DNA from: a virus
IMG/VR virus record: IMGVR_UViG_3300031873_000004
Coordinates: 15,432 to 79,431 of that record
Length of the DNA: 64,000 bases
Direction: 5' to 3' (one strand)
Part shown: piece after piece, positions 1 to 64,000 of the stretch
Position numbering within the stretch: the stretch's first letter is position 1
Layout: every line of letters begins with the position of its first letter
Program-made: the position numbers and the translations under genes
Notes under the pieces: model-generated
Told to the model about the DNA's origin: nothing
What the model saw: only the letters and a program-made list of their open reading frames with translations
Databases searched by the model: none

Positions 1-203
1 TCGGCGTAACCTTCACTGACAAAGGTTCGGATGTCTCCGAAGATTGGCGCGGCATCCAGAATACCGTCGACGATTCTTTGCTTGATAATTTCTTGACAGA
101 ACGGTTCGTATTCGACATAGCCTACAGTCTCCCATCCGAGTGATTTACCGCCGAGAACACCACCTCCGGCTCCGGTGAATAATGACAGCTCTTTCAATCC
201 CAT
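1..203 (-). CDS. C5 cytosine DNA methyltransferase, N-terminal part (runs off window)
   Basis: Manual translation MGLKELSLFTGAGGGVLGGKSLGWETVGYVE...IFGDIR matches motifs I-III; RBS AGGAG upstream. Confidence 0.8.
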   Translation of the reverse strand, partial: MGLKELSLFTGAGGGVLGGKSLGWETVGYVEYEPFCQEIIKQRIVDGILDAAPIFGDIRTFVSEGYA

Positions 204-312
204 TCAAAACTCCTATTTCCGCGATTTAAGCCCTTTAAATTAGCCAAGCTATACCAAGGGTAGGGTTTGGCTTTAAATCGCGTTAAAAGCCGGTTTCCTG
301 CGCGTAGGGTGG

Positions 313-963
313 CTATTTAGGCTGGTCAGTACCCGATATGCGCCTATCCGAACCCGTAATCTTGAAAATATCGCACATTTCGGCGATTCGGGACGGTATT
401 CGATCTCCATATTTCCCGGCCAGTGCGTTGAGTGTCAGGTTGCTCGTGATGATTGTTGGTTGGAGGCGGGCATTACGGTATCTCCAGTCGATAATGTGGT
501 CGAGGGTTTGCACTGCCCATTCACTCGGTTTGCTTGTGCCGAGATCATCAAGAACAAGAGTGATAGCCCAGCATAATTGGTTTACGATATCGGCCTCACC
601 AGCAGAACCATTGTTGCTGTATGACGCTCGCAGTGAATATAAAACGTCATCAACTTTTTTGAAAAGGTACTTGCTGGTAATTCGATAAATAGCCTCATCC
701 ACAGTTTCGTTTTCTTGCAGGTGAGTTATTTTATGCGTCATTCGAGCGTGAATAATCGCAGCGGTCATGTAACTTTTACCAGTGCCGATGTCGCCGTGCA
801 AATAAATACCACGCCCGGCGTTGAGTGATTTCAAGATGCCTTCCCATAAAATTTGATCAGTGGTTTCTCCACGAGCATGAGTCATGTTGTCCGGGACACC
901 TATTGCAATGAGCATTTGTTTCGTGTGGTTGGTTACGTATTTCAAAAAGTCATCTTGACTCAT
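313..963 (-). CDS. DnaC/IstB-like helicase loader ATPase
   Basis: Walker A GDIGTGKS, LVLDDLG, TIITSN, GDRIPSR, G.DRR; directly follows initiator. Confidence 0.9.
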   Translation of the reverse strand: MSQDDFLKYVTNHTKQMLIAIGVPDNMTHARGETTDQILWEGILKSLNAGRGIYLHGDIGTGKSYMTAAIIHARMTHKITHLQENETVDEAIYRITSKYLFKKVDDVLYSLRASYSNNGSAGEADIVNQLCWAITLVLDDLGTSKPSEWAVQTLDHIIDWRYRNARLQPTIITSNLTLNALAGKYGDRIPSRIAEMCDIFKITGSDRRISGTDQPK

Positions 964-1801
964 GGTGAAACTCCTTTACGTTGTCATATTTGTTCGGGTT
1001 GGTTGATATGCTCGCGTCACCTTTCGCTGATACCTGTTCATACTTTCCAGGGGTAGCAGGTACTCCGTAAAATTCACCAGCACCTTTTCTTACGCGCGGT
1101 TGACGGGTGGGTGCATCTCGTCGCATTTGAGATTCCAGAATGTCAAACTTAATTCTTAACTTTTCAGTTGATAAAATATTCGAATGCCAGAAGTCGCTTG
1201 TTTGACACCAATCAATAACAGCCGCTATGCGATCTCTTGAACGTTTATCTATGCGAAGCATTCGGTCTATGACTTTAGCCCATTGCTGAATGTTAGGTAA
1301 TTTGAAGTCTTGTTTCTGAGCAATGATGCGATTGAGTAATCTTTGAGATAGTTCTATTTCCACACCAGCCTCAGAAAAGGTTTTGGTTTTCTGAGGAGAT
1401 GTTTTAGGTTCTTCTTTACTATTATTCTTAGCTATAGTATATGGTAGCTGTTTTCGGCTAGGCAGGGTAGCTATTTTCAGCGAGTCAGGGTAGCTATTTT
1501 CAGCTAGTCTGCCTAGTCGTAGAGATCGCCACCTACCATCGAAATTTACCTGTTGTATAATTTCAGCAGCTTTCAATTCAGATATCAAATGACTGACTCG
1601 TCCCACGCTCAGGCCCATGAACTTTGCAAGATATGCATTGCTGGCATAGCATCCGCGTTCGGGATCTTGAAGTGATCTTATCTCGGCGGCGAGAACCTTT
1701 CCCATAGTTGATAATGTTGGGTGAGTCCATATTTCAATGGGGATAGTTATATGAGTTACTTGGCGTTTTGGTTGTTCGGGATTTATGTCATTTCTGGGCA
1801 T
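950..1801 (-). CDS. Phage replication initiator (N-terminal HTH, lambda O-like C-terminus)
   Basis: CYASNAYLAKFMGLS HTH; FWHSNILSTEKLR; internal iterons. Confidence 0.85.
   Translation of the reverse strand: MPRNDINPEQPKRQVTHITIPIEIWTHPTLSTMGKVLAAEIRSLQDPERGCYASNAYLAKFMGLSVGRVSHLISELKAAEIIQQVNFDGRWRSLRLGRLAENSYPDSLKIATLPSRKQLPYTIAKNNSKEEPKTSPQKTKTFSEAGVEIELSQRLLNRIIAQKQDFKLPNIQQWAKVIDRMLRIDKRSRDRIAAVIDWCQTSDFWHSNILSTEKLRIKFDILESQMRRDAPTRQPRVRKGAGEFYGVPATPGKYEQVSAKGDASISTNPNKYDNVKEFHHESR
1443..1508. repeat. Three 23-bp-period iterons, probable replication origin
   Basis: GGTAGCT(A/G)TTTTC(A/G)GC at 1443, 1466, 1489 inside the initiator gene, next to an AT-rich stretch. Confidence 0.75.
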
Positions 1802-1812
1802 GTTTAGACTCC

Positions 1813-1921
1813 TTCAAAAACACAAGGGGCGCATCATGGATGTTCGTGGACGCGGTTTTGGAGCCGCGCTGCAAACCCTTACGGGAATCGCCATCCGTGA
1901 TACGCCTCTTGAATTGTTGAA
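1813..1921 (-). ncRNA. Putative structured 5' leader RNA of initiator gene
   Basis: 20-bp stem 1823-1842/1892-1911 enclosing a CCC-GUAA-GGG GNRA hairpin and a GCGCGG/CCGCGU hairpin. Confidence 0.55.
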
Positions 1922-2025
1922 AGTGAGTTTGTTCATAAGGCCGCGAACCTTAATCTGAAAAGTATATTACCATACCACGAAGCATAAATCAAGCCACTTA
2001 TATTCTTAATACAGGCACATCAATA

Positions 2026-2055
2026 TATTATACCCGCGCCACGCTATTTTGTGAT
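2026..2055 (-). promoter_or_regulatory. Non-consensus promoter class ATnACwAAAnnnCG-N8-G-TATAATA, copy 1
   Basis: ATCACAAAATAGCGTGGCGCGGGTATAATA; ungapped match to three other copies. Confidence 0.55.
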
Positions 2056-2943
2056 GCCTATATCTCGCATAAGCGCATCAGCCTCGGCCTGCGCCATCGA
2101 CCCGGGATCGCCGCTATCCAATTCCACCACATGAGTCTCGCCAGGAAACGCGCTCAGGATGCACGATAACCTATCAGCCGCCACCGCCGCGTTCGGATCT
2201 TCGTCAGCGCTATCGAGTATGATGAACCTGCGCTTGTACGGGCGCAGGAGTTGAACTTGCTCGTTAATATAAGCCGTTCCAAAAGTCCACACAGCCCCAA
2301 CACCTAATCGCCACGCATCACTCGCACCCTCAACAATCACCACCGTATCGCCTGTAACCAAATGCGCACCGCCGAGGCAATACTTATGATCGCGCACCTC
2401 ATGAGCCTTGTCACACGTCTTCCAGCGGAGGTCGCTCTTGCCAGTTACATCACGGCCTTGAAAACTTACCACTTGCCCGTCATGATAAATCGGATAGGTG
2501 ATGCGAAACTTGTACGGGCCGAGCGGCCCTGTTCCGGTCAATCCCCATGTTCGAGCGAGCTTGTCAGGATCGTACCCGCGTCCGATGAGGTATTCCTTAT
2601 GGATGCGTTCGAGCGGCCCGCCGGGGACGGTGCAGGTTTCGGCGTGCTGGACAGGTGCTATGTCCTCGGCTTCGTGCGATGGGCGGAGCTTGTAGCGCAG
2701 CATGAGTACGTAGGCTTCGTGTTCGGGGATGCCGAGGAGTGCGGATACCGTTTCATCAGTCTGGTGCCCGCGACATTTCCAGCAGCTCCAGTATTGATCG
2801 GCTATATTCCATCCGAGCTTATCCTTCGTGGAGTCACCGCAGAAGGGACAGGCTACGTTCACCCAGCCCCGCGCCACGTGCATTCCCTTTGTGGCTATCT
2901 TGATGCCGTGGTCGCGGAGCAGGGAGGTCATATCGATTAACAT
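2044..2943 (-). CDS. DNA primase-like protein (Zn finger + TOPRIM)
   Basis: CPFC...CWKC; VVSFQGR; IVEGASD; DPG. Confidence 0.8.
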   Translation of the reverse strand: MLIDMTSLLRDHGIKIATKGMHVARGWVNVACPFCGDSTKDKLGWNIADQYWSCWKCRGHQTDETVSALLGIPEHEAYVLMLRYKLRPSHEAEDIAPVQHAETCTVPGGPLERIHKEYLIGRGYDPDKLARTWGLTGTGPLGPYKFRITYPIYHDGQVVSFQGRDVTGKSDLRWKTCDKAHEVRDHKYCLGGAHLVTGDTVVIVEGASDAWRLGVGAVWTFGTAYINEQVQLLRPYKRRFIILDSADEDPNAAVAADRLSCILSAFPGETHVVELDSGDPGSMAQAEADALMRDIGITK

Positions 2944-2947
2944 ATTT

Positions 2948-2977
2948 TATTATACCCGTCCACCGAACTTTTGTAAT
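2948..2977 (-). promoter_or_regulatory. Non-consensus promoter class, copy 2
   Basis: ATTACAAAAGTTCGGTGGACGGGTATAATA, 4 nt before the primase ATG. Confidence 0.55.
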
Positions 2978-4578
2978 ATCTCACCGAGCATCGAAGTCTC
3001 GTCATCCGGCGCTCCATCGAGCACCGCCGCCAGCACCTTCGCCTTGCGCACGAGCATGGACGCTATATCCTCTTCAATCGTTCCCGCTGCCAGCAGGTAA
3101 TAGATATTCACACTCTCAGCCGCCTGACCGATGCGGTGGATCCTGTCCTCGGCTTGGGAGCATAACGCAGGTGTCCATGGGGCTTCAAGCATGACCAAAC
3201 TATCCGCAGCCGTCAGCGTGATACCGACACCAGCCGCCTGTATGTTGCCGAGGAAGAGTTTGATAGCTGGATTGTTCTGAAACGAGTCAACCACCGCCTG
3301 CCGATCGCCAGCCGAAGTGCTACCATCGAGCCGTACAGATACACTTGGAAACGCCTGCTCAAGCGCGTTCAGCACTGCTTTATGTGTTGCCATGACCACC
3401 AGCTTCTTCCCGCTTTCGAGGAAGTCCGCAATCCATTCTATCGCTGCTGGAAGCTTGCTGAGTGCGGCCACCTGTTTCAGTCCTTCGATGCGGCTGAGCG
3501 TCTCGGCTCGGCTTGCTCGCTTGGCTTTCTCAATCTCACCCTCGCTGCGCAACCATGCGATGAAGTCTGCTTCAGCAGCTTTGTAGCGGGCGGGATCGTC
3601 GAGCGCCATCGGCACGTAGGAATACTGCTTCGGCGGTAGGTCTTTCATCACATCAGCCTTGAGTCGTCTAATCATGACTGTTCGGTGAAGCAGCTCGGAT
3701 AATTCGGGAATATTTGACGCGCCTGTGAAATCCCATCCGAACCGAGTATGCTTTGCGCCACAAAACTTCTGAGCGAAGTGCCAGAATGAAGGGAACACTC
3801 CGGGAGCCACGATATTTACCGTGTTAAACAGCTCTACGGGGCGATTTAAGATGGGTGTGCCGGTCAGGGCTATAACGTGCTGCACTGGCTTACAAAGTGC
3901 CTGTACGGCCTTCGTGCGCTGCGTGGAGCGGCTTTTTATGGCATGAGCCTCATCCAGTATTACAGCCTTGATAATCTTCGGCAGGTCATCCCGGCGCTTG
4001 GCGAGGATGTCATAGTTGATTATGATAATGCTGCCGGGGATCTTGCGCCCGGTCGTCCCCTCCACCACGGTTATGTCTTCATCCTCGTGTAGCCACCGCT
4101 CGGCCTCCCGCTTCCAGTTGAGCTTGAGCGAGGCTGGGCAGACGATTACTGCCGGACGTGCTTGCGGATTGAGGTCGAGCCATGCGAGCGCTTGTACAGT
4201 TTTACCCAATCCTTGCTCATCACCAAGCAGCGCTCGGCCTTGCATGGACATGAGTCGCTCGACACCCTCGCGCTGGAATGGGTAAAGCTCCCCGCGCAAT
4301 TGCACACCGCTCAAGTCCACGGTCGGCACAGGCGCTACGCGGGCGAGGATGAAGCGCGACACCTCGGCATCCATTGTGAATCCCCAGTCACGGAGTTTCT
4401 CAACGTTCGGCACACTGAGGTCAGCAGTCCATCGTTTATCGGTTGAGTGCCAGCGCCGGTCGCTGAGGGACTTGACCTTGTTGAGCACGCCGGGATCGTA
4501 TGGGAATTTTATACTCAGACGGGTTTTGGCTGCGGTGAGTTCTACCCGCCCGGTCGCGTGAGTCGCTTTGTCGGGCAT
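2950..4578 (-). CDS. SNF2-family (HARP/SMARCAL1-like) helicase
   Basis: DEQGLGKT, DEAH, LTGTP, GVGITL, QAEDRIHRIGQ. Confidence 0.92.
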   Translation of the reverse strand: MPDKATHATGRVELTAAKTRLSIKFPYDPGVLNKVKSLSDRRWHSTDKRWTADLSVPNVEKLRDWGFTMDAEVSRFILARVAPVPTVDLSGVQLRGELYPFQREGVERLMSMQGRALLGDEQGLGKTVQALAWLDLNPQARPAVIVCPASLKLNWKREAERWLHEDEDITVVEGTTGRKIPGSIIIINYDILAKRRDDLPKIIKAVILDEAHAIKSRSTQRTKAVQALCKPVQHVIALTGTPILNRPVELFNTVNIVAPGVFPSFWHFAQKFCGAKHTRFGWDFTGASNIPELSELLHRTVMIRRLKADVMKDLPPKQYSYVPMALDDPARYKAAEADFIAWLRSEGEIEKAKRASRAETLSRIEGLKQVAALSKLPAAIEWIADFLESGKKLVVMATHKAVLNALEQAFPSVSVRLDGSTSAGDRQAVVDSFQNNPAIKLFLGNIQAAGVGITLTAADSLVMLEAPWTPALCSQAEDRIHRIGQAAESVNIYYLLAAGTIEEDIASMLVRKAKVLAAVLDGAPDDETSMLGEILQKFGGRV

Positions 4579-4589
4579 TCGGAGTCTCC

Positions 4590-5051
4590 TTAATTATCGA
4601 ACCAGAATACAATTCGCTCCACGCCTACATCCTTCAGTTTTTGGATTTCCACAAAGAATTCGTCTCCGAGGAATTCACGGAAAGTCATTTCCTTTCCGTC
4701 TCCCTGTTCCGCTGTTGCTCCACAGTCCCATGAGTTAGGTCCGGTTTGCCGTGTCACCCGCCGGTCCTCCATCTTTGCATCGTAGTTGAACGACGCAAGT
4801 TCTTCGACGCTTAACCATGAGGGGCTGTGCGTATCCGAGCCCCTGTCCTCGTAATCCTTCGCAACTTTCACACTCACGTCCTCCGGCACTCCGCGCCTTT
4901 CGGTAATCGGCGGCACGGCTGAATAATTCCGCACGTTTGCCAGAAATCCGAACATGCCGTATGATCTCCAGTTGAACGGTTTCAGCCCCGGTATCTTTTC
5001 GTAATCTCCCGCTGTTTTCTGTTCTGCATGGCTGTGAATATCACACCCCAT
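4590..5051 (-). CDS. Phage hypothetical protein
   Basis: Strong RBS AAGGAGGT; MGCDIH...RIVFWFDN. Confidence 0.7.
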   Translation of the reverse strand: MGCDIHSHAEQKTAGDYEKIPGLKPFNWRSYGMFGFLANVRNYSAVPPITERRGVPEDVSVKVAKDYEDRGSDTHSPSWLSVEELASFNYDAKMEDRRVTRQTGPNSWDCGATAEQGDGKEMTFREFLGDEFFVEIQKLKDVGVERIVFWFDN

Positions 5052-5444
5052 ATCACTACCTCCTTAGTTGTTAGGCTGGTTCATCGCCTGACTGTATCGA
5101 GCCTTCGCTTCTGCGATTTCGGCACTGGTCAGCTTGACGGTCTTGATGTCATATTTCCACACCCGTTTATGCTGGCGCTCGGCCCGGTTGGTGGCTTTCA
5201 TCTTCGGTGTGTTGTTATCGTCTTCGCGTTCCATTCTAATCCTCCTGGGTGCTGATATAGGCGCATAATGCGGTTATTAAAATGAGCAGTATCATCACGC
5301 TGTCCGGTGGGCTGAAGAAGGCTTGCATTTATTTACCTCGACATTCCCGTTCAATAAACTTCATCAGACCGTTTGCAAATAATATCCCGCATAAAAATCC
5401 TACCAAAAACATACCACATATCCAACTCATTAATTCGGTTGTCA

Positions 5445-6308
5445 TTATAAGTCTCCTTTGTCACGGAATCCGAGGAAGACCGGGAAGCGAGGTGCTTCCA
5501 GCACTCCGACCGCCTGATATTTGAACTTCACAGTCATTCCGGGTAGCGTGTTTTTGTTTCTCCAAAGTTCAGCGCGGGTGGCAGCATCGAATCCTGTGCC
5601 GATGTTAAACTCGATCCCGTTGAAGCGTACCCGTAATGCACCGAGTGTGTTAAGCCCGGTCATGTTTGCCTTGTGGCTGCTGCGAGCTGTTCGGCCCAGC
5701 TCGTTCGTGGTGGCTTCGTTGCCATTGTGCATCTGCTCCTCGTAACCTATCACCTCGGCCTCGGCATCGGTGAATCGTTTGAGCTTGAGCAGTATACCCT
5801 CTTTCAGCGTTGAGCGGCCTTGCTTATATCTCCCGTCGAGGGAGCGCACCATCACCCCTTCGTACCCTTGGGCGAGGCAGGCGGTTTCGTATGCGAGGAG
5901 TTCAGATTCCTGTGTGCGGTATTCATGGGAGACGATCTTGAGCCAAGGTAAATCGAGCTGGTTTACTATCTGACCAAGTCTGCGTAGGCGATTATTGAAT
6001 GGACTTTCTGAGCCCGCAATATCAAACACATTGTAGGTGAAGTCCGGGGCTCCATCTCCCCCCATCACCGCGCTGGTCGAGGATTGGAATGTTGGGCCGC
6101 TGATAAGTTCGCCATCGAAATTGTAAGCGGCGAGGTGTACCGCCAGAAGATTGCGGATGTGGTGGTTTGGGATCGGCTTGAGGTTGCGGCTGACCGCCTT
6201 ACCGTCGATAATGAGGCAGCGGATGCCGTCGAGCTTGGGTGAGGCGAGCACTGGGTATTTGATGGTTGCGGTGTCTTCGATTGTTCCGGCGAGTAGTGGT
6301 TTAAACAT
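5445..6308 (-). CDS. ATP-dependent DNA ligase
   Basis: SPKLDGIR, FDGEL, EGVMVR, KLK, GTGF, PRFPVF. Confidence 0.93.
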   Translation of the reverse strand: MFKPLLAGTIEDTATIKYPVLASPKLDGIRCLIIDGKAVSRNLKPIPNHHIRNLLAVHLAAYNFDGELISGPTFQSSTSAVMGGDGAPDFTYNVFDIAGSESPFNNRLRRLGQIVNQLDLPWLKIVSHEYRTQESELLAYETACLAQGYEGVMVRSLDGRYKQGRSTLKEGILLKLKRFTDAEAEVIGYEEQMHNGNEATTNELGRTARSSHKANMTGLNTLGALRVRFNGIEFNIGTGFDAATRAELWRNKNTLPGMTVKFKYQAVGVLEAPRFPVFLGFRDKGDL

Positions 6309-6510
6309 TGTCAGCTCCTTTAGGATGACGTTCTGAGAAGGACTTCATCCAGTAAATGAGGATAGACGACGCTTCTTTGTGGTTAAGACTGAATTCTTCC
6401 TCAACGTATGATGAAGCCCCGAACATGTTAGTTACACCCGATTCACGAAGCTCGTCTAAATATATGAGGTGCTCATCTGTTACGTGTTCTGGTCTGATGG
6501 TGTTTCCCAT
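6301..6510 (-). CDS. Phage hypothetical protein
   Basis: LDELRESGVTNMFGA; RBS upstream. Confidence 0.65.
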   Translation of the reverse strand: MGNTIRPEHVTDEHLIYLDELRESGVTNMFGASSYVEEEFSLNHKEASSILIYWMKSFSERHPKGADNV

Positions 6511-6561
6511 TGTCAGCTCCCTTTCAGGTTATATGACCGACGGTCTTCGGGGCCGCCACCA

Positions 6562-6634
6562 TGTCGCTCTCGTTTTGTTACCCATAATATAGCCTATCGC
6601 GGGTATTAAGTCAATAAGAAAATGCAAATATATA
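6562..6634 (-). promoter_or_regulatory. Sigma70-type early promoter, duplicated copy 1
   Basis: TTGACT-17-TATATT; about 73 bp near-identical to 8135-8207. Confidence 0.75.
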
Positions 6635-6643
6635 AAGAATTAT

Positions 6644-7231
6644 TTACAGGCTCTTTTCAGCAGAAATCCTCGTTTTCCGGCGCTTAACCGGCACCCCCGC
6701 AATCTCCGTCCGCAGCTCCCGCATCGTTTCCCGTGTGTCAGCCCAGGTCAACCCCTGCACATTGCGAAGATGCTTGACCACCTTGCCCCGCGCCTTGGTA
6801 TGGCTCTCCGTGCCTTCGATACCGAGAACCTCCGGGTGGTTGGCGACGAGCCATGTTACCTTGTACGCAGCCTCGCTCAGCATGGCGACACTCTGTTTGA
6901 GGATCAGCACGTTTTCCATATCTGAATGACTGTGAGATACAACCGCTTCTGCCTCGGCTATATCTGCGTGAGTATGTGAGCGTTCATCGTTGCAATAGGT
7001 CTGCAAAGCGTTTGATATTGCCCGCCAGATAAATGTGCTTTCAGCACCCCGTTCGCTATCGTATTTCGGAGCAGCTTCGACCAGAGCGAGGCAGGCTTCG
7101 GCAAACAACTCTTCCTGTTCAATGCCGGATGATCGGGAGAACCCCCAAGCGATTTTGTGCAGGAGTTTATAGTTGCGCTCGTACATGGAGCCGATGTCAT
7201 TCGTTGAGTTAGTTTTCGAGGCTGTCAGCAT
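6644..7231 (-). CDS. Sigma70 region-2-like factor
   Basis: EELFAEACLALVEAAPKYDSERGAESTFIWRAISNAL. Confidence 0.8.
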   Translation of the reverse strand: MLTASKTNSTNDIGSMYERNYKLLHKIAWGFSRSSGIEQEELFAEACLALVEAAPKYDSERGAESTFIWRAISNALQTYCNDERSHTHADIAEAEAVVSHSHSDMENVLILKQSVAMLSEAAYKVTWLVANHPEVLGIEGTESHTKARGKVVKHLRNVQGLTWADTRETMRELRTEIAGVPVKRRKTRISAEKSL

Positions 7232-7368
7232 TTTGCATCTCCTTTTCGATTGGTCGGTTAATATTATTTACCAACTTCCTTCCACCTTCACAGTTGCACC
7301 ACGATTGCAGCAAGCGCCCAGTGATCACCGACCACGTAAACCCTGCACCACAAGTCGGGCAAACCGGG

Positions 7369-7599
7369 CTATCCCCGCGCACTGAAGTTCACCCCGTCGA
7401 GCGGTTCTCCGCATTGGCAGCCTGACCAAGTTTCAGGTATGCGTTCGGTTGCACAATCTCGGCAGATCGCTTGATGCTCGTTTATTTCGATGGGTGAATC
7501 GCCGAGGTAGTGGATGCTGCGTATTTCCTGTTCATGCTCGCCACACCAGTCGCAGGGTTTGTCGAATACTTGATTTCCTAAATCATATCCTTGTACCAT
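7369..7599 (-). CDS. Small Cys-rich hypothetical protein
   Basis: CDWC, CRDC, CQC; RBS AAGGAGGT. Confidence 0.55.
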   Translation of the reverse strand: MVQGYDLGNQVFDKPCDWCGEHEQEIRSIHYLGDSPIEINEHQAICRDCATERIPETWSGCQCGEPLDGVNFSARG

Positions 7600-7601
7600 G
7601 A

Positions 7602-8012
7602 TTACATACCTCCTTCACGATATGCAATGAGGGAGAGTATTGTATGCTTAAAAAATCTGTAGAATGCTTTTCCGTTCGAGTCGAGTTTTTCAGCTTGGGC
7701 TTCAGTGAGAGACTTCCATTCGGTGATTGTTTTAATATAACATCCGATGGAAATATGAGTTTCCATGATTGTAACTTGATATGGGAGTCCGATTATGTTG
7801 ATTGGAGATTTTAGTACCTGTGCATTCCCGGATACCCATGCATTCCCGTATACCTGTGCATTCCCGTATACCCATGCATTCCCGTATATTGAGAGATTTA
7901 TTTCATTTTCAATCCATCCACCAACTTCATCGGTTAAAACTCGTTTGATCTGTTTCAACGTGATACCAAATATAATCTTTGTCTTACCTGTGAATGTGTA
8001 TTTCGTATTCAT
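7602..8012 (-). CDS. Hexapeptide-repeat (NAxVYG) phage protein
   Basis: 18-bp tandem repeats encoding NAWVYG/NAQVYG. Confidence 0.75.
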   Translation of the reverse strand: MNTKYTFTGKTKIIFGITLKQIKRVLTDEVGGWIENEINLSIYGNAWVYGNAQVYGNAWVSGNAQVLKSPINIIGLPYQVTIMETHISIGCYIKTITEWKSLTEAQAEKLDSNGKAFYRFFKHTILSLIAYREGGM

Positions 8013-8134
8013 TTTAAAGTCTCCTTTAGAAGTTGGTGCCGAGGGCTCGTCACCCTCGGCTGTATAGGTTAGTTTGCAGCCGCACCCTTGAGCTGTGCCA
8101 TTTTGTCGGCCATCGCTTCATGGTCTGTGGCCTT

Positions 8135-8207
8135 TGTCGCTCTCGTTTTGTTATCCATAATATAGTCTATTGCCGATATTAAGTCAATAAGAAAATGCAA
8201 ATATATA
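8135..8207 (-). promoter_or_regulatory. Sigma70-type early promoter, duplicated copy 2
   Basis: TTGACT (8187-8182), 17 bp, TATATT (8164-8159); at the divergence point of the two arms. Confidence 0.75.
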
Positions 8208-8271
8208 TAATAATGAAAACAAAGGCTTATTGGCCCATTTGCAATATATAATGGCTTTTAGGATAAATATT

Positions 8272-8943
8272 ATGCCAAGAGGCGACTACAAAAAGCCGAA
8301 ATTACGCGTTAAAAAATCACCAGCATTGCAGCACGGGAAAAAGGTAGCGGGACGACCCACGTCATACGAACCTGACCGCCACCCGCACGACGCGTATGTA
8401 GCCTGCTCACGTCTGGGCGCAGAAAACAAAGACCTCGCAGCCTTGTTTGAGGTGAGCAGTGAGTTGATCGAGCTCTGGTTAAGGAACTACCCTCAATTCA
8501 AAGCAGCTGTTCGTGTCGGTCGTGACGAATGGGATAGTATCAACATTGAGAAATCTCTCAAGCGCCGCGCAATGGGGTATGAGTACGAGGAAGTCAAGAG
8601 GAGCGCAAAGAACGGTCTGGAAACTACCACTAAGCACATGGCACCCGACGTCGGAGCCTGCATATTCTGGCTCATCAATCGACAGAAGGATCGCTGGCAG
8701 CAGATGCGCAATGTAGTCGTAACGGGTAAGACGGAGACAGACTTCAATGTCACTACAAATCATAAAATCAGCATAGCCAATCTCGACAGGAGTCAGCTTG
8801 AGCAGTTGCGAGACATTATCACCATCGCCAAGAACGTCCCCGCCCTCCCCGCACCAGTCCCCGGCAATGGATCTGAGCATATTGCCGGAACTGGAAACGG
8901 TGGAAACGGAACTGGCGACCAGGTATCTAAAGCCGTTCACTGA
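8272..8943 (+). CDS. terS: Terminase small subunit
   Basis: GRPTSY, HTH, SLKRRAMGY, PDVGACIFWLINR; precedes TerL. Confidence 0.85.
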   Translation: MPRGDYKKPKLRVKKSPALQHGKKVAGRPTSYEPDRHPHDAYVACSRLGAENKDLAALFEVSSELIELWLRNYPQFKAAVRVGRDEWDSINIEKSLKRRAMGYEYEEVKRSAKNGLETTTKHMAPDVGACIFWLINRQKDRWQQMRNVVVTGKTETDFNVTTNHKISIANLDRSQLEQLRDIITIAKNVPALPAPVPGNGSEHIAGTGNGGNGTGDQVSKAVH

Positions 8944-10450
8944 GCAAGCGTGGCACGTGCTTGAGCCGGTGACAGACTTTACTCCCGGATGGCACCTCGA
9001 TGCCGTTGCAGACCATTTGGAGTCTGTCGCGCTTGGCATAGGGAAGCCTGATGCGCCCGGTGCAATCCGTCGTTTAATAATCAACATCCCGCCCCGTCAC
9101 AGCAAGAGCCTGCTCGTATCGGCAATGTTCCCGTCATGGTTATGGATAAATCACCCTGCATTCAGAAGCATCACCGCGTCATACGGCCAAGACTTAGCGG
9201 TACGTGACGCAGTCAAGATGCGCAGGCTCATCACATCAAACTGGTATCAGAATCGCTGGTCAGACAGATACCAGCTCACCGGCGACCAAAACGCCAAGCA
9301 ACGGTACGAGAATGACAAGACCGGCTACCGCATAGCAACCAGCGTGGACGGCATAGCGACAGGTGAAGGCGGAGACGGAATATTTATAGACGACCCGCAC
9401 AACATCAAGGACAGTCTGAGCCCAGTCAAATTGCAATCAGTCATAGACTGGTTTGATATGGTAATCCAAACCCGCCTAAACAATCCTAAGACAGGTTTCA
9501 TCGTGCTGATCATGCAACGCTGCCACGAGAGGGACTTGACCGGCCATATATTAAGCAAAGAACTCGGCTACACCCACTTATGCCTACCCGCCAGGTACGA
9601 GCGGAATCATCCGCAAGCATGGCCAGCCGACCCACGTTCGGTAGACGGCGAGTTGTTGTGGCCGAGTATGTATGGCGAGACTGAATTACTAAGCCTCGAA
9701 AAAAGTATGGGGACTTATGCGGCAGCTGGTCAATTGCAACAGCGCCCGACACCTCGCGAAGGTGGGATGATAAAGCGGGGATGGTTCACGATAGTGGAAG
9801 CCCTCCCAGCAGCACATCGTCGCACAGTCCGGTTCTGGGATAGGGCGAGCACGGAGAAGACGAGACTGAACGATCCTGACTGGACAGCGGGTGCGAAGTT
9901 GAGCTGTCATGAGGGACTTATATACATTGAGCATATAGATGCGTTTCAGGCATCCAGCCATGAGAACGAGAAGCGCATCAAGCAGCGGGCTATCATGGAC
10001 GGACCTGATGTGCAAGTGTTCATGGAAGAGGAGCCCGGCAGTAGCGGTAAGGATACCATCTCCCATTACTCCCGTAACGTGCTTCAAGGGGTCGCTTTCA
10101 GGGGTAGACGCTCGACTGGACCGAAGGAATCCTATATAGACGTGATTGCTGCGCAGGCCGAGGCTGGCAACGTGCGCTTGCTCAAGGGTGACTGGAACGA
10201 GGCATTTCTCAAGCAGTGCGAGCAGTGGCCGATGGGCGCGCACGATGACTATATCGACGCGGTGGCGAAGGCTTACGCTGAGATAAGTGCGAACTCAGTC
10301 AACATTCGCGACTTGAGCGATAACGTAGACATGGATGTGATAGACGAGAACACGGCACGAGCTGAGGAGTTGCGGGCGTATCAGAATATTAATCCCTCGA
10401 TGATAGAAGCAACGCCGACAAGCATATTCAGAGATCCGGAGGCTTATTAA
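8867..10450 (+). CDS. terL: Terminase large subunit
   Basis: INIPPRHSKS, IDDPH, IMQRCHERDL, QQRP, WDRA, HDDYIDA. Confidence 0.95.
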   Translation: MDLSILPELETVETELATRYLKPFTEQAWHVLEPVTDFTPGWHLDAVADHLESVALGIGKPDAPGAIRRLIINIPPRHSKSLLVSAMFPSWLWINHPAFRSITASYGQDLAVRDAVKMRRLITSNWYQNRWSDRYQLTGDQNAKQRYENDKTGYRIATSVDGIATGEGGDGIFIDDPHNIKDSLSPVKLQSVIDWFDMVIQTRLNNPKTGFIVLIMQRCHERDLTGHILSKELGYTHLCLPARYERNHPQAWPADPRSVDGELLWPSMYGETELLSLEKSMGTYAAAGQLQQRPTPREGGMIKRGWFTIVEALPAAHRRTVRFWDRASTEKTRLNDPDWTAGAKLSCHEGLIYIEHIDAFQASSHENEKRIKQRAIMDGPDVQVFMEEEPGSSGKDTISHYSRNVLQGVAFRGRRSTGPKESYIDVIAAQAEAGNVRLLKGDWNEAFLKQCEQWPMGAHDDYIDAVAKAYAEISANSVNIRDLSDNVDMDVIDENTARAEELRAYQNINPSMIEATPTSIFRDPEAY

Positions 10451-10451
10451 T

Positions 10452-11666
10452 ATGATATTCGAGACAGGTGACAGAGTAGTGCGAGTGGATGGCAAGGGCG
10501 GCATGATGCTCGTCATCGACGCGAGTGTGAAGTGGGTGCGAGTGCAGCATTGCGATGAGAATGTCACGCCGCTTCAGCGCAAGCAGGAGGTGCTCGTGCC
10601 GGAGTTGTTGGTGAAGCGGGACTATGTGCGGGATGATCGTGGGCGGTTTGGGAGTGGGTCGGGTGGTGGCGCAAAACCCAGTAATGAAGAGTCTGAGAAT
10701 GCAGCCCGCAGTGGTAGTCCTTTCAAACCAGGTGACAAGGTGCGAGAACATAATCGGGTTGAGGTAGGAACCGTGACGGGTCACAATCGTCATGGTCAAG
10801 TTCGGGTTGATGTTGGTGGTCGTGAAACTATCTATCATCATGCGAATTTAAGAACATCTGATTCCGTAACCAAACCCTCCGCACCCATTGCCGCGATACA
10901 GGAGGCTCAACGCGGACGTACAGTTATTAATCCTCATTCTATCACAGCTGTTGAGGAATCACAACGAGCTGTTGGTAACGGAGACGCTCGATCCCACGCC
11001 AGAGCCGTTGCTGCGCATGATGCAGCTGCTATATACACATCGAATACTCAAGTGCGGGCAGGGGAGAAGCCTTTGTCTGAATTACATAGAGCAGCTGCGC
11101 AATTTCATCGAGATGCTATAGCGTCAGTAATCAAACCCTCCGCCGATAAGCTCCCAGCTCCAAAACATCCCAACGCGACAGTAATGTCGGTTCACGGGAC
11201 GCATCATGTTGAGCGTTTTTCACGGGAAAACGCTCCGACACAGTATGATGTCATTGAAACGAGCACAGGTACGTTTCGAGGGAGTTATCCGACACATGAG
11301 GCTGCGGGAAGGGTTGCGGATGGTCACTCATCTCGTTCACTCCCAGCAGCCCACCAGGAAGCGCGTGAGCGCAACGTGGCGGCTGTCCGAGCAGGGGTGG
11401 GGCAGAGTGATGTACCGTCGACCGTTGATAGGTTGCCAGACGGGCGTTATGATTACCGTTCAGCTGGACAGCATGGCTTGTTTGTTACAAGTTCTAAATA
11501 TCCACCTAAAGTTGGTGGTGAGGTAGATTTCGCAGATAAGAATGGTAATAAAGTACAAGGGCGAGTTGAACATATCGGAAATGGTAATATTCACATACGA
11601 CAAGCTAATAACGATGGCTATTTCAAAGGACCGTTGCACGTTATGAGGATGATAGCTGAACGGTAA
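10452..11666 (+). CDS. Mosaic protein with SH3-like modules and RDxxGRF motif (possible capsid cargo)
   Basis: G.RV/G.KV modules; VKRDYVRDDRGRFGSGSG; segment shared with 23893-24324. Confidence 0.6.
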   Translation: MIFETGDRVVRVDGKGGMMLVIDASVKWVRVQHCDENVTPLQRKQEVLVPELLVKRDYVRDDRGRFGSGSGGGAKPSNEESENAARSGSPFKPGDKVREHNRVEVGTVTGHNRHGQVRVDVGGRETIYHHANLRTSDSVTKPSAPIAAIQEAQRGRTVINPHSITAVEESQRAVGNGDARSHARAVAAHDAAAIYTSNTQVRAGEKPLSELHRAAAQFHRDAIASVIKPSADKLPAPKHPNATVMSVHGTHHVERFSRENAPTQYDVIETSTGTFRGSYPTHEAAGRVADGHSSRSLPAAHQEARERNVAAVRAGVGQSDVPSTVDRLPDGRYDYRSAGQHGLFVTSSKYPPKVGGEVDFADKNGNKVQGRVEHIGNGNIHIRQANNDGYFKGPLHVMRMIAER

Positions 11667-12022
11667 TGTCAAAGAACACGATCAACACATACATCGCATC
11701 GAGCCCGGTCTGGACGAGCACTCTCATCGTTCAAGGCACTCAGCGCATCAACGTATCCATCCGGTGCGGTAGTGTGGTGGCTGATCCCGTGCTCTCATAC
11801 TTCTCAGGCATTGTCACGTTGCAGAGACAGTTTGGCGACGACGCTCTCGACTTCTGGCGCGATGTGGAGATATGGAGCGTGACAAAGAGTGAGGGTATGG
11901 CCGGTAGCATTGAAGAGTGCACCACGATGCCGGAAGCCGAGACGGTAACATATAGGATTGGCGTGAAGACAGGTGCTTATTACAGCGTGGGCTCGTGCAA
12001 CGTAAGACTGGGGACAACATAG
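11666..12022 (+). CDS. Putative small virion beta-protein
   Basis: LQRQF..D..WRDV motif, shared with 12826-13182. Confidence 0.55.
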   Translation: MSKNTINTYIASSPVWTSTLIVQGTQRINVSIRCGSVVADPVLSYFSGIVTLQRQFGDDALDFWRDVEIWSVTKSEGMAGSIEECTTMPEAETVTYRIGVKTGAYYSVGSCNVRLGTT

Positions 12023-12814
12023 ATGGGCGCGATTAAACTCACCAACAAACAAGGGCGTGTAATAAATCCGGCTACTGAAGAACCGTATTTATTCGCTATT
12101 GCCGAGGGTAAGATCCCCGGCCATTCAATTCTTTCTAAACGCGGTTATAGTCCTGCAAGTGCGGCGACTGAAACTACATTATGGAGTCCTGGCACGCAAT
12201 ATGTGTTTCCGACAGGAGCAACTGCGGTTGAAGCCGTAAGTTCAAGTGCAGTTGATTCAGACGCATTGGGCACTGGCGCTCGTACAGTGCATTTATTATA
12301 TCTGGATACGAACTATGCTGAAAAAACATGGACATTCGTCATGAATGGAGTTACCCCTGTGGTTGGCCCCGTTGATTTCTTCAGATCAAATTCATTACAT
12401 GTCGAGTCTGGAGTGAAAAATGTAGGTACTATCGACCTGCGATTGGTTGGTGGCGCGGCGACGATATACAATCAAGTGCAGATTGGAGCTGTATCTTGTT
12501 TTTGCAGTGTTTATACAGTTCCTATAAACAAAACCTATTATGTTACGAGTGCTCATTTTTCAGCCGGATATAAAACAACCGGTAAAACCGTACGCATGAC
12601 CATTCATGCGTCAGTGTCACCTGATGGTATCGTATCGACTTCAGGATTGCTATTTTGGCCGCACTTCGAGTCAATGTTGATGGATGATGATGTGTCAAGC
12701 GTCGGGCTTGAACCGTTTGCATTTCCAGAAAAGACTGACGTTAAGGTGTCAGTTGTTGGTGAAACATTAGCGCAATGCACCAGTCGTATTTCAGGCTGGA
12801 TAGAAACTGAATAG
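12023..12814 (+). CDS. Putative virion structural protein
   Basis: SSSAVD...GTGARTV, EKTDVKV; late operon. Confidence 0.55.
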   Translation: MGAIKLTNKQGRVINPATEEPYLFAIAEGKIPGHSILSKRGYSPASAATETTLWSPGTQYVFPTGATAVEAVSSSAVDSDALGTGARTVHLLYLDTNYAEKTWTFVMNGVTPVVGPVDFFRSNSLHVESGVKNVGTIDLRLVGGAATIYNQVQIGAVSCFCSVYTVPINKTYYVTSAHFSAGYKTTGKTVRMTIHASVSPDGIVSTSGLLFWPHFESMLMDDDVSSVGLEPFAFPEKTDVKVSVVGETLAQCTSRISGWIETE

Positions 12815-12825
12815 GAGATAACGAT

Positions 12826-13182
12826 ATGGCAACCAATCCACAGCAGACAATACTGACATCATTCGCAGCAGCGAGCGCATTGACAAGCACGATCAACGTG
12901 GCGGGACGCGGATACATTCACGCCCAGTTCCGCGCAGGCAGCGCAATCAGCAACCCATCGGTCGTACTCAGCACGATGAGCATGATCATTGCCTTGCAGC
13001 GCGAGTTGATAGGCGGCGAGGACAATATGTGGGTGGATGTGCAGACTTGGGCGGTTGCACTCACCGAGTCGTTGCCGGGAAGAGACCTTGTGTATCTGAG
13101 CGCAGAGCAGACCGCCAACTATCGCTTATATGTGAAGAACTATGGCAGCGGTATCTGTCAAGCTCGGCTCTGGGGAGGGTGA
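12826..13182 (+). CDS. Putative small virion beta-protein
   Basis: ALQRE...WVDVQTW, YRLYVK; resembles 11666-12022. Confidence 0.55.
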   Translation: MATNPQQTILTSFAAASALTSTINVAGRGYIHAQFRAGSAISNPSVVLSTMSMIIALQRELIGGEDNMWVDVQTWAVALTESLPGRDLVYLSAEQTANYRLYVKNYGSGICQARLWGG

Positions 13183-13184
13183 GG

Positions 13185-13466
13185 ATGGGAGATGATAAGG
13201 ATTGCGTTGACCCGGAAGTCTGCATTGTGACTCATCGTGATCTTACGAGGAGGGTTGAAACCATGGAGACTGCACAGGATGATTTGGAGAAAAAGTTTGA
13301 CGGACATCTCAACAAACTTTATATGAAGATCGAGACCGAGACCCTCAACTTTGCGAACAAGGCAATTGAGGCGAGCCAGCGACCCGGATGGGCTACACTC
13401 ACAATAGTGGCAGCCCTCAGCTCATTGAGCGTTGGCCTGATCGTCAAGATGGTGGGAGGACGCTAA
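13185..13466 (+). CDS. Membrane protein (coiled coil + C-terminal TM), lysis-associated
   Basis: C-terminal hydrophobic helix; precedes putative endolysin. Confidence 0.55.
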   Translation: MGDDKDCVDPEVCIVTHRDLTRRVETMETAQDDLEKKFDGHLNKLYMKIETETLNFANKAIEASQRPGWATLTIVAALSSLSVGLIVKMVGGR

Positions 13467-13906
13467 TGCGGACAATCAATCTTGTTACCACATCATTCAA
13501 CGATGATGGAACATACGGGGTGCTTATAGAGAATCGCATCCCGCTCAACTATCGAACATTGGAGCGCCCGTGGAAGGATAACGCGAAGGGGCTCAGCTGC
13601 ATCCCTGAAGGGCGGTATATCGTCAAGCGTGAAGTCACGCCGAAGCACGGTCTTACTTGGCACGTGCTCGACGTTCCTGGTCGCGACATGATCCTCATCC
13701 ACCCAGGCAACACCGAGAAGGATGTCGAGGGCTGCATTATGCTCGGCATCGAGTGCGGTTCAATGACGGCAGAGGATCCGGACACGGGCAAAACCGAGTA
13801 TCAGCCAGCTGTGCTCAGGAGCAAAGAGGCGCAGAGCAATTTCGACTTCGCGTTTGCGAACGAGGACGAGTTCACGCTCAATGTGGTCAGGAGGAGCGCG
13901 ATATGA
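13466..13906 (+). CDS. DUF5675-like putative endolysin
   Basis: TLERPW, SCIPEGRY, DVPGRDMILIHPGN...EGCI. Confidence 0.8.
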   Translation: MRTINLVTTSFNDDGTYGVLIENRIPLNYRTLERPWKDNAKGLSCIPEGRYIVKREVTPKHGLTWHVLDVPGRDMILIHPGNTEKDVEGCIMLGIECGSMTAEDPDTGKTEYQPAVLRSKEAQSNFDFAFANEDEFTLNVVRRSAI

Positions 13907-14103
13907 CGCCACAATGGGAGTCCATTATCATCGTGCTCATGAGCTGCCTGGGCGCGTTTGTCATCGGCTTCGTCATCGGGTACGCGACGCGCGACGAGCT
14001 GGATCATCAGCGCAAAGAGGAAGAGCAAGCTGAGATATTCAATCAGATGCGCATCAAGCAACGCGACTACGATGCAAAGAACGGTACGGGAGGGCGGGAG
14101 TAA
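13903..14103 (+). CDS. Small single-TM protein
   Basis: N-terminal hydrophobic helix; start/stop overlaps with both neighbours. Confidence 0.5.
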   Translation: MTPQWESIIIVLMSCLGAFVIGFVIGYATRDELDHQRKEEEQAEIFNQMRIKQRDYDAKNGTGGRE

Positions 14104-14600
14104 TGGCGATATGGGCGACAGTAGCGGGCCTGTTCACGGGCGGCATCGACAAGACCATCACGGCTCTGGGCGACGCGATTGACAAGAACGTCACCAGCGA
14201 CGAGGAGCGCGGCAAGCTCAAGAACGAGCTGGTGCAGATAGCAGCTACCGCCAAGAAGGACGCGCAGGACTTCGAGCTGAAGGTGAAGGAGCTGGAAGTC
14301 AAGCAAGGCGAGACCACGCAGAAGGATCGAGACAGCGCCCACAATCGCGAGATTGAGCTGGCCAAACTCGGACGCAAGAACTACATCATGCTCACCCTCG
14401 CGGTGCTCGCTATATCAGGCATGGGCTGGCTCACGTGGTTCGTCTTTCACAACGACATCCGCGAGCGCGAGATTGCCTTCCTCATCATAGGTATGGTCAT
14501 CGGTATCGTCAAGGACATCTATGGGTACTATTATGGATCGTCAGCGGGCAGCGCAGCCAATGCGGCAGCGGTGCGCATCGTGACGAAGGAGAGCAAATAA
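14103..14600 (+). CDS. Holin-like protein
   Basis: IDKNVTSDEER, DRDSA..REI, two TM helices, YYYGSSAGS. Confidence 0.75.
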   Translation: MAIWATVAGLFTGGIDKTITALGDAIDKNVTSDEERGKLKNELVQIAATAKKDAQDFELKVKELEVKQGETTQKDRDSAHNREIELAKLGRKNYIMLTLAVLAISGMGWLTWFVFHNDIREREIAFLIIGMVIGIVKDIYGYYYGSSAGSAANAAAVRIVTKESK

Positions 14601-15007
14601 TGTATCTCGAAGGCGCGTATGTTTATGGGAACTGGGCGACGGCGACGATAACGCTGGACAATCTCGCCAATGCCAGCATCGCCACCAGCGCCGCAGTGAA
14701 CTTCGCGGGCGCGTTCGGCATCGAAGTTGAGAGCGTCATCTCAGGCACGGCTGCTGCGACGGCATATTTGAACGTGGCTGTGGAGCGCGTAGGATCCGAT
14801 GGGGTGACCGCGAGCGCATACGAGAACGCGGCTGTCAGCAAGCCGCAATTCTTCAGCGCCACGCCCAATGTATTCGTTCGCTATTTTGAAGGCCCGTTCG
14901 CCATCGTCAAGTTTGCGGTCGAGAACAAGACGGGCGCAGCATTAAGTGCGGTCGGTAACACGCTGAAGTATCGCACAGTGACTCCGAGAAACACGGTGAC
15001 TGCTTGA
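14600..15007 (+). CDS. Putative virion protein
   Basis: ITLDNLAN...VENKTGAAL...NTLKYR. Confidence 0.6.
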   Translation: MYLEGAYVYGNWATATITLDNLANASIATSAAVNFAGAFGIEVESVISGTAAATAYLNVAVERVGSDGVTASAYENAAVSKPQFFSATPNVFVRYFEGPFAIVKFAVENKTGAALSAVGNTLKYRTVTPRNTVTA

Positions 15008-15837
15008 TTGATCCGAGTCGTGGCATAAAAGGTTTCTTTCCGAAAGGAGTAGCTTACTGGGCGCTCGATGGGACGCCAGCAGGGTTGGTTGACCAGTATG
15101 GAAATGGGAGCAACGCGGCTACGGCGGGAGTGTCCAGTAAACCGTCTATAATTCATAACGGAGGATCGTCTGGCTATGCGTTCGATAATGACGTAACCAA
15201 GATTATCACGTTGCCATACAACATACTAATGAATAGTCCACAAGTAACAGTTATATCGTGGGCGATTCCGTCATATGCTACAGGATTAACTGAGATACTG
15301 CTATGCAAGTTTAGGAATACAACGACTGGGAACGCCTACAGATTAGCTTTCTTACCACCGAATAATGTTACGTTTCAAACGACAAATTTGGATGGCGCGG
15401 TGAATGTGCTGAACTCAGCGACGGCTATAAATGGTCGTGGTAAAACGAATAATAAGCCAACTTGTTTTATTGGAACACTTGATGTAAATCTGAAGTTGAC
15501 ACTATATATAAATGGCGATGTAGTAGCTGAGGCACAGTCGTTAGCAGGATATATAAAGACGAACAACGACGCTGCTATAGGTAGATTGTTGGGTTCAACG
15601 CAACCATTCAACGGTATCATTGGAGAGTCGGCAATACTCTCATACGCCATCACATCTCAGCAAGCAGCAGATTATTATAAGTACGCAACCGAGACGCCCG
15701 TCAAGTATTGGTTCTTTGGCGACAGCTTGAACCTCATAGCGCAACGAGTCAACGAGAGTGCCGGCATTGTCGACTCAGGACTTCGAGGGATACCGCAACC
15801 AAAGATGAATGTGCCGCGTCGAGTGTTCACGCGATAA
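15004..15837 (+). CDS. LamG/concanavalin-like domain protein
   Basis: AYWALD, LYING, IGR...FNGIIGE. Confidence 0.7.
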   Translation: MIDPSRGIKGFFPKGVAYWALDGTPAGLVDQYGNGSNAATAGVSSKPSIIHNGGSSGYAFDNDVTKIITLPYNILMNSPQVTVISWAIPSYATGLTEILLCKFRNTTTGNAYRLAFLPPNNVTFQTTNLDGAVNVLNSATAINGRGKTNNKPTCFIGTLDVNLKLTLYINGDVVAEAQSLAGYIKTNNDAAIGRLLGSTQPFNGIIGESAILSYAITSQQAADYYKYATETPVKYWFFGDSLNLIAQRVNESAGIVDSGLRGIPQPKMNVPRRVFTR

Positions 15838-15847
15838 GGATAATATA

Positions 15848-16273
15848 ATGGACATTGTAGCATTACGAACAGAGCTGCAACAGGATCCGAAGACACTCGG
15901 CTATGCCGCGCACATCACGAGCGGGAACGACCAGGCGATCACCGACATTCTGAACACCACGGGAGCGACCAGCGAGGTCTTGCTGCGCGAGGCTGTCGAC
16001 GCGCGTGAAATCGTGCAGTGCTTCGTGTACAGCGAATGGCTCGCACTCACAGCTGATCAGAAGGCGTATATCAACATGGCCATCGGGGCGGGTACTGTCG
16101 ATTCATCGAACGCGAACATCGGCGTGGCGTTCGGCACGATATTCGGTGCAGGCACGCAGACGATCCTGAACCTGGTGGCGATGGCGACGCGCCCTGCATC
16201 GCGTGCGGAGGTTGTACTCGGACGGGGTGTTAGTGTCTCAGCTACCGACATAGCGCACGCGTTGAGAGGATAA
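15848..16273 (+). CDS. Phage hypothetical protein
   Basis: LRTELQQDP..LGY, SRAEVVLG. Confidence 0.6.
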   Translation: MDIVALRTELQQDPKTLGYAAHITSGNDQAITDILNTTGATSEVLLREAVDAREIVQCFVYSEWLALTADQKAYINMAIGAGTVDSSNANIGVAFGTIFGAGTQTILNLVAMATRPASRAEVVLGRGVSVSATDIAHALRG

Positions 16274-16274
16274 C

Positions 16275-16672
16275 ATGGCACTTACTTACGGGGCACGCAC
16301 AGCGATAACCATTGCGCTCGACAACCTGGCGAACGCGGGGTCGGCAACAGGCAACAAGTAACGAAGTGAGCAATGCCTTCACGCTCGCCGACGACTATCT
16401 CATCGAGGCGAACATTGCAGGCACCGCAGCGGCAGCAGCCTGGATCGAGTTGCGCCTGCTCGTGAGTGAAGACAGCGCGAGCAGTGGTGTACCCGTCAAC
16501 GACCACGTGGATGTGCGTGCTCGATAATACCGTCGATGGAGACAACCCAGCAACCGTTACGGCGACGACTATTGGCGGGGTGACGACGATCCGGGTAATA
16601 ATTCGTCAGTGTAATAACGTGCCGCCGTTTGCGCCGAGCATGGGTGTTGGGCGAAGGGTGTTAATGCGATGA
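16275..16672 (+). pseudogene. Frameshifted, deletion-fused paralog of the 14600-15837 gene pair
   Basis: 7-bp duplication GGCAACA (16343-16356) breaks the frame; ITIALDNLAN matches 14600 gene; 3' end GRRVLMR resembles PRRVFTR. Confidence 0.6.
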
Positions 16673-16821
16673 TACAGGACAGCTCATGGTGGCCGGTTAA
16701 AATTGAGTGGTTCGCTGCGGGGTGGTGGCCAGGACAAATTCAACCGCTCGCCGATCCGCTCGTGGGCAAACGTCGAGCACTACAGACAAGCACGGAACGC
16801 ATCGTGCTGGAATGGGTATAG
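16669..16821 (+). CDS. Small Trp-rich hypothetical protein
   Basis: Manual ORF MIQDSSWWPVKIEWFAAGWWPG..., 50 aa, fills the gap. Confidence 0.45.
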   Translation: MIQDSSWWPVKIEWFAAGWWPGQIQPLADPLVGKRRALQTSTERIVLEWV

Positions 16822-16822
16822 C

Positions 16823-17914
16823 ATGAGCAAGAGTTATACAGGACTGGCGGCAACGATAGGCGCTCATCGGCAGGTCGACCACGCCGGAGTTGAGACGATT
16901 GTGGCGCTCACGACGACAGGCGGGACAGTCACCGCACCAGCAACGACCGCATCGTTCTTGGTCAATGGCGCGGTCATTGCGCTGCCTGTTGCTGGAATAA
17001 CGACCCACGCAATTACCGATGACGTGCCCAACTATGTGGTCATCTCGTACAATGGTGGATCGCCCACGTTCGATGTCATCACCGACGAGACGCTCATCGA
17101 CTCAGCACTCATTCTCCCGTACGGCGAAGTGTTCAAGCGAGCGGGCAGCAGTTCAGTTCATACGCAGCTCAGTCCGCTTCGCGCTCATGGTGAGTTGGAG
17201 ATGTCGCATCGAAGACTCATTGAAGCTGATAGATATGCTCACGACACTTCGGTATTGCTCAATTTCAGTGTCGATACGGGACTCAATATTCATCTGGATG
17301 GTGGAGAAGTATGGACAGGTACATATGAGTATTTGCTCTCCGCAATAACCGTAGACACGCGGTTATTCTCATGCCTGTATTATGGTGGTGTTTGGAATTA
17401 TTCGAGCGGTAAAGGCATGGCGTCATCGCCGCTGGTATTCACTCAAGACGTCAATACGATTGTGCGCGCTGCAGGAGGCTTTGTTGCAGGTGGTGTGGTC
17501 AACGGCACGAAGTTCAAGACGAACAGTGCGATTAATCCAGGACCGTTCACAGTACAATCATTTAACGATACAACCATCACTACTGTCGAAGCTCTTGTGA
17601 ATGAGACCGCTAGCAAGAGTATAACATTTTGGCCACAACTCGACAATTTGCACTATAATGACATAGCTGCTGGTGATGGTATAGGGACGTTGGGCGGTGG
17701 TGCATTTGGCATCGTGTACATTTGGCGCGGGGTGGAGAATGAGGATCATATGTATTTCATGCTCGCAACGACATCTTATGCAAATTTAATTGATGCTCGT
17801 GCGGCTGTGACACCAACGAGTCTCCCGCCACTTGCAACATCTCACGCAATATTAGTGGGACGCATAATAGTTGAGCAAGGCCATACGACAGCAGTTGTTG
17901 AGTATTTGAATTAG
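16823..17914 (+). CDS. Putative virion appendage/fibre protein
   Basis: Beta-rich, T/S/G-rich; late operon. Confidence 0.55.
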   Translation: MSKSYTGLAATIGAHRQVDHAGVETIVALTTTGGTVTAPATTASFLVNGAVIALPVAGITTHAITDDVPNYVVISYNGGSPTFDVITDETLIDSALILPYGEVFKRAGSSSVHTQLSPLRAHGELEMSHRRLIEADRYAHDTSVLLNFSVDTGLNIHLDGGEVWTGTYEYLLSAITVDTRLFSCLYYGGVWNYSSGKGMASSPLVFTQDVNTIVRAAGGFVAGGVVNGTKFKTNSAINPGPFTVQSFNDTTITTVEALVNETASKSITFWPQLDNLHYNDIAAGDGIGTLGGGAFGIVYIWRGVENEDHMYFMLATTSYANLIDARAAVTPTSLPPLATSHAILVGRIIVEQGHTTAVVEYLN

Positions 17915-17922
17915 GAGACATC

Positions 17923-18390
17923 ATGGCAAGCAAGCCTTATAGTGTAGCGAGTCGCCCTGGAGCAAGTGCATACGTGATCACCCGCCGCCGATCTGATGGA
18001 TGGTTAGTGGGAAGCGATGGTGTGTTCTCAGCAGCACCAGCTACTCCGTACCTCGTGTTAACCGAGCACGCAGTCATCAAGGGATTGTACGAGCGTGCCG
18101 AAGTTCAGGCCGTGTGGGCAAATTGCGAAGTAACTAATTTTTATTATGCACAAGCCGGAGCTACTCCTAACCCTGCGAACGATGTTATCATTGCGACTGA
18201 GGATTGGGCGATTAACAACGACACCGCTAACGACCACATAAAGATTGTTGCGGCAACGCTCGCAGGCAAGAGCAGCGGCGCAGGCACAGTGCTCATCACC
18301 TATCGCGATTTGTCCGACACGCGTGATGCGGTCATAGGTGTGGTTGACGTTCTTGGCAATAGGACAGCGGTCACTCTGGGAGGCGTGTAA
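17923..18390 (+). CDS. Putative virion protein
   Basis: RBS AGGAG; C-terminal AGKSSGAG...GNRTAV. Confidence 0.55.
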   Translation: MASKPYSVASRPGASAYVITRRRSDGWLVGSDGVFSAAPATPYLVLTEHAVIKGLYERAEVQAVWANCEVTNFYYAQAGATPNPANDVIIATEDWAINNDTANDHIKIVAATLAGKSSGAGTVLITYRDLSDTRDAVIGVVDVLGNRTAVTLGGV

Positions 18391-18725
18391 TGGGCGCAAC
18401 CGGATCAGCAACTGTAAGTTTCAACGGCAACGGTCTCGCATTCGATAGATCATTCAGTACATCGTTCGCGAACCCATACACATACGACTCGTGCCCAACA
18501 GTCGACGTTACGGGTCAAGCGGCAATTCTGGCGGGTAGCGATGTTGAGGCGTGGATCATGGGAGCAGACAGTACCGCAGACAACTCAACCGAGGCACATG
18601 CACTTGCAGCTCTCATCGTCCAGCCTACAATTGTGACTGTCGCCGCTGGAGTAGGCTTCACAATACGGGCGATGAGCGAGGGCGCACTGCTCGGCACATT
18701 CAAAATTCGATGGGTTTGGAATTAA
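18390..18725 (+). CDS. Putative virion protein
   Basis: VTGQAAILAGSDVEAW...GVGFTI...WVWN. Confidence 0.55.
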   Translation: MGATGSATVSFNGNGLAFDRSFSTSFANPYTYDSCPTVDVTGQAAILAGSDVEAWIMGADSTADNSTEAHALAALIVQPTIVTVAAGVGFTIRAMSEGALLGTFKIRWVWN

Positions 18726-18737
18726 GGGAGGTATGAT

Positions 18738-20204
18738 ATGTCAGGAGTAAAAATAGCAGGCACAAGTGGACGCGAAGCAGAAGTCGATTTGAACAATCAG
18801 CTGGTAGCAACCGGCCCGTTGGATAATACCAAGGCTGGCTTTGCTGTGCTGGCGTTAGAACGTGATGCAGGAACCATCACAGGTACGAGGTATATGATGA
18901 CTCCGCGCACGAGTGAGAATCATCGCCTGCGCGTAGGCATGGATGCTTTGCTTGACGATGAGCGATTCATCTACGCTGCGCAGAACACCGGCAAGCACAA
19001 AATTTCAAACACGACGATGACCGTGACCTACGGTGGAGGCTTCATGACCACCAATGGCGGCGGCATTACAACCGTAACCACAGGTATACTGTGGCAGACA
19101 TACAAGCACTTCCCGCTTTATCAGATGAGTTCGCTGTGGGCTGAGATCGAGTGTGCCTTCACGAATACATGGGTCACGAACACCACAATTGACATAGGCT
19201 TCTTCCTAGCTCCTGTGGCACTCCCGAATGCACCCACAGACGGTGTGTATTTTCGAGTGACGAGTGCTGGAATGCAGGGTGTTACGAATGTCAATGGAGC
19301 TGAACAGACTTCAGGGGTGTTCCCATTCACACCAGTTCTCAATCAGGTATACAACTTCCGTATCGTGATGCACGATGCTGAGGTGGAGTTCTGGATCAAC
19401 GATGTGATGTACGCCGAAATCGCCCGACCGGCGGCAGAAGGCAACCCGTTCCGCTCGGCGGTCGCACCCTTCGCCATTCGCCATCAAATCATCGGCGGCG
19501 CAGCGAGTGCAGCACTGAGCGTGAAGGTGGCAGGATATGCGGTCGCGTTGCAAGACGTGGGTGGAGCAAAACCGTGGCGCGAGCAGCTTGCAGGCAGCGG
19601 ATACTTCGGATGGAATCCGCAGCCAGGTCATACCAATGCGCTTGCGCAAGGCACGAACGCATATTATCCGGTGAGCGCTGTACCTATTTCAGTCACAACG
19701 CCTACAGCCACAACGATTGCAGGCCCGTCCGGTCTCGGCGGCTTATATATGACCCCTGCATCGGCACTAGCCATCGGTACAGACTACACCATTATGGGCT
19801 ATCAGAACCCTGTGCCAACAAGTCTCATTACAGGTCGCACATTCCATTGCACTGGCATAGGGCTGGATACAATGTTTAACAGTCTTGCAGCCGGTTCAGT
19901 ATTGAGCGCGGGCGGATACGTCATGGCATATGCACTCGGCATGGGAGGTTGGTCAATCACACTGAATCTTGCTGATGCATCTGCGATGAAGGCGTATCGT
20001 CGTATGCCGATCGGCTTCCAGAACTTCCCGTCTGGCACGATTGCAGGCACGGTAGGATCGCCTGCTGGGTTATACAAGCCCATCGATCCGCCTATCCCGC
20101 TGAACCCTGGTGAGTGGGCAGTGGTAATGATGAAGCCTCTCAACTATACAACGCAGCAAGGTAGCATCTGGCACAGCATCTTCGTCAATGGATTCTGGGA
20201 GTAA
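18738..20204 (+). CDS. Putative receptor-binding/lectin-like virion protein
   Basis: 488 aa, beta-rich; TDGVYFR, VEFWIND. Confidence 0.55.
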   Translation: MSGVKIAGTSGREAEVDLNNQLVATGPLDNTKAGFAVLALERDAGTITGTRYMMTPRTSENHRLRVGMDALLDDERFIYAAQNTGKHKISNTTMTVTYGGGFMTTNGGGITTVTTGILWQTYKHFPLYQMSSLWAEIECAFTNTWVTNTTIDIGFFLAPVALPNAPTDGVYFRVTSAGMQGVTNVNGAEQTSGVFPFTPVLNQVYNFRIVMHDAEVEFWINDVMYAEIARPAAEGNPFRSAVAPFAIRHQIIGGAASAALSVKVAGYAVALQDVGGAKPWREQLAGSGYFGWNPQPGHTNALAQGTNAYYPVSAVPISVTTPTATTIAGPSGLGGLYMTPASALAIGTDYTIMGYQNPVPTSLITGRTFHCTGIGLDTMFNSLAAGSVLSAGGYVMAYALGMGGWSITLNLADASAMKAYRRMPIGFQNFPSGTIAGTVGSPAGLYKPIDPPIPLNPGEWAVVMMKPLNYTTQQGSIWHSIFVNGFWE

Positions 20205-20208
20205 TTGA

Positions 20209-21354
20209 TTGAGTTTACTGCTTTCAAGATTAACACCAGCACCTCCGGCAGTCGTCAAGCTCATCAATGAGACCTTGCGGCTGACGGAGACTATGTCTTA
20301 CATCAAGACAGGAGGTCTTGCTCTCAAGAAGATCCTTGCCGAGTCGCTAGTGTTTGTCGAAGCGCGATTCAAACCTATGGTCTTGCGAAGATCCTTTGCA
20401 GAGAGCATGGCGTTGAGCGAAGCAACGTATAGACCGCGAACCCTCCGTCGGTCAATCGCGGAGACGCTTCCTCATAGTGAAGCGACGAGGATTGTTCGTA
20501 CGCTCAGACGGTTGATATCCGAAACCTTGCCGCATAGCGAGACAACACGGACCCCTCGCACTCTTCGGAGAATCATCACGGAGACGTTACCTCATAGCGA
20601 GACTGTACGGGCAGTTCGTGCAATGGTGCGCAAGATTGCGGAGACATTACAGATAACCGATGCATTGGTATATGTGAAAGCAATTGTTGCGCTCGTACTC
20701 ATCAAGATACTGAGCGAGGCGCTAAGTTTGACCGAGGCAACTCGCAGAGTGTTTACGTTGCGTAGATATATAGCCGAGACCTTGCCGCACAGCGAGACGT
20801 TACGCAGACCGATGACAATGCGCAGAGCTGTTGCAGATACATTACAGCTCGTGGATGCTACTCGCACGACATTACAGCGCCTGCTCAAGAAAATTCTAAC
20901 TGAGTCGCTGGCTTTTGTTGAGACTACACGACGAGTGTTCACTTTACGACGCATCGTTGCTGAGATATTACCTCACAGCGAGAGCATCATCAAGGCAATG
21001 ACGATTCGACGCAAGATTGCCGAGAGTTTACAGTTCGTCGAGACTCGAATGACGGTGCGAACCTTGCGGAGAACTATCGCAGAGACGTTGCGATTGACAG
21101 ATGTATCCTCTCGTATGCGTAGATTGTTTAAAATTGTGAGCGAGACGCTTCGTGTAACTGAAACAATCTCATATTGGCAAGCAATTGTCGGTAGCATTCT
21201 TGTAAAGGTGATTAACGAAGCTGTTGATGTGCGAGATGGATTGGTGTTTTTTAAGATTGCAGCAGCCTATCAGCTCCGCACAATGTGGAATGATACCAGC
21301 TCGAGGGTGATGACTTTTATTGAGAAGAGGAGGCAATTCGATGTCGACAAGTAA
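20209..21354 (+). CDS. 20-aa repeat protein (IAETLPHSETxRxxRTLRRx)
   Basis: About 16 imperfect 20-aa repeats. Confidence 0.7.
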   Translation: MSLLLSRLTPAPPAVVKLINETLRLTETMSYIKTGGLALKKILAESLVFVEARFKPMVLRRSFAESMALSEATYRPRTLRRSIAETLPHSEATRIVRTLRRLISETLPHSETTRTPRTLRRIITETLPHSETVRAVRAMVRKIAETLQITDALVYVKAIVALVLIKILSEALSLTEATRRVFTLRRYIAETLPHSETLRRPMTMRRAVADTLQLVDATRTTLQRLLKKILTESLAFVETTRRVFTLRRIVAEILPHSESIIKAMTIRRKIAESLQFVETRMTVRTLRRTIAETLRLTDVSSRMRRLFKIVSETLRVTETISYWQAIVGSILVKVINEAVDVRDGLVFFKIAAAYQLRTMWNDTSSRVMTFIEKRRQFDVDK

Positions 21355-21598
21355 CGGACCTGACGATCGCTTGGGTGGTCGAGAAACGGTGAGTGCTATA
21401 CTCACACGAGTATCGGATGGCAAAAAGACCGTGATTGCCGAAAAGCGAGGTGTGAAAGAGGCTATAAAGGCGTTTGTACGACGCGTAGAGCCGCTTTTTA
21501 CGCGTTTTTAAGCCGAGGATGAGGCTTTCTATGGGCTGGAATAAAGAAACGCCTTAAAACGCGTTTATTCGATTATAATGCAAAACAGGAGGGCTCAA

Positions 21599-22132
21599 AT
21601 GGACATCAGACATGACAATGGATTTTTCGACGAAGTAGGAGTAGCCGGTCAAGTGCTTGCCGTTCTCATCGACGCAAATGGTCGGAGACGCACGTTTGAA
21701 GGTAAGAACATCGTGACCGGCTCTGGCAACAGATGGTATGCAGCACGCGGCGCACTTGCGGCATCAGGTATTCAGGTGCTCGGCATGAAGATTGGTCTCG
21801 GCTCCGTTGGACTCATCACGCCAGCAAGTACCGATGCAGATATTGCGAGCGTTTCCTTCGCAAGCTGCTTTCAGTCTCTCGATGTAGGATACCCGATGCT
21901 GTCCGATACGGATGCTGATAACACAGGTGCTGGATCGAACATCGTTTGCTGGCGCGTGACCTATACAGCCACGGCAGCAACTTCGCAGGTGAGCATTGCC
22001 GATGTATGTCTATGCAGCGTGAGTGCGGCTCCGATCATGGCAATCAACCACGCTAAGTTCGCAGCAGCGTTTGACAAGACCGCAGCCGACACGCTTAAAA
22101 TTTTTATAAATCACACATTCACAAGTATCTGA
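21599..22132 (+). CDS. Putative virion protein
   Basis: KNIVTGSG...FDKTAADTLKIFINHTF; RBS GGAGG. Confidence 0.6.
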   Translation: MDIRHDNGFFDEVGVAGQVLAVLIDANGRRRTFEGKNIVTGSGNRWYAARGALAASGIQVLGMKIGLGSVGLITPASTDADIASVSFASCFQSLDVGYPMLSDTDADNTGAGSNIVCWRVTYTATAATSQVSIADVCLCSVSAAPIMAINHAKFAAAFDKTAADTLKIFINHTFTSI

Positions 22133-22144
22133 TAAGGAGCCAAT

Positions 22145-22480
22145 ATGATAGCACCATTCTTCATAGGTCAAGGCGACCGGCTCCCATACTATCGTGTCGT
22201 AGTGCGTGACGAGACTGGCGTGGTGACGTTGAGCGATGTCGCTGCAATTACATTTCGCATGAAGCTCATGTCGACAGGCTCCGTGCTTGTGAGCGCCGCT
22301 GCCACAATCACGGATGCTTTGAATGGCGAAGCTGAGTACCGATGGGCAATCGCGGATACCATAACTGTCGGCGAGTATGCATCGTCGTTTGAGTTTCTGA
22401 CCAACGCAGGACTTAAATATACCCTTCCGCGCAACACCATCGCCAAGATTATTGTCGAAGAGCGCGAAGCAACTGGATGA
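22145..22480 (+). CDS. BppU N-terminal-like adaptor protein
   Basis: FIGQGDRLP, GEAEYRWAIADT..GEY..F. Confidence 0.65.
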   Translation: MIAPFFIGQGDRLPYYRVVVRDETGVVTLSDVAAITFRMKLMSTGSVLVSAAATITDALNGEAEYRWAIADTITVGEYASSFEFLTNAGLKYTLPRNTIAKIIVEEREATG

Positions 22481-22487
22481 GGTGACC

Positions 22488-23891
22488 ATGTTCGACGGAA
22501 TAAGATCCAAAATGATGGAGACTATCGCCGACTGGTCAACCAAGGCGAGCAAAACCACGCAGGTGATGATCGCGGGCGGTGACGGTGCTATATGGAAGAA
22601 CAAACGGTATGACACGTTTGCGAAGGAAGCCTATCTCACGAACGTCGTCGCCTACCGCTGCATCGATGAGATTGCTCGCTCGGTTGAGTCTATCGAGTGG
22701 AAGATCAAGCAGTGGAAAAAGAACGGTGAGGTACAGGATGTAGATGACCACTTCATGCTTGACCTCATGTTTCAACCGAACCCTGAGCAGTCATGGGGTG
22801 AGCTTGTCTATCGTCACGTCGCGTTCGGTGTCATCTCCGGCAACGCGTACATGGAGCGCATAGGGCCGACGAGTGGTCCCAATTCTGGCATTCCTCGGGA
22901 GCTGTGGAGCCATCGCCCGGACCGCATGACAGTGAAGGCGAACCCGAACACAGGTCTGCGCGAGCTGTACAAGTATGTTGGCCCGAGTGGGCGCGAGGTT
23001 GAATGGAAGGTGAATCCGCTCACAGGCAAATCTGACATCTGGCATATGCGCTTCTTCAACCCGCTCAACGATTGGTATGGTGCGGGTCCTGTGGAACCCA
23101 CAAGCAGAGAGATTGACACGAGTAATGAGGCAATGGAATGGAACAAAAACCTCCTCCAGAACAGTGGCAGACCGGGGATGCTTTTCATCTTCGACGGGGC
23201 GATAGGCGATACCGAGTACAACAGATTAGAGAAAAAGCTGAAAGACAAGTACGGTGGGCCAAAGAACACAGGCAAGCATCTAATCATCGAAGGCAAGAAC
23301 GCCAAGGTCGAGCCGTATGGCTGGAGCCCGACGGAGATGGATTATATTGAGGGTAACCGGGAGCTGGCGCGTCGTATTGCGCTCGGCTTCGGTGTACCTC
23401 CAATGCTGCTTGGTATTCCCGGCGACAATACGTACAGCAATTACGCCGAGGCTAAGCTCGCATTCTGGGAGTCAACCGTGTTCTGGTACGCTAAGCGATT
23501 CGGCGGCGGGCTCAGCTCGTGGTTGTTCGACGTGAAGGATAGGATGCGGCTCATGCCTGACTATGACAGCCTGCCCGCGCTGGAGCCTCGGCGCAAGGAG
23601 CAGTTCGAGAAGGCTGAGAAGAGTGACTTCCTCACAATCAACGAGAAGCGCGAGATGTGCGGCTTCGAGAAGTATGGTGAGATCAAGCCGGATGAGGATG
23701 ACGAGAGTGCGGATCCCGCAGATAAGATTTATCAGAACGCCAGCATGATGCCGCTGGGCGAGGAGCCGCCTGCGCCGGATATAGGTGGGTTTGATGGCGG
23801 TGACTTTGGAGCAGAGCCAGCACCGACTGATGAAGAGGATAGAGGTGAGGAAGTACCGCCCAAGAAGCCGAAGCCCGGCGAGGAGGAATAG
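22488..23891 (+). CDS. HK97-family portal protein
   Basis: AYRCIDEIA, GNAY, NSGRPG, FGVPPMLLGIPGDNTYSNY, LTINEKRE. Confidence 0.95.
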   Translation: MFDGIRSKMMETIADWSTKASKTTQVMIAGGDGAIWKNKRYDTFAKEAYLTNVVAYRCIDEIARSVESIEWKIKQWKKNGEVQDVDDHFMLDLMFQPNPEQSWGELVYRHVAFGVISGNAYMERIGPTSGPNSGIPRELWSHRPDRMTVKANPNTGLRELYKYVGPSGREVEWKVNPLTGKSDIWHMRFFNPLNDWYGAGPVEPTSREIDTSNEAMEWNKNLLQNSGRPGMLFIFDGAIGDTEYNRLEKKLKDKYGGPKNTGKHLIIEGKNAKVEPYGWSPTEMDYIEGNRELARRIALGFGVPPMLLGIPGDNTYSNYAEAKLAFWESTVFWYAKRFGGGLSSWLFDVKDRMRLMPDYDSLPALEPRRKEQFEKAEKSDFLTINEKREMCGFEKYGEIKPDEDDESADPADKIYQNASMMPLGEEPPAPDIGGFDGGDFGAEPAPTDEEDRGEEVPPKKPKPGEEE

Positions 23892-23892
23892 A

Positions 23893-24324
23893 GTGAGACA
23901 GAAATTAACAGCAGACGAGATGATGATGTCGGTGCAGATAAAGGGTGGGCCTGGTTCGGGTATCCGTGGCCATCAAACTGGTCGCGATCACACCGACGAT
24001 TCTGTGCAACAACAGGATAGTTTAAGATTTGGTATTCCTTCGCCAAGAAATGCACAGGAGTTGCATGAAAGATTGCAGTCATCTGTGTCTAAAATCCAAT
24101 CTTTACACAGAGGGAGAACTATCGTTCCCTCGGAATCAATCGACGCAGTTGAGGAGTCACAACGAGCTGTCTCTAATGGTGATAAACGTTCTCATTTACG
24201 TGCGCAATCTCTGAATCTGGCTGCGGCTCAGTCACAGAGGCTTACTAAAATTCCAGGATTAGCAGCAGCTCACATTCAACTTGCGAGTCACCATGCACAA
24301 GCGGCGAGGAGTGCTAACCCATGA
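23893..24324 (+). CDS. Putative capsid-cargo protein with KLTADE...QIKGGPGSG leader
   Basis: GTG start after AGGAGG; leader shared with 24783-25088. Confidence 0.6.
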   Translation: MRQKLTADEMMMSVQIKGGPGSGIRGHQTGRDHTDDSVQQQDSLRFGIPSPRNAQELHERLQSSVSKIQSLHRGRTIVPSESIDAVEESQRAVSNGDKRSHLRAQSLNLAAAQSQRLTKIPGLAAAHIQLASHHAQAARSANP

Positions 24325-24779
24325 CACCCAAAGCAAGCGAGAAGCTCACAGACCTCCTGCAACGCGCCATAGCTGGCGAAATGCAGGCGGCAATTCAGTA
24401 CATGTGGCAGCACGTGGTCATGGTTGGACTCGAAGCCGAATCCGTCGGCCCCGCCATTCGCGGCATTGCAATGAGCGAGATGAAGCACGCCGAGCAGATT
24501 GCCGAGCGTCTCAACTACCTCGGCGGCATCCCGACCACGAAGCCAAATCCGATATATGTCGGCGGCACAATCCCGGCGATGCTCGCTATTGATGTGACTG
24601 CCGAGGAGGATACGATCGCGCTGTACATGGATGTGATTGCGCAGGCGAAGGAAGACAACGACCACGAGACAGCGCTCATGTTTCGCGAGATCATTCTTGA
24701 GGAGCAGGAGCACCACAATATACTAATCACGCTGCTCGGCAAGAAGGGTGAGGTTGGCGAGCCGAGGATAGGAGACTGA
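24321..24779 (+). CDS. bfr: Bacterioferritin-like protein
   Basis: GEMQAAIQY, SEMKHAE..AERLNYLGG.P, AEE, EEQEH ferroxidase pattern. Confidence 0.85.
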   Translation: MTPKASEKLTDLLQRAIAGEMQAAIQYMWQHVVMVGLEAESVGPAIRGIAMSEMKHAEQIAERLNYLGGIPTTKPNPIYVGGTIPAMLAIDVTAEEDTIALYMDVIAQAKEDNDHETALMFREIILEEQEHHNILITLLGKKGEVGEPRIGD

Positions 24780-24782
24780 ACG

Positions 24783-25088
24783 ATGCGAATGAAATTGACA
24801 GCAGATGAAAAGTTGATGCCTACGCAAATCAAAGGTGGGCCAGGGAGTGGTCGTCGTGCTGAAAGTTCATCTGAACATGCTGATAAATGGACAGTTGCTG
24901 CAAATAAGGTAAACACTCGACAAGCACATACAATTGCAGCTGCGGCCCATCGTCACGCTCAAAACGCTCACGAAGAAGCCTATTATGCACATCCAGAAAG
25001 TGATAATAGGCATCATAGCGATGAAGCAGCTCGTCATCTGCGTGCATTTGATATGCATACTTCCGCTGCAAATTCGGCTAAGAGGTGA
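24783..25088 (+). CDS. His/Ala-rich putative cargo protein with KLTADE...QIKGGPGSG leader
   Basis: Leader; AHxxAAxAH repeats. Confidence 0.6.
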   Translation: MRMKLTADEKLMPTQIKGGPGSGRRAESSSEHADKWTVAANKVNTRQAHTIAAAAHRHAQNAHEEAYYAHPESDNRHHSDEAARHLRAFDMHTSAANSAKR

Positions 25089-25390
25089 TAACTATGCCGA
25101 CCGGAACAGCTGTTGACTCCTGCTATCAAAAATTGAAGCTCTCACACGGCGAAGCCTCCGCAGCTCGCATCTGCCAGCACGCGACCGGGCAGGCGCTCGC
25201 CACAGGCAAGCCACCGAAGAAGGCAATGTCTTACAGCCAGCGGGTGAACGCGGGTACGCAATCGTTGACGACCGACGAGCGCAAGATCCCGCCGCAACTG
25301 CTCACGCCGTCGGAGTGCAAGGGCTGCAAGCATCGCAATGTGGATGTATTTGAGAATACGCCGCCGACGATAGGCGCAGGAGCCGCGTGA
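25085..25390 (+). CDS. Small Cys-containing hypothetical protein
   Basis: CY.KLK...AARICQ; coupled to both neighbours. Confidence 0.55.
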   Translation: MITMPTGTAVDSCYQKLKLSHGEASAARICQHATGQALATGKPPKKAMSYSQRVNAGTQSLTTDERKIPPQLLTPSECKGCKHRNVDVFENTPPTIGAGAA

Positions 25391-26079
25391 TGGGATTGAC
25401 TCCGTATGAAAAGGAAGAGAAGTGGATAGCGAAAGTGCAGCGTACCTGGTCACCTGAGCGCAAGGACTTCGATCCAGCGAAGCATCCTCGCGGTGAGGGT
25501 GGTCGGTTTGGGGAGGGTAGCGGGAGCGGAGACAGTGCAATAGTTTCTGAAAATAGAAAAGAAGAAAATTATCGTGGAATAAAGGCTATATCTTTTGCAC
25601 CGCAGGGAAGTGTCGATGTGGATTTAATAAAAGAAAATCGTGCAGTTGTTAATTCGGTACTTGATAAACTTCCGAAAGGAGCTGCCGACGGATTAAACGC
25701 GCTTTATATAACAAGCGGTGACTTTACTCCACTTGGAACAGCCACGTACATCGCTCCAAGTAAACAGCGAGGGTATGTTTCAGATGAGATAATGACACAA
25801 CAGGCGTGGTTGAATAAATCTCCTGTTGATAAAGAGGCTTCGTTACTTCATGAATTTGGTCATAGGATGCAACTTGTGAGTCATAAGGATATATTTAAGC
25901 GATTTAGCGCACAAGGTTTGGGTGTCCATTTTTCTTCTTTGACGGAACCACAGTATCAAAAGGCATACCCTAAAAAGCAACATGACGGAGAGTCTTTCGC
26001 CGAGTCGTTTGCAAGATATAAAATAGGAAAGGATATGCCGAATGAGTTAGTTACGTTTTGGAAAGGGACGGGCTTATGA
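25387..26079 (+). CDS. Zincin metallopeptidase-like protein with HPRGxxGRF leader
   Basis: FDPAKHPRGEGGRF; HEFGH; ESFAESF. Confidence 0.7.
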   Translation: MMGLTPYEKEEKWIAKVQRTWSPERKDFDPAKHPRGEGGRFGEGSGSGDSAIVSENRKEENYRGIKAISFAPQGSVDVDLIKENRAVVNSVLDKLPKGAADGLNALYITSGDFTPLGTATYIAPSKQRGYVSDEIMTQQAWLNKSPVDKEASLLHEFGHRMQLVSHKDIFKRFSAQGLGVHFSSLTEPQYQKAYPKKQHDGESFAESFARYKIGKDMPNELVTFWKGTGL

Positions 26080-26179
26080 CTATTCCGATAAATATGGACG
26101 ATCTGATTCAAGCAGCATTTAGCGGGGATGAGGAATCAAAAGAGCTTCTTATAAAAATAAAAGAGGTTGATAGTAAACC

Positions 26180-27028
26180 GTGATCTTCAACGTCAAACGC
26201 CCAGCCGCTCAAGCCCGCGCCCAAGTTGCCATCAACAGGCGACAGGACACGCTTGAGCGCAACTTCCGCAAGCGAGTACGCACCTTGCTTAACCAGCAGT
26301 ATGCGGCAGCAAGCCGTGCGGTTGCGCGAGGCAATGATGTAGACGCGGTAATAGACTCCTTCACCGGACAGCTTCGCCGGATATTCGCCGAGGAGTACAC
26401 GCGAGCCGCCGAGACATTCTACGGCATTGTTGACCAGTCGCTGAAAAACGCGAAGGCTACAGAAAGCATACTTGAGTACAAGGGAATGAAGGACGAGTTC
26501 TGGGCGCGGTTCTTCGGATATGTGCGGAAGAAGGTGGCTCAGAAGGTTGCATGGGTGAACGATACTACTAAGGCAAACATCCGCGCCATCGTTGAGCTGG
26601 GTAAGGCTGACGGGAAGAGTGTTAATCTTATTGCTGAGGATATCTGGAGCTCAACAAATCAGGACATCAATTTCAAGCGAGCAGTCAGGATTGCAAGGAC
26701 GGAAGTCCATGCGGCGAGCAACACGGCTACGCAGGCGGCGGTCGAGTCCACGGGGCTGACGGGGCTGACGCGAGAGTGGATAGCAATGGCAGACGAGCGC
26801 GTGCGTAGCAGCCACAGGAAGGCTCATGGGCAGGTGCGCGGGATGGATGAGGCGTTTGATGTGAACGGTGAAGAGTTGCAATTTCCTGGCGATCCAAAAG
26901 GAAGTGCTGGGAACGTGATTAACTGTAGATGCATCCTGATATATCATACTGGGCGCGGCGAGGACAGGACAGCAGCACGTAGACGTGAGCAGGAACAACT
27001 CAGCAGGATGAGGAGCGCATACGAATGA
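26180..27028 (+). CDS. MuF/SPP1 gp7-like minor head protein
   Basis: RIARTE, W...DERVR.SH, LQFPGDP...VINCRC. Confidence 0.92.
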   Translation: MIFNVKRPAAQARAQVAINRRQDTLERNFRKRVRTLLNQQYAAASRAVARGNDVDAVIDSFTGQLRRIFAEEYTRAAETFYGIVDQSLKNAKATESILEYKGMKDEFWARFFGYVRKKVAQKVAWVNDTTKANIRAIVELGKADGKSVNLIAEDIWSSTNQDINFKRAVRIARTEVHAASNTATQAAVESTGLTGLTREWIAMADERVRSSHRKAHGQVRGMDEAFDVNGEELQFPGDPKGSAGNVINCRCILIYHTGRGEDRTAARRREQEQLSRMRSAYE

Positions 27029-27156
27029 GAATTTACAATCATCTATTCACCGGAACATTCAAGCGCGAGCCGAAGCCTGTCGCGGGTGCGGTGGAGTATA
27101 AGACCATTAAATCCCGCACAGTAAAGTCTCGCAAAGTGAAGAATAAACTATATTAA
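27025..27156 (+). CDS. Small basic protein with EYK motif
   Basis: Manual ORF MRIYNHLF...VEYKTIKSR..., 43 aa; RBS AGGAG. Confidence 0.45.
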   Translation: MRIYNHLFTGTFKREPKPVAGAVEYKTIKSRTVKSRKVKNKLY

Positions 27157-27225
27157 ATCTATTAAATAGCGCGGTACTTCCGCGAAACGACTATATAATG
27201 ACAACAATGTAATATGGAGGCGAAG

Positions 27226-27963
27226 ATGCAGACTAAGTACGCCACGAAACGGGACGAAGTTCTCGACTTTTCAATAGAGATCAAGAAGGAAGACGTCAAC
27301 CATAACGGCTTCTTCAAGGGCTACGCCAGCACGTTTGGCGGCGACCCCGACCAAGGTGGAGATGTCATAGCCAAGGGCTGCTTTACCGACACCCTCAAGA
27401 TGAACGGGCGCGGCGGCAATGGCATCGCGATGCTCTGGTCACACGATCCGCGCTGTCCTATCGGTGCATGGAACCTCGTGCGCGAAGACGAAAAAGGATT
27501 GTACGTTGAAGGAATGATCGAGCCCACCGCCTGCCCGGACGGAGTGCCAGTTCATAAGGTTATGAAGATGGGTGGCATCAAAGGGCTCTCCATCGGCTAC
27601 AACACGGTGGACAGCGGTGACATCATGGTGGGCAAGACGAAGGCCCGTGAGCTGAAGAAGGTCAATCTTTGGGAAATATCGCTGGTGACGTTTCCGATGA
27701 ACACTCGGTCAACCGTCACTGGTGTCAAGCACATACTTGAAGCGACGACAGAGCGTGAGTTGGAGGATGCCTTGCGAGAGGCAAGCATTCCCCGGTCGGT
27801 AGCCAAGGTCATTGTGAAGGTGGCGAAGGAAGGCTTGCGGGATGCAGCCAGACCGAGACACTCAACCAATGGCGAACAGGCGCTCATTCTGAAGGCGTTG
27901 AGAGATGTGAATGCGGGTCTCACGTTATCAGCTGTACAAAATTCAATTCGGGAAAACTTTTAA
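27226..27963 (+). CDS. HK97-family prohead protease
   Basis: FKGYASTF, LWSHD, GLSIGY, LWEISLVTFPMN. Confidence 0.95.
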   Translation: MQTKYATKRDEVLDFSIEIKKEDVNHNGFFKGYASTFGGDPDQGGDVIAKGCFTDTLKMNGRGGNGIAMLWSHDPRCPIGAWNLVREDEKGLYVEGMIEPTACPDGVPVHKVMKMGGIKGLSIGYNTVDSGDIMVGKTKARELKKVNLWEISLVTFPMNTRSTVTGVKHILEATTERELEDALREASIPRSVAKVIVKVAKEGLRDAARPRHSTNGEQALILKALRDVNAGLTLSAVQNSIRENF

Positions 27964-27975
27964 ACAGGAGGAACT

Positions 27976-29430
27976 ATGAAATCGAACCAGATCGCAAGGC
28001 CGTTCGGCAAACCTACCATGGAGTACAAGGATGCCAATGGCGACAACAACGGTAACAGCGGCAATGAGCCGGAAGTAAACGCAGCAGTCCTCGCAGAGAT
28101 CAAAACCCTCGGCACCAATGTCAAGGGCCAGATTGAAGAGTTGCAGCGGAACTACAAGAAGCTCCAGAGCGCAGTGGATCAGGGCAGCCCGGACGCAGTG
28201 AAGCGTGCAGAGATCAGCAAGCTCTCCGAGGACATTATCACTCGGCAGAACGCGCTCGACATGACCTTCACCAAGCGTGCCGATGACATGGAAGTCGCGA
28301 TGCAGCGGCTTATGTCGGCAGGCGGATCACACCTTGAAGGCAAGGCGGGTCAGGAGTTCGCGGATGCAAAGATGTTCCTCACGCACCAGCTCATCAGCCA
28401 GAAGCGGCTCAACAAGACCGGCATCGACGATTCAATGGTTGACGTTGAAGCCCTGCGCAACTACAGCAAGGCATTCAGCACATACCTCCGCATCGACGAG
28501 AAGCAGCTCCCCATCCACTCCCCTGAGTGCGTGAAGTACCTCACGACCGGCTCTGATCCGGACGGTGGTATCCTCGTGACCCCGGTGACGTCCTCGCGCA
28601 TCGTTGAGCGCATCTGGGAAATGGACCCCATCCGTCAGCTGGCCTCTGTTGAGACCATAGGTACGGACGCGCTGGAAATGCTCGAAGACCTCGGACAGTT
28701 CGGCGTTGACTGGGAAGGTGAGACTGTTGCAACCACGACAGTCGCAACCTCTCAGTGGAGCAAGAAGCGCATCCCGGTGCATGTTCAGTCCTGCCGTCCC
28801 TACGCCACTCAGTCGCAGGTTGACGATGCATCTATCAACATCGAAGAGTGGATCGCCAAGAAGGTGGCCGACAAGTTCGGGCGGGCAGAAGCAAACGCAT
28901 TCGTCGCAGGCAACGGCATCAACAAGCCTCGCGGTTTCCTGACCTATACGGATTACACGGGCACCAAGGGAGACGGCGGCGTCACCATGGGCCAGATCGA
29001 GCAGCGCAACTCCGGTGCAGCCGCAGCGGTCACGACCGACGGTCTCATCACCCTGAAATACTCGCTAGTTGAAGACCTCCTTCAGCGCGGCACCTGGCTT
29101 GTCAACAGGCTCACGGTTGCTGAACTGATGAAGCTCAAAGACGGCGACGGCCAGTACATCTGGAGACCCGGCATCACGGAAGGTCAGCCTTCCACCCTGC
29201 TTGGTCTTCCGCTCCGCATGAGCACCTCAATGCCGACGATCACCGCAGGTGCGCTCTCCGTGGCCCTCGGCGACTGGCGCGAGGCTTACACCATCGTTGA
29301 CCGGCAGGGCATCACCGTGCAGCGCGACCCTTACACCAAGAAGCCCTTTGTTGAGTTCTACACTCGGCGCAGGGTTGGCGGCGATGTGGTCAACTTCCAG
29401 GCCATCAAGCTGATGGTGATTTCCGCTTAG
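27976..29430 (+). CDS. HK97-family major capsid protein
   Basis: DGGILV, AFVAGNG..KPRGFL, LKDGDGQYIW, RDPYT, RRVGG. Confidence 0.96.
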   Translation: MKSNQIARPFGKPTMEYKDANGDNNGNSGNEPEVNAAVLAEIKTLGTNVKGQIEELQRNYKKLQSAVDQGSPDAVKRAEISKLSEDIITRQNALDMTFTKRADDMEVAMQRLMSAGGSHLEGKAGQEFADAKMFLTHQLISQKRLNKTGIDDSMVDVEALRNYSKAFSTYLRIDEKQLPIHSPECVKYLTTGSDPDGGILVTPVTSSRIVERIWEMDPIRQLASVETIGTDALEMLEDLGQFGVDWEGETVATTTVATSQWSKKRIPVHVQSCRPYATQSQVDDASINIEEWIAKKVADKFGRAEANAFVAGNGINKPRGFLTYTDYTGTKGDGGVTMGQIEQRNSGAAAAVTTDGLITLKYSLVEDLLQRGTWLVNRLTVAELMKLKDGDGQYIWRPGITEGQPSTLLGLPLRMSTSMPTITAGALSVALGDWREAYTIVDRQGITVQRDPYTKKPFVEFYTRRRVGGDVVNFQAIKLMVISA

Positions 29431-29441
29431 TAACAGATGAA

Positions 29442-29469
29442 CCGGCGGCTTTCGGGCCGCCGGATGTTT
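29442..29469 (+). terminator. Hairpin after capsid gene
   Basis: CCGGCGGC-TTTCGG-GCCGCCGG, weak U tract. Confidence 0.6.
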
Positions 29470-29493
29470 AAACTTTTAGGAGGATTTTGAAAC

Positions 29494-29979
29494 ATGAATA
29501 TTCGTGAGACGTTTACCTATTTCAAATTTGCACGTGTTGACGGCTGCGGTGTCGCAGGACTCACCGCAGAGAGCAACACCGGCGTGACCGTTGACAGACA
29601 GGGCTACGACAGCCTTACCTTCATCGTGAACATGACCGACACCAGCACCGCCGCAGTTCCGGCAACCTCGTACTGGTATGCTCGCGTTGAACATGCGGAT
29701 GTATCGGCAGCGGGTACCATCGGCGCATACGAAGTCTGCGGCAGCATCGACCTCATCCGCATGGCTTCCGGCGCTTGCACCAGCGGCATCGTACCGATCA
29801 CGGCGAGCACCTACAGCGGTGTTCCGTTCATGATCGGCTATCGCGGCAACAAGCAGTTCGTTCGTGTGAACATCTCCACGGTGGGCTCGATGATTGCAGG
29901 CTCCACGCACATCACGATCACCTCCATGAAGGGACACGCAGAGAACTGGCCGGTCACGATCCCGAACCTCGACGCCTAA
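29494..29979 (+). CDS. Capsid-associated/decoration protein
   Basis: TGVTVDRQGYDSL, IGYRGNKQFVR; directly after capsid gene. Confidence 0.65.
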   Translation: MNIRETFTYFKFARVDGCGVAGLTAESNTGVTVDRQGYDSLTFIVNMTDTSTAAVPATSYWYARVEHADVSAAGTIGAYEVCGSIDLIRMASGACTSGIVPITASTYSGVPFMIGYRGNKQFVRVNISTVGSMIAGSTHITITSMKGHAENWPVTIPNLDA

Positions 29980-30056
29980 ACTCGGCCTCCCGCTGAGCAT
30001 ATCCGGAACGGGGCTGCCGGTCATACAGCCCCAGAGTTTTAACGAAGGAGGCTTCA

Positions 30057-30593
30057 ATGAGTTTATTCGATAGCTATGCAGCAAGGGTAGGTAGACAGAT
30101 TGGCGCGAATCGCCTGTTCGTCGCAGCCACAGGCTTCTTCAACGTGGGTGATGTGAGCGGTGGTGCGGATGGGATAGACATCACGGGGGCTCAGCTCAAG
30201 GGCTTGCTTATGCAGACCCGCACCAGCTTCACGCTCGCTTCAGCAATTCAGGGAGTCAGTGTGATTCCGGCGGTCGCAGGTGTGGTGAATTTTTATTACC
30301 CTTCAGCAACGACCTCGGTCAAGATGCCTGTTGCAACCCCAGGCAATATACTCCTGCTCAGGTTTGATGGCGTTCTCAGTAACGTCTCAATCCTACCGGG
30401 CAGCAATGCAGCGGGTGTGGTTCAGTCTATTCTGTTGGGCGTGTCTGACCTGTCTTGTATCGCCATCTCGAATATCACGGGCACGATGAGCACGCAGGCG
30501 AACTTCGTGCAGCTCTATTGCGAGACCGCAGGCGCATGGCAGGTTGCTACGAGCGCAGGTACTGTAGGCGGAGTGGCATTGCAGCGCAGCTAG
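30057..30593 (+). CDS. Putative head decoration/fibre protein
   Basis: S/T/A/G-rich; head module; strong RBS. Confidence 0.5.
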   Translation: MSLFDSYAARVGRQIGANRLFVAATGFFNVGDVSGGADGIDITGAQLKGLLMQTRTSFTLASAIQGVSVIPAVAGVVNFYYPSATTSVKMPVATPGNILLLRFDGVLSNVSILPGSNAAGVVQSILLGVSDLSCIAISNITGTMSTQANFVQLYCETAGAWQVATSAGTVGGVALQRS

Positions 30594-30698
30594 TAACACT
30601 GATCAGGGCGGGACTGGCAAGAGCCTCCTCCTCGTTGCGTAAATAAGCAGAGCGAGAATCGGTGATCAGCCAGCCCCGCTGTATTTAAGGAGAAACAA

Positions 30699-30986
30699 AT
30701 GGCACGTTCACAACCGAACACGATGGTGATGACGGAGACAAGATCAGGCTCACCCGACGGCATCGGCTCGATGTTCTTTGAAGCCGGTAAGACGTACACT
30801 ACGACCGAGCGACTGTTCAAGCTCTTCATCGCAAACGGCTGGGCAACGCTTCCTGGCGCTGAGGTTGAGGAGAAGATGCTCACCCCGGCGATTGAGAACA
30901 AGATGGCGCAAGAGACGATTGCCGACCGTGACAAAGCTGCCGATGATGCAAAGGGTGCAGAAGCGAAAGCGACAAAGCGGAGGTAG
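30699..30986 (+). CDS. Small head-completion-region protein
   Basis: GSPDG...EAGKTY, ENKM. Confidence 0.55.
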   Translation: MARSQPNTMVMTETRSGSPDGIGSMFFEAGKTYTTTERLFKLFIANGWATLPGAEVEEKMLTPAIENKMAQETIADRDKAADDAKGAEAKATKRR

Positions 30987-30989
30987 TCC

Positions 30990-31685
30990 TTGTACGAGAC
31001 CTACCCGGACACAAGTTTTAACAGCCGCCTTATCAACCCGCAGGAACTTCCGTGGCGATTCACATACGTCATCAAGACGCCTCCCACGGGTATGCCTGTC
31101 ACGCTCGATGAGGTCAAGACATTTGCCAGGCTCGACAGCATGGATGAGGATAGTCTCATTGAAATGTTCGTGCAGGCAGCAACCTCGGCGGCTGAAGAAT
31201 ATATGGGTAGGTCGCTCATGCAGCGCACTGTCACCATGCGCTTTGACTTCTTTCCTGGGATCATCTCAATGCTCCCTCGCTTCCTTGCAACATCTTCGTT
31301 GCCAGTACCGTTGATCAAGCCGCCTCTCGTGAGTGTGACGGAAGTGCGCACTCTGTACGAGGATGATTCGGTGGCTGCAATCTGGCCTCTCGATCAATTC
31401 TATTGGCTCGATGGCGACCAAGCGGAGTTCGTGATACGGCGTGGAAGTGTACCGCCTATCAACGTGGAGCGCTACAAGAACGGGTTTGAGATAGATTACG
31501 TGGCTGGCTATGGGATTTCAGGTGCAACGCTTACACAGCAGCGTGCAGCGATCCCGGCACCAATTAAGATTGGCCTGCTCGTATGGGCGGCAGCAATGTA
31601 CTCTCAGCGGGGCAAGGCAGCAGCGGCAGAGCCTCCAGCGGATGCTAAAATGATGTTAGATCCGTATAAGATAATAAGGATTTAA
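30990..31685 (+). CDS. Head-tail adaptor (gp6/gp15-like)
   Basis: PVTLDEVK, AAEEYMGR, YVAGYG, LDPYK. Confidence 0.85.
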   Translation: MYETYPDTSFNSRLINPQELPWRFTYVIKTPPTGMPVTLDEVKTFARLDSMDEDSLIEMFVQAATSAAEEYMGRSLMQRTVTMRFDFFPGIISMLPRFLATSSLPVPLIKPPLVSVTEVRTLYEDDSVAAIWPLDQFYWLDGDQAEFVIRRGSVPPINVERYKNGFEIDYVAGYGISGATLTQQRAAIPAPIKIGLLVWAAAMYSQRGKAAAAEPPADAKMMLDPYKIIRI

Positions 31686-31687
31686 CC

Positions 31688-32098
31688 GTGACATGGCTCG
31701 TTGATAAACTCAGTCGAAGAATCGAGTTCATGCAGCAGGAGCAGACTGCGGCGAGCGATGGTAGCTACACTCAGCAGTACAAAGTTCTCGCGAAGGTATG
31801 GGCTGGATGCGAACCGTTGAGCGCGAATGCCGCTAAGTATATACGCGGAGTGCAAGTCGAGGACGGTCCCACGCACAAGTTCACAGTCAGGCGCAGCATA
31901 CCGATGGGCGTCGATGTATACGGAACAGGGTTTGTGAAGGCTGATAATTTTATCTTCCTCCTCAGCACGCATCAGGGAACGATTGGTAGGCTGTTTCGCA
32001 TACTGACTGCGGCAAACAACATGGAGCAGGATGAGTTCATCGAAGTGATCGCGAAAGAGATGGGCTCGTTTGATACAAGTCGCGGGGTGATGGTATGA
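31688..32098 (+). CDS. Head closure protein (SPP1 gp16-like)
   Basis: LSRRIEF, VWAGCEP, THKFTVR; synteny. Confidence 0.75.
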   Translation: MTWLVDKLSRRIEFMQQEQTAASDGSYTQQYKVLAKVWAGCEPLSANAAKYIRGVQVEDGPTHKFTVRRSIPMGVDVYGTGFVKADNFIFLLSTHQGTIGRLFRILTAANNMEQDEFIEVIAKEMGSFDTSRGVMV

Positions 32099-32589
32099 GC
32101 GATGCGATTCTTTCAGAGCTGCGGGATTATGCAGGCCGTGTGATTACGTTTGAAGAGATGAGCATGAATACTCGACGCGTGCTCGGACGAGTTGCATATG
32201 CCCGCTGCATGGATGTGCTTCAAGAACATGCTCTTATGTTTCGCAACGAAGTTGTACTTTCCATGCGAAACTCTCCAGCTAAGCTGTATAAGGTAGGAAC
32301 GAATAAACGAGGTAAGGGTGCATATCGTCGTGCATCGCAAGAGATGTTCCCACCAAGACCTAATACGGGCGACCTGATTCGTTCGATAGTGATGGACGTT
32401 CGTCACGCTGAGGTTGAGGTTGGTAGTAACATAACCAAGCCAGCCTATCCGTATTTCCTTGAACATGGTACTCGTCGCATGGCCCCGAGACCATGGCTCG
32501 AACCTGCGATACTGAAGATCAAACCGAAGCTCGATGCAGCATTGACTCGTACTCTGCGTGACATAGCTGCGGAATTTAGGCAGGAGTAA
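32095..32589 (+). CDS. HK97 gp10-like tail completion protein
   Basis: TGDLIRSI, FLEHGTRRMAPRPWLEPA. Confidence 0.85.
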   Translation: MSDAILSELRDYAGRVITFEEMSMNTRRVLGRVAYARCMDVLQEHALMFRNEVVLSMRNSPAKLYKVGTNKRGKGAYRRASQEMFPPRPNTGDLIRSIVMDVRHAEVEVGSNITKPAYPYFLEHGTRRMAPRPWLEPAILKIKPKLDAALTRTLRDIAAEFRQE

Positions 32590-32590
32590 T

Positions 32591-33271
32591 ATGAACCTAG
32601 GCGCAGTGGCATTAAAAATACGGGCAGGTAATACTCGCTTTGGCAACCGGGTCGTAGGTACTGTTGAACTTGCACTTGCTCAGGAATACACTCTTCAGAA
32701 TGAGACTGCATTTGTCATACCGTTGAGCGAGTCTGTCAAAGGCCCGAATCAAAACGATACTTTCGTCAATCAAAGAATTGTTGAAAATTTCGGTGTTATT
32801 GTAGCCATCAAGAACGATACCGCCAGCACGGACAAGCTCGGATTCAAGGCGTACGATGCTCACGGTGATGTGCGTAAAGAATTGCTGACTGCATTACTTG
32901 GATGGACAATGCCGGAAGCAACTGACGGCACAGCTCAACCGGCTGCACTTGTGTATTATAACGGGGGTCGAGTTATAGATATAACTCCCGCATGGTTGTG
33001 GTACTCATTTGAATTTGTCGCCGAGTCCCGCATCACAAGCGATGTTGACGGGGTGGATGAAGCTCTTGCCGCTCAGTACACCGACCAGTTCTTGAAAGTA
33101 TACACTCAATATGCGGTGTTCGATCAAGCGGTACTGCCGCTTGAAGGAGCAGCTCCACAACTTCCCACGAACCTACTCACGCCGACAGTCACTGAGCTGT
33201 TTGGTCCTGAGTTCCAGTTCGGCGATGCGTTTGCTAAAGACATGAACACGCTGGATACCGCAGCTGGTTAA
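32591..33271 (+). CDS. Tail terminator-like protein
   Basis: AFVIPL, ALLGW, LWYSFEF; precedes sheath. Confidence 0.7.
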   Translation: MNLGAVALKIRAGNTRFGNRVVGTVELALAQEYTLQNETAFVIPLSESVKGPNQNDTFVNQRIVENFGVIVAIKNDTASTDKLGFKAYDAHGDVRKELLTALLGWTMPEATDGTAQPAALVYYNGGRVIDITPAWLWYSFEFVAESRITSDVDGVDEALAAQYTDQFLKVYTQYAVFDQAVLPLEGAAPQLPTNLLTPTVTELFGPEFQFGDAFAKDMNTLDTAAG

Positions 33272-33281
33272 AGGAGAGATT

Positions 33282-33506
33282 ATGAGTACTGTATTTGTAA
33301 AGCCCATTGCTGGCGCGACGATCCAGACATTCGATACGAAGACTGCCATCCCGGCAGAGGGAATGGAAGTCACGCTCGACACATTCTGGTCGAGGCGCAT
33401 TGCTGACGGTTCGGTTGTGGTAGTGGATAAAACAATAACGGCTGCTACTGAGGAGCCAGCTGAGACGGCTGTGGAGTCCGTCACAAATACGAAAAGAGGG
33501 AGGTAA
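33282..33506 (+). CDS. DUF2635 (Mu gp38-like) protein
   Basis: VKP..G, IPAEG, FWSRRIADGSV. Confidence 0.8.
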   Translation: MSTVFVKPIAGATIQTFDTKTAIPAEGMEVTLDTFWSRRIADGSVVVVDKTITAATEEPAETAVESVTNTKRGR

Positions 33507-33509
33507 CAG

Positions 33510-34997
33510 ATGGCAATATCTTTTAATAACATCCCGACGACGTTGCGGACTCCGGCAGTCTATGTCGAAGTTGACAACTCACGGGCGATCAAAGGACTGG
33601 TGGCGAACCCGCACAAGGTGCTCATCATCGGTCAGCAGGTATCAGGCGGAGGCTCGGCTGCCAAGCTCGCGCTCAAGCAGATATTCAACGAGAACACGGC
33701 AGCCGGATACTTCGGTAACGGATCGCTGCTCGACCGTATGTGCCGCACGTTCAAGAAGAACAATGCGCAGACGGAATTGTGGGCGATTGCACTGAGCGAA
33801 GCTGGTGTGGCTACCGTAGCTGCTTCCGCTGCATTCACCGCAACGGGGACTTGCACGGGCGGTACAATCTGTCTGCTGCTCGGCGGCGTTCAAGTCAACA
33901 CGCCACTTACAAGCGGATGGTCAACCGGACAGGTGATGAGCGCCGTGGCGAGCGACATCAATGCAAACTCAGCATTGTGTTTCCGCATGTCGCATACCTC
34001 CCCGGCGAGCATTGGCTACCTCGTCGCGCAGAACAGCGGCTTGGTGGGTAACTACTTCGACGCAAGGCTCAACTTCTATGACGGTCAGGTGACTCCGTCC
34101 GGTATGACATTGAATCTGAGCGTGGTCGCTACAGGTTCAGGTAGTCCGGTATTCACTGACGTCTGGGCAGTGGCTGATGCAATCCAGTTCCACCATATCA
34201 TCCACCCGTACATCGATTCAACGAACCTGGCAGACATCGCCACCGAGCTGAACACGCGCTATGGTCCGATGGTGGATATGCAGGGTCATGCATACACCGC
34301 AGTACGCGGAACACTTGCATCTTGCGCAACCCTCGGCCTCACTCGCAACTCTCCGTTCCAGACAATCATCGGAGCGAACGACAGTCCGAGCAACCCTGAA
34401 AACTGGGCAGCGGCACTCGGTGCGGTTGCGAGCTTCAATCTGAATAACGACCCGGCTCGCCCGCTGCATTATCTCACGCTTCAGGGGATTATCCCTCCGA
34501 CGATTCAGTCCGGCAACCGATTCAGCCAGAGCGAGCGGAACATCATGCTCTTCGATGGCATCGCTACCTGGATCGTGGATGCAAGCGGCAATGTGAACAT
34601 TGAGCGGTGCATCACCACGTACCGCACGAATGCACTCGGCCTAGCTGATCCCAGCTATCTGGACATTGAGACCATGTTCACCATTCTTGAAATCCGGTAC
34701 CAGTTTAAGAATCGGATGGCGACACGCTTCATCCTGCCTCGCTTCAAGCTGGCTGATGACGGTAACGTATATCCGGCAGGGTCGCTCATCGCAACACCTG
34801 GCACAGTCAAGCAGGAGATCATTGCGCTCTTCACTCAGCTGAGGGATGCGGGACTCATCGAGAACTTGGATGACTTCGCCAATAACGTCAGGGTCGAGCG
34901 TGATACTGTGGATATGAACCGGGTGAATGTACTCCTTCCTCCGGACCTCATCAACCAGTTCCGGATACTTGCAGGACAAATTCAGTTCATTCTGTAA
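33510..34997 (+). CDS. Mu-like tail sheath protein
   Basis: ISFNNIP..LRTP.VYVEVDNS, DPARPL, ITTY..N..G..DPSYLD, PDLINQFR. Confidence 0.95.
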   Translation: MAISFNNIPTTLRTPAVYVEVDNSRAIKGLVANPHKVLIIGQQVSGGGSAAKLALKQIFNENTAAGYFGNGSLLDRMCRTFKKNNAQTELWAIALSEAGVATVAASAAFTATGTCTGGTICLLLGGVQVNTPLTSGWSTGQVMSAVASDINANSALCFRMSHTSPASIGYLVAQNSGLVGNYFDARLNFYDGQVTPSGMTLNLSVVATGSGSPVFTDVWAVADAIQFHHIIHPYIDSTNLADIATELNTRYGPMVDMQGHAYTAVRGTLASCATLGLTRNSPFQTIIGANDSPSNPENWAAALGAVASFNLNNDPARPLHYLTLQGIIPPTIQSGNRFSQSERNIMLFDGIATWIVDASGNVNIERCITTYRTNALGLADPSYLDIETMFTILEIRYQFKNRMATRFILPRFKLADDGNVYPAGSLIATPGTVKQEIIALFTQLRDAGLIENLDDFANNVRVERDTVDMNRVNVLLPPDLINQFRILAGQIQFIL

Positions 34998-35005
34998 ATC
35001 AAGAT

Positions 35006-35030
35006 GCGGGGCTTCGGCCCCGCTTACTTT
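35006..35030 (+). terminator. UUCG hairpin between sheath and tube genes
   Basis: GCGGGGC-TTCG-GCCCCGC-TTACTTT. Confidence 0.55.
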
Positions 35031-35044
35031 AAGGAGGTAGACAA

Positions 35045-35431
35045 TTGGCAAAAATTACTGGGCGCGTGGAAGTGGTCGTCAACGGCGTCATACTCCTGAA
35101 CAAGAACGGAGCCTCGGCATCCGGTATCGGCGAGTCCGGCAAACCTGCAGTCAAGCGTGAACCGGTCATCGGCGACATGGGAATTCATGGCTACAAGGAG
35201 ACCATCGAGGCTGCACGGCTCACGGTATCCATTACCGATCGCGACGATGTACGCCTCAGCGACCTCTGCAAGATCAACGGAGATGGCACAGTCATCATGC
35301 GAGCAGCTCTCGGCGGCAAGGTGTACACGATGGCAAATGCCACCTGTGTCGGAGCGCTTTCGGTGACCGCAGGTGAGGGTGACACGAAAATCGAGTTTGT
35401 CGGGCCGTATTGGACCGAGACAACCGCCTAA
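35045..35431 (+). CDS. Mu-like tail tube protein
   Basis: KREPVIG..GIHGYKE, GKVY, EG...IEF.G. Confidence 0.88.
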   Translation: MAKITGRVEVVVNGVILLNKNGASASGIGESGKPAVKREPVIGDMGIHGYKETIEAARLTVSITDRDDVRLSDLCKINGDGTVIMRAALGGKVYTMANATCVGALSVTAGEGDTKIEFVGPYWTETTA

Positions 35432-35540
35432 AACAGCGCTTTAAACGAGCGCAAACCCGCTTTTTAGCCACTTTGAGAGCGCGGACGAGGGTTTCTATAG
35501 CCCTTGTATTGAAAACGGCTTAAATTGCCAAGGAGGATTC

Positions 35541-35816
35541 ATGGAAACGGCTACAAAAACCATCAAACTGCAATTCCCGATAAAAACCTCAACTCCCGGA
35601 GGTGCTTCAGCTACCATCGAAAGCGTTGAGATTCGCCGACTCAAAGGAAAGGATTTGAAGTTCCTTCCCAGTAGCGATCCGAAACCTGCTGATTTTATTC
35701 CGCTCATTTCTTCGGTTACTGGAATGGTGATCAAGGATGTTGAAGAGATGGACCTTGTTGATCTCACGGCGATAGGCAAGGACTTGATGGCTTTCTCAGC
35801 GGGATACCCGGAATAG
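35541..35816 (+). CDS. Tail assembly chaperone (probable -1 extension to 35950)
   Basis: LQFPI, IRRLKGKD, EMDLVD; GpE'-like -1 frame IARVYHFSPESIGDMT..L.FW. Confidence 0.8.
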   Translation: METATKTIKLQFPIKTSTPGGASATIESVEIRRLKGKDLKFLPSSDPKPADFIPLISSVTGMVIKDVEEMDLVDLTAIGKDLMAFSAGYPE

Positions 35817-35942
35817 AATGGGAGCGCATCGTCTGGGGTATCGCCCGCGTGTATCATTTCTCCCCTGAGTCAATAGGGGACATGACGATGGATGATTTAG
35901 ATTTTTGGCATCGAGGGATTCAGTGGTTAGCCGAGGAGAGTA

Positions 35943-37571
35943 ATGGCTGAACAGCAAGTCACATGGTTGCTAAAACTACAAGATGAACTTACCTCAGGGC
36001 TCGATAAAGTTGGAAACAAGTTCAAGGAGCTAGGTAAGCATCAGAGTGAGGCCGGGAAACGTCTGACCGATGTCGGCAAGACGATGACGGCCTTTGTCAC
36101 CACAACCATCGGGGGAGCTGCAACTCTTGCAATGAACGAGTCTCGTAAAATCGAGAGTTCGTTCGTCAATTTACGGCAAACTGTTCCCGGCACCATAGAT
36201 CAGTTGCATAGTCTTGTTAAAGAACTTGAAAATGTCGCAATGGCAACGGGAGCCCCGATCGAAGGGCTCATGGCCATTGCCGGGGTTGGTAGTCGTGCCC
36301 GTCTGAGTGACCTTAAAGGTTTTACTCAGATGATGACCGATCTGAATACAGCTACTGGTAATTTTGGCGGCGAAGAGGGTGCAAAGCAATTTACGCATCT
36401 TGCCAAAGCGTTGAATGTAGCCGAAAAGGATTACAAAAGTCTGGCGTCAATGCTCGACTGGGGCTCTGATAATTTCAACACTTCAGCCGAGCAGATCGCG
36501 GGCATGACTCGCGAGTTGTCAGGCTTGACCGCCATTACACCAATCACAAAAGAGCAGCTCATGGGAATTTCAGCATGGGCCGGATCGTTTGGTCAAGAAG
36601 GCAGCACGGCTATGATGACCATCTTGAATAAGATGGGTGAGGCCGTTAAAAAAGGAACAGGGTCGGATCTTGGATGGTTTGCTGACATGTCTAAAATGGA
36701 CGCCGGTGTGTTCATGGATTTATTTAAAAAAGACGCACCTGCTGCGTTAGCGAAAACTCTCGAAGGACTCAAAAATATGAGTGAAGAGGGTATCAGGACA
36801 GATGTTATTGTGAAGCAAATTGGATGGGGTGGTATTCGTACATTAAGAACAGCGCTCACAGGAGCGAACGCTATCAACGATTTGACAATGGCTACCAATG
36901 GGATGAATAAGGCTTCCAAAGAGGGGGATAATCATACGAAGGGTGCATCTATGACTTATAAAACCCTCGATAGCACTCTTAAACAATTACATCAAACGTA
37001 CGGTGCGCTCATGGTTCAATTCGGCGAGCTTGTGTTGCCGCTATTTGTCGCATTGGCAAAAGCATTAAAAAGTCTTTTAGAAAACTTCACTCATTTACCG
37101 ACATCTTTCAAATACGCGGTTGCGGCTCTGGGTGGATTGCTCGCGATCGCTGGACCTGTATTAATGGCGCTCGGTTCGATGGTAGGTACTCTGGCAATGC
37201 TTAAAATAGCATTCCCAGCTGTAGGTCTTGCTGGAGTCACGGGACTCGCACCGCTGGCGGCGATGCTGGGAGTGATGGCGTTGAAAGCAGCAGCCATCAT
37301 GCTTGCTTGGGAAGCAGGAAAGAAAGTCGGAGGATGGATTAACGAAGGCATAACAGCACTCAGCGGCGGACAAGAAGGTGCCGCAGGGGCACAGATATAT
37401 GACTGGCTCCATCCAGAAGCTGCAAAAGGTGTGGGTGGAAATAATAGTAAGTCCGAGCTGAAGGTAGGTCTCGACCCAGGCCTCGTTGTAAAGGGAGCCA
37501 AGACCACCGCTGGAAATATGGACTTGACAACCGAGATGAACCCATATGCCGGATGGATGGCAACGCCATGA
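35943..37571 (+). CDS. Tape measure protein (short, 542 aa)
   Basis: Ala/Gly-rich helical sequence, hydrophobic segments; follows TAC. Confidence 0.88.
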   Translation: MAEQQVTWLLKLQDELTSGLDKVGNKFKELGKHQSEAGKRLTDVGKTMTAFVTTTIGGAATLAMNESRKIESSFVNLRQTVPGTIDQLHSLVKELENVAMATGAPIEGLMAIAGVGSRARLSDLKGFTQMMTDLNTATGNFGGEEGAKQFTHLAKALNVAEKDYKSLASMLDWGSDNFNTSAEQIAGMTRELSGLTAITPITKEQLMGISAWAGSFGQEGSTAMMTILNKMGEAVKKGTGSDLGWFADMSKMDAGVFMDLFKKDAPAALAKTLEGLKNMSEEGIRTDVIVKQIGWGGIRTLRTALTGANAINDLTMATNGMNKASKEGDNHTKGASMTYKTLDSTLKQLHQTYGALMVQFGELVLPLFVALAKALKSLLENFTHLPTSFKYAVAALGGLLAIAGPVLMALGSMVGTLAMLKIAFPAVGLAGVTGLAPLAAMLGVMALKAAAIMLAWEAGKKVGGWINEGITALSGGQEGAAGAQIYDWLHPEAAKGVGGNNSKSELKVGLDPGLVVKGAKTTAGNMDLTTEMNPYAGWMATP

Positions 37572-38698
37572 GCGTGACTGATCGCGCCGTATTGAACGTG
37601 AACGGTAAACCGTTTGATAAAGGCTGGGATGAAATACGGGTGAGCAGCTCGATGGATGCGCTGTCTATCACATTTGATTTTACATGTACTCAGCAGCGCC
37701 CGTTCAATCGAGCCGAGTGGGAAATTCAGATGGGGTCTGTGTGCTCCGTTTCAATGGGCGGTCAGTTGCTCGCTACAGGGTATATCGAGGATATTGACAT
37801 TGACTACAACGCAACCAGTCATACAGTGCATGTTTCGGGTCGCGATAAACTTGCAGATATAGTTGATAGTGCTTCAGACGGAACTGTGCTTCATTGGAAA
37901 GCATCCAGTGCTCGCACTATCATTGCAGCACTCGTCAAACCGTTCGGCATTACCCTCGTGGTTGATCCAAAAGTCAAGGCGCTCATGAATGAAGCCATTA
38001 GCCCGCAAACTCTTCAGGGAGGCGATGGTGTATTCGACATCATCATGAAGATATTGAAGCTACAAGGCACAGTCGGTATTGCAATGGCCGATGGAAATTT
38101 ATTAGTGACCGAAGCGGGTGCGTATAACGGTAAAGAATACCGAGCAACTGATAAGATAGAAAGCGGCGTGAATGTGATTCGAGGGGCGCTGAAACAGTCT
38201 GATAAAGATCGCTTTCAATATTACTTTACCAAGGGTTATTCAGAAAGCATAGACACTGCTGCCGGAAAACACCTGTCATATTTTGATAAATTCAAAGATG
38301 ATGGTATTCGTCGTTTCCGCGCAATGGCTCTCAATGTTGAAACCGCCGGAGACTTTAAAAGCGGGAAGAGTCGTGCAAAGTGGGAAGCTAAGTATCGTGC
38401 CGGGAAGAGTCGTGATTATGGATACTCCGTTCAGGGCTGGAAACAGAAATCGGGAGCCTTATGGGATATTAATATGCTGGTGGAAGTGACCGACGAGATG
38501 TTTGGTCTTATTCCCGGTGGCATCGATCAAACACTTCTCATAAATTCGATTGAGTTTGTACAATCGGCATCAGCGGGCACATTATCAAATATGAAATTGG
38601 TGAGTCCTGAGAAATGGAAAGCCCAAGCCAAACTCGATTCTATCAAAGCCATGTCCGATGGCACCACCTCAGCAAGTAGTTATAAATTGGGGAGCTGA
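37568..38698 (+). CDS. Mu gpP-like baseplate hub
   Basis: GW.EIRV, TGYIE, VSGRDK.ADIVD, VQGW.Q..G.LW. Confidence 0.9.
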   Translation: MSVTDRAVLNVNGKPFDKGWDEIRVSSSMDALSITFDFTCTQQRPFNRAEWEIQMGSVCSVSMGGQLLATGYIEDIDIDYNATSHTVHVSGRDKLADIVDSASDGTVLHWKASSARTIIAALVKPFGITLVVDPKVKALMNEAISPQTLQGGDGVFDIIMKILKLQGTVGIAMADGNLLVTEAGAYNGKEYRATDKIESGVNVIRGALKQSDKDRFQYYFTKGYSESIDTAAGKHLSYFDKFKDDGIRRFRAMALNVETAGDFKSGKSRAKWEAKYRAGKSRDYGYSVQGWKQKSGALWDINMLVEVTDEMFGLIPGGIDQTLLINSIEFVQSASAGTLSNMKLVSPEKWKAQAKLDSIKAMSDGTTSASSYKLGS

Positions 38699-38703
38699 AA
38701 TAA

Positions 38704-39282
38704 ATGAACACGGATGCATTATCACGATTGCTCAACCCAATCAAGTCACGTATATATAACGTGATCGGTCGAGCTGTTGTGACGGCTATGAACAACAATA
38801 ATAAGACGCTGAAGTGTCAGATTGTTTTGTTTCAGCAAGACGTATATGATGGGATTGATGTATTGCAAAATTATGGATTTGAGAGTTTAATCGATTCAAC
38901 CGATGCCGAAAACGAATGTCTTGTTTCAAGCATTGGCGGTAACAGGAATTTGAGTGCCGCTACAGCCATTCACAATCGGACTCACCGCCCCAAGACACTC
39001 ACCGCAGGCGAGGTGATGGTGTACAGCAAATTCGGTCAGACAATTCATCTGAAAGCCGACGGCTCCATTGCACTTATTCCAGCAGCAGGCAAGAGTGTCG
39101 ATCTATATGGAACGGGTGGGTCGCCCGTGACGCTTGAGACTATAATCGCCAAACTCAACGGTCATAAACATAGTACGATCGTTCCCACACACGGTACAAT
39201 ACAGTCAAATGATATGAAGACCGACGGTGTTGAGCTGATTGCTGGAACTGATAGCGCAGCAAACGTGAAGGCGAAAGCATGA
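38704..39282 (+). CDS. Mu gp45-like baseplate spike
   Basis: QNYGFES, GGNR, GEVMVY, NGHKH. Confidence 0.88.
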   Translation: MNTDALSRLLNPIKSRIYNVIGRAVVTAMNNNNKTLKCQIVLFQQDVYDGIDVLQNYGFESLIDSTDAENECLVSSIGGNRNLSAATAIHNRTHRPKTLTAGEVMVYSKFGQTIHLKADGSIALIPAAGKSVDLYGTGGSPVTLETIIAKLNGHKHSTIVPTHGTIQSNDMKTDGVELIAGTDSAANVKAKA

Positions 39283-40586
39283 CCCTTAATATTAAATGGA
39301 ATAACTGGCGCGACCGGCTCAAGGATGCTACCTTCAGGGACGTTCCATTCAAGGTGATGTCTACCACGAGCGAGGGTGGTCGTCGATCCGTGCTGCACCA
39401 GTATCCGTTTGACGACACTCCGTACTGGGAAGACCTCGGCAAGGAAGCGAACACATACCAGTTACAGGCGTATGTCATAGCTAATTCGGCAAACAGCTTC
39501 GATTATTTCGCTGAGCGGGACAACCTCATCTTCGTGCTGGAGCAGGAAGGTCCGGGAACACTCGTCCATCCCTTCTTCGGTCAGATAGCCCGTGAGGTAG
39601 GCGTTCAGGGAAAATATAAACTTGATGAGTCGTTTGCCGAGGGTGGGGTTGCTCGCTTCACCATTACGTTTGTGGATGCGGGGCGATCCGCTCAGCCAGC
39701 ATCCGGCGCGGTTACGAGCGCAAGCCAAGTTGATACTGCGGCTTCGTTCATTGTGGTTAAAGCTACCAATCCTGTATCTGACTTGTTGACCCAGATGGCA
39801 AATGCAAGAAATAAAGTCAGGAAATACGCGCTCATGGGAACGGCTGCGATTCAGGGCGCGACCAACATGATCAATAATGTATACACCACCCTCACGAATA
39901 TCCAGACCAATGTGGTGGGAGCGACCAGTTTTGCGCAGACCACCCTTGCCCAGTTGCGAGCTGCCCTCGTTGCTATTGTCGGCTTCCCGGATCAATTTGT
40001 CACCGCGATAAAATCAACTCTCAACACCTACTCCTCGTTCGGTGCTGGGCTTTCCGCATCGGACACTTCTGTAGTTAAAGCTGCGTTGAGGATGAGTGAA
40101 ACGCCGAGCACCATTATTCCTATACCGGCAGCACTCGACACGGCTCCCGGTCGTGTGGAAGAGCTTGCTATGCAGTATGCGATGACTGAAGCAAACATGG
40201 CTGGTGGATTAGCCGAAGCTATACGAGCCGCTTCGGTTGTGGAGTATTCGAGCTACGATCAAGCCACAGCCATGCTGAACGAGCTTATTGCAGCCATTGA
40301 CCGAGTGCTGGATTATATAGGGTCTCATTCGCAGAATGACGATCTTATTGCTTCGATTGAAGGTATCAGACCACTCATAACAAACTTGCTGCTTCAGAAG
40401 GGTGCGAGTTTGCCGCCGATAAAAAATGTGGTTATTCCTGGCGATCCTCAGCCAGCACTCATACTGTCGCAGAGACTGTACGGTGACATTGCTCGCGACC
40501 AAGAGATCATTGACATGAACATCATACAGATGCGCCACCCCGGATTTCCAGAAGCCGGTACGACTATCCGAGTACTGAGCGAGTGA
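39279..40586 (+). CDS. Mu gpN-like DNA circularisation/tail initiator protein
   Basis: WRDRL..ATFR.VPF, GRR...HQYP, GPGTLVHP, PAL.L...LYGD..R, HPGF. Confidence 0.92.
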   Translation: MTLNIKWNNWRDRLKDATFRDVPFKVMSTTSEGGRRSVLHQYPFDDTPYWEDLGKEANTYQLQAYVIANSANSFDYFAERDNLIFVLEQEGPGTLVHPFFGQIAREVGVQGKYKLDESFAEGGVARFTITFVDAGRSAQPASGAVTSASQVDTAASFIVVKATNPVSDLLTQMANARNKVRKYALMGTAAIQGATNMINNVYTTLTNIQTNVVGATSFAQTTLAQLRAALVAIVGFPDQFVTAIKSTLNTYSSFGAGLSASDTSVVKAALRMSETPSTIIPIPAALDTAPGRVEELAMQYAMTEANMAGGLAEAIRAASVVEYSSYDQATAMLNELIAAIDRVLDYIGSHSQNDDLIASIEGIRPLITNLLLQKGASLPPIKNVVIPGDPQPALILSQRLYGDIARDQEIIDMNIIQMRHPGFPEAGTTIRVLSE

Positions 40587-40590
40587 GCCG

Positions 40591-41076
40591 ATGCCGAACG
40601 ATTTAAGCCTTGTATGGAATCAGGATTTGCAGGTATGTGAGATTGACTTCTCGACAGAGACAAATGACCTCGTCATGTCGAAGTCGCTTCTGACTTCAGT
40701 GCTAGTGAGCTTGTTCACCGATGCGAGGGCGTCAAATGACGAGACTCTTCCTGACCTGAATAGCACTGATCGACGAGGTTGGTGGGGTGACTCGACCAAT
40801 ACCCAGAAGGAACTCGATACGGTTGGGTCGAAGCTGTGGCTCATTGAACGAGAGAAAAGCACAGATGTCGTGCTCGTTAAATCAAAGCAGTACATCGAGC
40901 AGGCTTTAAAATGGATGACTGATGAGGGTATTGCTGAACGCATCGTGGTGATAACAGAAGCTCAGCCAATTCCGCGTTCCGGGACGGTTATTCTCGCGTA
41001 TCAAGTTCAGATATACAAGCCTGGCGGAGTGGCTGAGAATTACAAGTTTGAGCAAGAGTGGAGGGCGACTGTATAA
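40591..41076 (+). CDS. Mu gp46-like baseplate protein
   Basis: VSLFTDARA, RRGWWGD, GSKLWL..REK. Confidence 0.92.
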   Translation: MPNDLSLVWNQDLQVCEIDFSTETNDLVMSKSLLTSVLVSLFTDARASNDETLPDLNSTDRRGWWGDSTNTQKELDTVGSKLWLIEREKSTDVVLVKSKQYIEQALKWMTDEGIAERIVVITEAQPIPRSGTVILAYQVQIYKPGGVAENYKFEQEWRATV

Positions 41077-42182
41077 TGGCATTTTCAAGACCAACACTTC
41101 AGCAAATTATTGATCGCATAGCGGCGGACTTCGTATCGAAGATCACAGGCTCGCTCACGCTGGCTCTTCGCTCCGTGCTGCTCATCATGGCAAGGGCGTA
41201 TGCAGGGGCTGTGCACTCACTTTACGGATACCTCGACAATCAGAGCAAGGAGCTGTTTGCCACGACCGCAACAGCTGATGCTGATGGTGGTAAGCTGGAT
41301 ACAATTGGGCTTGAATACGCGCTCCCTCGCAATGCTGCGGTGGCGGCATTCGGAACGATAGCCTGTACGGGCACGCCCGCAACGGTCATCCCGGCGGGAA
41401 GCGCTCTCAATTCAACCGCAGGCAATAGATATACCACGGATGCTATAGCAACGTTAGATGGCGCTGGAAATACAACCGTGACAGTCACTTGCGATACAGC
41501 GGGAGTGGCCGGAAACGATAGTGCCGGAATCACGCTCACATTTGAATCGCCTATTGTAGGATTGACCTCAACTGCGACGGTGGATGCAAATGGACTTGTT
41601 GGCGGAGCTGATGTTGAAATAGATGACGATTATCGCGCTCGTATACTGGCGAGGAAGCAACTAGCCCCGCACGGAGGAGCGAAGCACGACCTCATCAACT
41701 GGATGCTGGAGGTCGATGGAGTGACTCGCGCATGGGCATATCCGCTATATCAAGGCGCGGGCACAGTGGCTCTTCACTTTGTGCTGGATGCTCAGTTGCC
41801 GATCACCCCAACCGCATCTCAAGTCACGTCGATGGTATCTTATTTGACTGAACATACAGGAAGCGAAGGTCAGGTATGGGGCGTGGCGGTCACAATGCTT
41901 CCTGGAATGTTTGTTGGTCCGCCAGTTCTCAAAAATATTGACATGAACATCAAAATAAAGCCAAATACGGCCGCAGTGCAAGCAGCCGTGACGACTGCCA
42001 TTGATGATTATTTGTATCAGTATGGAGTGCCAGATGGAGTCATATACCTGTCACAGCTTGGGCAAGCTATCGCAGCTTCCGCAGATTTAACCGTTCACCA
42101 GGTGACCATTCCTGCGACCGATGTAACCTTATTATATAATGAGTTGGCTGTACGCGGCATAATCACATGGAGCACATACTAA
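41076..42182 (+). CDS. Baseplate J (Mu gp47-like)
   Basis: FSRPTL, GGADVE.D..YRARI, HGGA, GVTRAW, GAGTV. Confidence 0.92.
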   Translation: MAFSRPTLQQIIDRIAADFVSKITGSLTLALRSVLLIMARAYAGAVHSLYGYLDNQSKELFATTATADADGGKLDTIGLEYALPRNAAVAAFGTIACTGTPATVIPAGSALNSTAGNRYTTDAIATLDGAGNTTVTVTCDTAGVAGNDSAGITLTFESPIVGLTSTATVDANGLVGGADVEIDDDYRARILARKQLAPHGGAKHDLINWMLEVDGVTRAWAYPLYQGAGTVALHFVLDAQLPITPTASQVTSMVSYLTEHTGSEGQVWGVAVTMLPGMFVGPPVLKNIDMNIKIKPNTAAVQAAVTTAIDDYLYQYGVPDGVIYLSQLGQAIAASADLTVHQVTIPATDVTLLYNELAVRGIITWSTY

Positions 42183-42914
42183 ATGGCTCGTGACTGGAAT
42201 TCATACTATAGACTGATACGCTCTTTGTTCCCGCGAGGACGTGCGTGGAACATAGACAGTGGGGTGATGAAGGAGCTTGTGCAAGGGAAAGCGGTTGAAC
42301 TTGCGCGGGTGGATGCGCGGGTGGATGCTCTATTGCTCGAACGAAGCACGCTTACAGCAACCGAACTACTTGAAGAGTTTGAGACCGAGTTTGGGTTGCC
42401 TGACGGGTGCATCGACCCGTCGACATACACAACGGCTGAACGCAGAGCAACGCTGAACACCAAACTCAAATCACTCGGTGGGTTGCGTCCGAATTATTAC
42501 ATAGCTCTTGCCGAATCGCTTGGCTATACAGGTGTGACAATAACCGAATACACTCCGTTCTGGTGCGGGCTCGGAGTAAGTGGCGATCCGTGCGGCGACC
42601 AGGAGACAATATTTTACTGGACGCTCAAATGGACATATGACTTGACGAAGCCGCTGCAAGACGGATGGGATTTGGAATGTCTCGTCAATCGTTATAAACC
42701 GGCACATACGGTGGTTATAGTACTGATGACTGGACCGCCATTCAGCAACGCATTCAGCAACGCGTTTTACGCAATGCCTGCAGTGAGCTTGCTTGGCGGA
42801 GCATTCAGCTTAGAATTTGACAATGCGTTTGATGTGAATTATGGAGGCGGATTCGATTCAGTTGCATTCGCTGATGCGTTTGCAAAACCAGGCGGTCAAT
42901 ATTTTGGATATTAA
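42183..42914 (+). CDS. YmfQ/Mu gp48-like baseplate protein with Phe-repeat extension
   Basis: LFPRGRAW, GLPD.C, LECLVNRYKPAHT; tail FSNAFSNAF. Confidence 0.88.
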   Translation: MARDWNSYYRLIRSLFPRGRAWNIDSGVMKELVQGKAVELARVDARVDALLLERSTLTATELLEEFETEFGLPDGCIDPSTYTTAERRATLNTKLKSLGGLRPNYYIALAESLGYTGVTITEYTPFWCGLGVSGDPCGDQETIFYWTLKWTYDLTKPLQDGWDLECLVNRYKPAHTVVIVLMTGPPFSNAFSNAFYAMPAVSLLGGAFSLEFDNAFDVNYGGGFDSVAFADAFAKPGGQYFGY

Positions 42915-42928
42915 AAGGAGGTAGTAAG

Positions 42929-43510
42929 ATGCCGGATACACAAAGAACAAGGGCAGCACTGCTCGCACTCATGGCAGACAATGCAGTGGGTAACATTTCC
43001 GCTCAGGATTTCAGGGACTTCATGGTCACGGTGATGAACACCGAATTTGTCAACACGGGTGACTTCTGGGCTCAGCCTTCTGCTGATGCACTCACCACAG
43101 ATCAGTCGATCCGTGGGTGGATTCAGTATTCGCAGATCATCGCATCGCAAGGTATCAGCTTCGGGCGAGTACTGTTCTTGACACCGAGTGGCTGGAAACC
43201 CGCAGGTGCAAGCGCTACAGCCGATCACGCAGGTGTTCTGGGAGTAGCTGGCGGTAACTATGCCTCGATGGAATCACAGGCTCAAATCCTGCGCAGAGGG
43301 TTGGTATTCAATATGAGCGCATCGCTTGCATTGAGCGCACGCATAGGCGGATACGTCTATCTCGGCTCCGGGGTCACAGGTAGCATTGCATCGGCAGCGG
43401 TGGCGAGCAACGTGGTTGTCGGATGCGTCGAGCTGAGTGCTGTCGGGGATGGCGGACTGACGAGCTACAAGTGGCGCTTTGAGCCTATGTGGGGCGTGAC
43501 GTCTGCATAA
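42929..43510 (+). CDS. Putative short fibre/decoration protein
   Basis: ADNAVGNISAQDFRD N-terminus; S/A/G-rich. Confidence 0.55.
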   Translation: MPDTQRTRAALLALMADNAVGNISAQDFRDFMVTVMNTEFVNTGDFWAQPSADALTTDQSIRGWIQYSQIIASQGISFGRVLFLTPSGWKPAGASATADHAGVLGVAGGNYASMESQAQILRRGLVFNMSASLALSARIGGYVYLGSGVTGSIASAAVASNVVVGCVELSAVGDGGLTSYKWRFEPMWGVTSA

Positions 43511-43570
43511 GCAAATACAGCCGGGTACGCTCGCATAGGTGCTCGGCATTTCTTGCAAGAGGTGAGCTGA

Positions 43571-44653
43571 ATGGATAGAACAAACGGTGCGAATAATATC
43601 AACGTGGGCGGCAAGCGCAAGTTTACAGACGGACCTCCTGGGACGTGCGTTGAAGAGGGTTTCCTGAACGGTGTGCAGGAAGAGATAATGGCTGTGATCG
43701 AGGGTGCGGGACTTGTGCCCGACGCCAATGTCAACACTCAGCTCCGTGACAGCATCTTCGCTACCGTCTCCGGTGGTGGGTTCTTCAACGTGCCAGCTAT
43801 AGGCTTGAGCATAGGTTCGGGCGGACTCGGCGCATATACCAGCGGCGGCAACTCTGTGATGGATGGCGAGTATCACTTCACCGACTTCACCTTGCAGAGT
43901 GCGCATCAGCTCAGCGTGGGCTCAACTGGCATTCTCATTATTCGCTGCACGGGGACGGCGACGATCAACGGTAGTGTGAACGGTGCGGGAACTGTTGGGG
44001 CAAGTGGATCAACCGCCGGACTTCCTTATGGTAGTGGGGGTCATGGTGGAGGTGGGGGTGGTGCCGGAGGTTACGGAGCTGGTGGAAGTGGAGGGATTCC
44101 TCTATCTGTTAATTATGCGGGTAATGCTGGTGGATTTTGGTCTGCTGGTTCGGGAACCAACAACGGCGGAACCGCTGGTTCAGGAAAAACAAACCCACTA
44201 CTTTTACGATTCCATGCGGGAATCATGGGAGGAAGTGGCGGTTCTAATTTGGGATCATGTGGTCAGCCCGGTGGTAGTTTAGTGAACGTTACAGAATGGA
44301 CAATATGTAATTTTATTTCAATGAATGTTTTATTCGGAGGAGGAGGAGGCGGTGGGGGAAGTCCGACGGCCGGACTCGGTGGTCCAAGTGGAGGCGGTGG
44401 GGGTGGAGGTGGTTCTTTTATATTGATTGTTGCCCCTTCGATATTAGGTGCAGGATCAGTTAATTCTAATGGTGGATATGGTGGTAGCTCTACGAGTGGT
44501 GCCGGAGGAGGAGGAGGAGGGGGAGGCGTTGCTATAACCGTATCGAAAAATACGCCGTCAATTTCAATCTCTGCGGTAGGTGGCTCGGCAGGGTCAGGAT
44601 CATTCGTCGGTAGTGCGGGATCGAATGGATTTGGAAAAAGTTACCACCCTTGA
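43571..44653 (+). CDS. Tail fibre with glycine-rich C-terminal domain
   Basis: FTDG...FLNGVQEE...AGLVPD...QL N-terminus; polyglycine tracts. Confidence 0.8.
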   Translation: MDRTNGANNINVGGKRKFTDGPPGTCVEEGFLNGVQEEIMAVIEGAGLVPDANVNTQLRDSIFATVSGGGFFNVPAIGLSIGSGGLGAYTSGGNSVMDGEYHFTDFTLQSAHQLSVGSTGILIIRCTGTATINGSVNGAGTVGASGSTAGLPYGSGGHGGGGGGAGGYGAGGSGGIPLSVNYAGNAGGFWSAGSGTNNGGTAGSGKTNPLLLRFHAGIMGGSGGSNLGSCGQPGGSLVNVTEWTICNFISMNVLFGGGGGGGGSPTAGLGGPSGGGGGGGGSFILIVAPSILGAGSVNSNGGYGGSSTSGAGGGGGGGGVAITVSKNTPSISISAVGGSAGSGSFVGSAGSNGFGKSYHP

Positions 44654-44654
44654 T

Positions 44655-45077
44655 TTATATAGAACTGCATTTGTGTAAATAATCTGTTTTATGATCAGCG
44701 TCCAATTTGCCAGTTATCCAATGTACTATTTCGTGATTTACTGCGAGAGAATACAGAGGTATGAGATCATGAGTATAGATTGGTGACTGGACTTGAGTAT
44801 CGATTGATACAAATAATATATCTGCATAGATACATCCATAAGTGTTTGGATTATTTTCATTACACCAGAACAGAGTATCTACAATAACAAAGTACGGGTC
44901 GCCCTCACGGGCGTACCCGTACTCTTTCATACACGCCTGCACGCTTGCCACCTGCTCGGTAAGCGCGGCGTCCTGACTTGCATACCCCTCCCACAGTATA
45001 GCATTCCATCCGTGCGGCGTGTTGTCTTGCTGCCCGCATCCTGCAATTAGCATAATCGCTATCAACAAAACTCTCAT
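44655..45077 (-). CDS. Lipoprotein with HExxH motif
   Basis: LIAGC lipobox; HEIVH. Confidence 0.6.
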   Translation of the reverse strand: MRVLLIAIMLIAGCGQQDNTPHGWNAILWEGYASQDAALTEQVASVQACMKEYGYAREGDPYFVIVDTLFWCNENNPNTYGCIYADILFVSIDTQVQSPIYTHDLIPLYSLAVNHEIVHWITGKLDADHKTDYLHKCSSI

Positions 45078-45164
45078 TTCACAGCCCTCTCACCCGCCCA
45101 CGCACTCCTCCCGCAGCACGAGTGCTACGCAGACGAATATCACTACGATGAGTATTCGCATAGT

Positions 45165-45410
45165 CTATCCTTGACCATAGCCAGAGCCATAGCCATAGCC
45201 ATAGCCATCGCCAGAGCCATAGCCATAGCCATAGCCATAGCCAGAGCCATGGCCATAGCCAGAGCCATCGCCATAGCCAGAGCCAGAGCCAGAGCCAGAG
45301 CCATAGCCATAGCCATCGCTAGAGCCAGAGCCATCGCCATAGCCATCGCCATAGCCAGAGCCATCGCCATAGCCAGAGCCATAGCCATCGCTAGACGTTA
45401 CTGTTTCCAT
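45165..45410 (-). CDS. Gly-X (GY/GS/GD) repeat protein encoded by a hexamer array
   Basis: GGC-TAT/TCT/GAT units; start overlaps upstream gene end. Confidence 0.55.
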   Translation of the reverse strand: METVTSSDGYGSGYGDGSGYGDGYGDGSGSSDGYGYGSGSGSGSGYGDGSGYGHGSGYGYGYGYGSGDGYGYGYGSGYGQG

Positions 45411-45769
45411 ATCTCAACCCCGTTGATTGATTTTACAGCCTTTGCAGAGCATTTGTCGATTTCGATCACTTCCGTTAAAATCAACTCAGCAACCGCAACC
45501 GGAAATTTGCACTCTTTCGGTTTACTCGTCCCTTCCATCGCAAGCTGTGAGAGACTTGCCGCACCTGCCCACATCCACAACCGCCGAGCATTTGTCATCT
45601 CAACTTCTTTCCCGTTGCGGGACTTGATGTGCCCGAAGAACACACCAGCTGAGTTAGTGCGCACGATGTAATAATCCGCGCTCATTTCGGGCTGCTCCTT
45701 TATCAAGTCCTTCCTGATATATTCAGCTTCACTTCCGTCTTCGTTCTTCAACATAACAGAATGTAACAT
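45398..45769 (-). CDS. DUF6948-like phage protein
   Basis: IVRTNSAGVFFG, ARRLW.W.GA.SLSQLA..G. Confidence 0.7.
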   Translation of the reverse strand: MLHSVMLKNEDGSEAEYIRKDLIKEQPEMSADYYIVRTNSAGVFFGHIKSRNGKEVEMTNARRLWMWAGAASLSQLAMEGTSKPKECKFPVAVAELILTEVIEIDKCSAKAVKSINGVEIWKQ

Positions 45770-45804
45770 TTTTATCCTCCCGTGAATTATTTACCTTCTT
45801 GACT

Positions 45805-45834
45805 TATTATACTAGACTCACGTCGTTTAGTTAT
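45805..45834 (-). promoter_or_regulatory. Non-consensus promoter class, copy 3
   Basis: ATAACTAAACGACGTGAGTCTAGTATAATA. Confidence 0.6.
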
Positions 45835-45851
45835 GACGATTTGAAAATAAT

Positions 45852-48467
45852 TTACAACTCATCCCAGACAGCTCCGTTGTCATGCGGAAACTTCTCTATA
45901 TACTGAGCAAGCGCTTCATGTGCCCTATCGTCAAGCCCAGCACGTTTCAGGATGGACGCATAGGTTAGGAGGAAGTGGTCAAACTCCGTACTGTTGGACA
46001 TTGCTTCGCTTATCCACTTCAATCCCTCCTGCAAGTCAGCCACAGGATCGTTGTCAGCCCAGAGCTTGACGAGTACCTGGCCGTACTCGAACTTAAAGCG
46101 ATGGACTTCCTGAAAATCCTCCACCAACGACTTGTACTCAGCCGCCGCCAGGACCAAATTATCAAGCATGTTATATGCCGATGCGATGCCCCAGCGAGCT
46201 TCTTGACGGGTAGGAATTAACTCCTTTGCCTTCTTCAGCAACTCCATCGCCTCGCTGAACTTTTTACCATCGCGTCCAAGCTCAAGTGCTTCGTCTATGA
46301 GGTCGAGATACTCCGGGATTTTATTGCGATTGAGAGATAGATCAACCTCGTAAACGTCCTTTGCCTTCTCAATTGCATCCGTACGCATGATAATTGACCT
46401 ATCAATTATATCGGCAGCATGTTTCATGATCAAAGCATCGGGTCGAGGTGCTTGTTTCATTGTCCGACACGCTTCAAGATATGGTTTGGCGAATGCACCT
46501 GTGCTCAAATAGTGCTCAGCGTCATCTAAGCTCGGTGCATCGGGATCGCCAATCGAATCGAGTATTCCGGACTTCCCCTGACCGTACTCAATGAGCGTAT
46601 TGCGAGTCTCCTCGTAAGTTGCTTTCAGGTCCTTTGCGGCATCACGAGCGGCCTTCAGGATTATCTCGTTGCGGTCAAGCCTGATGTCTCGCTCCTTCTT
46701 AAACTTCTTGGTGGCAAGCAACTGCGCATCAGCCTCCACGTTGAGCGCCCGTCCCTGAATAGCTCGGCTTGCTCCGTATATGGCAAGCGATACTGTCGGC
46801 ATACGCTTAGCGGCTTCATACGCCACCGTGCTGTGTTTAGCATTTTCGTGAAATAGCTTCATCAGCTTTTTCTGACTGGTCGTGTTCCTCAATTTCATCA
46901 CGGTCTTGAGTCCCAGTTCAGCGTGCTCGATAATGAGCTTGAGCAGTTTCAAGTCAGTAGTGAGCAGCGGGAGCAATCGCTGAATGGTCGCGTCGGCATT
47001 CGGGTCGAGATTGAGCAGAGGCTTGAGCACTGATTTGTCTATTGGTGCAATGGCATGTTTAGCAAGGGCATCTGACAGGAACATACGCTTGGCCCCGCGC
47101 TTCCTCGCGCCACCCTCCGTACAGTCGATAGTCTCGGTATCTTTGAACGCTTCAATGAGTCGCTCAAACGCTGTGATAAACGTCATCAACCCTGTGTTCG
47201 TGAGCACTGAATCACCCCACCACCCTGCAACATAGGTCTCAGGCCCCATGCCGATGTCGGTGCGGGCGTGAAGCGTCTTGCTTCGCGGATCGTCAACCAC
47301 CCATTTGATCTGACCGTCAACCACAGTAATGTGACCAGCACTATCCGCTTGCATGAAATGGCTGGTCGTGCCGAGGGCTAGGTTCATTCCGACGAACATC
47401 ACAGGCGAGCATCCCATATGAGCGCAGAGCGAGTACGCCATATGAGCGACCGAGCCGCCCTGTGCCAGCTCACCTTTATCTTTCAAGATACCGTGAGCAG
47501 TTTCGTCATATCCCTGATTGATTGACGCGCTAATGAACTTCGGACCCTTGTACGCCTTGAGTATAGGTGCGTACGTCTTGTTGATAGTGACCAGCGGTAC
47601 GGTCTCGTCCATCAGTCCTGCGAGGTGGGTCATATTTACTTCACCGAAATCTACTGTACAAATGAAGTCTGGTGTGATGCCATAGGCGAGAAGAGGTCGG
47701 AGTGCCTGTGCTACTGCAACAATAATAACCTTGTCTTGTGTCTCTTTGAGCAGATGGATGTTGCGATTGAGAGCTGGACCTGTGCCAACCATCACTGCAG
47801 GCTTTCCCTTGAATAAATCCTTGAGGTCGTTTACTCCTCGATGGCGGATGACATATGGTAGGGTGGCGATGTCATTATCAGCAATCTTAGCTCCGGCGCT
47901 CACCACAGTCCCAGTATTGCACTGGATTGCGTTGAGCGACTCAATTGTGTACGTGCTCAGCTTCCAGTATTCCGGTCGAGTGCGAGTGATGAGTTCGATC
48001 AACACTCCCCAGTCCTCAACTACCTTTGAACCCTCCATGAGCGAAAGGAGGAAGTCAACTTCGGCTTTACCGGGAGCAATGAGTAGCGATTGATTTTTGA
48101 TATACTCGGACAAATCATATTGTGCAAACATCAATCTCAGCATATGAGATATAGGCTCAACTGCAATCACATGATGCCCTTTTTCCATTTTCTTGAGAAG
48201 TAAATTCAACGCATGACCGAGGCCCACGCCTATGAATACAGTGACTGTCTCTTTATCGGAGCGAACCATGTCAGCAACGCACTGTGCATCTTTGAATGGG
48301 TCGGTCACATCGTATACCGGTAGTGGTCGCCCATTCTCGGTTATCCAGAGCTGATCACCCTCATTCCGTATCCAATCCTCGGTTGCACCCTTCTCCAACC
48401 ACTCGGCAAGTCCGGGGTGGGTTTCTTTGATTGCTACCATGTTTTTCTCGTATATTTCAGTGCTCAT
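45852..48467 (-). CDS. maf: Maf-family (DUF115) nonulosonic-acid protein glycosyltransferase with C-terminal TPR-like helices
   Basis: YEKNM.AI, GVGLGH, VGTGPAL..N, GITPDF..TVD, GGSVAH...MGCSP...GMNLA, DCTEGGA. Confidence 0.85.
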   Translation of the reverse strand: MSTEIYEKNMVAIKETHPGLAEWLEKGATEDWIRNEGDQLWITENGRPLPVYDVTDPFKDAQCVADMVRSDKETVTVFIGVGLGHALNLLLKKMEKGHHVIAVEPISHMLRLMFAQYDLSEYIKNQSLLIAPGKAEVDFLLSLMEGSKVVEDWGVLIELITRTRPEYWKLSTYTIESLNAIQCNTGTVVSAGAKIADNDIATLPYVIRHRGVNDLKDLFKGKPAVMVGTGPALNRNIHLLKETQDKVIIVAVAQALRPLLAYGITPDFICTVDFGEVNMTHLAGLMDETVPLVTINKTYAPILKAYKGPKFISASINQGYDETAHGILKDKGELAQGGSVAHMAYSLCAHMGCSPVMFVGMNLALGTTSHFMQADSAGHITVVDGQIKWVVDDPRSKTLHARTDIGMGPETYVAGWWGDSVLTNTGLMTFITAFERLIEAFKDTETIDCTEGGARKRGAKRMFLSDALAKHAIAPIDKSVLKPLLNLDPNADATIQRLLPLLTTDLKLLKLIIEHAELGLKTVMKLRNTTSQKKLMKLFHENAKHSTVAYEAAKRMPTVSLAIYGASRAIQGRALNVEADAQLLATKKFKKERDIRLDRNEIILKAARDAAKDLKATYEETRNTLIEYGQGKSGILDSIGDPDAPSLDDAEHYLSTGAFAKPYLEACRTMKQAPRPDALIMKHAADIIDRSIIMRTDAIEKAKDVYEVDLSLNRNKIPEYLDLIDEALELGRDGKKFSEAMELLKKAKELIPTRQEARWGIASAYNMLDNLVLAAAEYKSLVEDFQEVHRFKFEYGQVLVKLWADNDPVADLQEGLKWISEAMSNSTEFDHFLLTYASILKRAGLDDRAHEALAQYIEKFPHDNGAVWDEL

Positions 48468-48575
48468 GAACCCTCCAAAACGCGATTTAAGCTACTTTGC
48501 CGACCTTGTCTATAGAAAGCCTCGTTCGAGCTATGAAAACGGCTTAAAAGCGTGTTTCTGCTCGTTTGCGAGGCA

Positions 48576-49133
48576 TTATCTAAGCTCATCCCAGCGCTTT
48601 CTGGTAATGCCATACCCGTTTATGGTCTCAAACTGCCCGTTGAGCCACATCCCATCCTCCCAAGCAGCTTCTTGCTTCATTCCGAGTGATTGGCAAATTT
48701 TGTTCATGCCGATATTTATGGATGCGGTACCTGTCCACACACGATTCATGTTCAGCTTGAGGAATGCGTGCTCCAGCATCCAGAAGCAGGCTTGTTTGCC
48801 GAATCCGAGCCCGCGACTTTTGCCGAGTACGATTGCAAGCTCGGCGCTGCGGGCGATGTAGTTGATGCCTTGCAGCGAGCAGTTGCCGATATGCTTCCAG
48901 AACCCACCGCCTTCAGCTCCCACATAAACTTCAATTGCCCACACAATCTTCTCGGCACTTCCCTGCTCGATCGTCTTGACAAATGCATCCATCGCGGTGG
49001 GAGTGTAAGGAAAGAGTCCGTGAGAATTGTAGCGCGTGACCGCCGAGTCGTGGAACCATGAGCGGTACTCATCTGTCATGTGCCTGCTTCGCTCGAACGG
49101 GACAATGCGCAGAATGTCGTTGCTGTATATCAT
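48576..49133 (-). CDS. GNAT N-acetyltransferase (PseH-like position)
   Basis: HIGNCSL..I....RSAELAI, GLGFG, HAF.KLNMNRV. Confidence 0.8.
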   Translation of the reverse strand: MIYSNDILRIVPFERSRHMTDEYRSWFHDSAVTRYNSHGLFPYTPTAMDAFVKTIEQGSAEKIVWAIEVYVGAEGGGFWKHIGNCSLQGINYIARSAELAIVLGKSRGLGFGKQACFWMLEHAFLKLNMNRVWTGTASINIGMNKICQSLGMKQEAAWEDGMWLNGQFETINGYGITRKRWDELR

Positions 49134-49134
49134 C

Positions 49135-50187
49135 TCACACCTCCGCCAGCATCGCCCGCAACTCGTCGGCGGTCAGCTCACCGTTCGGGTTGCGCCCGGA
49201 ATTGAACTCCCACTGCTTCGCCGCACCTATCTCCTGCTCGCACGCAAGATTGCGGCTGGCGAATACGCGATAATGGTCCTCATACTCGTAAACATAATCC
49301 TCTTCAGGGAACAAACACTCATGCAGCTTTTCGCCCTGACGGATGCCGGTGACCTTGAACTCCGGGATGACGTTTTCTTTTGGAAAAGTCCCATCGCACC
49401 ATGGGCAAAGAATTGAATGTGGTTTGCATGTACATTTTGATTTCGATGTCATAGCGATTGCCATGTCGCGCACACTCATGGACTTCATCTTCGGTACGAA
49501 TATCTCCCCGCCGTTCATGATTTCGATCCGTGAGAGAAGGAATCGCGCCACGGTCGGCAACGTCACCCAGAACCGTGTCATCGCGTTGTGTGTAATTGTG
49601 ATAGGTAGTCCCGCATCTGCTTGAGACTTGAAGACGTGAGCAACCGAGCCCCTGCTTCCGAGCACATTACCGTATCGGCATGATGAGAGTATCGTGCCAT
49701 GACCTGCCGCGTAAATGTTTCCATCCACAATAAGTTTCTCCGCCGCCATCTTCGTCGCGCCATACAGATTGACCGGTTTGCACGCCTTATCGGTACTGAC
49801 ATTCATCACCCTCCATACTTTGCAGTCGATTGCCGCGTTCAGCACATTCACTGCGCCGTCCACATTTGTCTTGATCGCTTCGAGTGGATTATCTTCGCAG
49901 GCTGGAACTTGCTTCATGGCTGCCGCATGGATCAAAATGTCCACCCCTCGGCAAGCGCGATGCATTCGCTTGGGATCTCGAATGTCACCTATCAGGAATG
50001 AGACCGGCGGCGAGTCTGGCGCGGTAAGCAGGGCTTTGAAGTCGTTGCGGAGTTGCCACTGTTTCAACTCGTCTCTCGACAGAATTCGTATTCCTTTCGG
50101 CTTGTGTTCGGTCAGCAGTAATTTGAGGAGTTGCTTTCCGAGGCTTCCCGTTCCGCCGGTTATCAGCACTTCTTTTCCTGTAATCAA
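49135..50187 (-). CDS. pseB: UDP-GlcNAc 4,6-dehydratase (PseB-like)
   Basis: ITGGTGSLG, SRDELKQ, AAAMKQVP, STDKA, NLYGATK, RYGNVLGSRGSV, MTRFW, GEKLHE. Confidence 0.92.
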   Translation of the reverse strand: MITGKEVLITGGTGSLGKQLLKLLLTEHKPKGIRILSRDELKQWQLRNDFKALLTAPDSPPVSFLIGDIRDPKRMHRACRGVDILIHAAAMKQVPACEDNPLEAIKTNVDGAVNVLNAAIDCKVWRVMNVSTDKACKPVNLYGATKMAAEKLIVDGNIYAAGHGTILSSCRYGNVLGSRGSVAHVFKSQADAGLPITITHNAMTRFWVTLPTVARFLLSRIEIMNGGEIFVPKMKSMSVRDMAIAMTSKSKCTCKPHSILCPWCDGTFPKENVIPEFKVTGIRQGEKLHECLFPEEDYVYEYEDHYRVFASRNLACEQEIGAAKQWEFNSGRNPNGELTADELRAMLAEV

Positions 50188-50296
50188 TAAATTTTCCTCC
50201 CTTGTGTTCGTAGTTTTTACCTTTGCCGCAGGTGTCGCACGGCTTATCTCTCGGATCTTTGTACGCGTGGCGGCATATCTTGCAAGTTGTCCACAT

Positions 50297-50674
50297 TCAC
50301 GTCACTCTCCCACTTTTTGTCTTCACAATGCTTTTCCTGAGTATCCGCATAACGGTTGAGATAGAAACTTTTTCAGGCTTAAACGGTTGTCCGTTTAATT
50401 CAGCAAGAAAATTATCCCTTCTGCTTTTCTTGCTTGTCGTAAGCGTTGAGTCTTCGCCGCGCAAATACAGTACATTAACTTTTCCTGACCTCATGCTTTC
50501 TATCGTTATTTTGTAGTTGCCGTAAGCGTGGGGTTGGTCGTAAATCGGCGTTATCCCGGCTTCGCGCATGGTCACATGTTCACGGTCCCATCGTACCTGC
50601 ACTGCACGGCTCGCCTTTTGAGATAGCTTTTGTTTTCGCTCTTCTCTTGTTTCTCGCATAGTTATGTATACCAT
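50297..50674 (-). CDS. Basic hypothetical protein
   Basis: ORF in operon context only. Confidence 0.5.
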   Translation of the reverse strand: MVYITMRETREERKQKLSQKASRAVQVRWDREHVTMREAGITPIYDQPHAYGNYKITIESMRSGKVNVLYLRGEDSTLTTSKKSRRDNFLAELNGQPFKPEKVSISTVMRILRKSIVKTKSGRVT

Positions 50675-50703
50675 GAACTTTGCAAAGTTGAGTTAATACC
50701 TGG

Positions 50704-50931
50704 TTATCTGTGAATGTTCAGATTGCACCGTTTAATGGCATCAGAAAAATCCTGAGTCACCAACTCGGCGTTTTTACCGCCGTTGAGTAAAACGTCACGT
50801 TGCGTACTGGCTGCAGAAAGCAGTTTCAATGCGTTTTCCCAGTCGGTCTTATCGACAACGACATGAGCGTGATCTGCTTCTTCCAAGTCCAGTTCCAGAT
50901 ATGTGTGCCTATGCAAAAAGTCCTGTGCCAT
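50704..50931 (-). CDS. Cassette 1 hypothetical protein
   Basis: Bounded by GTTATCT/AGATAAC; RBS AGGAGG. Confidence 0.6.
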   Translation of the reverse strand: MAQDFLHRHTYLELDLEEADHAHVVVDKTDWENALKLLSAASTQRDVLLNGGKNAELVTQDFSDAIKRCNLNIHR

Positions 50932-51006
50932 GTGGCCCTCCTAAAATTAGATAACAAGGCGCTCGACACCGACCCGCAAAAGCGCGGGTCAGCGCCGCGT
51001 TGGGCG

Positions 51007-51405
51007 TCAACTCCCGCTGCTCGTTCTCAGCTCAACGTCTGGAATAATCGTCTGCGGACGGAAGTTCACCGTGTACCTATACCCGCTCACTGATTTTTCT
51101 TCCAGCTGTTCGGAGAAGTAGGTCACGTTGTCGGAAATGCCGAGGTAGTGCTTTTTGTAAGCGTCATCGCCGGTTTTGCATGTGACTGCTAATTTGTCTC
51201 CGTGTTCCACTTGGCACTTTCCAGTAATAGTCAGAATGTACGTGTCCGTGATTCCGTTGTAAAATACGATTCTGCGGGTGATTTTGAACTCACCTGCCTC
51301 TACAGACAAATTTCGAGATACCACTGAAGCCTTTGTCTCACATCCGACGATGAAAAACACGCCCAACAATAAAATCAAGCTGACCGCCTTCTGCAATCTG
51401 TTCAT
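51007..51405 (-). CDS. Cassette 2 lipoprotein
   Basis: IVGC lipobox; RRIVFYNGIT; starts inside attC loop. Confidence 0.7.
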   Translation of the reverse strand: MNRLQKAVSLILLLGVFFIVGCETKASVVSRNLSVEAGEFKITRRIVFYNGITDTYILTITGKCQVEHGDKLAVTCKTGDDAYKKHYLGISDNVTYFSEQLEEKSVSGYRYTVNFRPQTIIPDVELRTSSGS

Positions 51406-51464
51406 ATTCTATATCCTCCTTGTGGTTTTGCTACCGCCGGTTTGGGCGGCAGCTTATTTTGTCG

Positions 51465-51839
51465 TTATGTGAATAAATACTCTACGTCATCGTTGAATAT
51501 TCGTAGTTCGTGCATCGTCAGGCTACCCGGTTTCCCGCCCTCTATCTTAGTTCCACAAGATGATCGGAAGCATACCCCCGGCGTGTTTTTTAAAAAGTAA
51601 TCCGCTGTTTCATCGGAGTATTCAAGGTTCAATTTTTCCGCTATTGTAACAACATCGGTTTCTCCGTGATGAAAAGCCAACAACAACGACAATGCCCCCT
51701 GATGGCTCCCGTCACAATAGAACAGGCCAAATACCCGGTCATATACAAATGGCTTTTTGGTATCTGCTTCCTTCAACGGAACTGGCCTGCTCATTCGAGC
51801 ATCAACCAATCTCCACCATCGTTGTTTCGTGATTCGCAT
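51465..51839 (-). CDS. Cassette 3 hypothetical protein
   Basis: Bounded by GTTATGT/ACATAAC. Confidence 0.6.
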   Translation of the reverse strand: MRITKQRWWRLVDARMSRPVPLKEADTKKPFVYDRVFGLFYCDGSHQGALSLLLAFHHGETDVVTIAEKLNLEYSDETADYFLKNTPGVCFRSSCGTKIEGGKPGSLTMHELRIFNDDVEYLFT

Positions 51840-51897
51840 GAAAACCTCACATAACCAGCGGCGTCGTGAGGGACGCTATGCTCCCCACACGCGCACG

Positions 51898-52161
51898 TTA
51901 TATGTTTATAATTGATAGAATCCTATCCGCTTCGTCACGGTCGCTATCTTTTTCGGATTCGGGCAGTTCAGAATATTTTGTATTCATTTGCCTTGTCCAT
52001 CGTTCAACTGCCCATTTTGGCATTGTAGCTGTTCCATCATCATTCAGAGTCATTTTGGAGAACATGTATATCATCCACCCTGACCATGCCTCATGCGCAT
52101 ATTCTGATAGAGATTCACGGACAGATAACAAAACGGTCGAATCAGATTTCGCTTCGCTCAA
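51898..52161 (-). CDS. Cassette 4 hypothetical protein
   Basis: HEAW, Y.EL.E.EK.SDR; starts inside attC. Confidence 0.6.
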   Translation of the reverse strand: MSEAKSDSTVLLSVRESLSEYAHEAWSGWMIYMFSKMTLNDDGTATMPKWAVERWTRQMNTKYSELPESEKDSDRDEADRILSIINI

Positions 52162-52176
52162 CTGTTCACCTCCGCG

Positions 52177-52329
52177 TTAGTATGTGTCAACCAAATCAAG
52201 GCAGACAGTCCTGTTTTTTTCCTCTGTAGTAAGTGTTTCCCATGCGAGTTTATGTGCCTCTTTTTGATTTTCGGCTGCAACTTCGACTTTCTTGTCTATC
52301 CCCTCAACGCAATAAATAAATGTATTCAT
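52177..52329 (-). CDS. Cassette 5 hypothetical protein
   Basis: Manual ORF MNTFIYCVEG...VDTY, 50 aa; RBS GGAGG. Confidence 0.55.
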   Translation of the reverse strand: MNTFIYCVEGIDKKVEVAAENQKEAHKLAWETLTTEEKNRTVCLDLVDTY

Positions 52330-52404
52330 TCTTTCCTCCCTAAAAGATTAGATTCAAAACCGGCATAACCATGCTGCTCCAGCGCGACGCGCTACGCTTG
52401 CGCG

Positions 52405-53220
52405 TCAGCTCCCCAACATTGGCCGCATTCCATCCCTCGGATCTGTACGCTGCATCCGCATTGCATCCAAATTGTCTCGCACACCAAGCATTGCACTCTC
52501 ACCCTCGCGCACAGTCTTGATGAGCCGCCTCAACCTCGATACTTCCCAGCAGTGACCGTGCTCGCTCTCACACCCGTCAAGACCGTCCAGGTCCATGTGA
52601 ACTTCAATTACCTCGGCATCCATCGCAATGGCGGTATGAATAACACCAGGCTTCACCGTGTGATCGCTCCATCCGACATGACACCCGAACGCCTGCTGAA
52701 GAGTTACCATCTTGCGCAACCCGCAATCCTCAGCCTTCGCCGGATACATCGGGGAGCAGTGATACAGCGTGAGCATCGCCGCATTCACCCCACCTCTCGC
52801 CGCCGCATTCACCGCCTTCGATATTTCAAACGAGGTAGCACCACCGGTCGAGATGGACAGCGGCTTACCTATTGAAGCGGTAAGCGTGATGAGGTCGGTG
52901 CAGAGTATTTCATACGAGCCTATCTTGAGCGCGTGAACGTAGTCCTTGCAATTCATCAACGAGTCTACGGAGGTGACAGTCATGTGCAGCTCGATCTCGT
53001 TGCAGTTTGCAGCACCTCGCAGGCGGGGGAGCCATCCGACGGGGAGGGCTCGCTTGTCGAGGATTGCCTGTATGGGCAGCTCGCGTGAGAGGGTGTGGTC
53101 GAACAGTTGAAATTTTGCGGCAGAGCATCCGGCACGCTTGGCTTCCTCGATGAGGCGCACGGCGCGGTCGATGTCAGAATTGTGATTGCTGCCTATATCG
53201 GCAATGAATTGTACACTCAT
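52405..53220 (-). CDS. neuB: NeuB/PseI-family nonulosonic acid synthase (no C-terminal SAF domain)
   Basis: IADIGSNH, KFQ, KIGS, STG, HC..MYP, GWSDHT, IEVH. Confidence 0.9.
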   Translation of the reverse strand: MSVQFIADIGSNHNSDIDRAVRLIEEAKRAGCSAAKFQLFDHTLSRELPIQAILDKRALPVGWLPRLRGAANCNEIELHMTVTSVDSLMNCKDYVHALKIGSYEILCTDLITLTASIGKPLSISTGGATSFEISKAVNAAARGGVNAAMLTLYHCSPMYPAKAEDCGLRKMVTLQQAFGCHVGWSDHTVKPGVIHTAIAMDAEVIEVHMDLDGLDGCESEHGHCWEVSRLRRLIKTVREGESAMLGVRDNLDAMRMQRTDPRDGMRPMLGS

Positions 53221-53397
53221 TTAGCTTCCCTCCGCTATAAAATAATCCTCTTTGTGAAAATAGTCATGTGCCCCGTTTATCCAATTCAAAGCCGATTGAT
53301 ATGTTATAAATATTTTAACCATAAAATATCGACCTTCATCTTCAGGTAAACTCGGTTTTCTGATAACATAAGTCATGATATTATTTCTTTCCTCCGT

Positions 53398-53589
53398 TCA
53401 TTCAACAACTCTTTCATGAGCACGTTTTAATTCAATTTTATAAGCTTCGCCCACAACATGTACATATCGCCTCATTATATATTCAAGCCATACTGTTACT
53501 TTTTCTTCACCCAACCAACCTGTGACGGGAATCAATGCGAAATGTCGATGCCATTCACAACGATTAAATCTTTTTTCATAAAATATCAC
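53398..53589 (-). CDS. Hypothetical protein
   Basis: WHRHFALIPV..VWLE; coupled overlap. Confidence 0.5.
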   Translation of the reverse strand: MIFYEKRFNRCEWHRHFALIPVTGWLGEEKVTVWLEYIMRRYVHVVGEAYKIELKRAHERVVE

Positions 53590-53792
53590 TTCTTCCCTCC
53601 ATTCGACAACTCTTTCATGAGCACATTCACCATTGCATCATTATTGGTTATTTCCGCCAGGAGCGCCCGCGTCTTGCGCGGTGCGGCGGTGAGCCCGACG
53701 CGGACTATGTTCATCCACGCCACATTATTCTTGGCGCGGACTTCCTGTACCTGCTGAATGATTGCCAAATCTGCTTTAGTCCCCTTCGTCAT
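53586..53792 (-). CDS. Hypothetical protein
   Basis: VRAKNNVAWM; GC-richer like the sugar genes. Confidence 0.55.
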   Translation of the reverse strand: MTKGTKADLAIIQQVQEVRAKNNVAWMNIVRVGLTAAPRKTRALLAEITNNDAMVNVLMKELSNGGKK

Positions 53793-54310
53793 AGCGACCT
53801 CGTTGCTTGCATTGAGAATCCAATGAACCAGACATTCTTATAGCCAATCCCGTACATCCGCCAACCCCATGCAATCCTGCCCCAGTAAAGCGTCATTATT
53901 CAGGCTCCTTGTTTACTATTTCATACACCATGTCGCGTATGCTATCTGCGAATGCTCGTGCAATGCAGTTGAGTTGTGTAGGCGTGGCGGTGACGTGGAT
54001 CATATGGTAACGGTATCTCAATCACCATAGGTTTGCTTATAGCCCATGTGGATTGACGATCTGTACCCATGTGAACGGTCATTGCAAATATCATATCCGA
54101 CTCCTATCCGATAAGTCGTTCTTTATCCGAGTACAGATTTATGACCAACTCAGGCCATTTAAACCACCCTTGACTGATGAGCTGGATGATCATAAATGGA
54201 GATTCGCATCCTGGATTTTTTACATTAAGTTTATCCCCTACAAACAGGTTAGCTTTTATGCAATCCTTATTTCTCTGTTGTACAGTGATTAGCATGTATA
54301 CTCCTTGCTA

Positions 54311-54340
54311 TATTATACTGAACTCGCGTCGTTTAGTTAT
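54311..54340 (-). promoter_or_regulatory. Non-consensus promoter class, copy 4
   Basis: ATAACTAAACGACGCGAGTTCAGTATAATA. Confidence 0.6.
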
Positions 54341-55758
54341 AACAATTCCTCGCGATTGATCCAGCACTTCTCGAACGCATTGTAGATGTCATCCAGGTCG
54401 CGGCGGGTGGCGTTTGGTCCGAACATGCGATGGATGATCACCAACTCCTCGGTGTACTGTCGCTTGCACTCCGGGGTCTCGTCCATTGAGCGCCCGAACA
54501 GCGGCATGGACTGAATCGGTTTAATGTAGCCCGTTCCGATCGTCACGCCTTCGCTCTCGCGATCCTTGACGGGTTGCAATTCTGCTTTGACCGCCGCAAT
54601 GTATCGGTCGCGGTGAAGTGAAATTTGTTTAAACTCACCTCCCGCAAACGACGGGTCATCAACATGCTCGAACGGCACTTTCCACTTCACGGGGAGGACA
54701 TAATACGAATGAGTACACCCTTCCCGCACTTTCGGCATCTCTAGACACGGGATGTCCTTGAGTTTGTTGACAAGGTAGTTCACATTGTCGGTGCGGAGCC
54801 TGAGCAACTCGTCGTGCTTGGCGAGCTGCACCCGCACAATCGCCGCGCTGATCTCCGGCAAGCGCAGGTTGAATCCGTACAGCTTACGATACCTTTCTGC
54901 TTTTTCTCTGGATTCAGATACGGTCTCTTTAGTGTTAAAATCTGTATCCCAATTTTCAACACTGGCGTATTCGAGAGGTACGCGCTTCCTATCCATATCG
55001 TTGACAACGGCTTCGGCATGGTTCATCAGCAGGCGACACCGGAACGCCAGCTCATCGTCATCAGTCACAATCATGCCGCCTTCTCCCGCCGTGAGATGCT
55101 TGCCGAGGTTGAACGAGTACACGCCTATATCACCGAGCGTGCCTGCGTACTTGAAGTTGCCGCCACCTATATCCATCGTGGAACCGAGTGCCTGGGCCGC
55201 ATCCTCGATCACATACGTTTTCTTGCCGGTCTCTTTGAAGTTGCGGTCGAGCAGCGCGTTGATATTCTTCGCGTCATACGGTTGCCCGAACAGGCTGACA
55301 GGAACCACGGCACTGAACTTGCTGAATGAGCCGATGATATGCTGAGCAATGCTATTTACATCCACGCAATAGTAGTCGCGCTCGATGTCGGCAAAGCGCA
55401 CACCCTGTCGCCAGTACATCGGTGCGGTTGCCGAGCATGTCATGCTGAACGGCGACACAATAGCGTCGCCTGCTGCGGGATTGTCCATGCCAACTGCGCC
55501 GCACGCAATGTGCAAGCCGGAGGTTGCGGAGTTACAGGAGATTGCGTGTTTTACTTTGAACTTTGCAGCCCATTCCTCTTCGAGGGCTCTGACTTCTTTA
55601 CCACCATAAAATGCAGGTCCGAAATTACCCATGAATCCTGTTAATTTCCCAGAATCAAGAACTCGCATCGCAGCTTCCTTTTCCGCAACCCCGATTGAAT
55701 TCTGGCTTGGAAAAAGATCATGCCTCACTGGAACTCCGCCATTGATAGCTAATTGCAT
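54337..55758 (-). CDS. DegT/DnrJ/EryC1/StrS sugar aminotransferase
   Basis: NSATSGL, IEDAAQALG, YSFNLGKHLTAGEGG, GFNLR. Confidence 0.93.
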   Translation of the reverse strand: MQLAINGGVPVRHDLFPSQNSIGVAEKEAAMRVLDSGKLTGFMGNFGPAFYGGKEVRALEEEWAAKFKVKHAISCNSATSGLHIACGAVGMDNPAAGDAIVSPFSMTCSATAPMYWRQGVRFADIERDYYCVDVNSIAQHIIGSFSKFSAVVPVSLFGQPYDAKNINALLDRNFKETGKKTYVIEDAAQALGSTMDIGGGNFKYAGTLGDIGVYSFNLGKHLTAGEGGMIVTDDDELAFRCRLLMNHAEAVVNDMDRKRVPLEYASVENWDTDFNTKETVSESREKAERYRKLYGFNLRLPEISAAIVRVQLAKHDELLRLRTDNVNYLVNKLKDIPCLEMPKVREGCTHSYYVLPVKWKVPFEHVDDPSFAGGEFKQISLHRDRYIAAVKAELQPVKDRESEGVTIGTGYIKPIQSMPLFGRSMDETPECKRQYTEELVIIHRMFGPNATRRDLDDIYNAFEKCWINREELL

Positions 55759-56381
55759 TATATCCTCCCTGATATTTGTCCTTTATTGTTTCGTTTAATA
55801 TTACACCACAACGGCTGACCGCGTTCCATTTCTTGCAAACGATGAAGTCTTGAATGTTCAGCGTTGGTCATAAGTTTCAAATTTTCAATTCTGTTATCGT
55901 CACGCACCCCGTTTATGTGATGTACCTTTTCATCTCTCGATAGATAACGACCGAGATGCTTTTCCATAACAACGCGATGTTCAGAAACGAAGCCCATAGA
56001 ACCTACGTTCGGGTGATCAGGTAGTCTGACTTCGATATAACCTGTTTTTGTTTTCCTACGATCACCACTCCAGCGATAATGTTTCGATCCTATTTTTGAA
56101 TCGGATATTTTCTTACGAGCTTCAACAGACATTGTCCATCCACTGTCAAGGTTACGTCGCACTCCTGCTTTTATTTTAGCTTTATGCTCAGGCGACAATA
56201 ATTTTCCCTTTCTCGAAGCCGCTATTTTATCACGGGTTTCTTGCGATACTATTTTTGCCGACATTCGAGCTTTAGTCTCGGGAGAATGTTTCTTTCCGTA
56301 AAAATGATTCTTATCACCTTTTAAAGATTCGGAAATTCGTTTACGAGACTCAAGACTCATTTTGCTACCTTTTACCATCAC
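55758..56381 (-). CDS. Free-standing NUMOD3-HNH homing endonuclease
   Basis: HFYGKKHSPETKARMS repeats; EHRVVME, VHHING.RDDNRIENL. Confidence 0.9.
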   Translation of the reverse strand: MMVKGSKMSLESRKRISESLKGDKNHFYGKKHSPETKARMSAKIVSQETRDKIAASRKGKLLSPEHKAKIKAGVRRNLDSGWTMSVEARKKISDSKIGSKHYRWSGDRRKTKTGYIEVRLPDHPNVGSMGFVSEHRVVMEKHLGRYLSRDEKVHHINGVRDDNRIENLKLMTNAEHSRLHRLQEMERGQPLWCNIKRNNKGQISGRI

Positions 56382-57340
56382 TTACCTCCTATATTTTCAA
56401 GAACCCCGTGCACTCGAATCGCATCCTCAGCCGTACAGCGAAGCGGCTCCCCATCGCGCAAGTGTTTCACCGCATTGTCAGCCAGGTGCAGCAGCGCCTT
56501 ATCCAGCCCCGTCCGCGTCACCTGTGCCGTAGTGCCGAGCGACTTGTACTGCCCAAAGGTCTGCTCCTGCTCTGGTTCATAGTGCCTGATTTCTTTGCCC
56601 CAGTTCGGGAATCGAAGAACACCCTTTTCGGTAACGAACTCCATCTCGAATGCTCCCCATGCTCGCGAGTCAGTGCCGACCATGTATGCCTCTTTGCAGC
56701 GATCAAACTCAAGTCGAACGGTGTAGGAAGGGTCGTCTGCTGATCGGTCGACGATGCCTCCGTGATGGAACGATACCCCCCTGCATTCTCCCAGTGCCCA
56801 GAGGAACAAATCAAGTCCGTGGCAGCCATCGTGACGTAATCCCCTGCCGTATAAACATCTGGCGTGATAAATCTCTCCGTATTGCCCGTCCCGGAGTCCG
56901 TTGAGCACGTCGCTGTGCATGTCGTCGAATCGTCTGATGTAGTCCACCATGAGCGGTATGCCAGCCTGTTTATAAGCGTCTGCAACACTGCGAGCCTCCT
57001 TGATATTGGAGCAAAAAGGTTTCTCCGCAACTACAAGTTTAGGCTTCCGTTTCAATACATCCATAAGCACTTCATGATGAGTCTCGGTCGGGGTCGCCAC
57101 AATATAAATATCTGCCAATTTAGCAACACCATGCCAACTGACAAACCCGTTGCAGTTCCATTTGGCGGAGGCGTTGTGCGTCGATGCAATACTATTATCC
57201 ATGACCCATATCAACTCCGTATCTGGATGGTTATGAAACGCGTGGGCGTGTGTGAGGATCGCGTCTGTAGTCGGGGAGTCATATCGGTCATCCTTACTAC
57301 TCCCAATTGATCCGCACCCGATAATTGCAACACTGTACAT
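56378..57340 (-). CDS. Gfo/Idh/MocA oxidoreductase
   Basis: IIGCGSIG, ATPT..H, EKP, RRF, H..D. Confidence 0.88.
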   Translation of the reverse strand: MYSVAIIGCGSIGSSKDDRYDSPTTDAILTHAHAFHNHPDTELIWVMDNSIASTHNASAKWNCNGFVSWHGVAKLADIYIVATPTETHHEVLMDVLKRKPKLVVAEKPFCSNIKEARSVADAYKQAGIPLMVDYIRRFDDMHSDVLNGLRDGQYGEIYHARCLYGRGLRHDGCHGLDLFLWALGECRGVSFHHGGIVDRSADDPSYTVRLEFDRCKEAYMVGTDSRAWGAFEMEFVTEKGVLRFPNWGKEIRHYEPEQEQTFGQYKSLGTTAQVTRTGLDKALLHLADNAVKHLRDGEPLRCTAEDAIRVHGVLENIGGK

Positions 57341-58096
57341 TTATATCACCCCCGGCGTCGTTGATTTCACTTCTGAGTTGGTAAGCAGTTCCCGATGAGT
57401 GTTGAGGAAGTGAACGAGCGCACCGGCTTGGAAGTCTGTTGAATAAAATCGCACATAATGATCATAGCAAGCGCGGAGCACTTTCAAGTCAGCCGCCGTA
57501 TCGAGTGTCAGCCGCCAGTGAGGCTTGTTCGACACCCCAACCGCATTGTGACCCGCCCGGCTGAACCACCCCTTCGGAGCTTGAGTTATATTCCAGCCGC
57601 TGTGCTCGCGGATCGCCCAGTTGGATTCAGCAATGCGGATGAGCGACTTCATCTTGTATACTTGCACGTCAAGTCCATCCGGCCACGTCCTCGGCTCAAT
57701 GTTGCTTGCGTAGTCAACCCCGTTGCGCAGTATCATAGAAACAAGAAGGTTGATGTGGCGAGGATCTGCAAATGGGCAGTCGCTGGTCACATCGACGATC
57801 ACACGGGGGCTGTATGCGCTTGCGGCTTCGAGTGTCCTGCCGAGTACGTCATCCTCGCTTCCGCAATGGACGGGCCACCCTCTTTGGCGGCACAGCTCCA
57901 CTATCGGTCTGTCCGCTTTGTTTGTTGTCGTTGCTATCACCACCTCGTCGACGGTGTTTGCCATCCTGACTCGCTCGACCGTCCACTCCAGAGCCGTCCA
58001 CGGGCCGATTTTCATCAGCACTTTTCCGGGGAGACGCGTGGAGCTTAGCCGTGCTTGAACGATTCCCAATACTTGCACCAGTTCCTCCTGTTTCAC
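57341..58096 (-). CDS. spsF: SpsF/PseF-like cytidylyltransferase (CMP-NulO synthetase)
   Basis: QARLSSTRLPGKVL, GSEDDVL, TSDCP, PDGLDV, REH, RLTLDT. Confidence 0.9.
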   Translation of the reverse strand: MKQEELVQVLGIVQARLSSTRLPGKVLMKIGPWTALEWTVERVRMANTVDEVVIATTTNKADRPIVELCRQRGWPVHCGSEDDVLGRTLEAASAYSPRVIVDVTSDCPFADPRHINLLVSMILRNGVDYASNIEPRTWPDGLDVQVYKMKSLIRIAESNWAIREHSGWNITQAPKGWFSRAGHNAVGVSNKPHWRLTLDTAADLKVLRACYDHYVRFYSTDFQAGALVHFLNTHRELLTNSEVKSTTPGVI

Positions 58097-58709
58097 TGCC
58101 GACCTCCTTGACGGTTGACACACCGTTTCGCATTGTGACCTCGAATGCTTTGTCAGCCGCTTCGATCAACTGAGGGTCATGACTGACGAGGATTATTTGG
58201 ATGTTTAATCGCTTTGATATTTCCTTCAGCATCTCGCCAAACTTACCTCGCAAATTAGCACTGATGAATTTGCCAGGTTCGTCAAGGATTATTGTGTTGC
58301 GGGTGCGCGGGGACTTGAGCGACCAGAGGGCGAAGCGGAGCGCGTTCGCCGCCACATCCACCGCACCGCCGCCGGATGCGGTCATAGGGTGAACTCTCTC
58401 GCCGTCCCGCTCGAAGTACAGCTCAGCCTCGGTGCGCTCGCGCTTGATGACAAAGTCCACCTTGAACTTGTAAGCATCGTCAAAAACCGCAGAGAGCGCA
58501 AGGCTTACCAGCTCGCTCACGTGATATTCAAGTTCTTGCTGCGTGAGCTTGGCAACCTCTTGGATGACGGCGCGCGCTTTGTCCGCAGCATCGGTGCGGG
58601 TTGTGAGCTTGTCAACACGAATGCTGGATGCGGTCAGTTCGGCGGTTATGTGGTCGCGCTGACCCTTGCGCCGGTCAATTTCGCTGCGTATGGTGCGGAA
58701 GTCTTTCAT
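57849..58709 (-). CDS. SbcC/Rad50 C-terminal half
   Basis: Signature ASGGG, Walker B IILDEP, SHD. Confidence 0.82.
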   Translation of the reverse strand: MKDFRTIRSEIDRRKGQRDHITAELTASSIRVDKLTTRTDAADKARAVIQEVAKLTQQELEYHVSELVSLALSAVFDDAYKFKVDFVIKRERTEAELYFERDGERVHPMTASGGGAVDVAANALRFALWSLKSPRTRNTIILDEPGKFISANLRGKFGEMLKEISKRLNIQIILVSHDPQLIEAADKAFEVTMRNGVSTVKEVGSETGGTGASIGNRSSTAKLHASPRKSADENRPVDGSGVDGRASQDGKHRRRGGDSNDNKQSGQTDSGAVPPKRVARPLRKRG

Positions 58710-58916
58710 TCAATCGCCAGACCCAGACACAGTATAGTTGATGTAGCCGTTTGCAACAATACTAACGGCCTCTTCTTGAGTGAGAGGTGAATCGTTCGGA
58801 ATGCAGGCTATTCCATCACTATTAATTCTAACAAATGCACGTTCGCTCGGCATAGTCCCGATTTTTCTTTTTAATTCTTCTCGTTCTTTTTTTGAATAAA
58901 CATCGTCTTTTGGCAT
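58710..58916 (-). CDS. Hypothetical protein
   Basis: RBS GGAGGTG. Confidence 0.5.
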   Translation of the reverse strand: MPKDDVYSKKEREELKRKIGTMPSERAFVRINSDGIACIPNDSPLTQEEAVSIVANGYINYTVSGSGD

Positions 58917-59105
58917 AATGTCTCACCTCCTAATCTCACCATCTCGATATGTCGGTTATATTTAAAGTTTCGGAGTTCCATTCCATACTTACTTTGAATC
59001 CAGTACCAATATCTTCTGGGATTACATGAAATGTTATCACTCCGTCAGGTGATGTTTTTGCGTATTCAACAGCTCGTTCAAGTTCCAATAACGATATATT
59101 GAATC

Positions 59106-59330
59106 TCATCTCTCCACCTGCTGATATGGTTGCGGCTTCCCTTCCTCAGCCTCTGACTTGCCGAGCAGGAAATCAAAATCGAAAGGCTGATAACCGTCAC
59201 CGTTCTGTATGATGCGCTTCGCTCCGCAGTCCATGCAAATCTGGTAAGTCGTAACTGCTGTTTCTTTTGCGGTTAACCACTCATGCCAGAACCAGCACCG
59301 TCTCCTGAAATATATGCTAACTCTGATCAT
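59106..59330 (-). CDS. Small Cys/His hypothetical protein
   Basis: C...HEW...CMDC. Confidence 0.5.
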   Translation of the reverse strand: MIRVSIYFRRRCWFWHEWLTAKETAVTTYQICMDCGAKRIIQNGDGYQPFDFDFLLGKSEAEEGKPQPYQQVER

Positions 59331-59665
59331 GAGTCAATCCTCGATGATGTTTTAACCGAGGTCGCAATCATCTTTTTCCTGGTGGCGGGATTGCGCAGAT
59401 ATTTATTAGTCTTACTCAGAGACTTCTTGCTTTGTTTCAATCGTACAGGAGGCTGCTTCTTGGCTAACAATCGGTCGAGCGTATTGTCCGGCATCGGCCC
59501 CGTACTCGGTTTCTTCGGAGCCATATCCTCGTTCATCTCGGCACGTTCTTTAGCAAGCACCGCATCGAGAATACCAATCATTTCAAAGCGAGAAAAGCCC
59601 AAGTTCTGGGTTGAGATATGAAACGTCCCGCAGTCCTCATTCAGCGTGATTATAAACTGTTTCAT
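59327..59665 (-). CDS. Hypothetical protein
   Basis: Coupled overlaps; RBS. Confidence 0.5.
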   Translation of the reverse strand: MKQFIITLNEDCGTFHISTQNLGFSRFEMIGILDAVLAKERAEMNEDMAPKKPSTGPMPDNTLDRLLAKKQPPVRLKQSKKSLSKTNKYLRNPATRKKMIATSVKTSSRIDS

Positions 59666-59904
59666 GCGACCTCCTTCATCTTCGCTTCCAGCGCATCCAC
59701 CCCGGCATCCACCTCGGCATCCAGCTTGTCGAGTTTGTCCTGCATCTCAGCAAGCAATGAACGGGCCTCATCCAAAGTGTTCACCTTGAACTCATCCCGC
59801 ATCCGGCGCTCGGTCTCCTGCGATCGTCCTTCAAGCCGAGCAAGCTCAGTCTTTGCTGTCTCGATTTTTGTTTTTAGCTGTGTCAGCTTTTCCACGGTCG
59901 ACAT
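59662..59904 (-). CDS. Small coiled-coil protein
   Basis: Heptad pattern; RBS GAGGAGG. Confidence 0.6.
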   Translation of the reverse strand: MSTVEKLTQLKTKIETAKTELARLEGRSQETERRMRDEFKVNTLDEARSLLAEMQDKLDKLDAEVDAGVDALEAKMKEVA

Positions 59905-60141
59905 CGTTCCTCCTCGATTCCGGCACCGGTGCGTGCCACGGTTCTCTGTATTTTGGCGCTTTGTGATTCATCATCCCCGCTTCGACGACCGAGCACCCTT
60001 TGTCGGTACTCATATAGCATCCGCCTTTAATTTGATCTTCGGCAAGGGCGCATCGCTGCTTGGCATGTATACAGAGCTGTTTAATGATGCGGATGCGGAG
60101 CAGTGCCACATCGTCGGTTGGCAGATCGGTATAATGCCGCG

Positions 60142-60456
60142 TCATATTTCATACACCGATAATTTTTTAAATAGGAATTCTGAATCAATTTTGCGCGAAT
60201 CTTTGCCAATTGAATCAGAGCGACCGGAGCATATCAATTCATTCTCTTCGCAAGATGTACTAACAAATCCAGCCGATGTTATTTTATCTTTTGATAAGCC
60301 AAGTCTATCCATCATCTCAACGTGAGTTATATGATCTTGAAATATCACAAAACCATACTCAGGACTTGTTATGTATTTCATATTTGCCATTATTTCTTCA
60401 CCTTGATGGTCATCGGTGCAAAGTGCTCGCACGGCTTCTGCGGGGAGTCGTCGCAC
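60142..60456 (-). CDS. Hypothetical protein (true start probably near 60390)
   Basis: MKYI..F...H...SAGF...C.GRS.S. Confidence 0.55.
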   Translation of the reverse strand: MRRLPAEAVRALCTDDHQGEEIMANMKYITSPEYGFVIFQDHITHVEMMDRLGLSKDKITSAGFVSTSCEENELICSGRSDSIGKDSRKIDSEFLFKKLSVYEI

Positions 60457-60700
60457 TCTTTCCAGAGTGTCACGCAGCTCGGCTGACCTTCGATCGGGCG
60501 GTTATAAATGCAGTCTCTCATATATCTTGGCCTGACACGCTTTCGTAAAGGGAATCAAGTTCGTCGTTAAGACGAGATATTTCATCAATTCCAGCCCTTA
60601 CATCATTTGCATATTCAGAATCATCACCTTGAGTTTTATCATAACGGCTAATAATCGATTCAAGCGTTCGGTAGGTGTTATTTTCTTATTCTTTTTCATG

Positions 60701-60976
60701 TTATTTCTCCGGGTGGATGATGTAGTATGGTGCCTTCTTACCCTTGACACCCTTGACGGGGTACATCATGCCGTTGTCATATACGAACGGCTGCCCGGAC
60801 TCAACGCGGGCTTTAAACGGACTCGCCATATCAGCCTTCGCTATACCGAGCCTGTAGCCCTCAATGCTGCCGAGAGTGTAGGCGATCCAGGTGACCATGA
60901 GGAGCACGACGATCAGTAGCCCAGCAACAGTAAGCCACAGTCCATAGAATGTTTTGCGTAGCAGATGTTTAGTCAT
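60701..60976 (-). CDS. TM protein, paralog of 61309-61581
   Basis: VESGQPFVYDNG vs VQTGKPFIFESG. Confidence 0.55.
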   Translation of the reverse strand: MTKHLLRKTFYGLWLTVAGLLIVVLLMVTWIAYTLGSIEGYRLGIAKADMASPFKARVESGQPFVYDNGMMYPVKGVKGKKAPYYIIHPEK

Positions 60977-61001
60977 AAGTTAGTTCTCCGGCAAAGCTCG
61001 C

Positions 61002-61307
61002 CTATTCGCAGCTTTTTAATTCATATTCTTTAAACCACACTTCTTCAAAGATACTATTTGACATCTTTATACCGTTTCCGCCAACAATAAGGCCAGACCC
61101 TCCCACACCTATCATTGGTGCTGTATTTTTGCCTATATAAAAACGAACTTTCACATAATGATTAGAATCATTATAAAATATTACTCCTTTAGGGCCGCCC
61201 GATTTATGACATACAGTATCCCCGATATTAAATAAAGGGATGGTTTCTCGCTCTGTTTGCGTACAGCCCGCAATGAATAACGCAAAAATAAAAATATACT
61301 TCTTCAT
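61002..61307 (-). CDS. Lipoprotein
   Basis: FIAGC lipobox; FNIGDTV.HKSGGP. Confidence 0.6.
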   Translation of the reverse strand: MKKYIFIFALFIAGCTQTERETIPLFNIGDTVCHKSGGPKGVIFYNDSNHYVKVRFYIGKNTAPMIGVGGSGLIVGGNGIKMSNSIFEEVWFKEYELKSCE

Positions 61308-61308
61308 G

Positions 61309-61581
61309 TCATTTCTCCTCCGGCCACGTGAACGAGATGACGCGGTAGGCTATCGTCTTCCCGTTCTTCGCGTGATGTACTTCCTCGATCAGTCCCATGC
61401 GCCCGCTCTCGAATATAAACGGCTTTCCGGTCTGGACGCTCTCTTGTACTGTATGCTCAACTTGCCGCATAACTGTCGATTTTAGAGCTGTATAGCCAAG
61501 CGATACTCCTGTGCAAAGTGAAAGTATAGAAAAGATTGCAATAAGAGCATTATCCGATAGCTTCATCCCACTGCTTCCCAT
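61309..61581 (-). CDS. TM protein
   Basis: N-terminal hydrophobic helix. Confidence 0.5.
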   Translation of the reverse strand: MGSSGMKLSDNALIAIFSILSLCTGVSLGYTALKSTVMRQVEHTVQESVQTGKPFIFESGRMGLIEEVHHAKNGKTIAYRVISFTWPEEK

Positions 61582-62474
61582 ACCGTCTTTTTAACCAACT
61601 CGTCAATCTTGTTCTTGGTCATATACTGCTGCAAATTGGATTTGAACGAAAGCCCGATTTCTATGTCATTGCGGAGCCGATCCACGAACGCAGACATCCG
61701 TTCATCCCGCTCCTCCGGTACGTCTATGTGATCTCGTGATATTATACCGGGTTCGTGCGGGATTGTGATGGGCTCGACGCGATTTTCATCAGCATACCAG
61801 AGCCAGACGGTTGGATGGAAGTCACCCTGTGCAGCGGTCATGCGCATCAGGCTGCCGGGGTTGAGCACGAGCGGCTCTGCATCGGTGTCAAATAGCGGGG
61901 TGTGATTGTGACCAGTGAGAATGAGGTCTGCGTCCGGGAATATGTCGCGGAGCTGGTTTGCTGAGTACCCCTCAATGAGTGGGTGCATATCGTCCGTGAG
62001 TAGCATCTCATGGAGCATAACAACTTCGGCAGCTTTCTTGTCGATAAGCGGATCGCCGTAAGCGAAACCGCTGATTCTGTCAACGGTATACCCATTGTTG
62101 AGAACTTTCACTTTGCCAGCAGCCTCAAGTACCGCGAGTCCGCTGCGCTCGTACATTGCCATGTTGTGATTCGGGATGTCGTGATTGCCCGGCACGCAGA
62201 TAATGCGATCCGGTAGGTTCGTTATTGCCCACTGAAGCAGGAATGGTGACGGTGAGTGCTTATGAAACAGGTCACCCGCAATAAGCACCGGACAGCCGTG
62301 TTCGCGCTGAAGATTCGATACAAATGCGACTTTGCGTTCTTGTGCCAACCAGTAGTCATCAGTGCGGGCTGATGGAACATCGTCCCTGAGATGCCAATCG
62401 GCAGTAAGAATAGCCAATACCTGTTTCGGCGCAAGGTGCGTACAATCGACTTCTTTCAGGACTTTACCACGCAT
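61563..62474 (-). CDS. sbcD: SbcD/Mre11-like nuclease
   Basis: ADWH, GDLF, GNHD, GHNH, NPGS. Confidence 0.9.
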   Translation of the reverse strand: MRGKVLKEVDCTHLAPKQVLAILTADWHLRDDVPSARTDDYWLAQERKVAFVSNLQREHGCPVLIAGDLFHKHSPSPFLLQWAITNLPDRIICVPGNHDIPNHNMAMYERSGLAVLEAAGKVKVLNNGYTVDRISGFAYGDPLIDKKAAEVVMLHEMLLTDDMHPLIEGYSANQLRDIFPDADLILTGHNHTPLFDTDAEPLVLNPGSLMRMTAAQGDFHPTVWLWYADENRVEPITIPHEPGIISRDHIDVPEERDERMSAFVDRLRNDIEIGLSFKSNLQQYMTKNKIDELVKKTVWEAVG

Positions 62475-62643
62475 ATTTCATCCTTCTCGAATTGATAGGT
62501 GATGAACTGGTTTGTATAACCACGTCCACATTGCGGACAACGAGTAATATGAGAATCGGATACCCATAGTTCATTCGGCCATCCGCAAATGCATAGAATA
62601 CCGCATGTCGGGTCGGCAGTAGCTTGATTACCTTCGTGTAGTT

Positions 62644-63696
62644 TCATCGAACTATACCTTGACCGCACAACAAGCATTCATCGCCCATTTCGATCTTGTA
62701 TATCTCGATCATATTCTTGAGCAGGTTGCGCCCATTGATCTGTTTATCCCAGCAAGTGGTCGCTTCGAGTATCAGCGTTTCGAGCTTGCCGATTTTTGTA
62801 TGTACCGAATAGGCTTCATTCTCCTTTGTCCAGACGGTTGCAAACTCCGGCTCCAAGTTGACGATGCGATCCAGCGCGATGAGTCCGGGTTGTATTTCAT
62901 CCCTCAACGTATCGGCAAGAACATGAAGGGTGTGAATTTTGTTGTTGAGTATTTCAGCCTCACCGTCAACCTTCAGCACAGCATCCAACCATGGCGCAAG
63001 GTCGGCAACCAGTTTCACCCTATCTCGATTTCCAGCCGCTTCGGTAGCCGTGAGCACCAGCCGGTTCAACTCGGCCTCTTTCGAGCGCAAACGGGTCAAA
63101 TCCGCGTTTAAATCCTCAAGACGCGTTAGCATACCATCCAGCTCATCCAAGCCGTCAAAAGCAGCTTTCTGAGCGTTTAGGGTGGCTATCTGAGCTACCT
63201 CTCGTTCCATATCCGAGTTGGCAGCCCGCACCATGCGATTTGCAGCGGTCAATGCCTTGTCGATGTCCTCCAGCCCAACCACCTCGTTGAGCGTCTGGGC
63301 TACTTCACCTGCCGAGGATGCCAAAAGAAAGGGACTATCCATTTGGCCTTGAATGTTGACAGAATTGAGGTTGAGCACCTTGGCAATAGACTCCGGGACT
63401 GTCATTCCCATCGCCTTCATCACCTCGGCATTTAGCTCATACTGGTTACCGTCTTTATCCTTGGTGCGGGCTATCCAGTTTCCGTCAGTCAAGTCAACTC
63501 GGCATTCGGTTACGCCACCCCACGATGAGCGGAATGCGTCACCTGATGGACGGTTAGTGATAATCCAGTTCAAGGCACGAAGGATTGCAGTCTTCCCTGA
63601 GTCGCTTTCGCCCACTATACAATTTACACCAGGAGCGAAGTTGAGAATACTGTTCTTGTGACTTTGAAAGTTAGAAATTGAAAGTGATTTTAACAT
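62644..63696 (-). CDS. SbcC/Rad50 N-terminal half ending in CxxC
   Basis: NFQSH, GESDSGKT, Q-loop, coiled coil, CLLCG. Confidence 0.88.
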   Translation of the reverse strand: MLKSLSISNFQSHKNSILNFAPGVNCIVGESDSGKTAILRALNWIITNRPSGDAFRSSWGGVTECRVDLTDGNWIARTKDKDGNQYELNAEVMKAMGMTVPESIAKVLNLNSVNIQGQMDSPFLLASSAGEVAQTLNEVVGLEDIDKALTAANRMVRAANSDMEREVAQIATLNAQKAAFDGLDELDGMLTRLEDLNADLTRLRSKEAELNRLVLTATEAAGNRDRVKLVADLAPWLDAVLKVDGEAEILNNKIHTLHVLADTLRDEIQPGLIALDRIVNLEPEFATVWTKENEAYSVHTKIGKLETLILEATTCWDKQINGRNLLKNMIEIYKIEMGDECLLCGQGIVR

Positions 63697-63700
63697 ATCA

Positions 63701-63949
63701 CCACGACCACGACCGCGACCACGACCACGACCCCGACCGCGACCACGACCACGACCACGACCGCGACCCCGACCCCGACCACGACCCCGACCGCGACCGC
63801 GACCCCGACCACGACCACGACCACGACCGCGACCCCGACCCCGACCACGACCCCGACCACGACCCCGACCACGACCCCGACCACGACCCCGACCCCGACC
63901 ACGACCGCGACCACGACCGCGACCGCGACCACGACCGCGACCCCGACCA
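63701..63949. repeat. Hexamer array (CGACC[A/G/C])n, probably encoding a (W/G/R-S)n protein 63698-63973 on minus strand
   Basis: About 41 units with a single variable base. Confidence 0.85.
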
Positions 63950-64000
63950 TTTCCGATAGCGTCCTCGTATCATGTGGGTGTCCCTTTCTGGCGGGCCTAT

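Follow-up and report, generated by a model that had tools for sequence, protein, structure and literature searches.

Gram-negative bacteria build up their resistance and defence genes mainly by way of integron gene cassettes. In chromosomal integrons, only the smaller share of cassettes, such as those encoding toxin-antitoxin pairs, are in reverse orientation, and these come with promoters of their own. Two or more neighbouring attC sites with no integron integrase nearby reportedly make up a CALIN (Cury et al. 2016). CALINs in phage genomes have been described by Qi, Rajabal, Ghaly, Tetu and Gillings (2023, Front Microbiol, PMC9892861); they are integrase-less, attC-bounded cassettes in tailed phages, as are the cassettes described here. 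Phage CALINs are thus already in the literature, and the present array is less new than a first, sequence-only reading of this DNA had implied.

The window analysed is a 64-kb stretch (64,000 nucleotides) of the 79.4-kb record of a 97%-complete myovirus. Positions 50703-52410 hold five integron-type gene cassettes, four of them intact and the fifth truncated (Table 1), lying between NeuB and a 125-aa gene inside a minus-strand nonulosonic-acid sugar operon, a setting unlike that of the published phage CALINs. Four attC sites fall within 1.3 kb, and neither IntI (TIGR02249) nor any PF00589 tyrosine recombinase matches anywhere in the whole 79.4-kb record, which answers the earlier suggestion to look for intI in the rest of the genome. 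The locus therefore has the composition of a CALIN, with at least two close attC sites and no integrase nearby. It does not have that of a complete integron, in which intI, attI and Pc stand beside the array: the record is without intI, and the left end of the array is a bare GTT junction. We consider it very probable that this is a genuine CALIN of IntI-type cassettes with mirrored genes, carried by a recombinase-free myovirus.

Table 1. Features of the cassette array and its flanks, left to right, with the paired boundary heptamers of each intact cassette (positions are those of the 64-kb window).
Feature	Position	Strand	Details
Flanking backbone gene, 125 aa	50297-50674	-	No function assigned; 97-99% identity in runs X2-X5
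Left junction, GTTATCT	50703-50709	+	G/TT crossover starting cassette 1; AGATAAC at 50949 is its exact reverse complement
Cassette 1 gene, 75 aa	50704-50931	-	No family match; stop TAA = TTA of G/TTA
attC1, 57 nt	50949-51005	+	R'' AGATAAC, R' GTTGGGC; extras C16, A20, bulge from A24 (VCR2-type)
Cassette 2 gene, 132-aa lipoprotein	51007-51405	-	Pfam Phage_VG64 (E = 2e-47) / phrog_478
attC2, 110 nt	51361-51470	+	R'' GCCCAAC, R' GTTATGT; extras C16, A23 (attC-aadA7/aadA1 layout)
Cassette 3 gene, 124 aa	51465-51839	-	No function assigned; homologues in Polaromonas, Variovorax, plasmids
attC3, 55 nt	51849-51903	+	R'' ACATAAC, R' GTTATAT; extras C17, A21, one off canonical register
Cassette 4 gene, 87 aa, RyR-domain-like	51898-52161	-	Pfam RyR, E = 0.0012
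attC4, 60 nt	52123-52182	+	R'' AGATAAC, R' GTTAGTA; extras C16, T20, A24 (attC-oxa2 layout)
Cassette 5 gene, 50 aa	52177-52329	-	Weak DpnD/PcfM-like match
Fifth attC remnant	52363-52410	+	R''-like GCATAAC, 7-bp hairpin; no R', no GTT, no covariance score
NeuB, nonulosonic-acid synthase, flanking backbone gene	52405-53220	-	Pfam PF03102, E = 1.6e-40
Cassette 1 heptamers	50703 / 50949		GTTATCT / AGATAAC; exact complements, 7/7
Cassette 2 heptamers	50999 / 51361		GTTGGGC / GCCCAAC; exact complements, 7/7
Cassette 3 heptamers	51464 / 51849		GTTATGT / ACATAAC; exact complements, 7/7
Cassette 4 heptamers	51897 / 52123		GTTATAT / AGATAAC; 6/7

The sites were searched with a home-made covariance model, R1 (not the attc_4 model of IntegronFinder), built from 10 seeds: seven class 1 attC sites and three attC sites of Tetrasphaera phage TJE1, two of which are reported as validated by IntI1 assay in Qi et al. 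(PMC9892861). Within the 64-kb window R1 gave exactly three matches, all on the plus strand, to attC2 (38.7 bits, E = 3e-6), attC1 (28.7 bits, E = 6.5e-4) and attC4 (25.9 bits), and none on the minus strand. All three scores exceed the 13-23 bits that R1 assigns to true Vibrio anguillarum attC sites outside the seed, and the alignment string of attC2 is identical to that of the R100 aadA1 attC. The small 10-seed model left attC3 undetected, and this site was picked up by a structural pattern, in which AAC is followed by a spacer of 3-6 nt and then by three paired stretches of 3-5 bp, 3-6 bp and 2 bp or more; the AAC arm carries an unpaired C between the first two stretches and an unpaired A or T between the last two. 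The pattern matched four times on the plus strand of the 64 kb, always within the array, at the three R1 sites and attC3, whereas neither the minus strand nor any of 12 dinucleotide-shuffled versions of the 64 kb gave a match. In the same four sites, an R'' that ends in AAC and an R' that begins with GTT stand at a spacing of 50-150 nt. The strict RYYYAAC/GTTRRRY consensus fits only some of their heptamers, a partial fit that is common among attC sites, and a scan with this consensus was discarded as a detector, being too narrow and picking up just one array site. When short attC sites were aligned jointly with 126-nt ones in MAFFT, the 3' arms came out misaligned, and so no second covariance model was made; seed sites also gave reverse-strand matches, which precluded an automatically iterated model.

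The positions of the extrahelical bases agree with these searches. The extras on the AAC arm of the top strand in attC2, attC1 and attC4 are the complementary-strand equivalents of G16/T23, G16/T20/T24 and G16/A20/T24, the respective layouts of attC-aadA7, VCR2 and attC-oxa2 (PMC5027507). The covariance model, the bulge positions and the boundary complementarity described below support the view that the sites are of attC type with the plus strand as their top strand.

Much of what the sequence-only reading had proposed is borne out by these data: its coordinates and motifs for the array were all recovered when re-read from the sequence, the covariance check on both strands that it had called for supports three sites on the plus strand only, with the structural scan adding attC3, and the extra G and T that it placed on the bottom strand of attC2 are those of the attC-aadA7 layout. 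Two of its points have a mixed outcome. Four of its five attC-like sites stand, and the fifth is a remnant, in whose 3' arm the NeuB stop codon falls. In the fold test that it had suggested, the bottom strands of attC1 (-15.6 kcal/mol, z = -2.4) and attC3 (z = -2.4, and -2.9 on the top strand) are more stable than shuffles, and attC4 is not (z = +1.4).

The cassette boundaries show the same architecture. The earlier claim that the flanking heptamers are exact complements in three cassettes, with one mismatch in the fourth, is correct; in the truncated fifth cassette the core and its own inverse core are complementary at 4/7 positions only. Where the attC before a cassette fixes its start, complementarity of this degree has a chance probability of about (1/256)^2 x 0.05, and the heptamers are likewise complementary across cassettes in TJE1 and in MW202573, a record from PMC9892861. 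Upstream of the left junction at 50703, neither the covariance model nor the structural scan found an attC, and the junction may be an attG-like or secondary-site junction. IntI-mediated insertion of cassettes at genomic attG/GTT sites has been described by Loot et al. (bioRxiv 10.1101/2022.09.11.507474), and the left end of the array, a bare G/TT without an attC, is what attC x attG recombination would predict; unlike in that system, the far end, where an intact attC would be expected, has a truncated one. Contigs of three runs end at 50706, three bases inside G/TTA, which points only weakly to a branch point.

The array differs most from described cassettes in the orientation of its genes. 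All five lie on the attC sites' bottom strand and are antisense to attC polarity, as the sequence-only reading had it. A sense cassette carries a promoterless gene on the attC top strand that is read from Pc, and in the bacterial controls and TJE1 the genes do lie on the strand whose AAC arm bears the extra bases, whereas the array genes lie on the opposite strand. Four of the five genes stop at the TAA of the GTTA core, and the cassette 2 gene stops at a TGA one base past the core. The starts of two genes, at 51405 and 52161, fall within attC2 and attC4, together with their RBSs; both this and the shared stops had been noted earlier and hold on re-reading. The RBS, ATG and first 13 codons of the cassette 2 gene lie within attC2, and attC4 holds an RBS (GGAGG), a TTG start and a 13-codon leader, MSEAKSDSTVLLS, of the cassette 4 gene. 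The minus strand can also be read as a series of conventional sense cassettes (stop, hairpin, GTTA, RBS, ATG). This reading was dropped, since both the extra bases and every covariance-model match make plus the top strand and since two genes would be split; with G/TT boundaries on the plus strand, every gene remains whole inside its own cassette.

The same mirrored layout is present in five other phage records, the published MW202573 and the viral contigs L087, L001, L011 and L141. No IntI was found in five other attC-bearing phage records; one of them has an ordinary phage integrase, which reaches 43 bits against a cut-off of 265 bits. In MW202573 the strand relation of genes to attC is, by our analysis, that of the present array, and the available portion of PMC9892861 mentions neither mirrored orientation nor starts borne by attC. 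We found no publication describing such a layout.

The array shares with TJE1 its attC architecture and complementary boundary heptamers, and it differs from TJE1 in that the genes of the latter are encoded on the top strand of their attC sites. Like class 1 cassettes (aadA1/aadA7, oxa2), its sites are built as R''-spacer-L''...L'-spacer-R', with extras at 16/23 (attC2) or 16/20/24 (attC4); unlike them, it has no intI, attI or Pc, its genes are on the bottom strand, and its cargo consists of phage or mobile-element accessory genes rather than resistance genes. The bulges of attC1 are of the G16/T20/T24 type seen in sedentary chromosomal repeats (the VCR of Vibrio cholerae and the V. anguillarum repeats, phage Va_90-11-286_p16), and, as with VCR-type repeats, one attC family accompanies cassette bodies that differ (attC4, in this array and in L141). 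The array sites, in contrast to those repeats, are heterogeneous and 55-110 nt long, and Vibrio cassettes are mostly sense (17/20 annotated genes in L083). Reverse cassettes of chromosomal integrons resemble those of the array in having the gene antisense to attC polarity; here, by contrast, all genes are reversed, they lie within one operon, and in two cassettes the RBS and start come from the attC.

Several of the sites recur elsewhere. attC4 is identical at 57/60 positions to L141:2404-2463, in a phage (L140/L141) with an unrelated capsid, and homology stops at the R boxes. In L141 the same in-attC start and 13-codon leader precede a Lar-family anti-restriction gene, in a cassette bounded by GTTATCG/CGATAAC. 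attC1, attC3 and attC4 also turn up in other sediment metagenomes, on contigs whose flanking sequence differs on one side or on both; attC3 has a different right flank in run X2, and attC4 has other flanks in runs X2, X4 and X5. The recurrence of attC sites with differing flanks supports a common pool of cassettes or attC sites, and the sharing half of the phage cassette pool proposed earlier stands; its other half, that host IntI does the shuffling and that the genes are expressed from phage promoters, we infer. In runs X2-X5 the cassette bodies are without contig cover, a gap that was not counted as absence. A match of a 22-mer from attC1 in L142 was set aside as chance, since it falls inside a 550-aa gene, and the 22-mer from attC3 had no match.

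Relatives of the cassette 2 gene are encoded at 138 viral loci, and it is a common phage gene that seldom lies beside an attC. Inspection of the genomic contexts of cassette 3 gene homologues in 21 bacterial genomes revealed no attC near any of them, and neither this gene nor that of cassette 1 has a close relative in viral contigs. Cassette genes 2 and 3 are not classical integron cargo, which counts against our preferred reading. A search of viral contigs for NeuB gave no relative close enough for mapping the junctions: L086 keeps the order NeuB-X-PseB without the array, but its NeuB is just 41% identical, and the L139 contig ends 50 nt past NeuB. No relative among those examined is close enough to show gain or loss of a cassette exactly at G/TT.

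One alternative is that the array is a fossil, gained once by IntI-type recombination, or illegitimately by recombining with an array of a host or phage, and now a fixed and inert part of the operon, its hairpins being only intergenic RNA structures. The phage lacks an integrase, attC4 is thermodynamically weak, attC3 is one base off register, no direct evidence supports current shuffling, and the truncation of the fifth site means that the array may be decaying, which is a further point against our reading. However, three sites retain exact canonical bulges and perfect boundary complementarity, which would be expected to decay without selection, an attC 95% identical occurs in an unrelated phage, and copies in several other contexts in four other metagenomes point to recent exchange; we therefore regard a fossil as unlikely. 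Still less probable is that the sites serve another recombinase than a canonical IntI, such as a Xer-like enzyme or some other tyrosine recombinase of the host that works on folded single strands, in which case the mirrored polarity would be the usual one for that system. The recurrence of this layout in several phages suggests a rule rather than an accident, and no IntI was found in six phage records, but the sites score with a model trained solely on IntI substrates, their bulges have the G16/T20/T24 and G16/T23 geometry that is specific to IntI, and IntI1 recombined comparable phage attC sites (PMC9892861). That the sites are chance attC-like hairpins or terminators is strongly disfavoured and scarcely credible: although they sit between co-directional genes and three terminator-like matches overlap attC1 and attC2, such matches number 11 against 11.7 in shuffles, no T run follows the main hairpins on the sense strand, covariance-model matches keep to the array and to one strand, the structural pattern is lacking in 12 shuffles, and a terminator model has no room for heptamer complementarity across genes.

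On the plus strand, each cassette extends from the TT of a G/TT crossover across one whole reverse-strand gene to the attC hairpin. Since the genes are reverse-strand within plus-strand cassettes, the attC bottom strand, the one that an integron integrase folds and cuts, is also the coding strand. Each attC precedes its own gene as a 5' leader, in two cassettes also providing the RBS, the start and the first 13 codons. A host IntI acting in trans could gain, lose or exchange cassettes, both by recombination between attC sites (attC x attC) and by insertion at secondary sites (attC x GTT), and the genes would be transcribed within the phage operon. The mirrored polarity would place the recombinogenic strand on the phage non-template strand, and mirrored genes would stay silent if parked behind Pc in a host integron.

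It is conceivable, and we propose it tentatively, that phages keep their own mirror-image class of cassettes, in which the upstream attC is a portable translation-initiation module, the bottom strand is coding so that recombination by host IntI is favoured during transcription and replication of the phage, and the genes are silent, being antisense to Pc, in host integrons. What the locus presents is a phage without any recombinase that carries structurally canonical cassettes, their genes systematically reversed and attC supplying translation starts. The finding of attC4 at the head of an RyR-domain gene here and of a Lar gene in an unrelated phage suggests a phage-side cassette pool whose cargo includes accessory genes and genes for counter-defence. 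Should the mirrored polarity prove to be a rule, it would offer a testable coupling of strand choice, transcription and cassette capture; on the proposal above, bacterial integrons and phages would be two sides of one cassette economy, and this could bear on the birth of cassettes.

The full virus record is 79,431 bp long (estimated completeness 97%); the window spans its bases 15432-79431 and encodes tail sheath, tape measure and baseplate hub proteins alongside terminase, portal and major capsid proteins, which identifies a myovirus-type phage. The cassette array sits between NeuB and a 125-aa gene, where it interrupts the operon of a nonulosonic-acid set (pseudaminic/legionaminic-type, 45852-58100); the Maf glycosyltransferase of this phage is 871 aa long and has TPR repeats. 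The sequence-only reading had called the array integrase-less, and a search of the virus record found neither the IntI family (TIGR02249) nor a Phage_integrase domain (PF00589).

Also as that reading described, imperfect palindromes with AAC and GTT at their edges separate five small minus-strand genes, exact reverse-complement heptamers pair at 50703/50949, 50999/51361 and 51464/51849 (6/7 bases match at 51897/52123), the TAA stop lies inside the GTTA core in four of the five genes, and the start codons at 51405 and 52161 fall within palindromes. At the left end of the array G|TTATCT stands alone, without an adjoining attC; integration into a secondary GTT site would be expected to yield such a junction (10.1101/2022.09.11.507474). 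Five attC-like sites had been claimed: four stand, and of the fifth (52363-~52410), at the right end, just a remnant is left, with GCATAAC and a 7-bp hairpin over the NeuB stop codon and no GTT.

Features of the cassette array and its surroundings (window positions; extra bases numbered from the start of R'', the attC box ending in AAC; R1, home-made attC covariance model)
Feature	Position	Strand	Details
Nonulosonic-acid gene block	45.8-58 kb	minus	Maf, PseB-like dehydratase, NeuB, DegT aminotransferase
125-aa gene	50674-50297	minus	neighbour of array
Cassette 1	50704-50999	+ (G|TT crossovers)	one whole minus-strand gene and RBS
Cassette 2	51000-51464	+ (G|TT crossovers)	one whole minus-strand gene and RBS
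Cassette 3	51465-51897	+ (G|TT crossovers)	one whole minus-strand gene and RBS
Cassette 4	51898-52176	+ (G|TT crossovers)	one whole minus-strand gene and RBS
Cassette 5, incomplete	from 52177	+ (G|TT crossover)	one whole minus-strand gene and RBS
attC1	50949-51005	+	C16/A20/A24, layout G16/T20/T24; R1 28.7 bits
attC2	51361-51470	+	C16/A23, layout G16/T23; R1 38.7 bits
attC4	52123-52182	+	C16/T20/A24, layout G16/A20/T24; R1 25.9 bits
NeuB	53220-52405	minus	neighbour of array

A structural scan of the window looked for AAC followed by an unpaired spacer, then a helix whose AAC arm carries two single extra bases, and finally GTT. It returned four matches on the + strand, every one in the array, and none on the minus strand or when the whole window was dinucleotide-shuffled 12 times. 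The same strings were obtained from the positive controls: the aadA1 attC of plasmid R100, three attC sites of Tetrasphaera phage TJE1, class 1 arrays in a P1 phage and in a Salmonella island, and a fragment of the Vibrio anguillarum integron carried by phage Va_90-11-286_p16. Two of the TJE1 sites were recombined with IntI1 by Qi et al. (PMC9892861). R1, seeded with ten of the control sites, upheld the predicted attC identity of three array sites, all on the + strand, and matched nothing else on either strand of the window or in the remainder of the record; true Vibrio sites outside the seed score 13-23 bits, and for true sites the score on the correct strand is far above that on the opposite one. 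R1 missed attC3 (51849-51903), whose extra bases (C17/A21) are one position off-register; no other site folds as well (top-strand z = -2.9, bottom-strand z = -2.4). The extra-base layouts of attC2, attC1 and attC4 match those of attC-aadA7, VCR2 and attC-oxa2, respectively (PMC5027507). The minus strand of each of the four sites folds slightly better than its + strand, as reported for attC bottom strands (PMC5027507). Two long hairpins elsewhere (204-299 and 48465-48570), with the common motif CGCGATTTAAGC, are among the top-ranked AAC...GTT-flanked palindromes of the window but lack the attC bulge pattern; they may be a repeated regulatory element.

By definition (PMC5027507), the attC top strand has its extra bases and 5'-AAC-3' on one arm; in the array it is the + strand. 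Because the genes lie on the minus strand, all five are antisense to attC polarity, and the main point of the sequence-only reading holds: every bacterial control and TJE1 carry genes on the attC top strand, whereas here they are on the bottom strand. The opposite reading of the cassette boundaries was rejected, as it would cut two genes at the 13th codon. Opposite the RyR-like gene, the attC top strand has a 104-aa open frame across cassette 4 (51866-52180, +); it begins within attC3, stops in the GTTAG of attC4, has no family match and is probably not a gene.

The mirrored layout occurs in other phages. MW202573, a published CALIN (attC cluster without integron integrase) of Qi et al., has four R1 matches with GenBank genes on the opposite strand and complementary boundaries. 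The attC top strand is likewise opposite to the flanking genes in the viral contigs L087 (R1 48 bits), L011 and L141, and contig L001, which encodes the closest gene 2 homologue, has a mirrored site downstream of it. In this small phage sample only TJE1 shows the sense layout, and no IntI was found in five further phage records. The L087 site (203-268) is AT-rich (27% GC) and scores above every window site; the contig also encodes a PseB homologue.

The five cassette genes are real: gene 2 encodes a Phage_VG64 lipoprotein (E = 2e-47), eleven homologues back gene 3 over its full length, and genes 4 and 5 have weak RyR-domain and DpnD/PcfM matches, respectively. No attC lies near the gene 3 homologues of 21 bacterial genomes, and gene 2, common in phages, is rarely linked to attC; the cargo therefore looks as if it came from phages or mobile elements and was not borrowed from classical integrons. 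Members of the gene 3 family (L112-L132) are about 125 aa long, share the conserved motifs PFVYDR and AMSLLLA and are encoded in Polaromonas, Variovorax and a Geobacterales MAG and on plasmids of Pseudomonas and Acinetobacter, sometimes in two copies per contig.

The attC sites themselves are found elsewhere. A 20-mer of attC4 is also present in viral contigs L140 and L141, whose records look unrelated to this phage because no match to its capsid protein was found in either. L141:2404-2463 is identical to attC4 at 57/60 positions, with similarity at background level just beyond the R boxes. The L141 cassette boundaries are GTTATCG/CGATAAC, and its reverse-strand gene shares the in-attC TTG start of gene 4 and the leader MSKAKSDSTVLLS, after which L141 encodes a Lar restriction-alleviation protein and the window an RyR-domain protein. 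In Pfam, L141:2026-2442 (minus) joins the Lar domain and a C-terminal ImmA/IrrE (Peptidase_M78) part in one frame across the GTTATCG boundary; it looks like two cassette genes fused at a site of attC loss. L141:2464-2770 is a geneless cassette of roughly 300 nt bounded by the exactly complementary GTTGGTG and CACCAAC, with a long inverted repeat (CCTTTTACGTCTGGGCGGG ... CCCGCCCAGACGTAAAAG) and an attC with a degenerate R' box (ATT for GTT) that R1 matches only in part (2726-2764). The 83-kb phage record of L140 has at least four further R1 matches (52080-52136, 66328-66386, 67366-67426 and 71914-71999) in two regions, and therefore more than one cassette cluster.

We also compared the array region with contigs from another four sediment metagenomes, which contain both backbone flanks; the four source studies share year and habitat and may belong to one campaign. 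Separate contigs carry attC1 (50951-51000) and, in three runs, attC4 (52124/6-52180) with unlike sequence at both sides, and one matches attC3 up to 51900 and differs beyond; contigs of three runs stop exactly at 50706, which we count as a weak hint only. Together with attC4 in L141, the recurrence of attC1, attC3 and attC4 with other flanks points to a shared attC/cassette pool.

The array is a genuine phage-borne CALIN, a known kind of element (PMC9892861), and is a mirrored variant with attC-borne translation starts that we did not find described in print. The cassettes may be moved by a host IntI and their genes driven by the operon promoter. The reversed polarity could make the attC bottom strand the non-template or lagging-template strand, or could keep the genes silent behind Pc if they were in a host integron.
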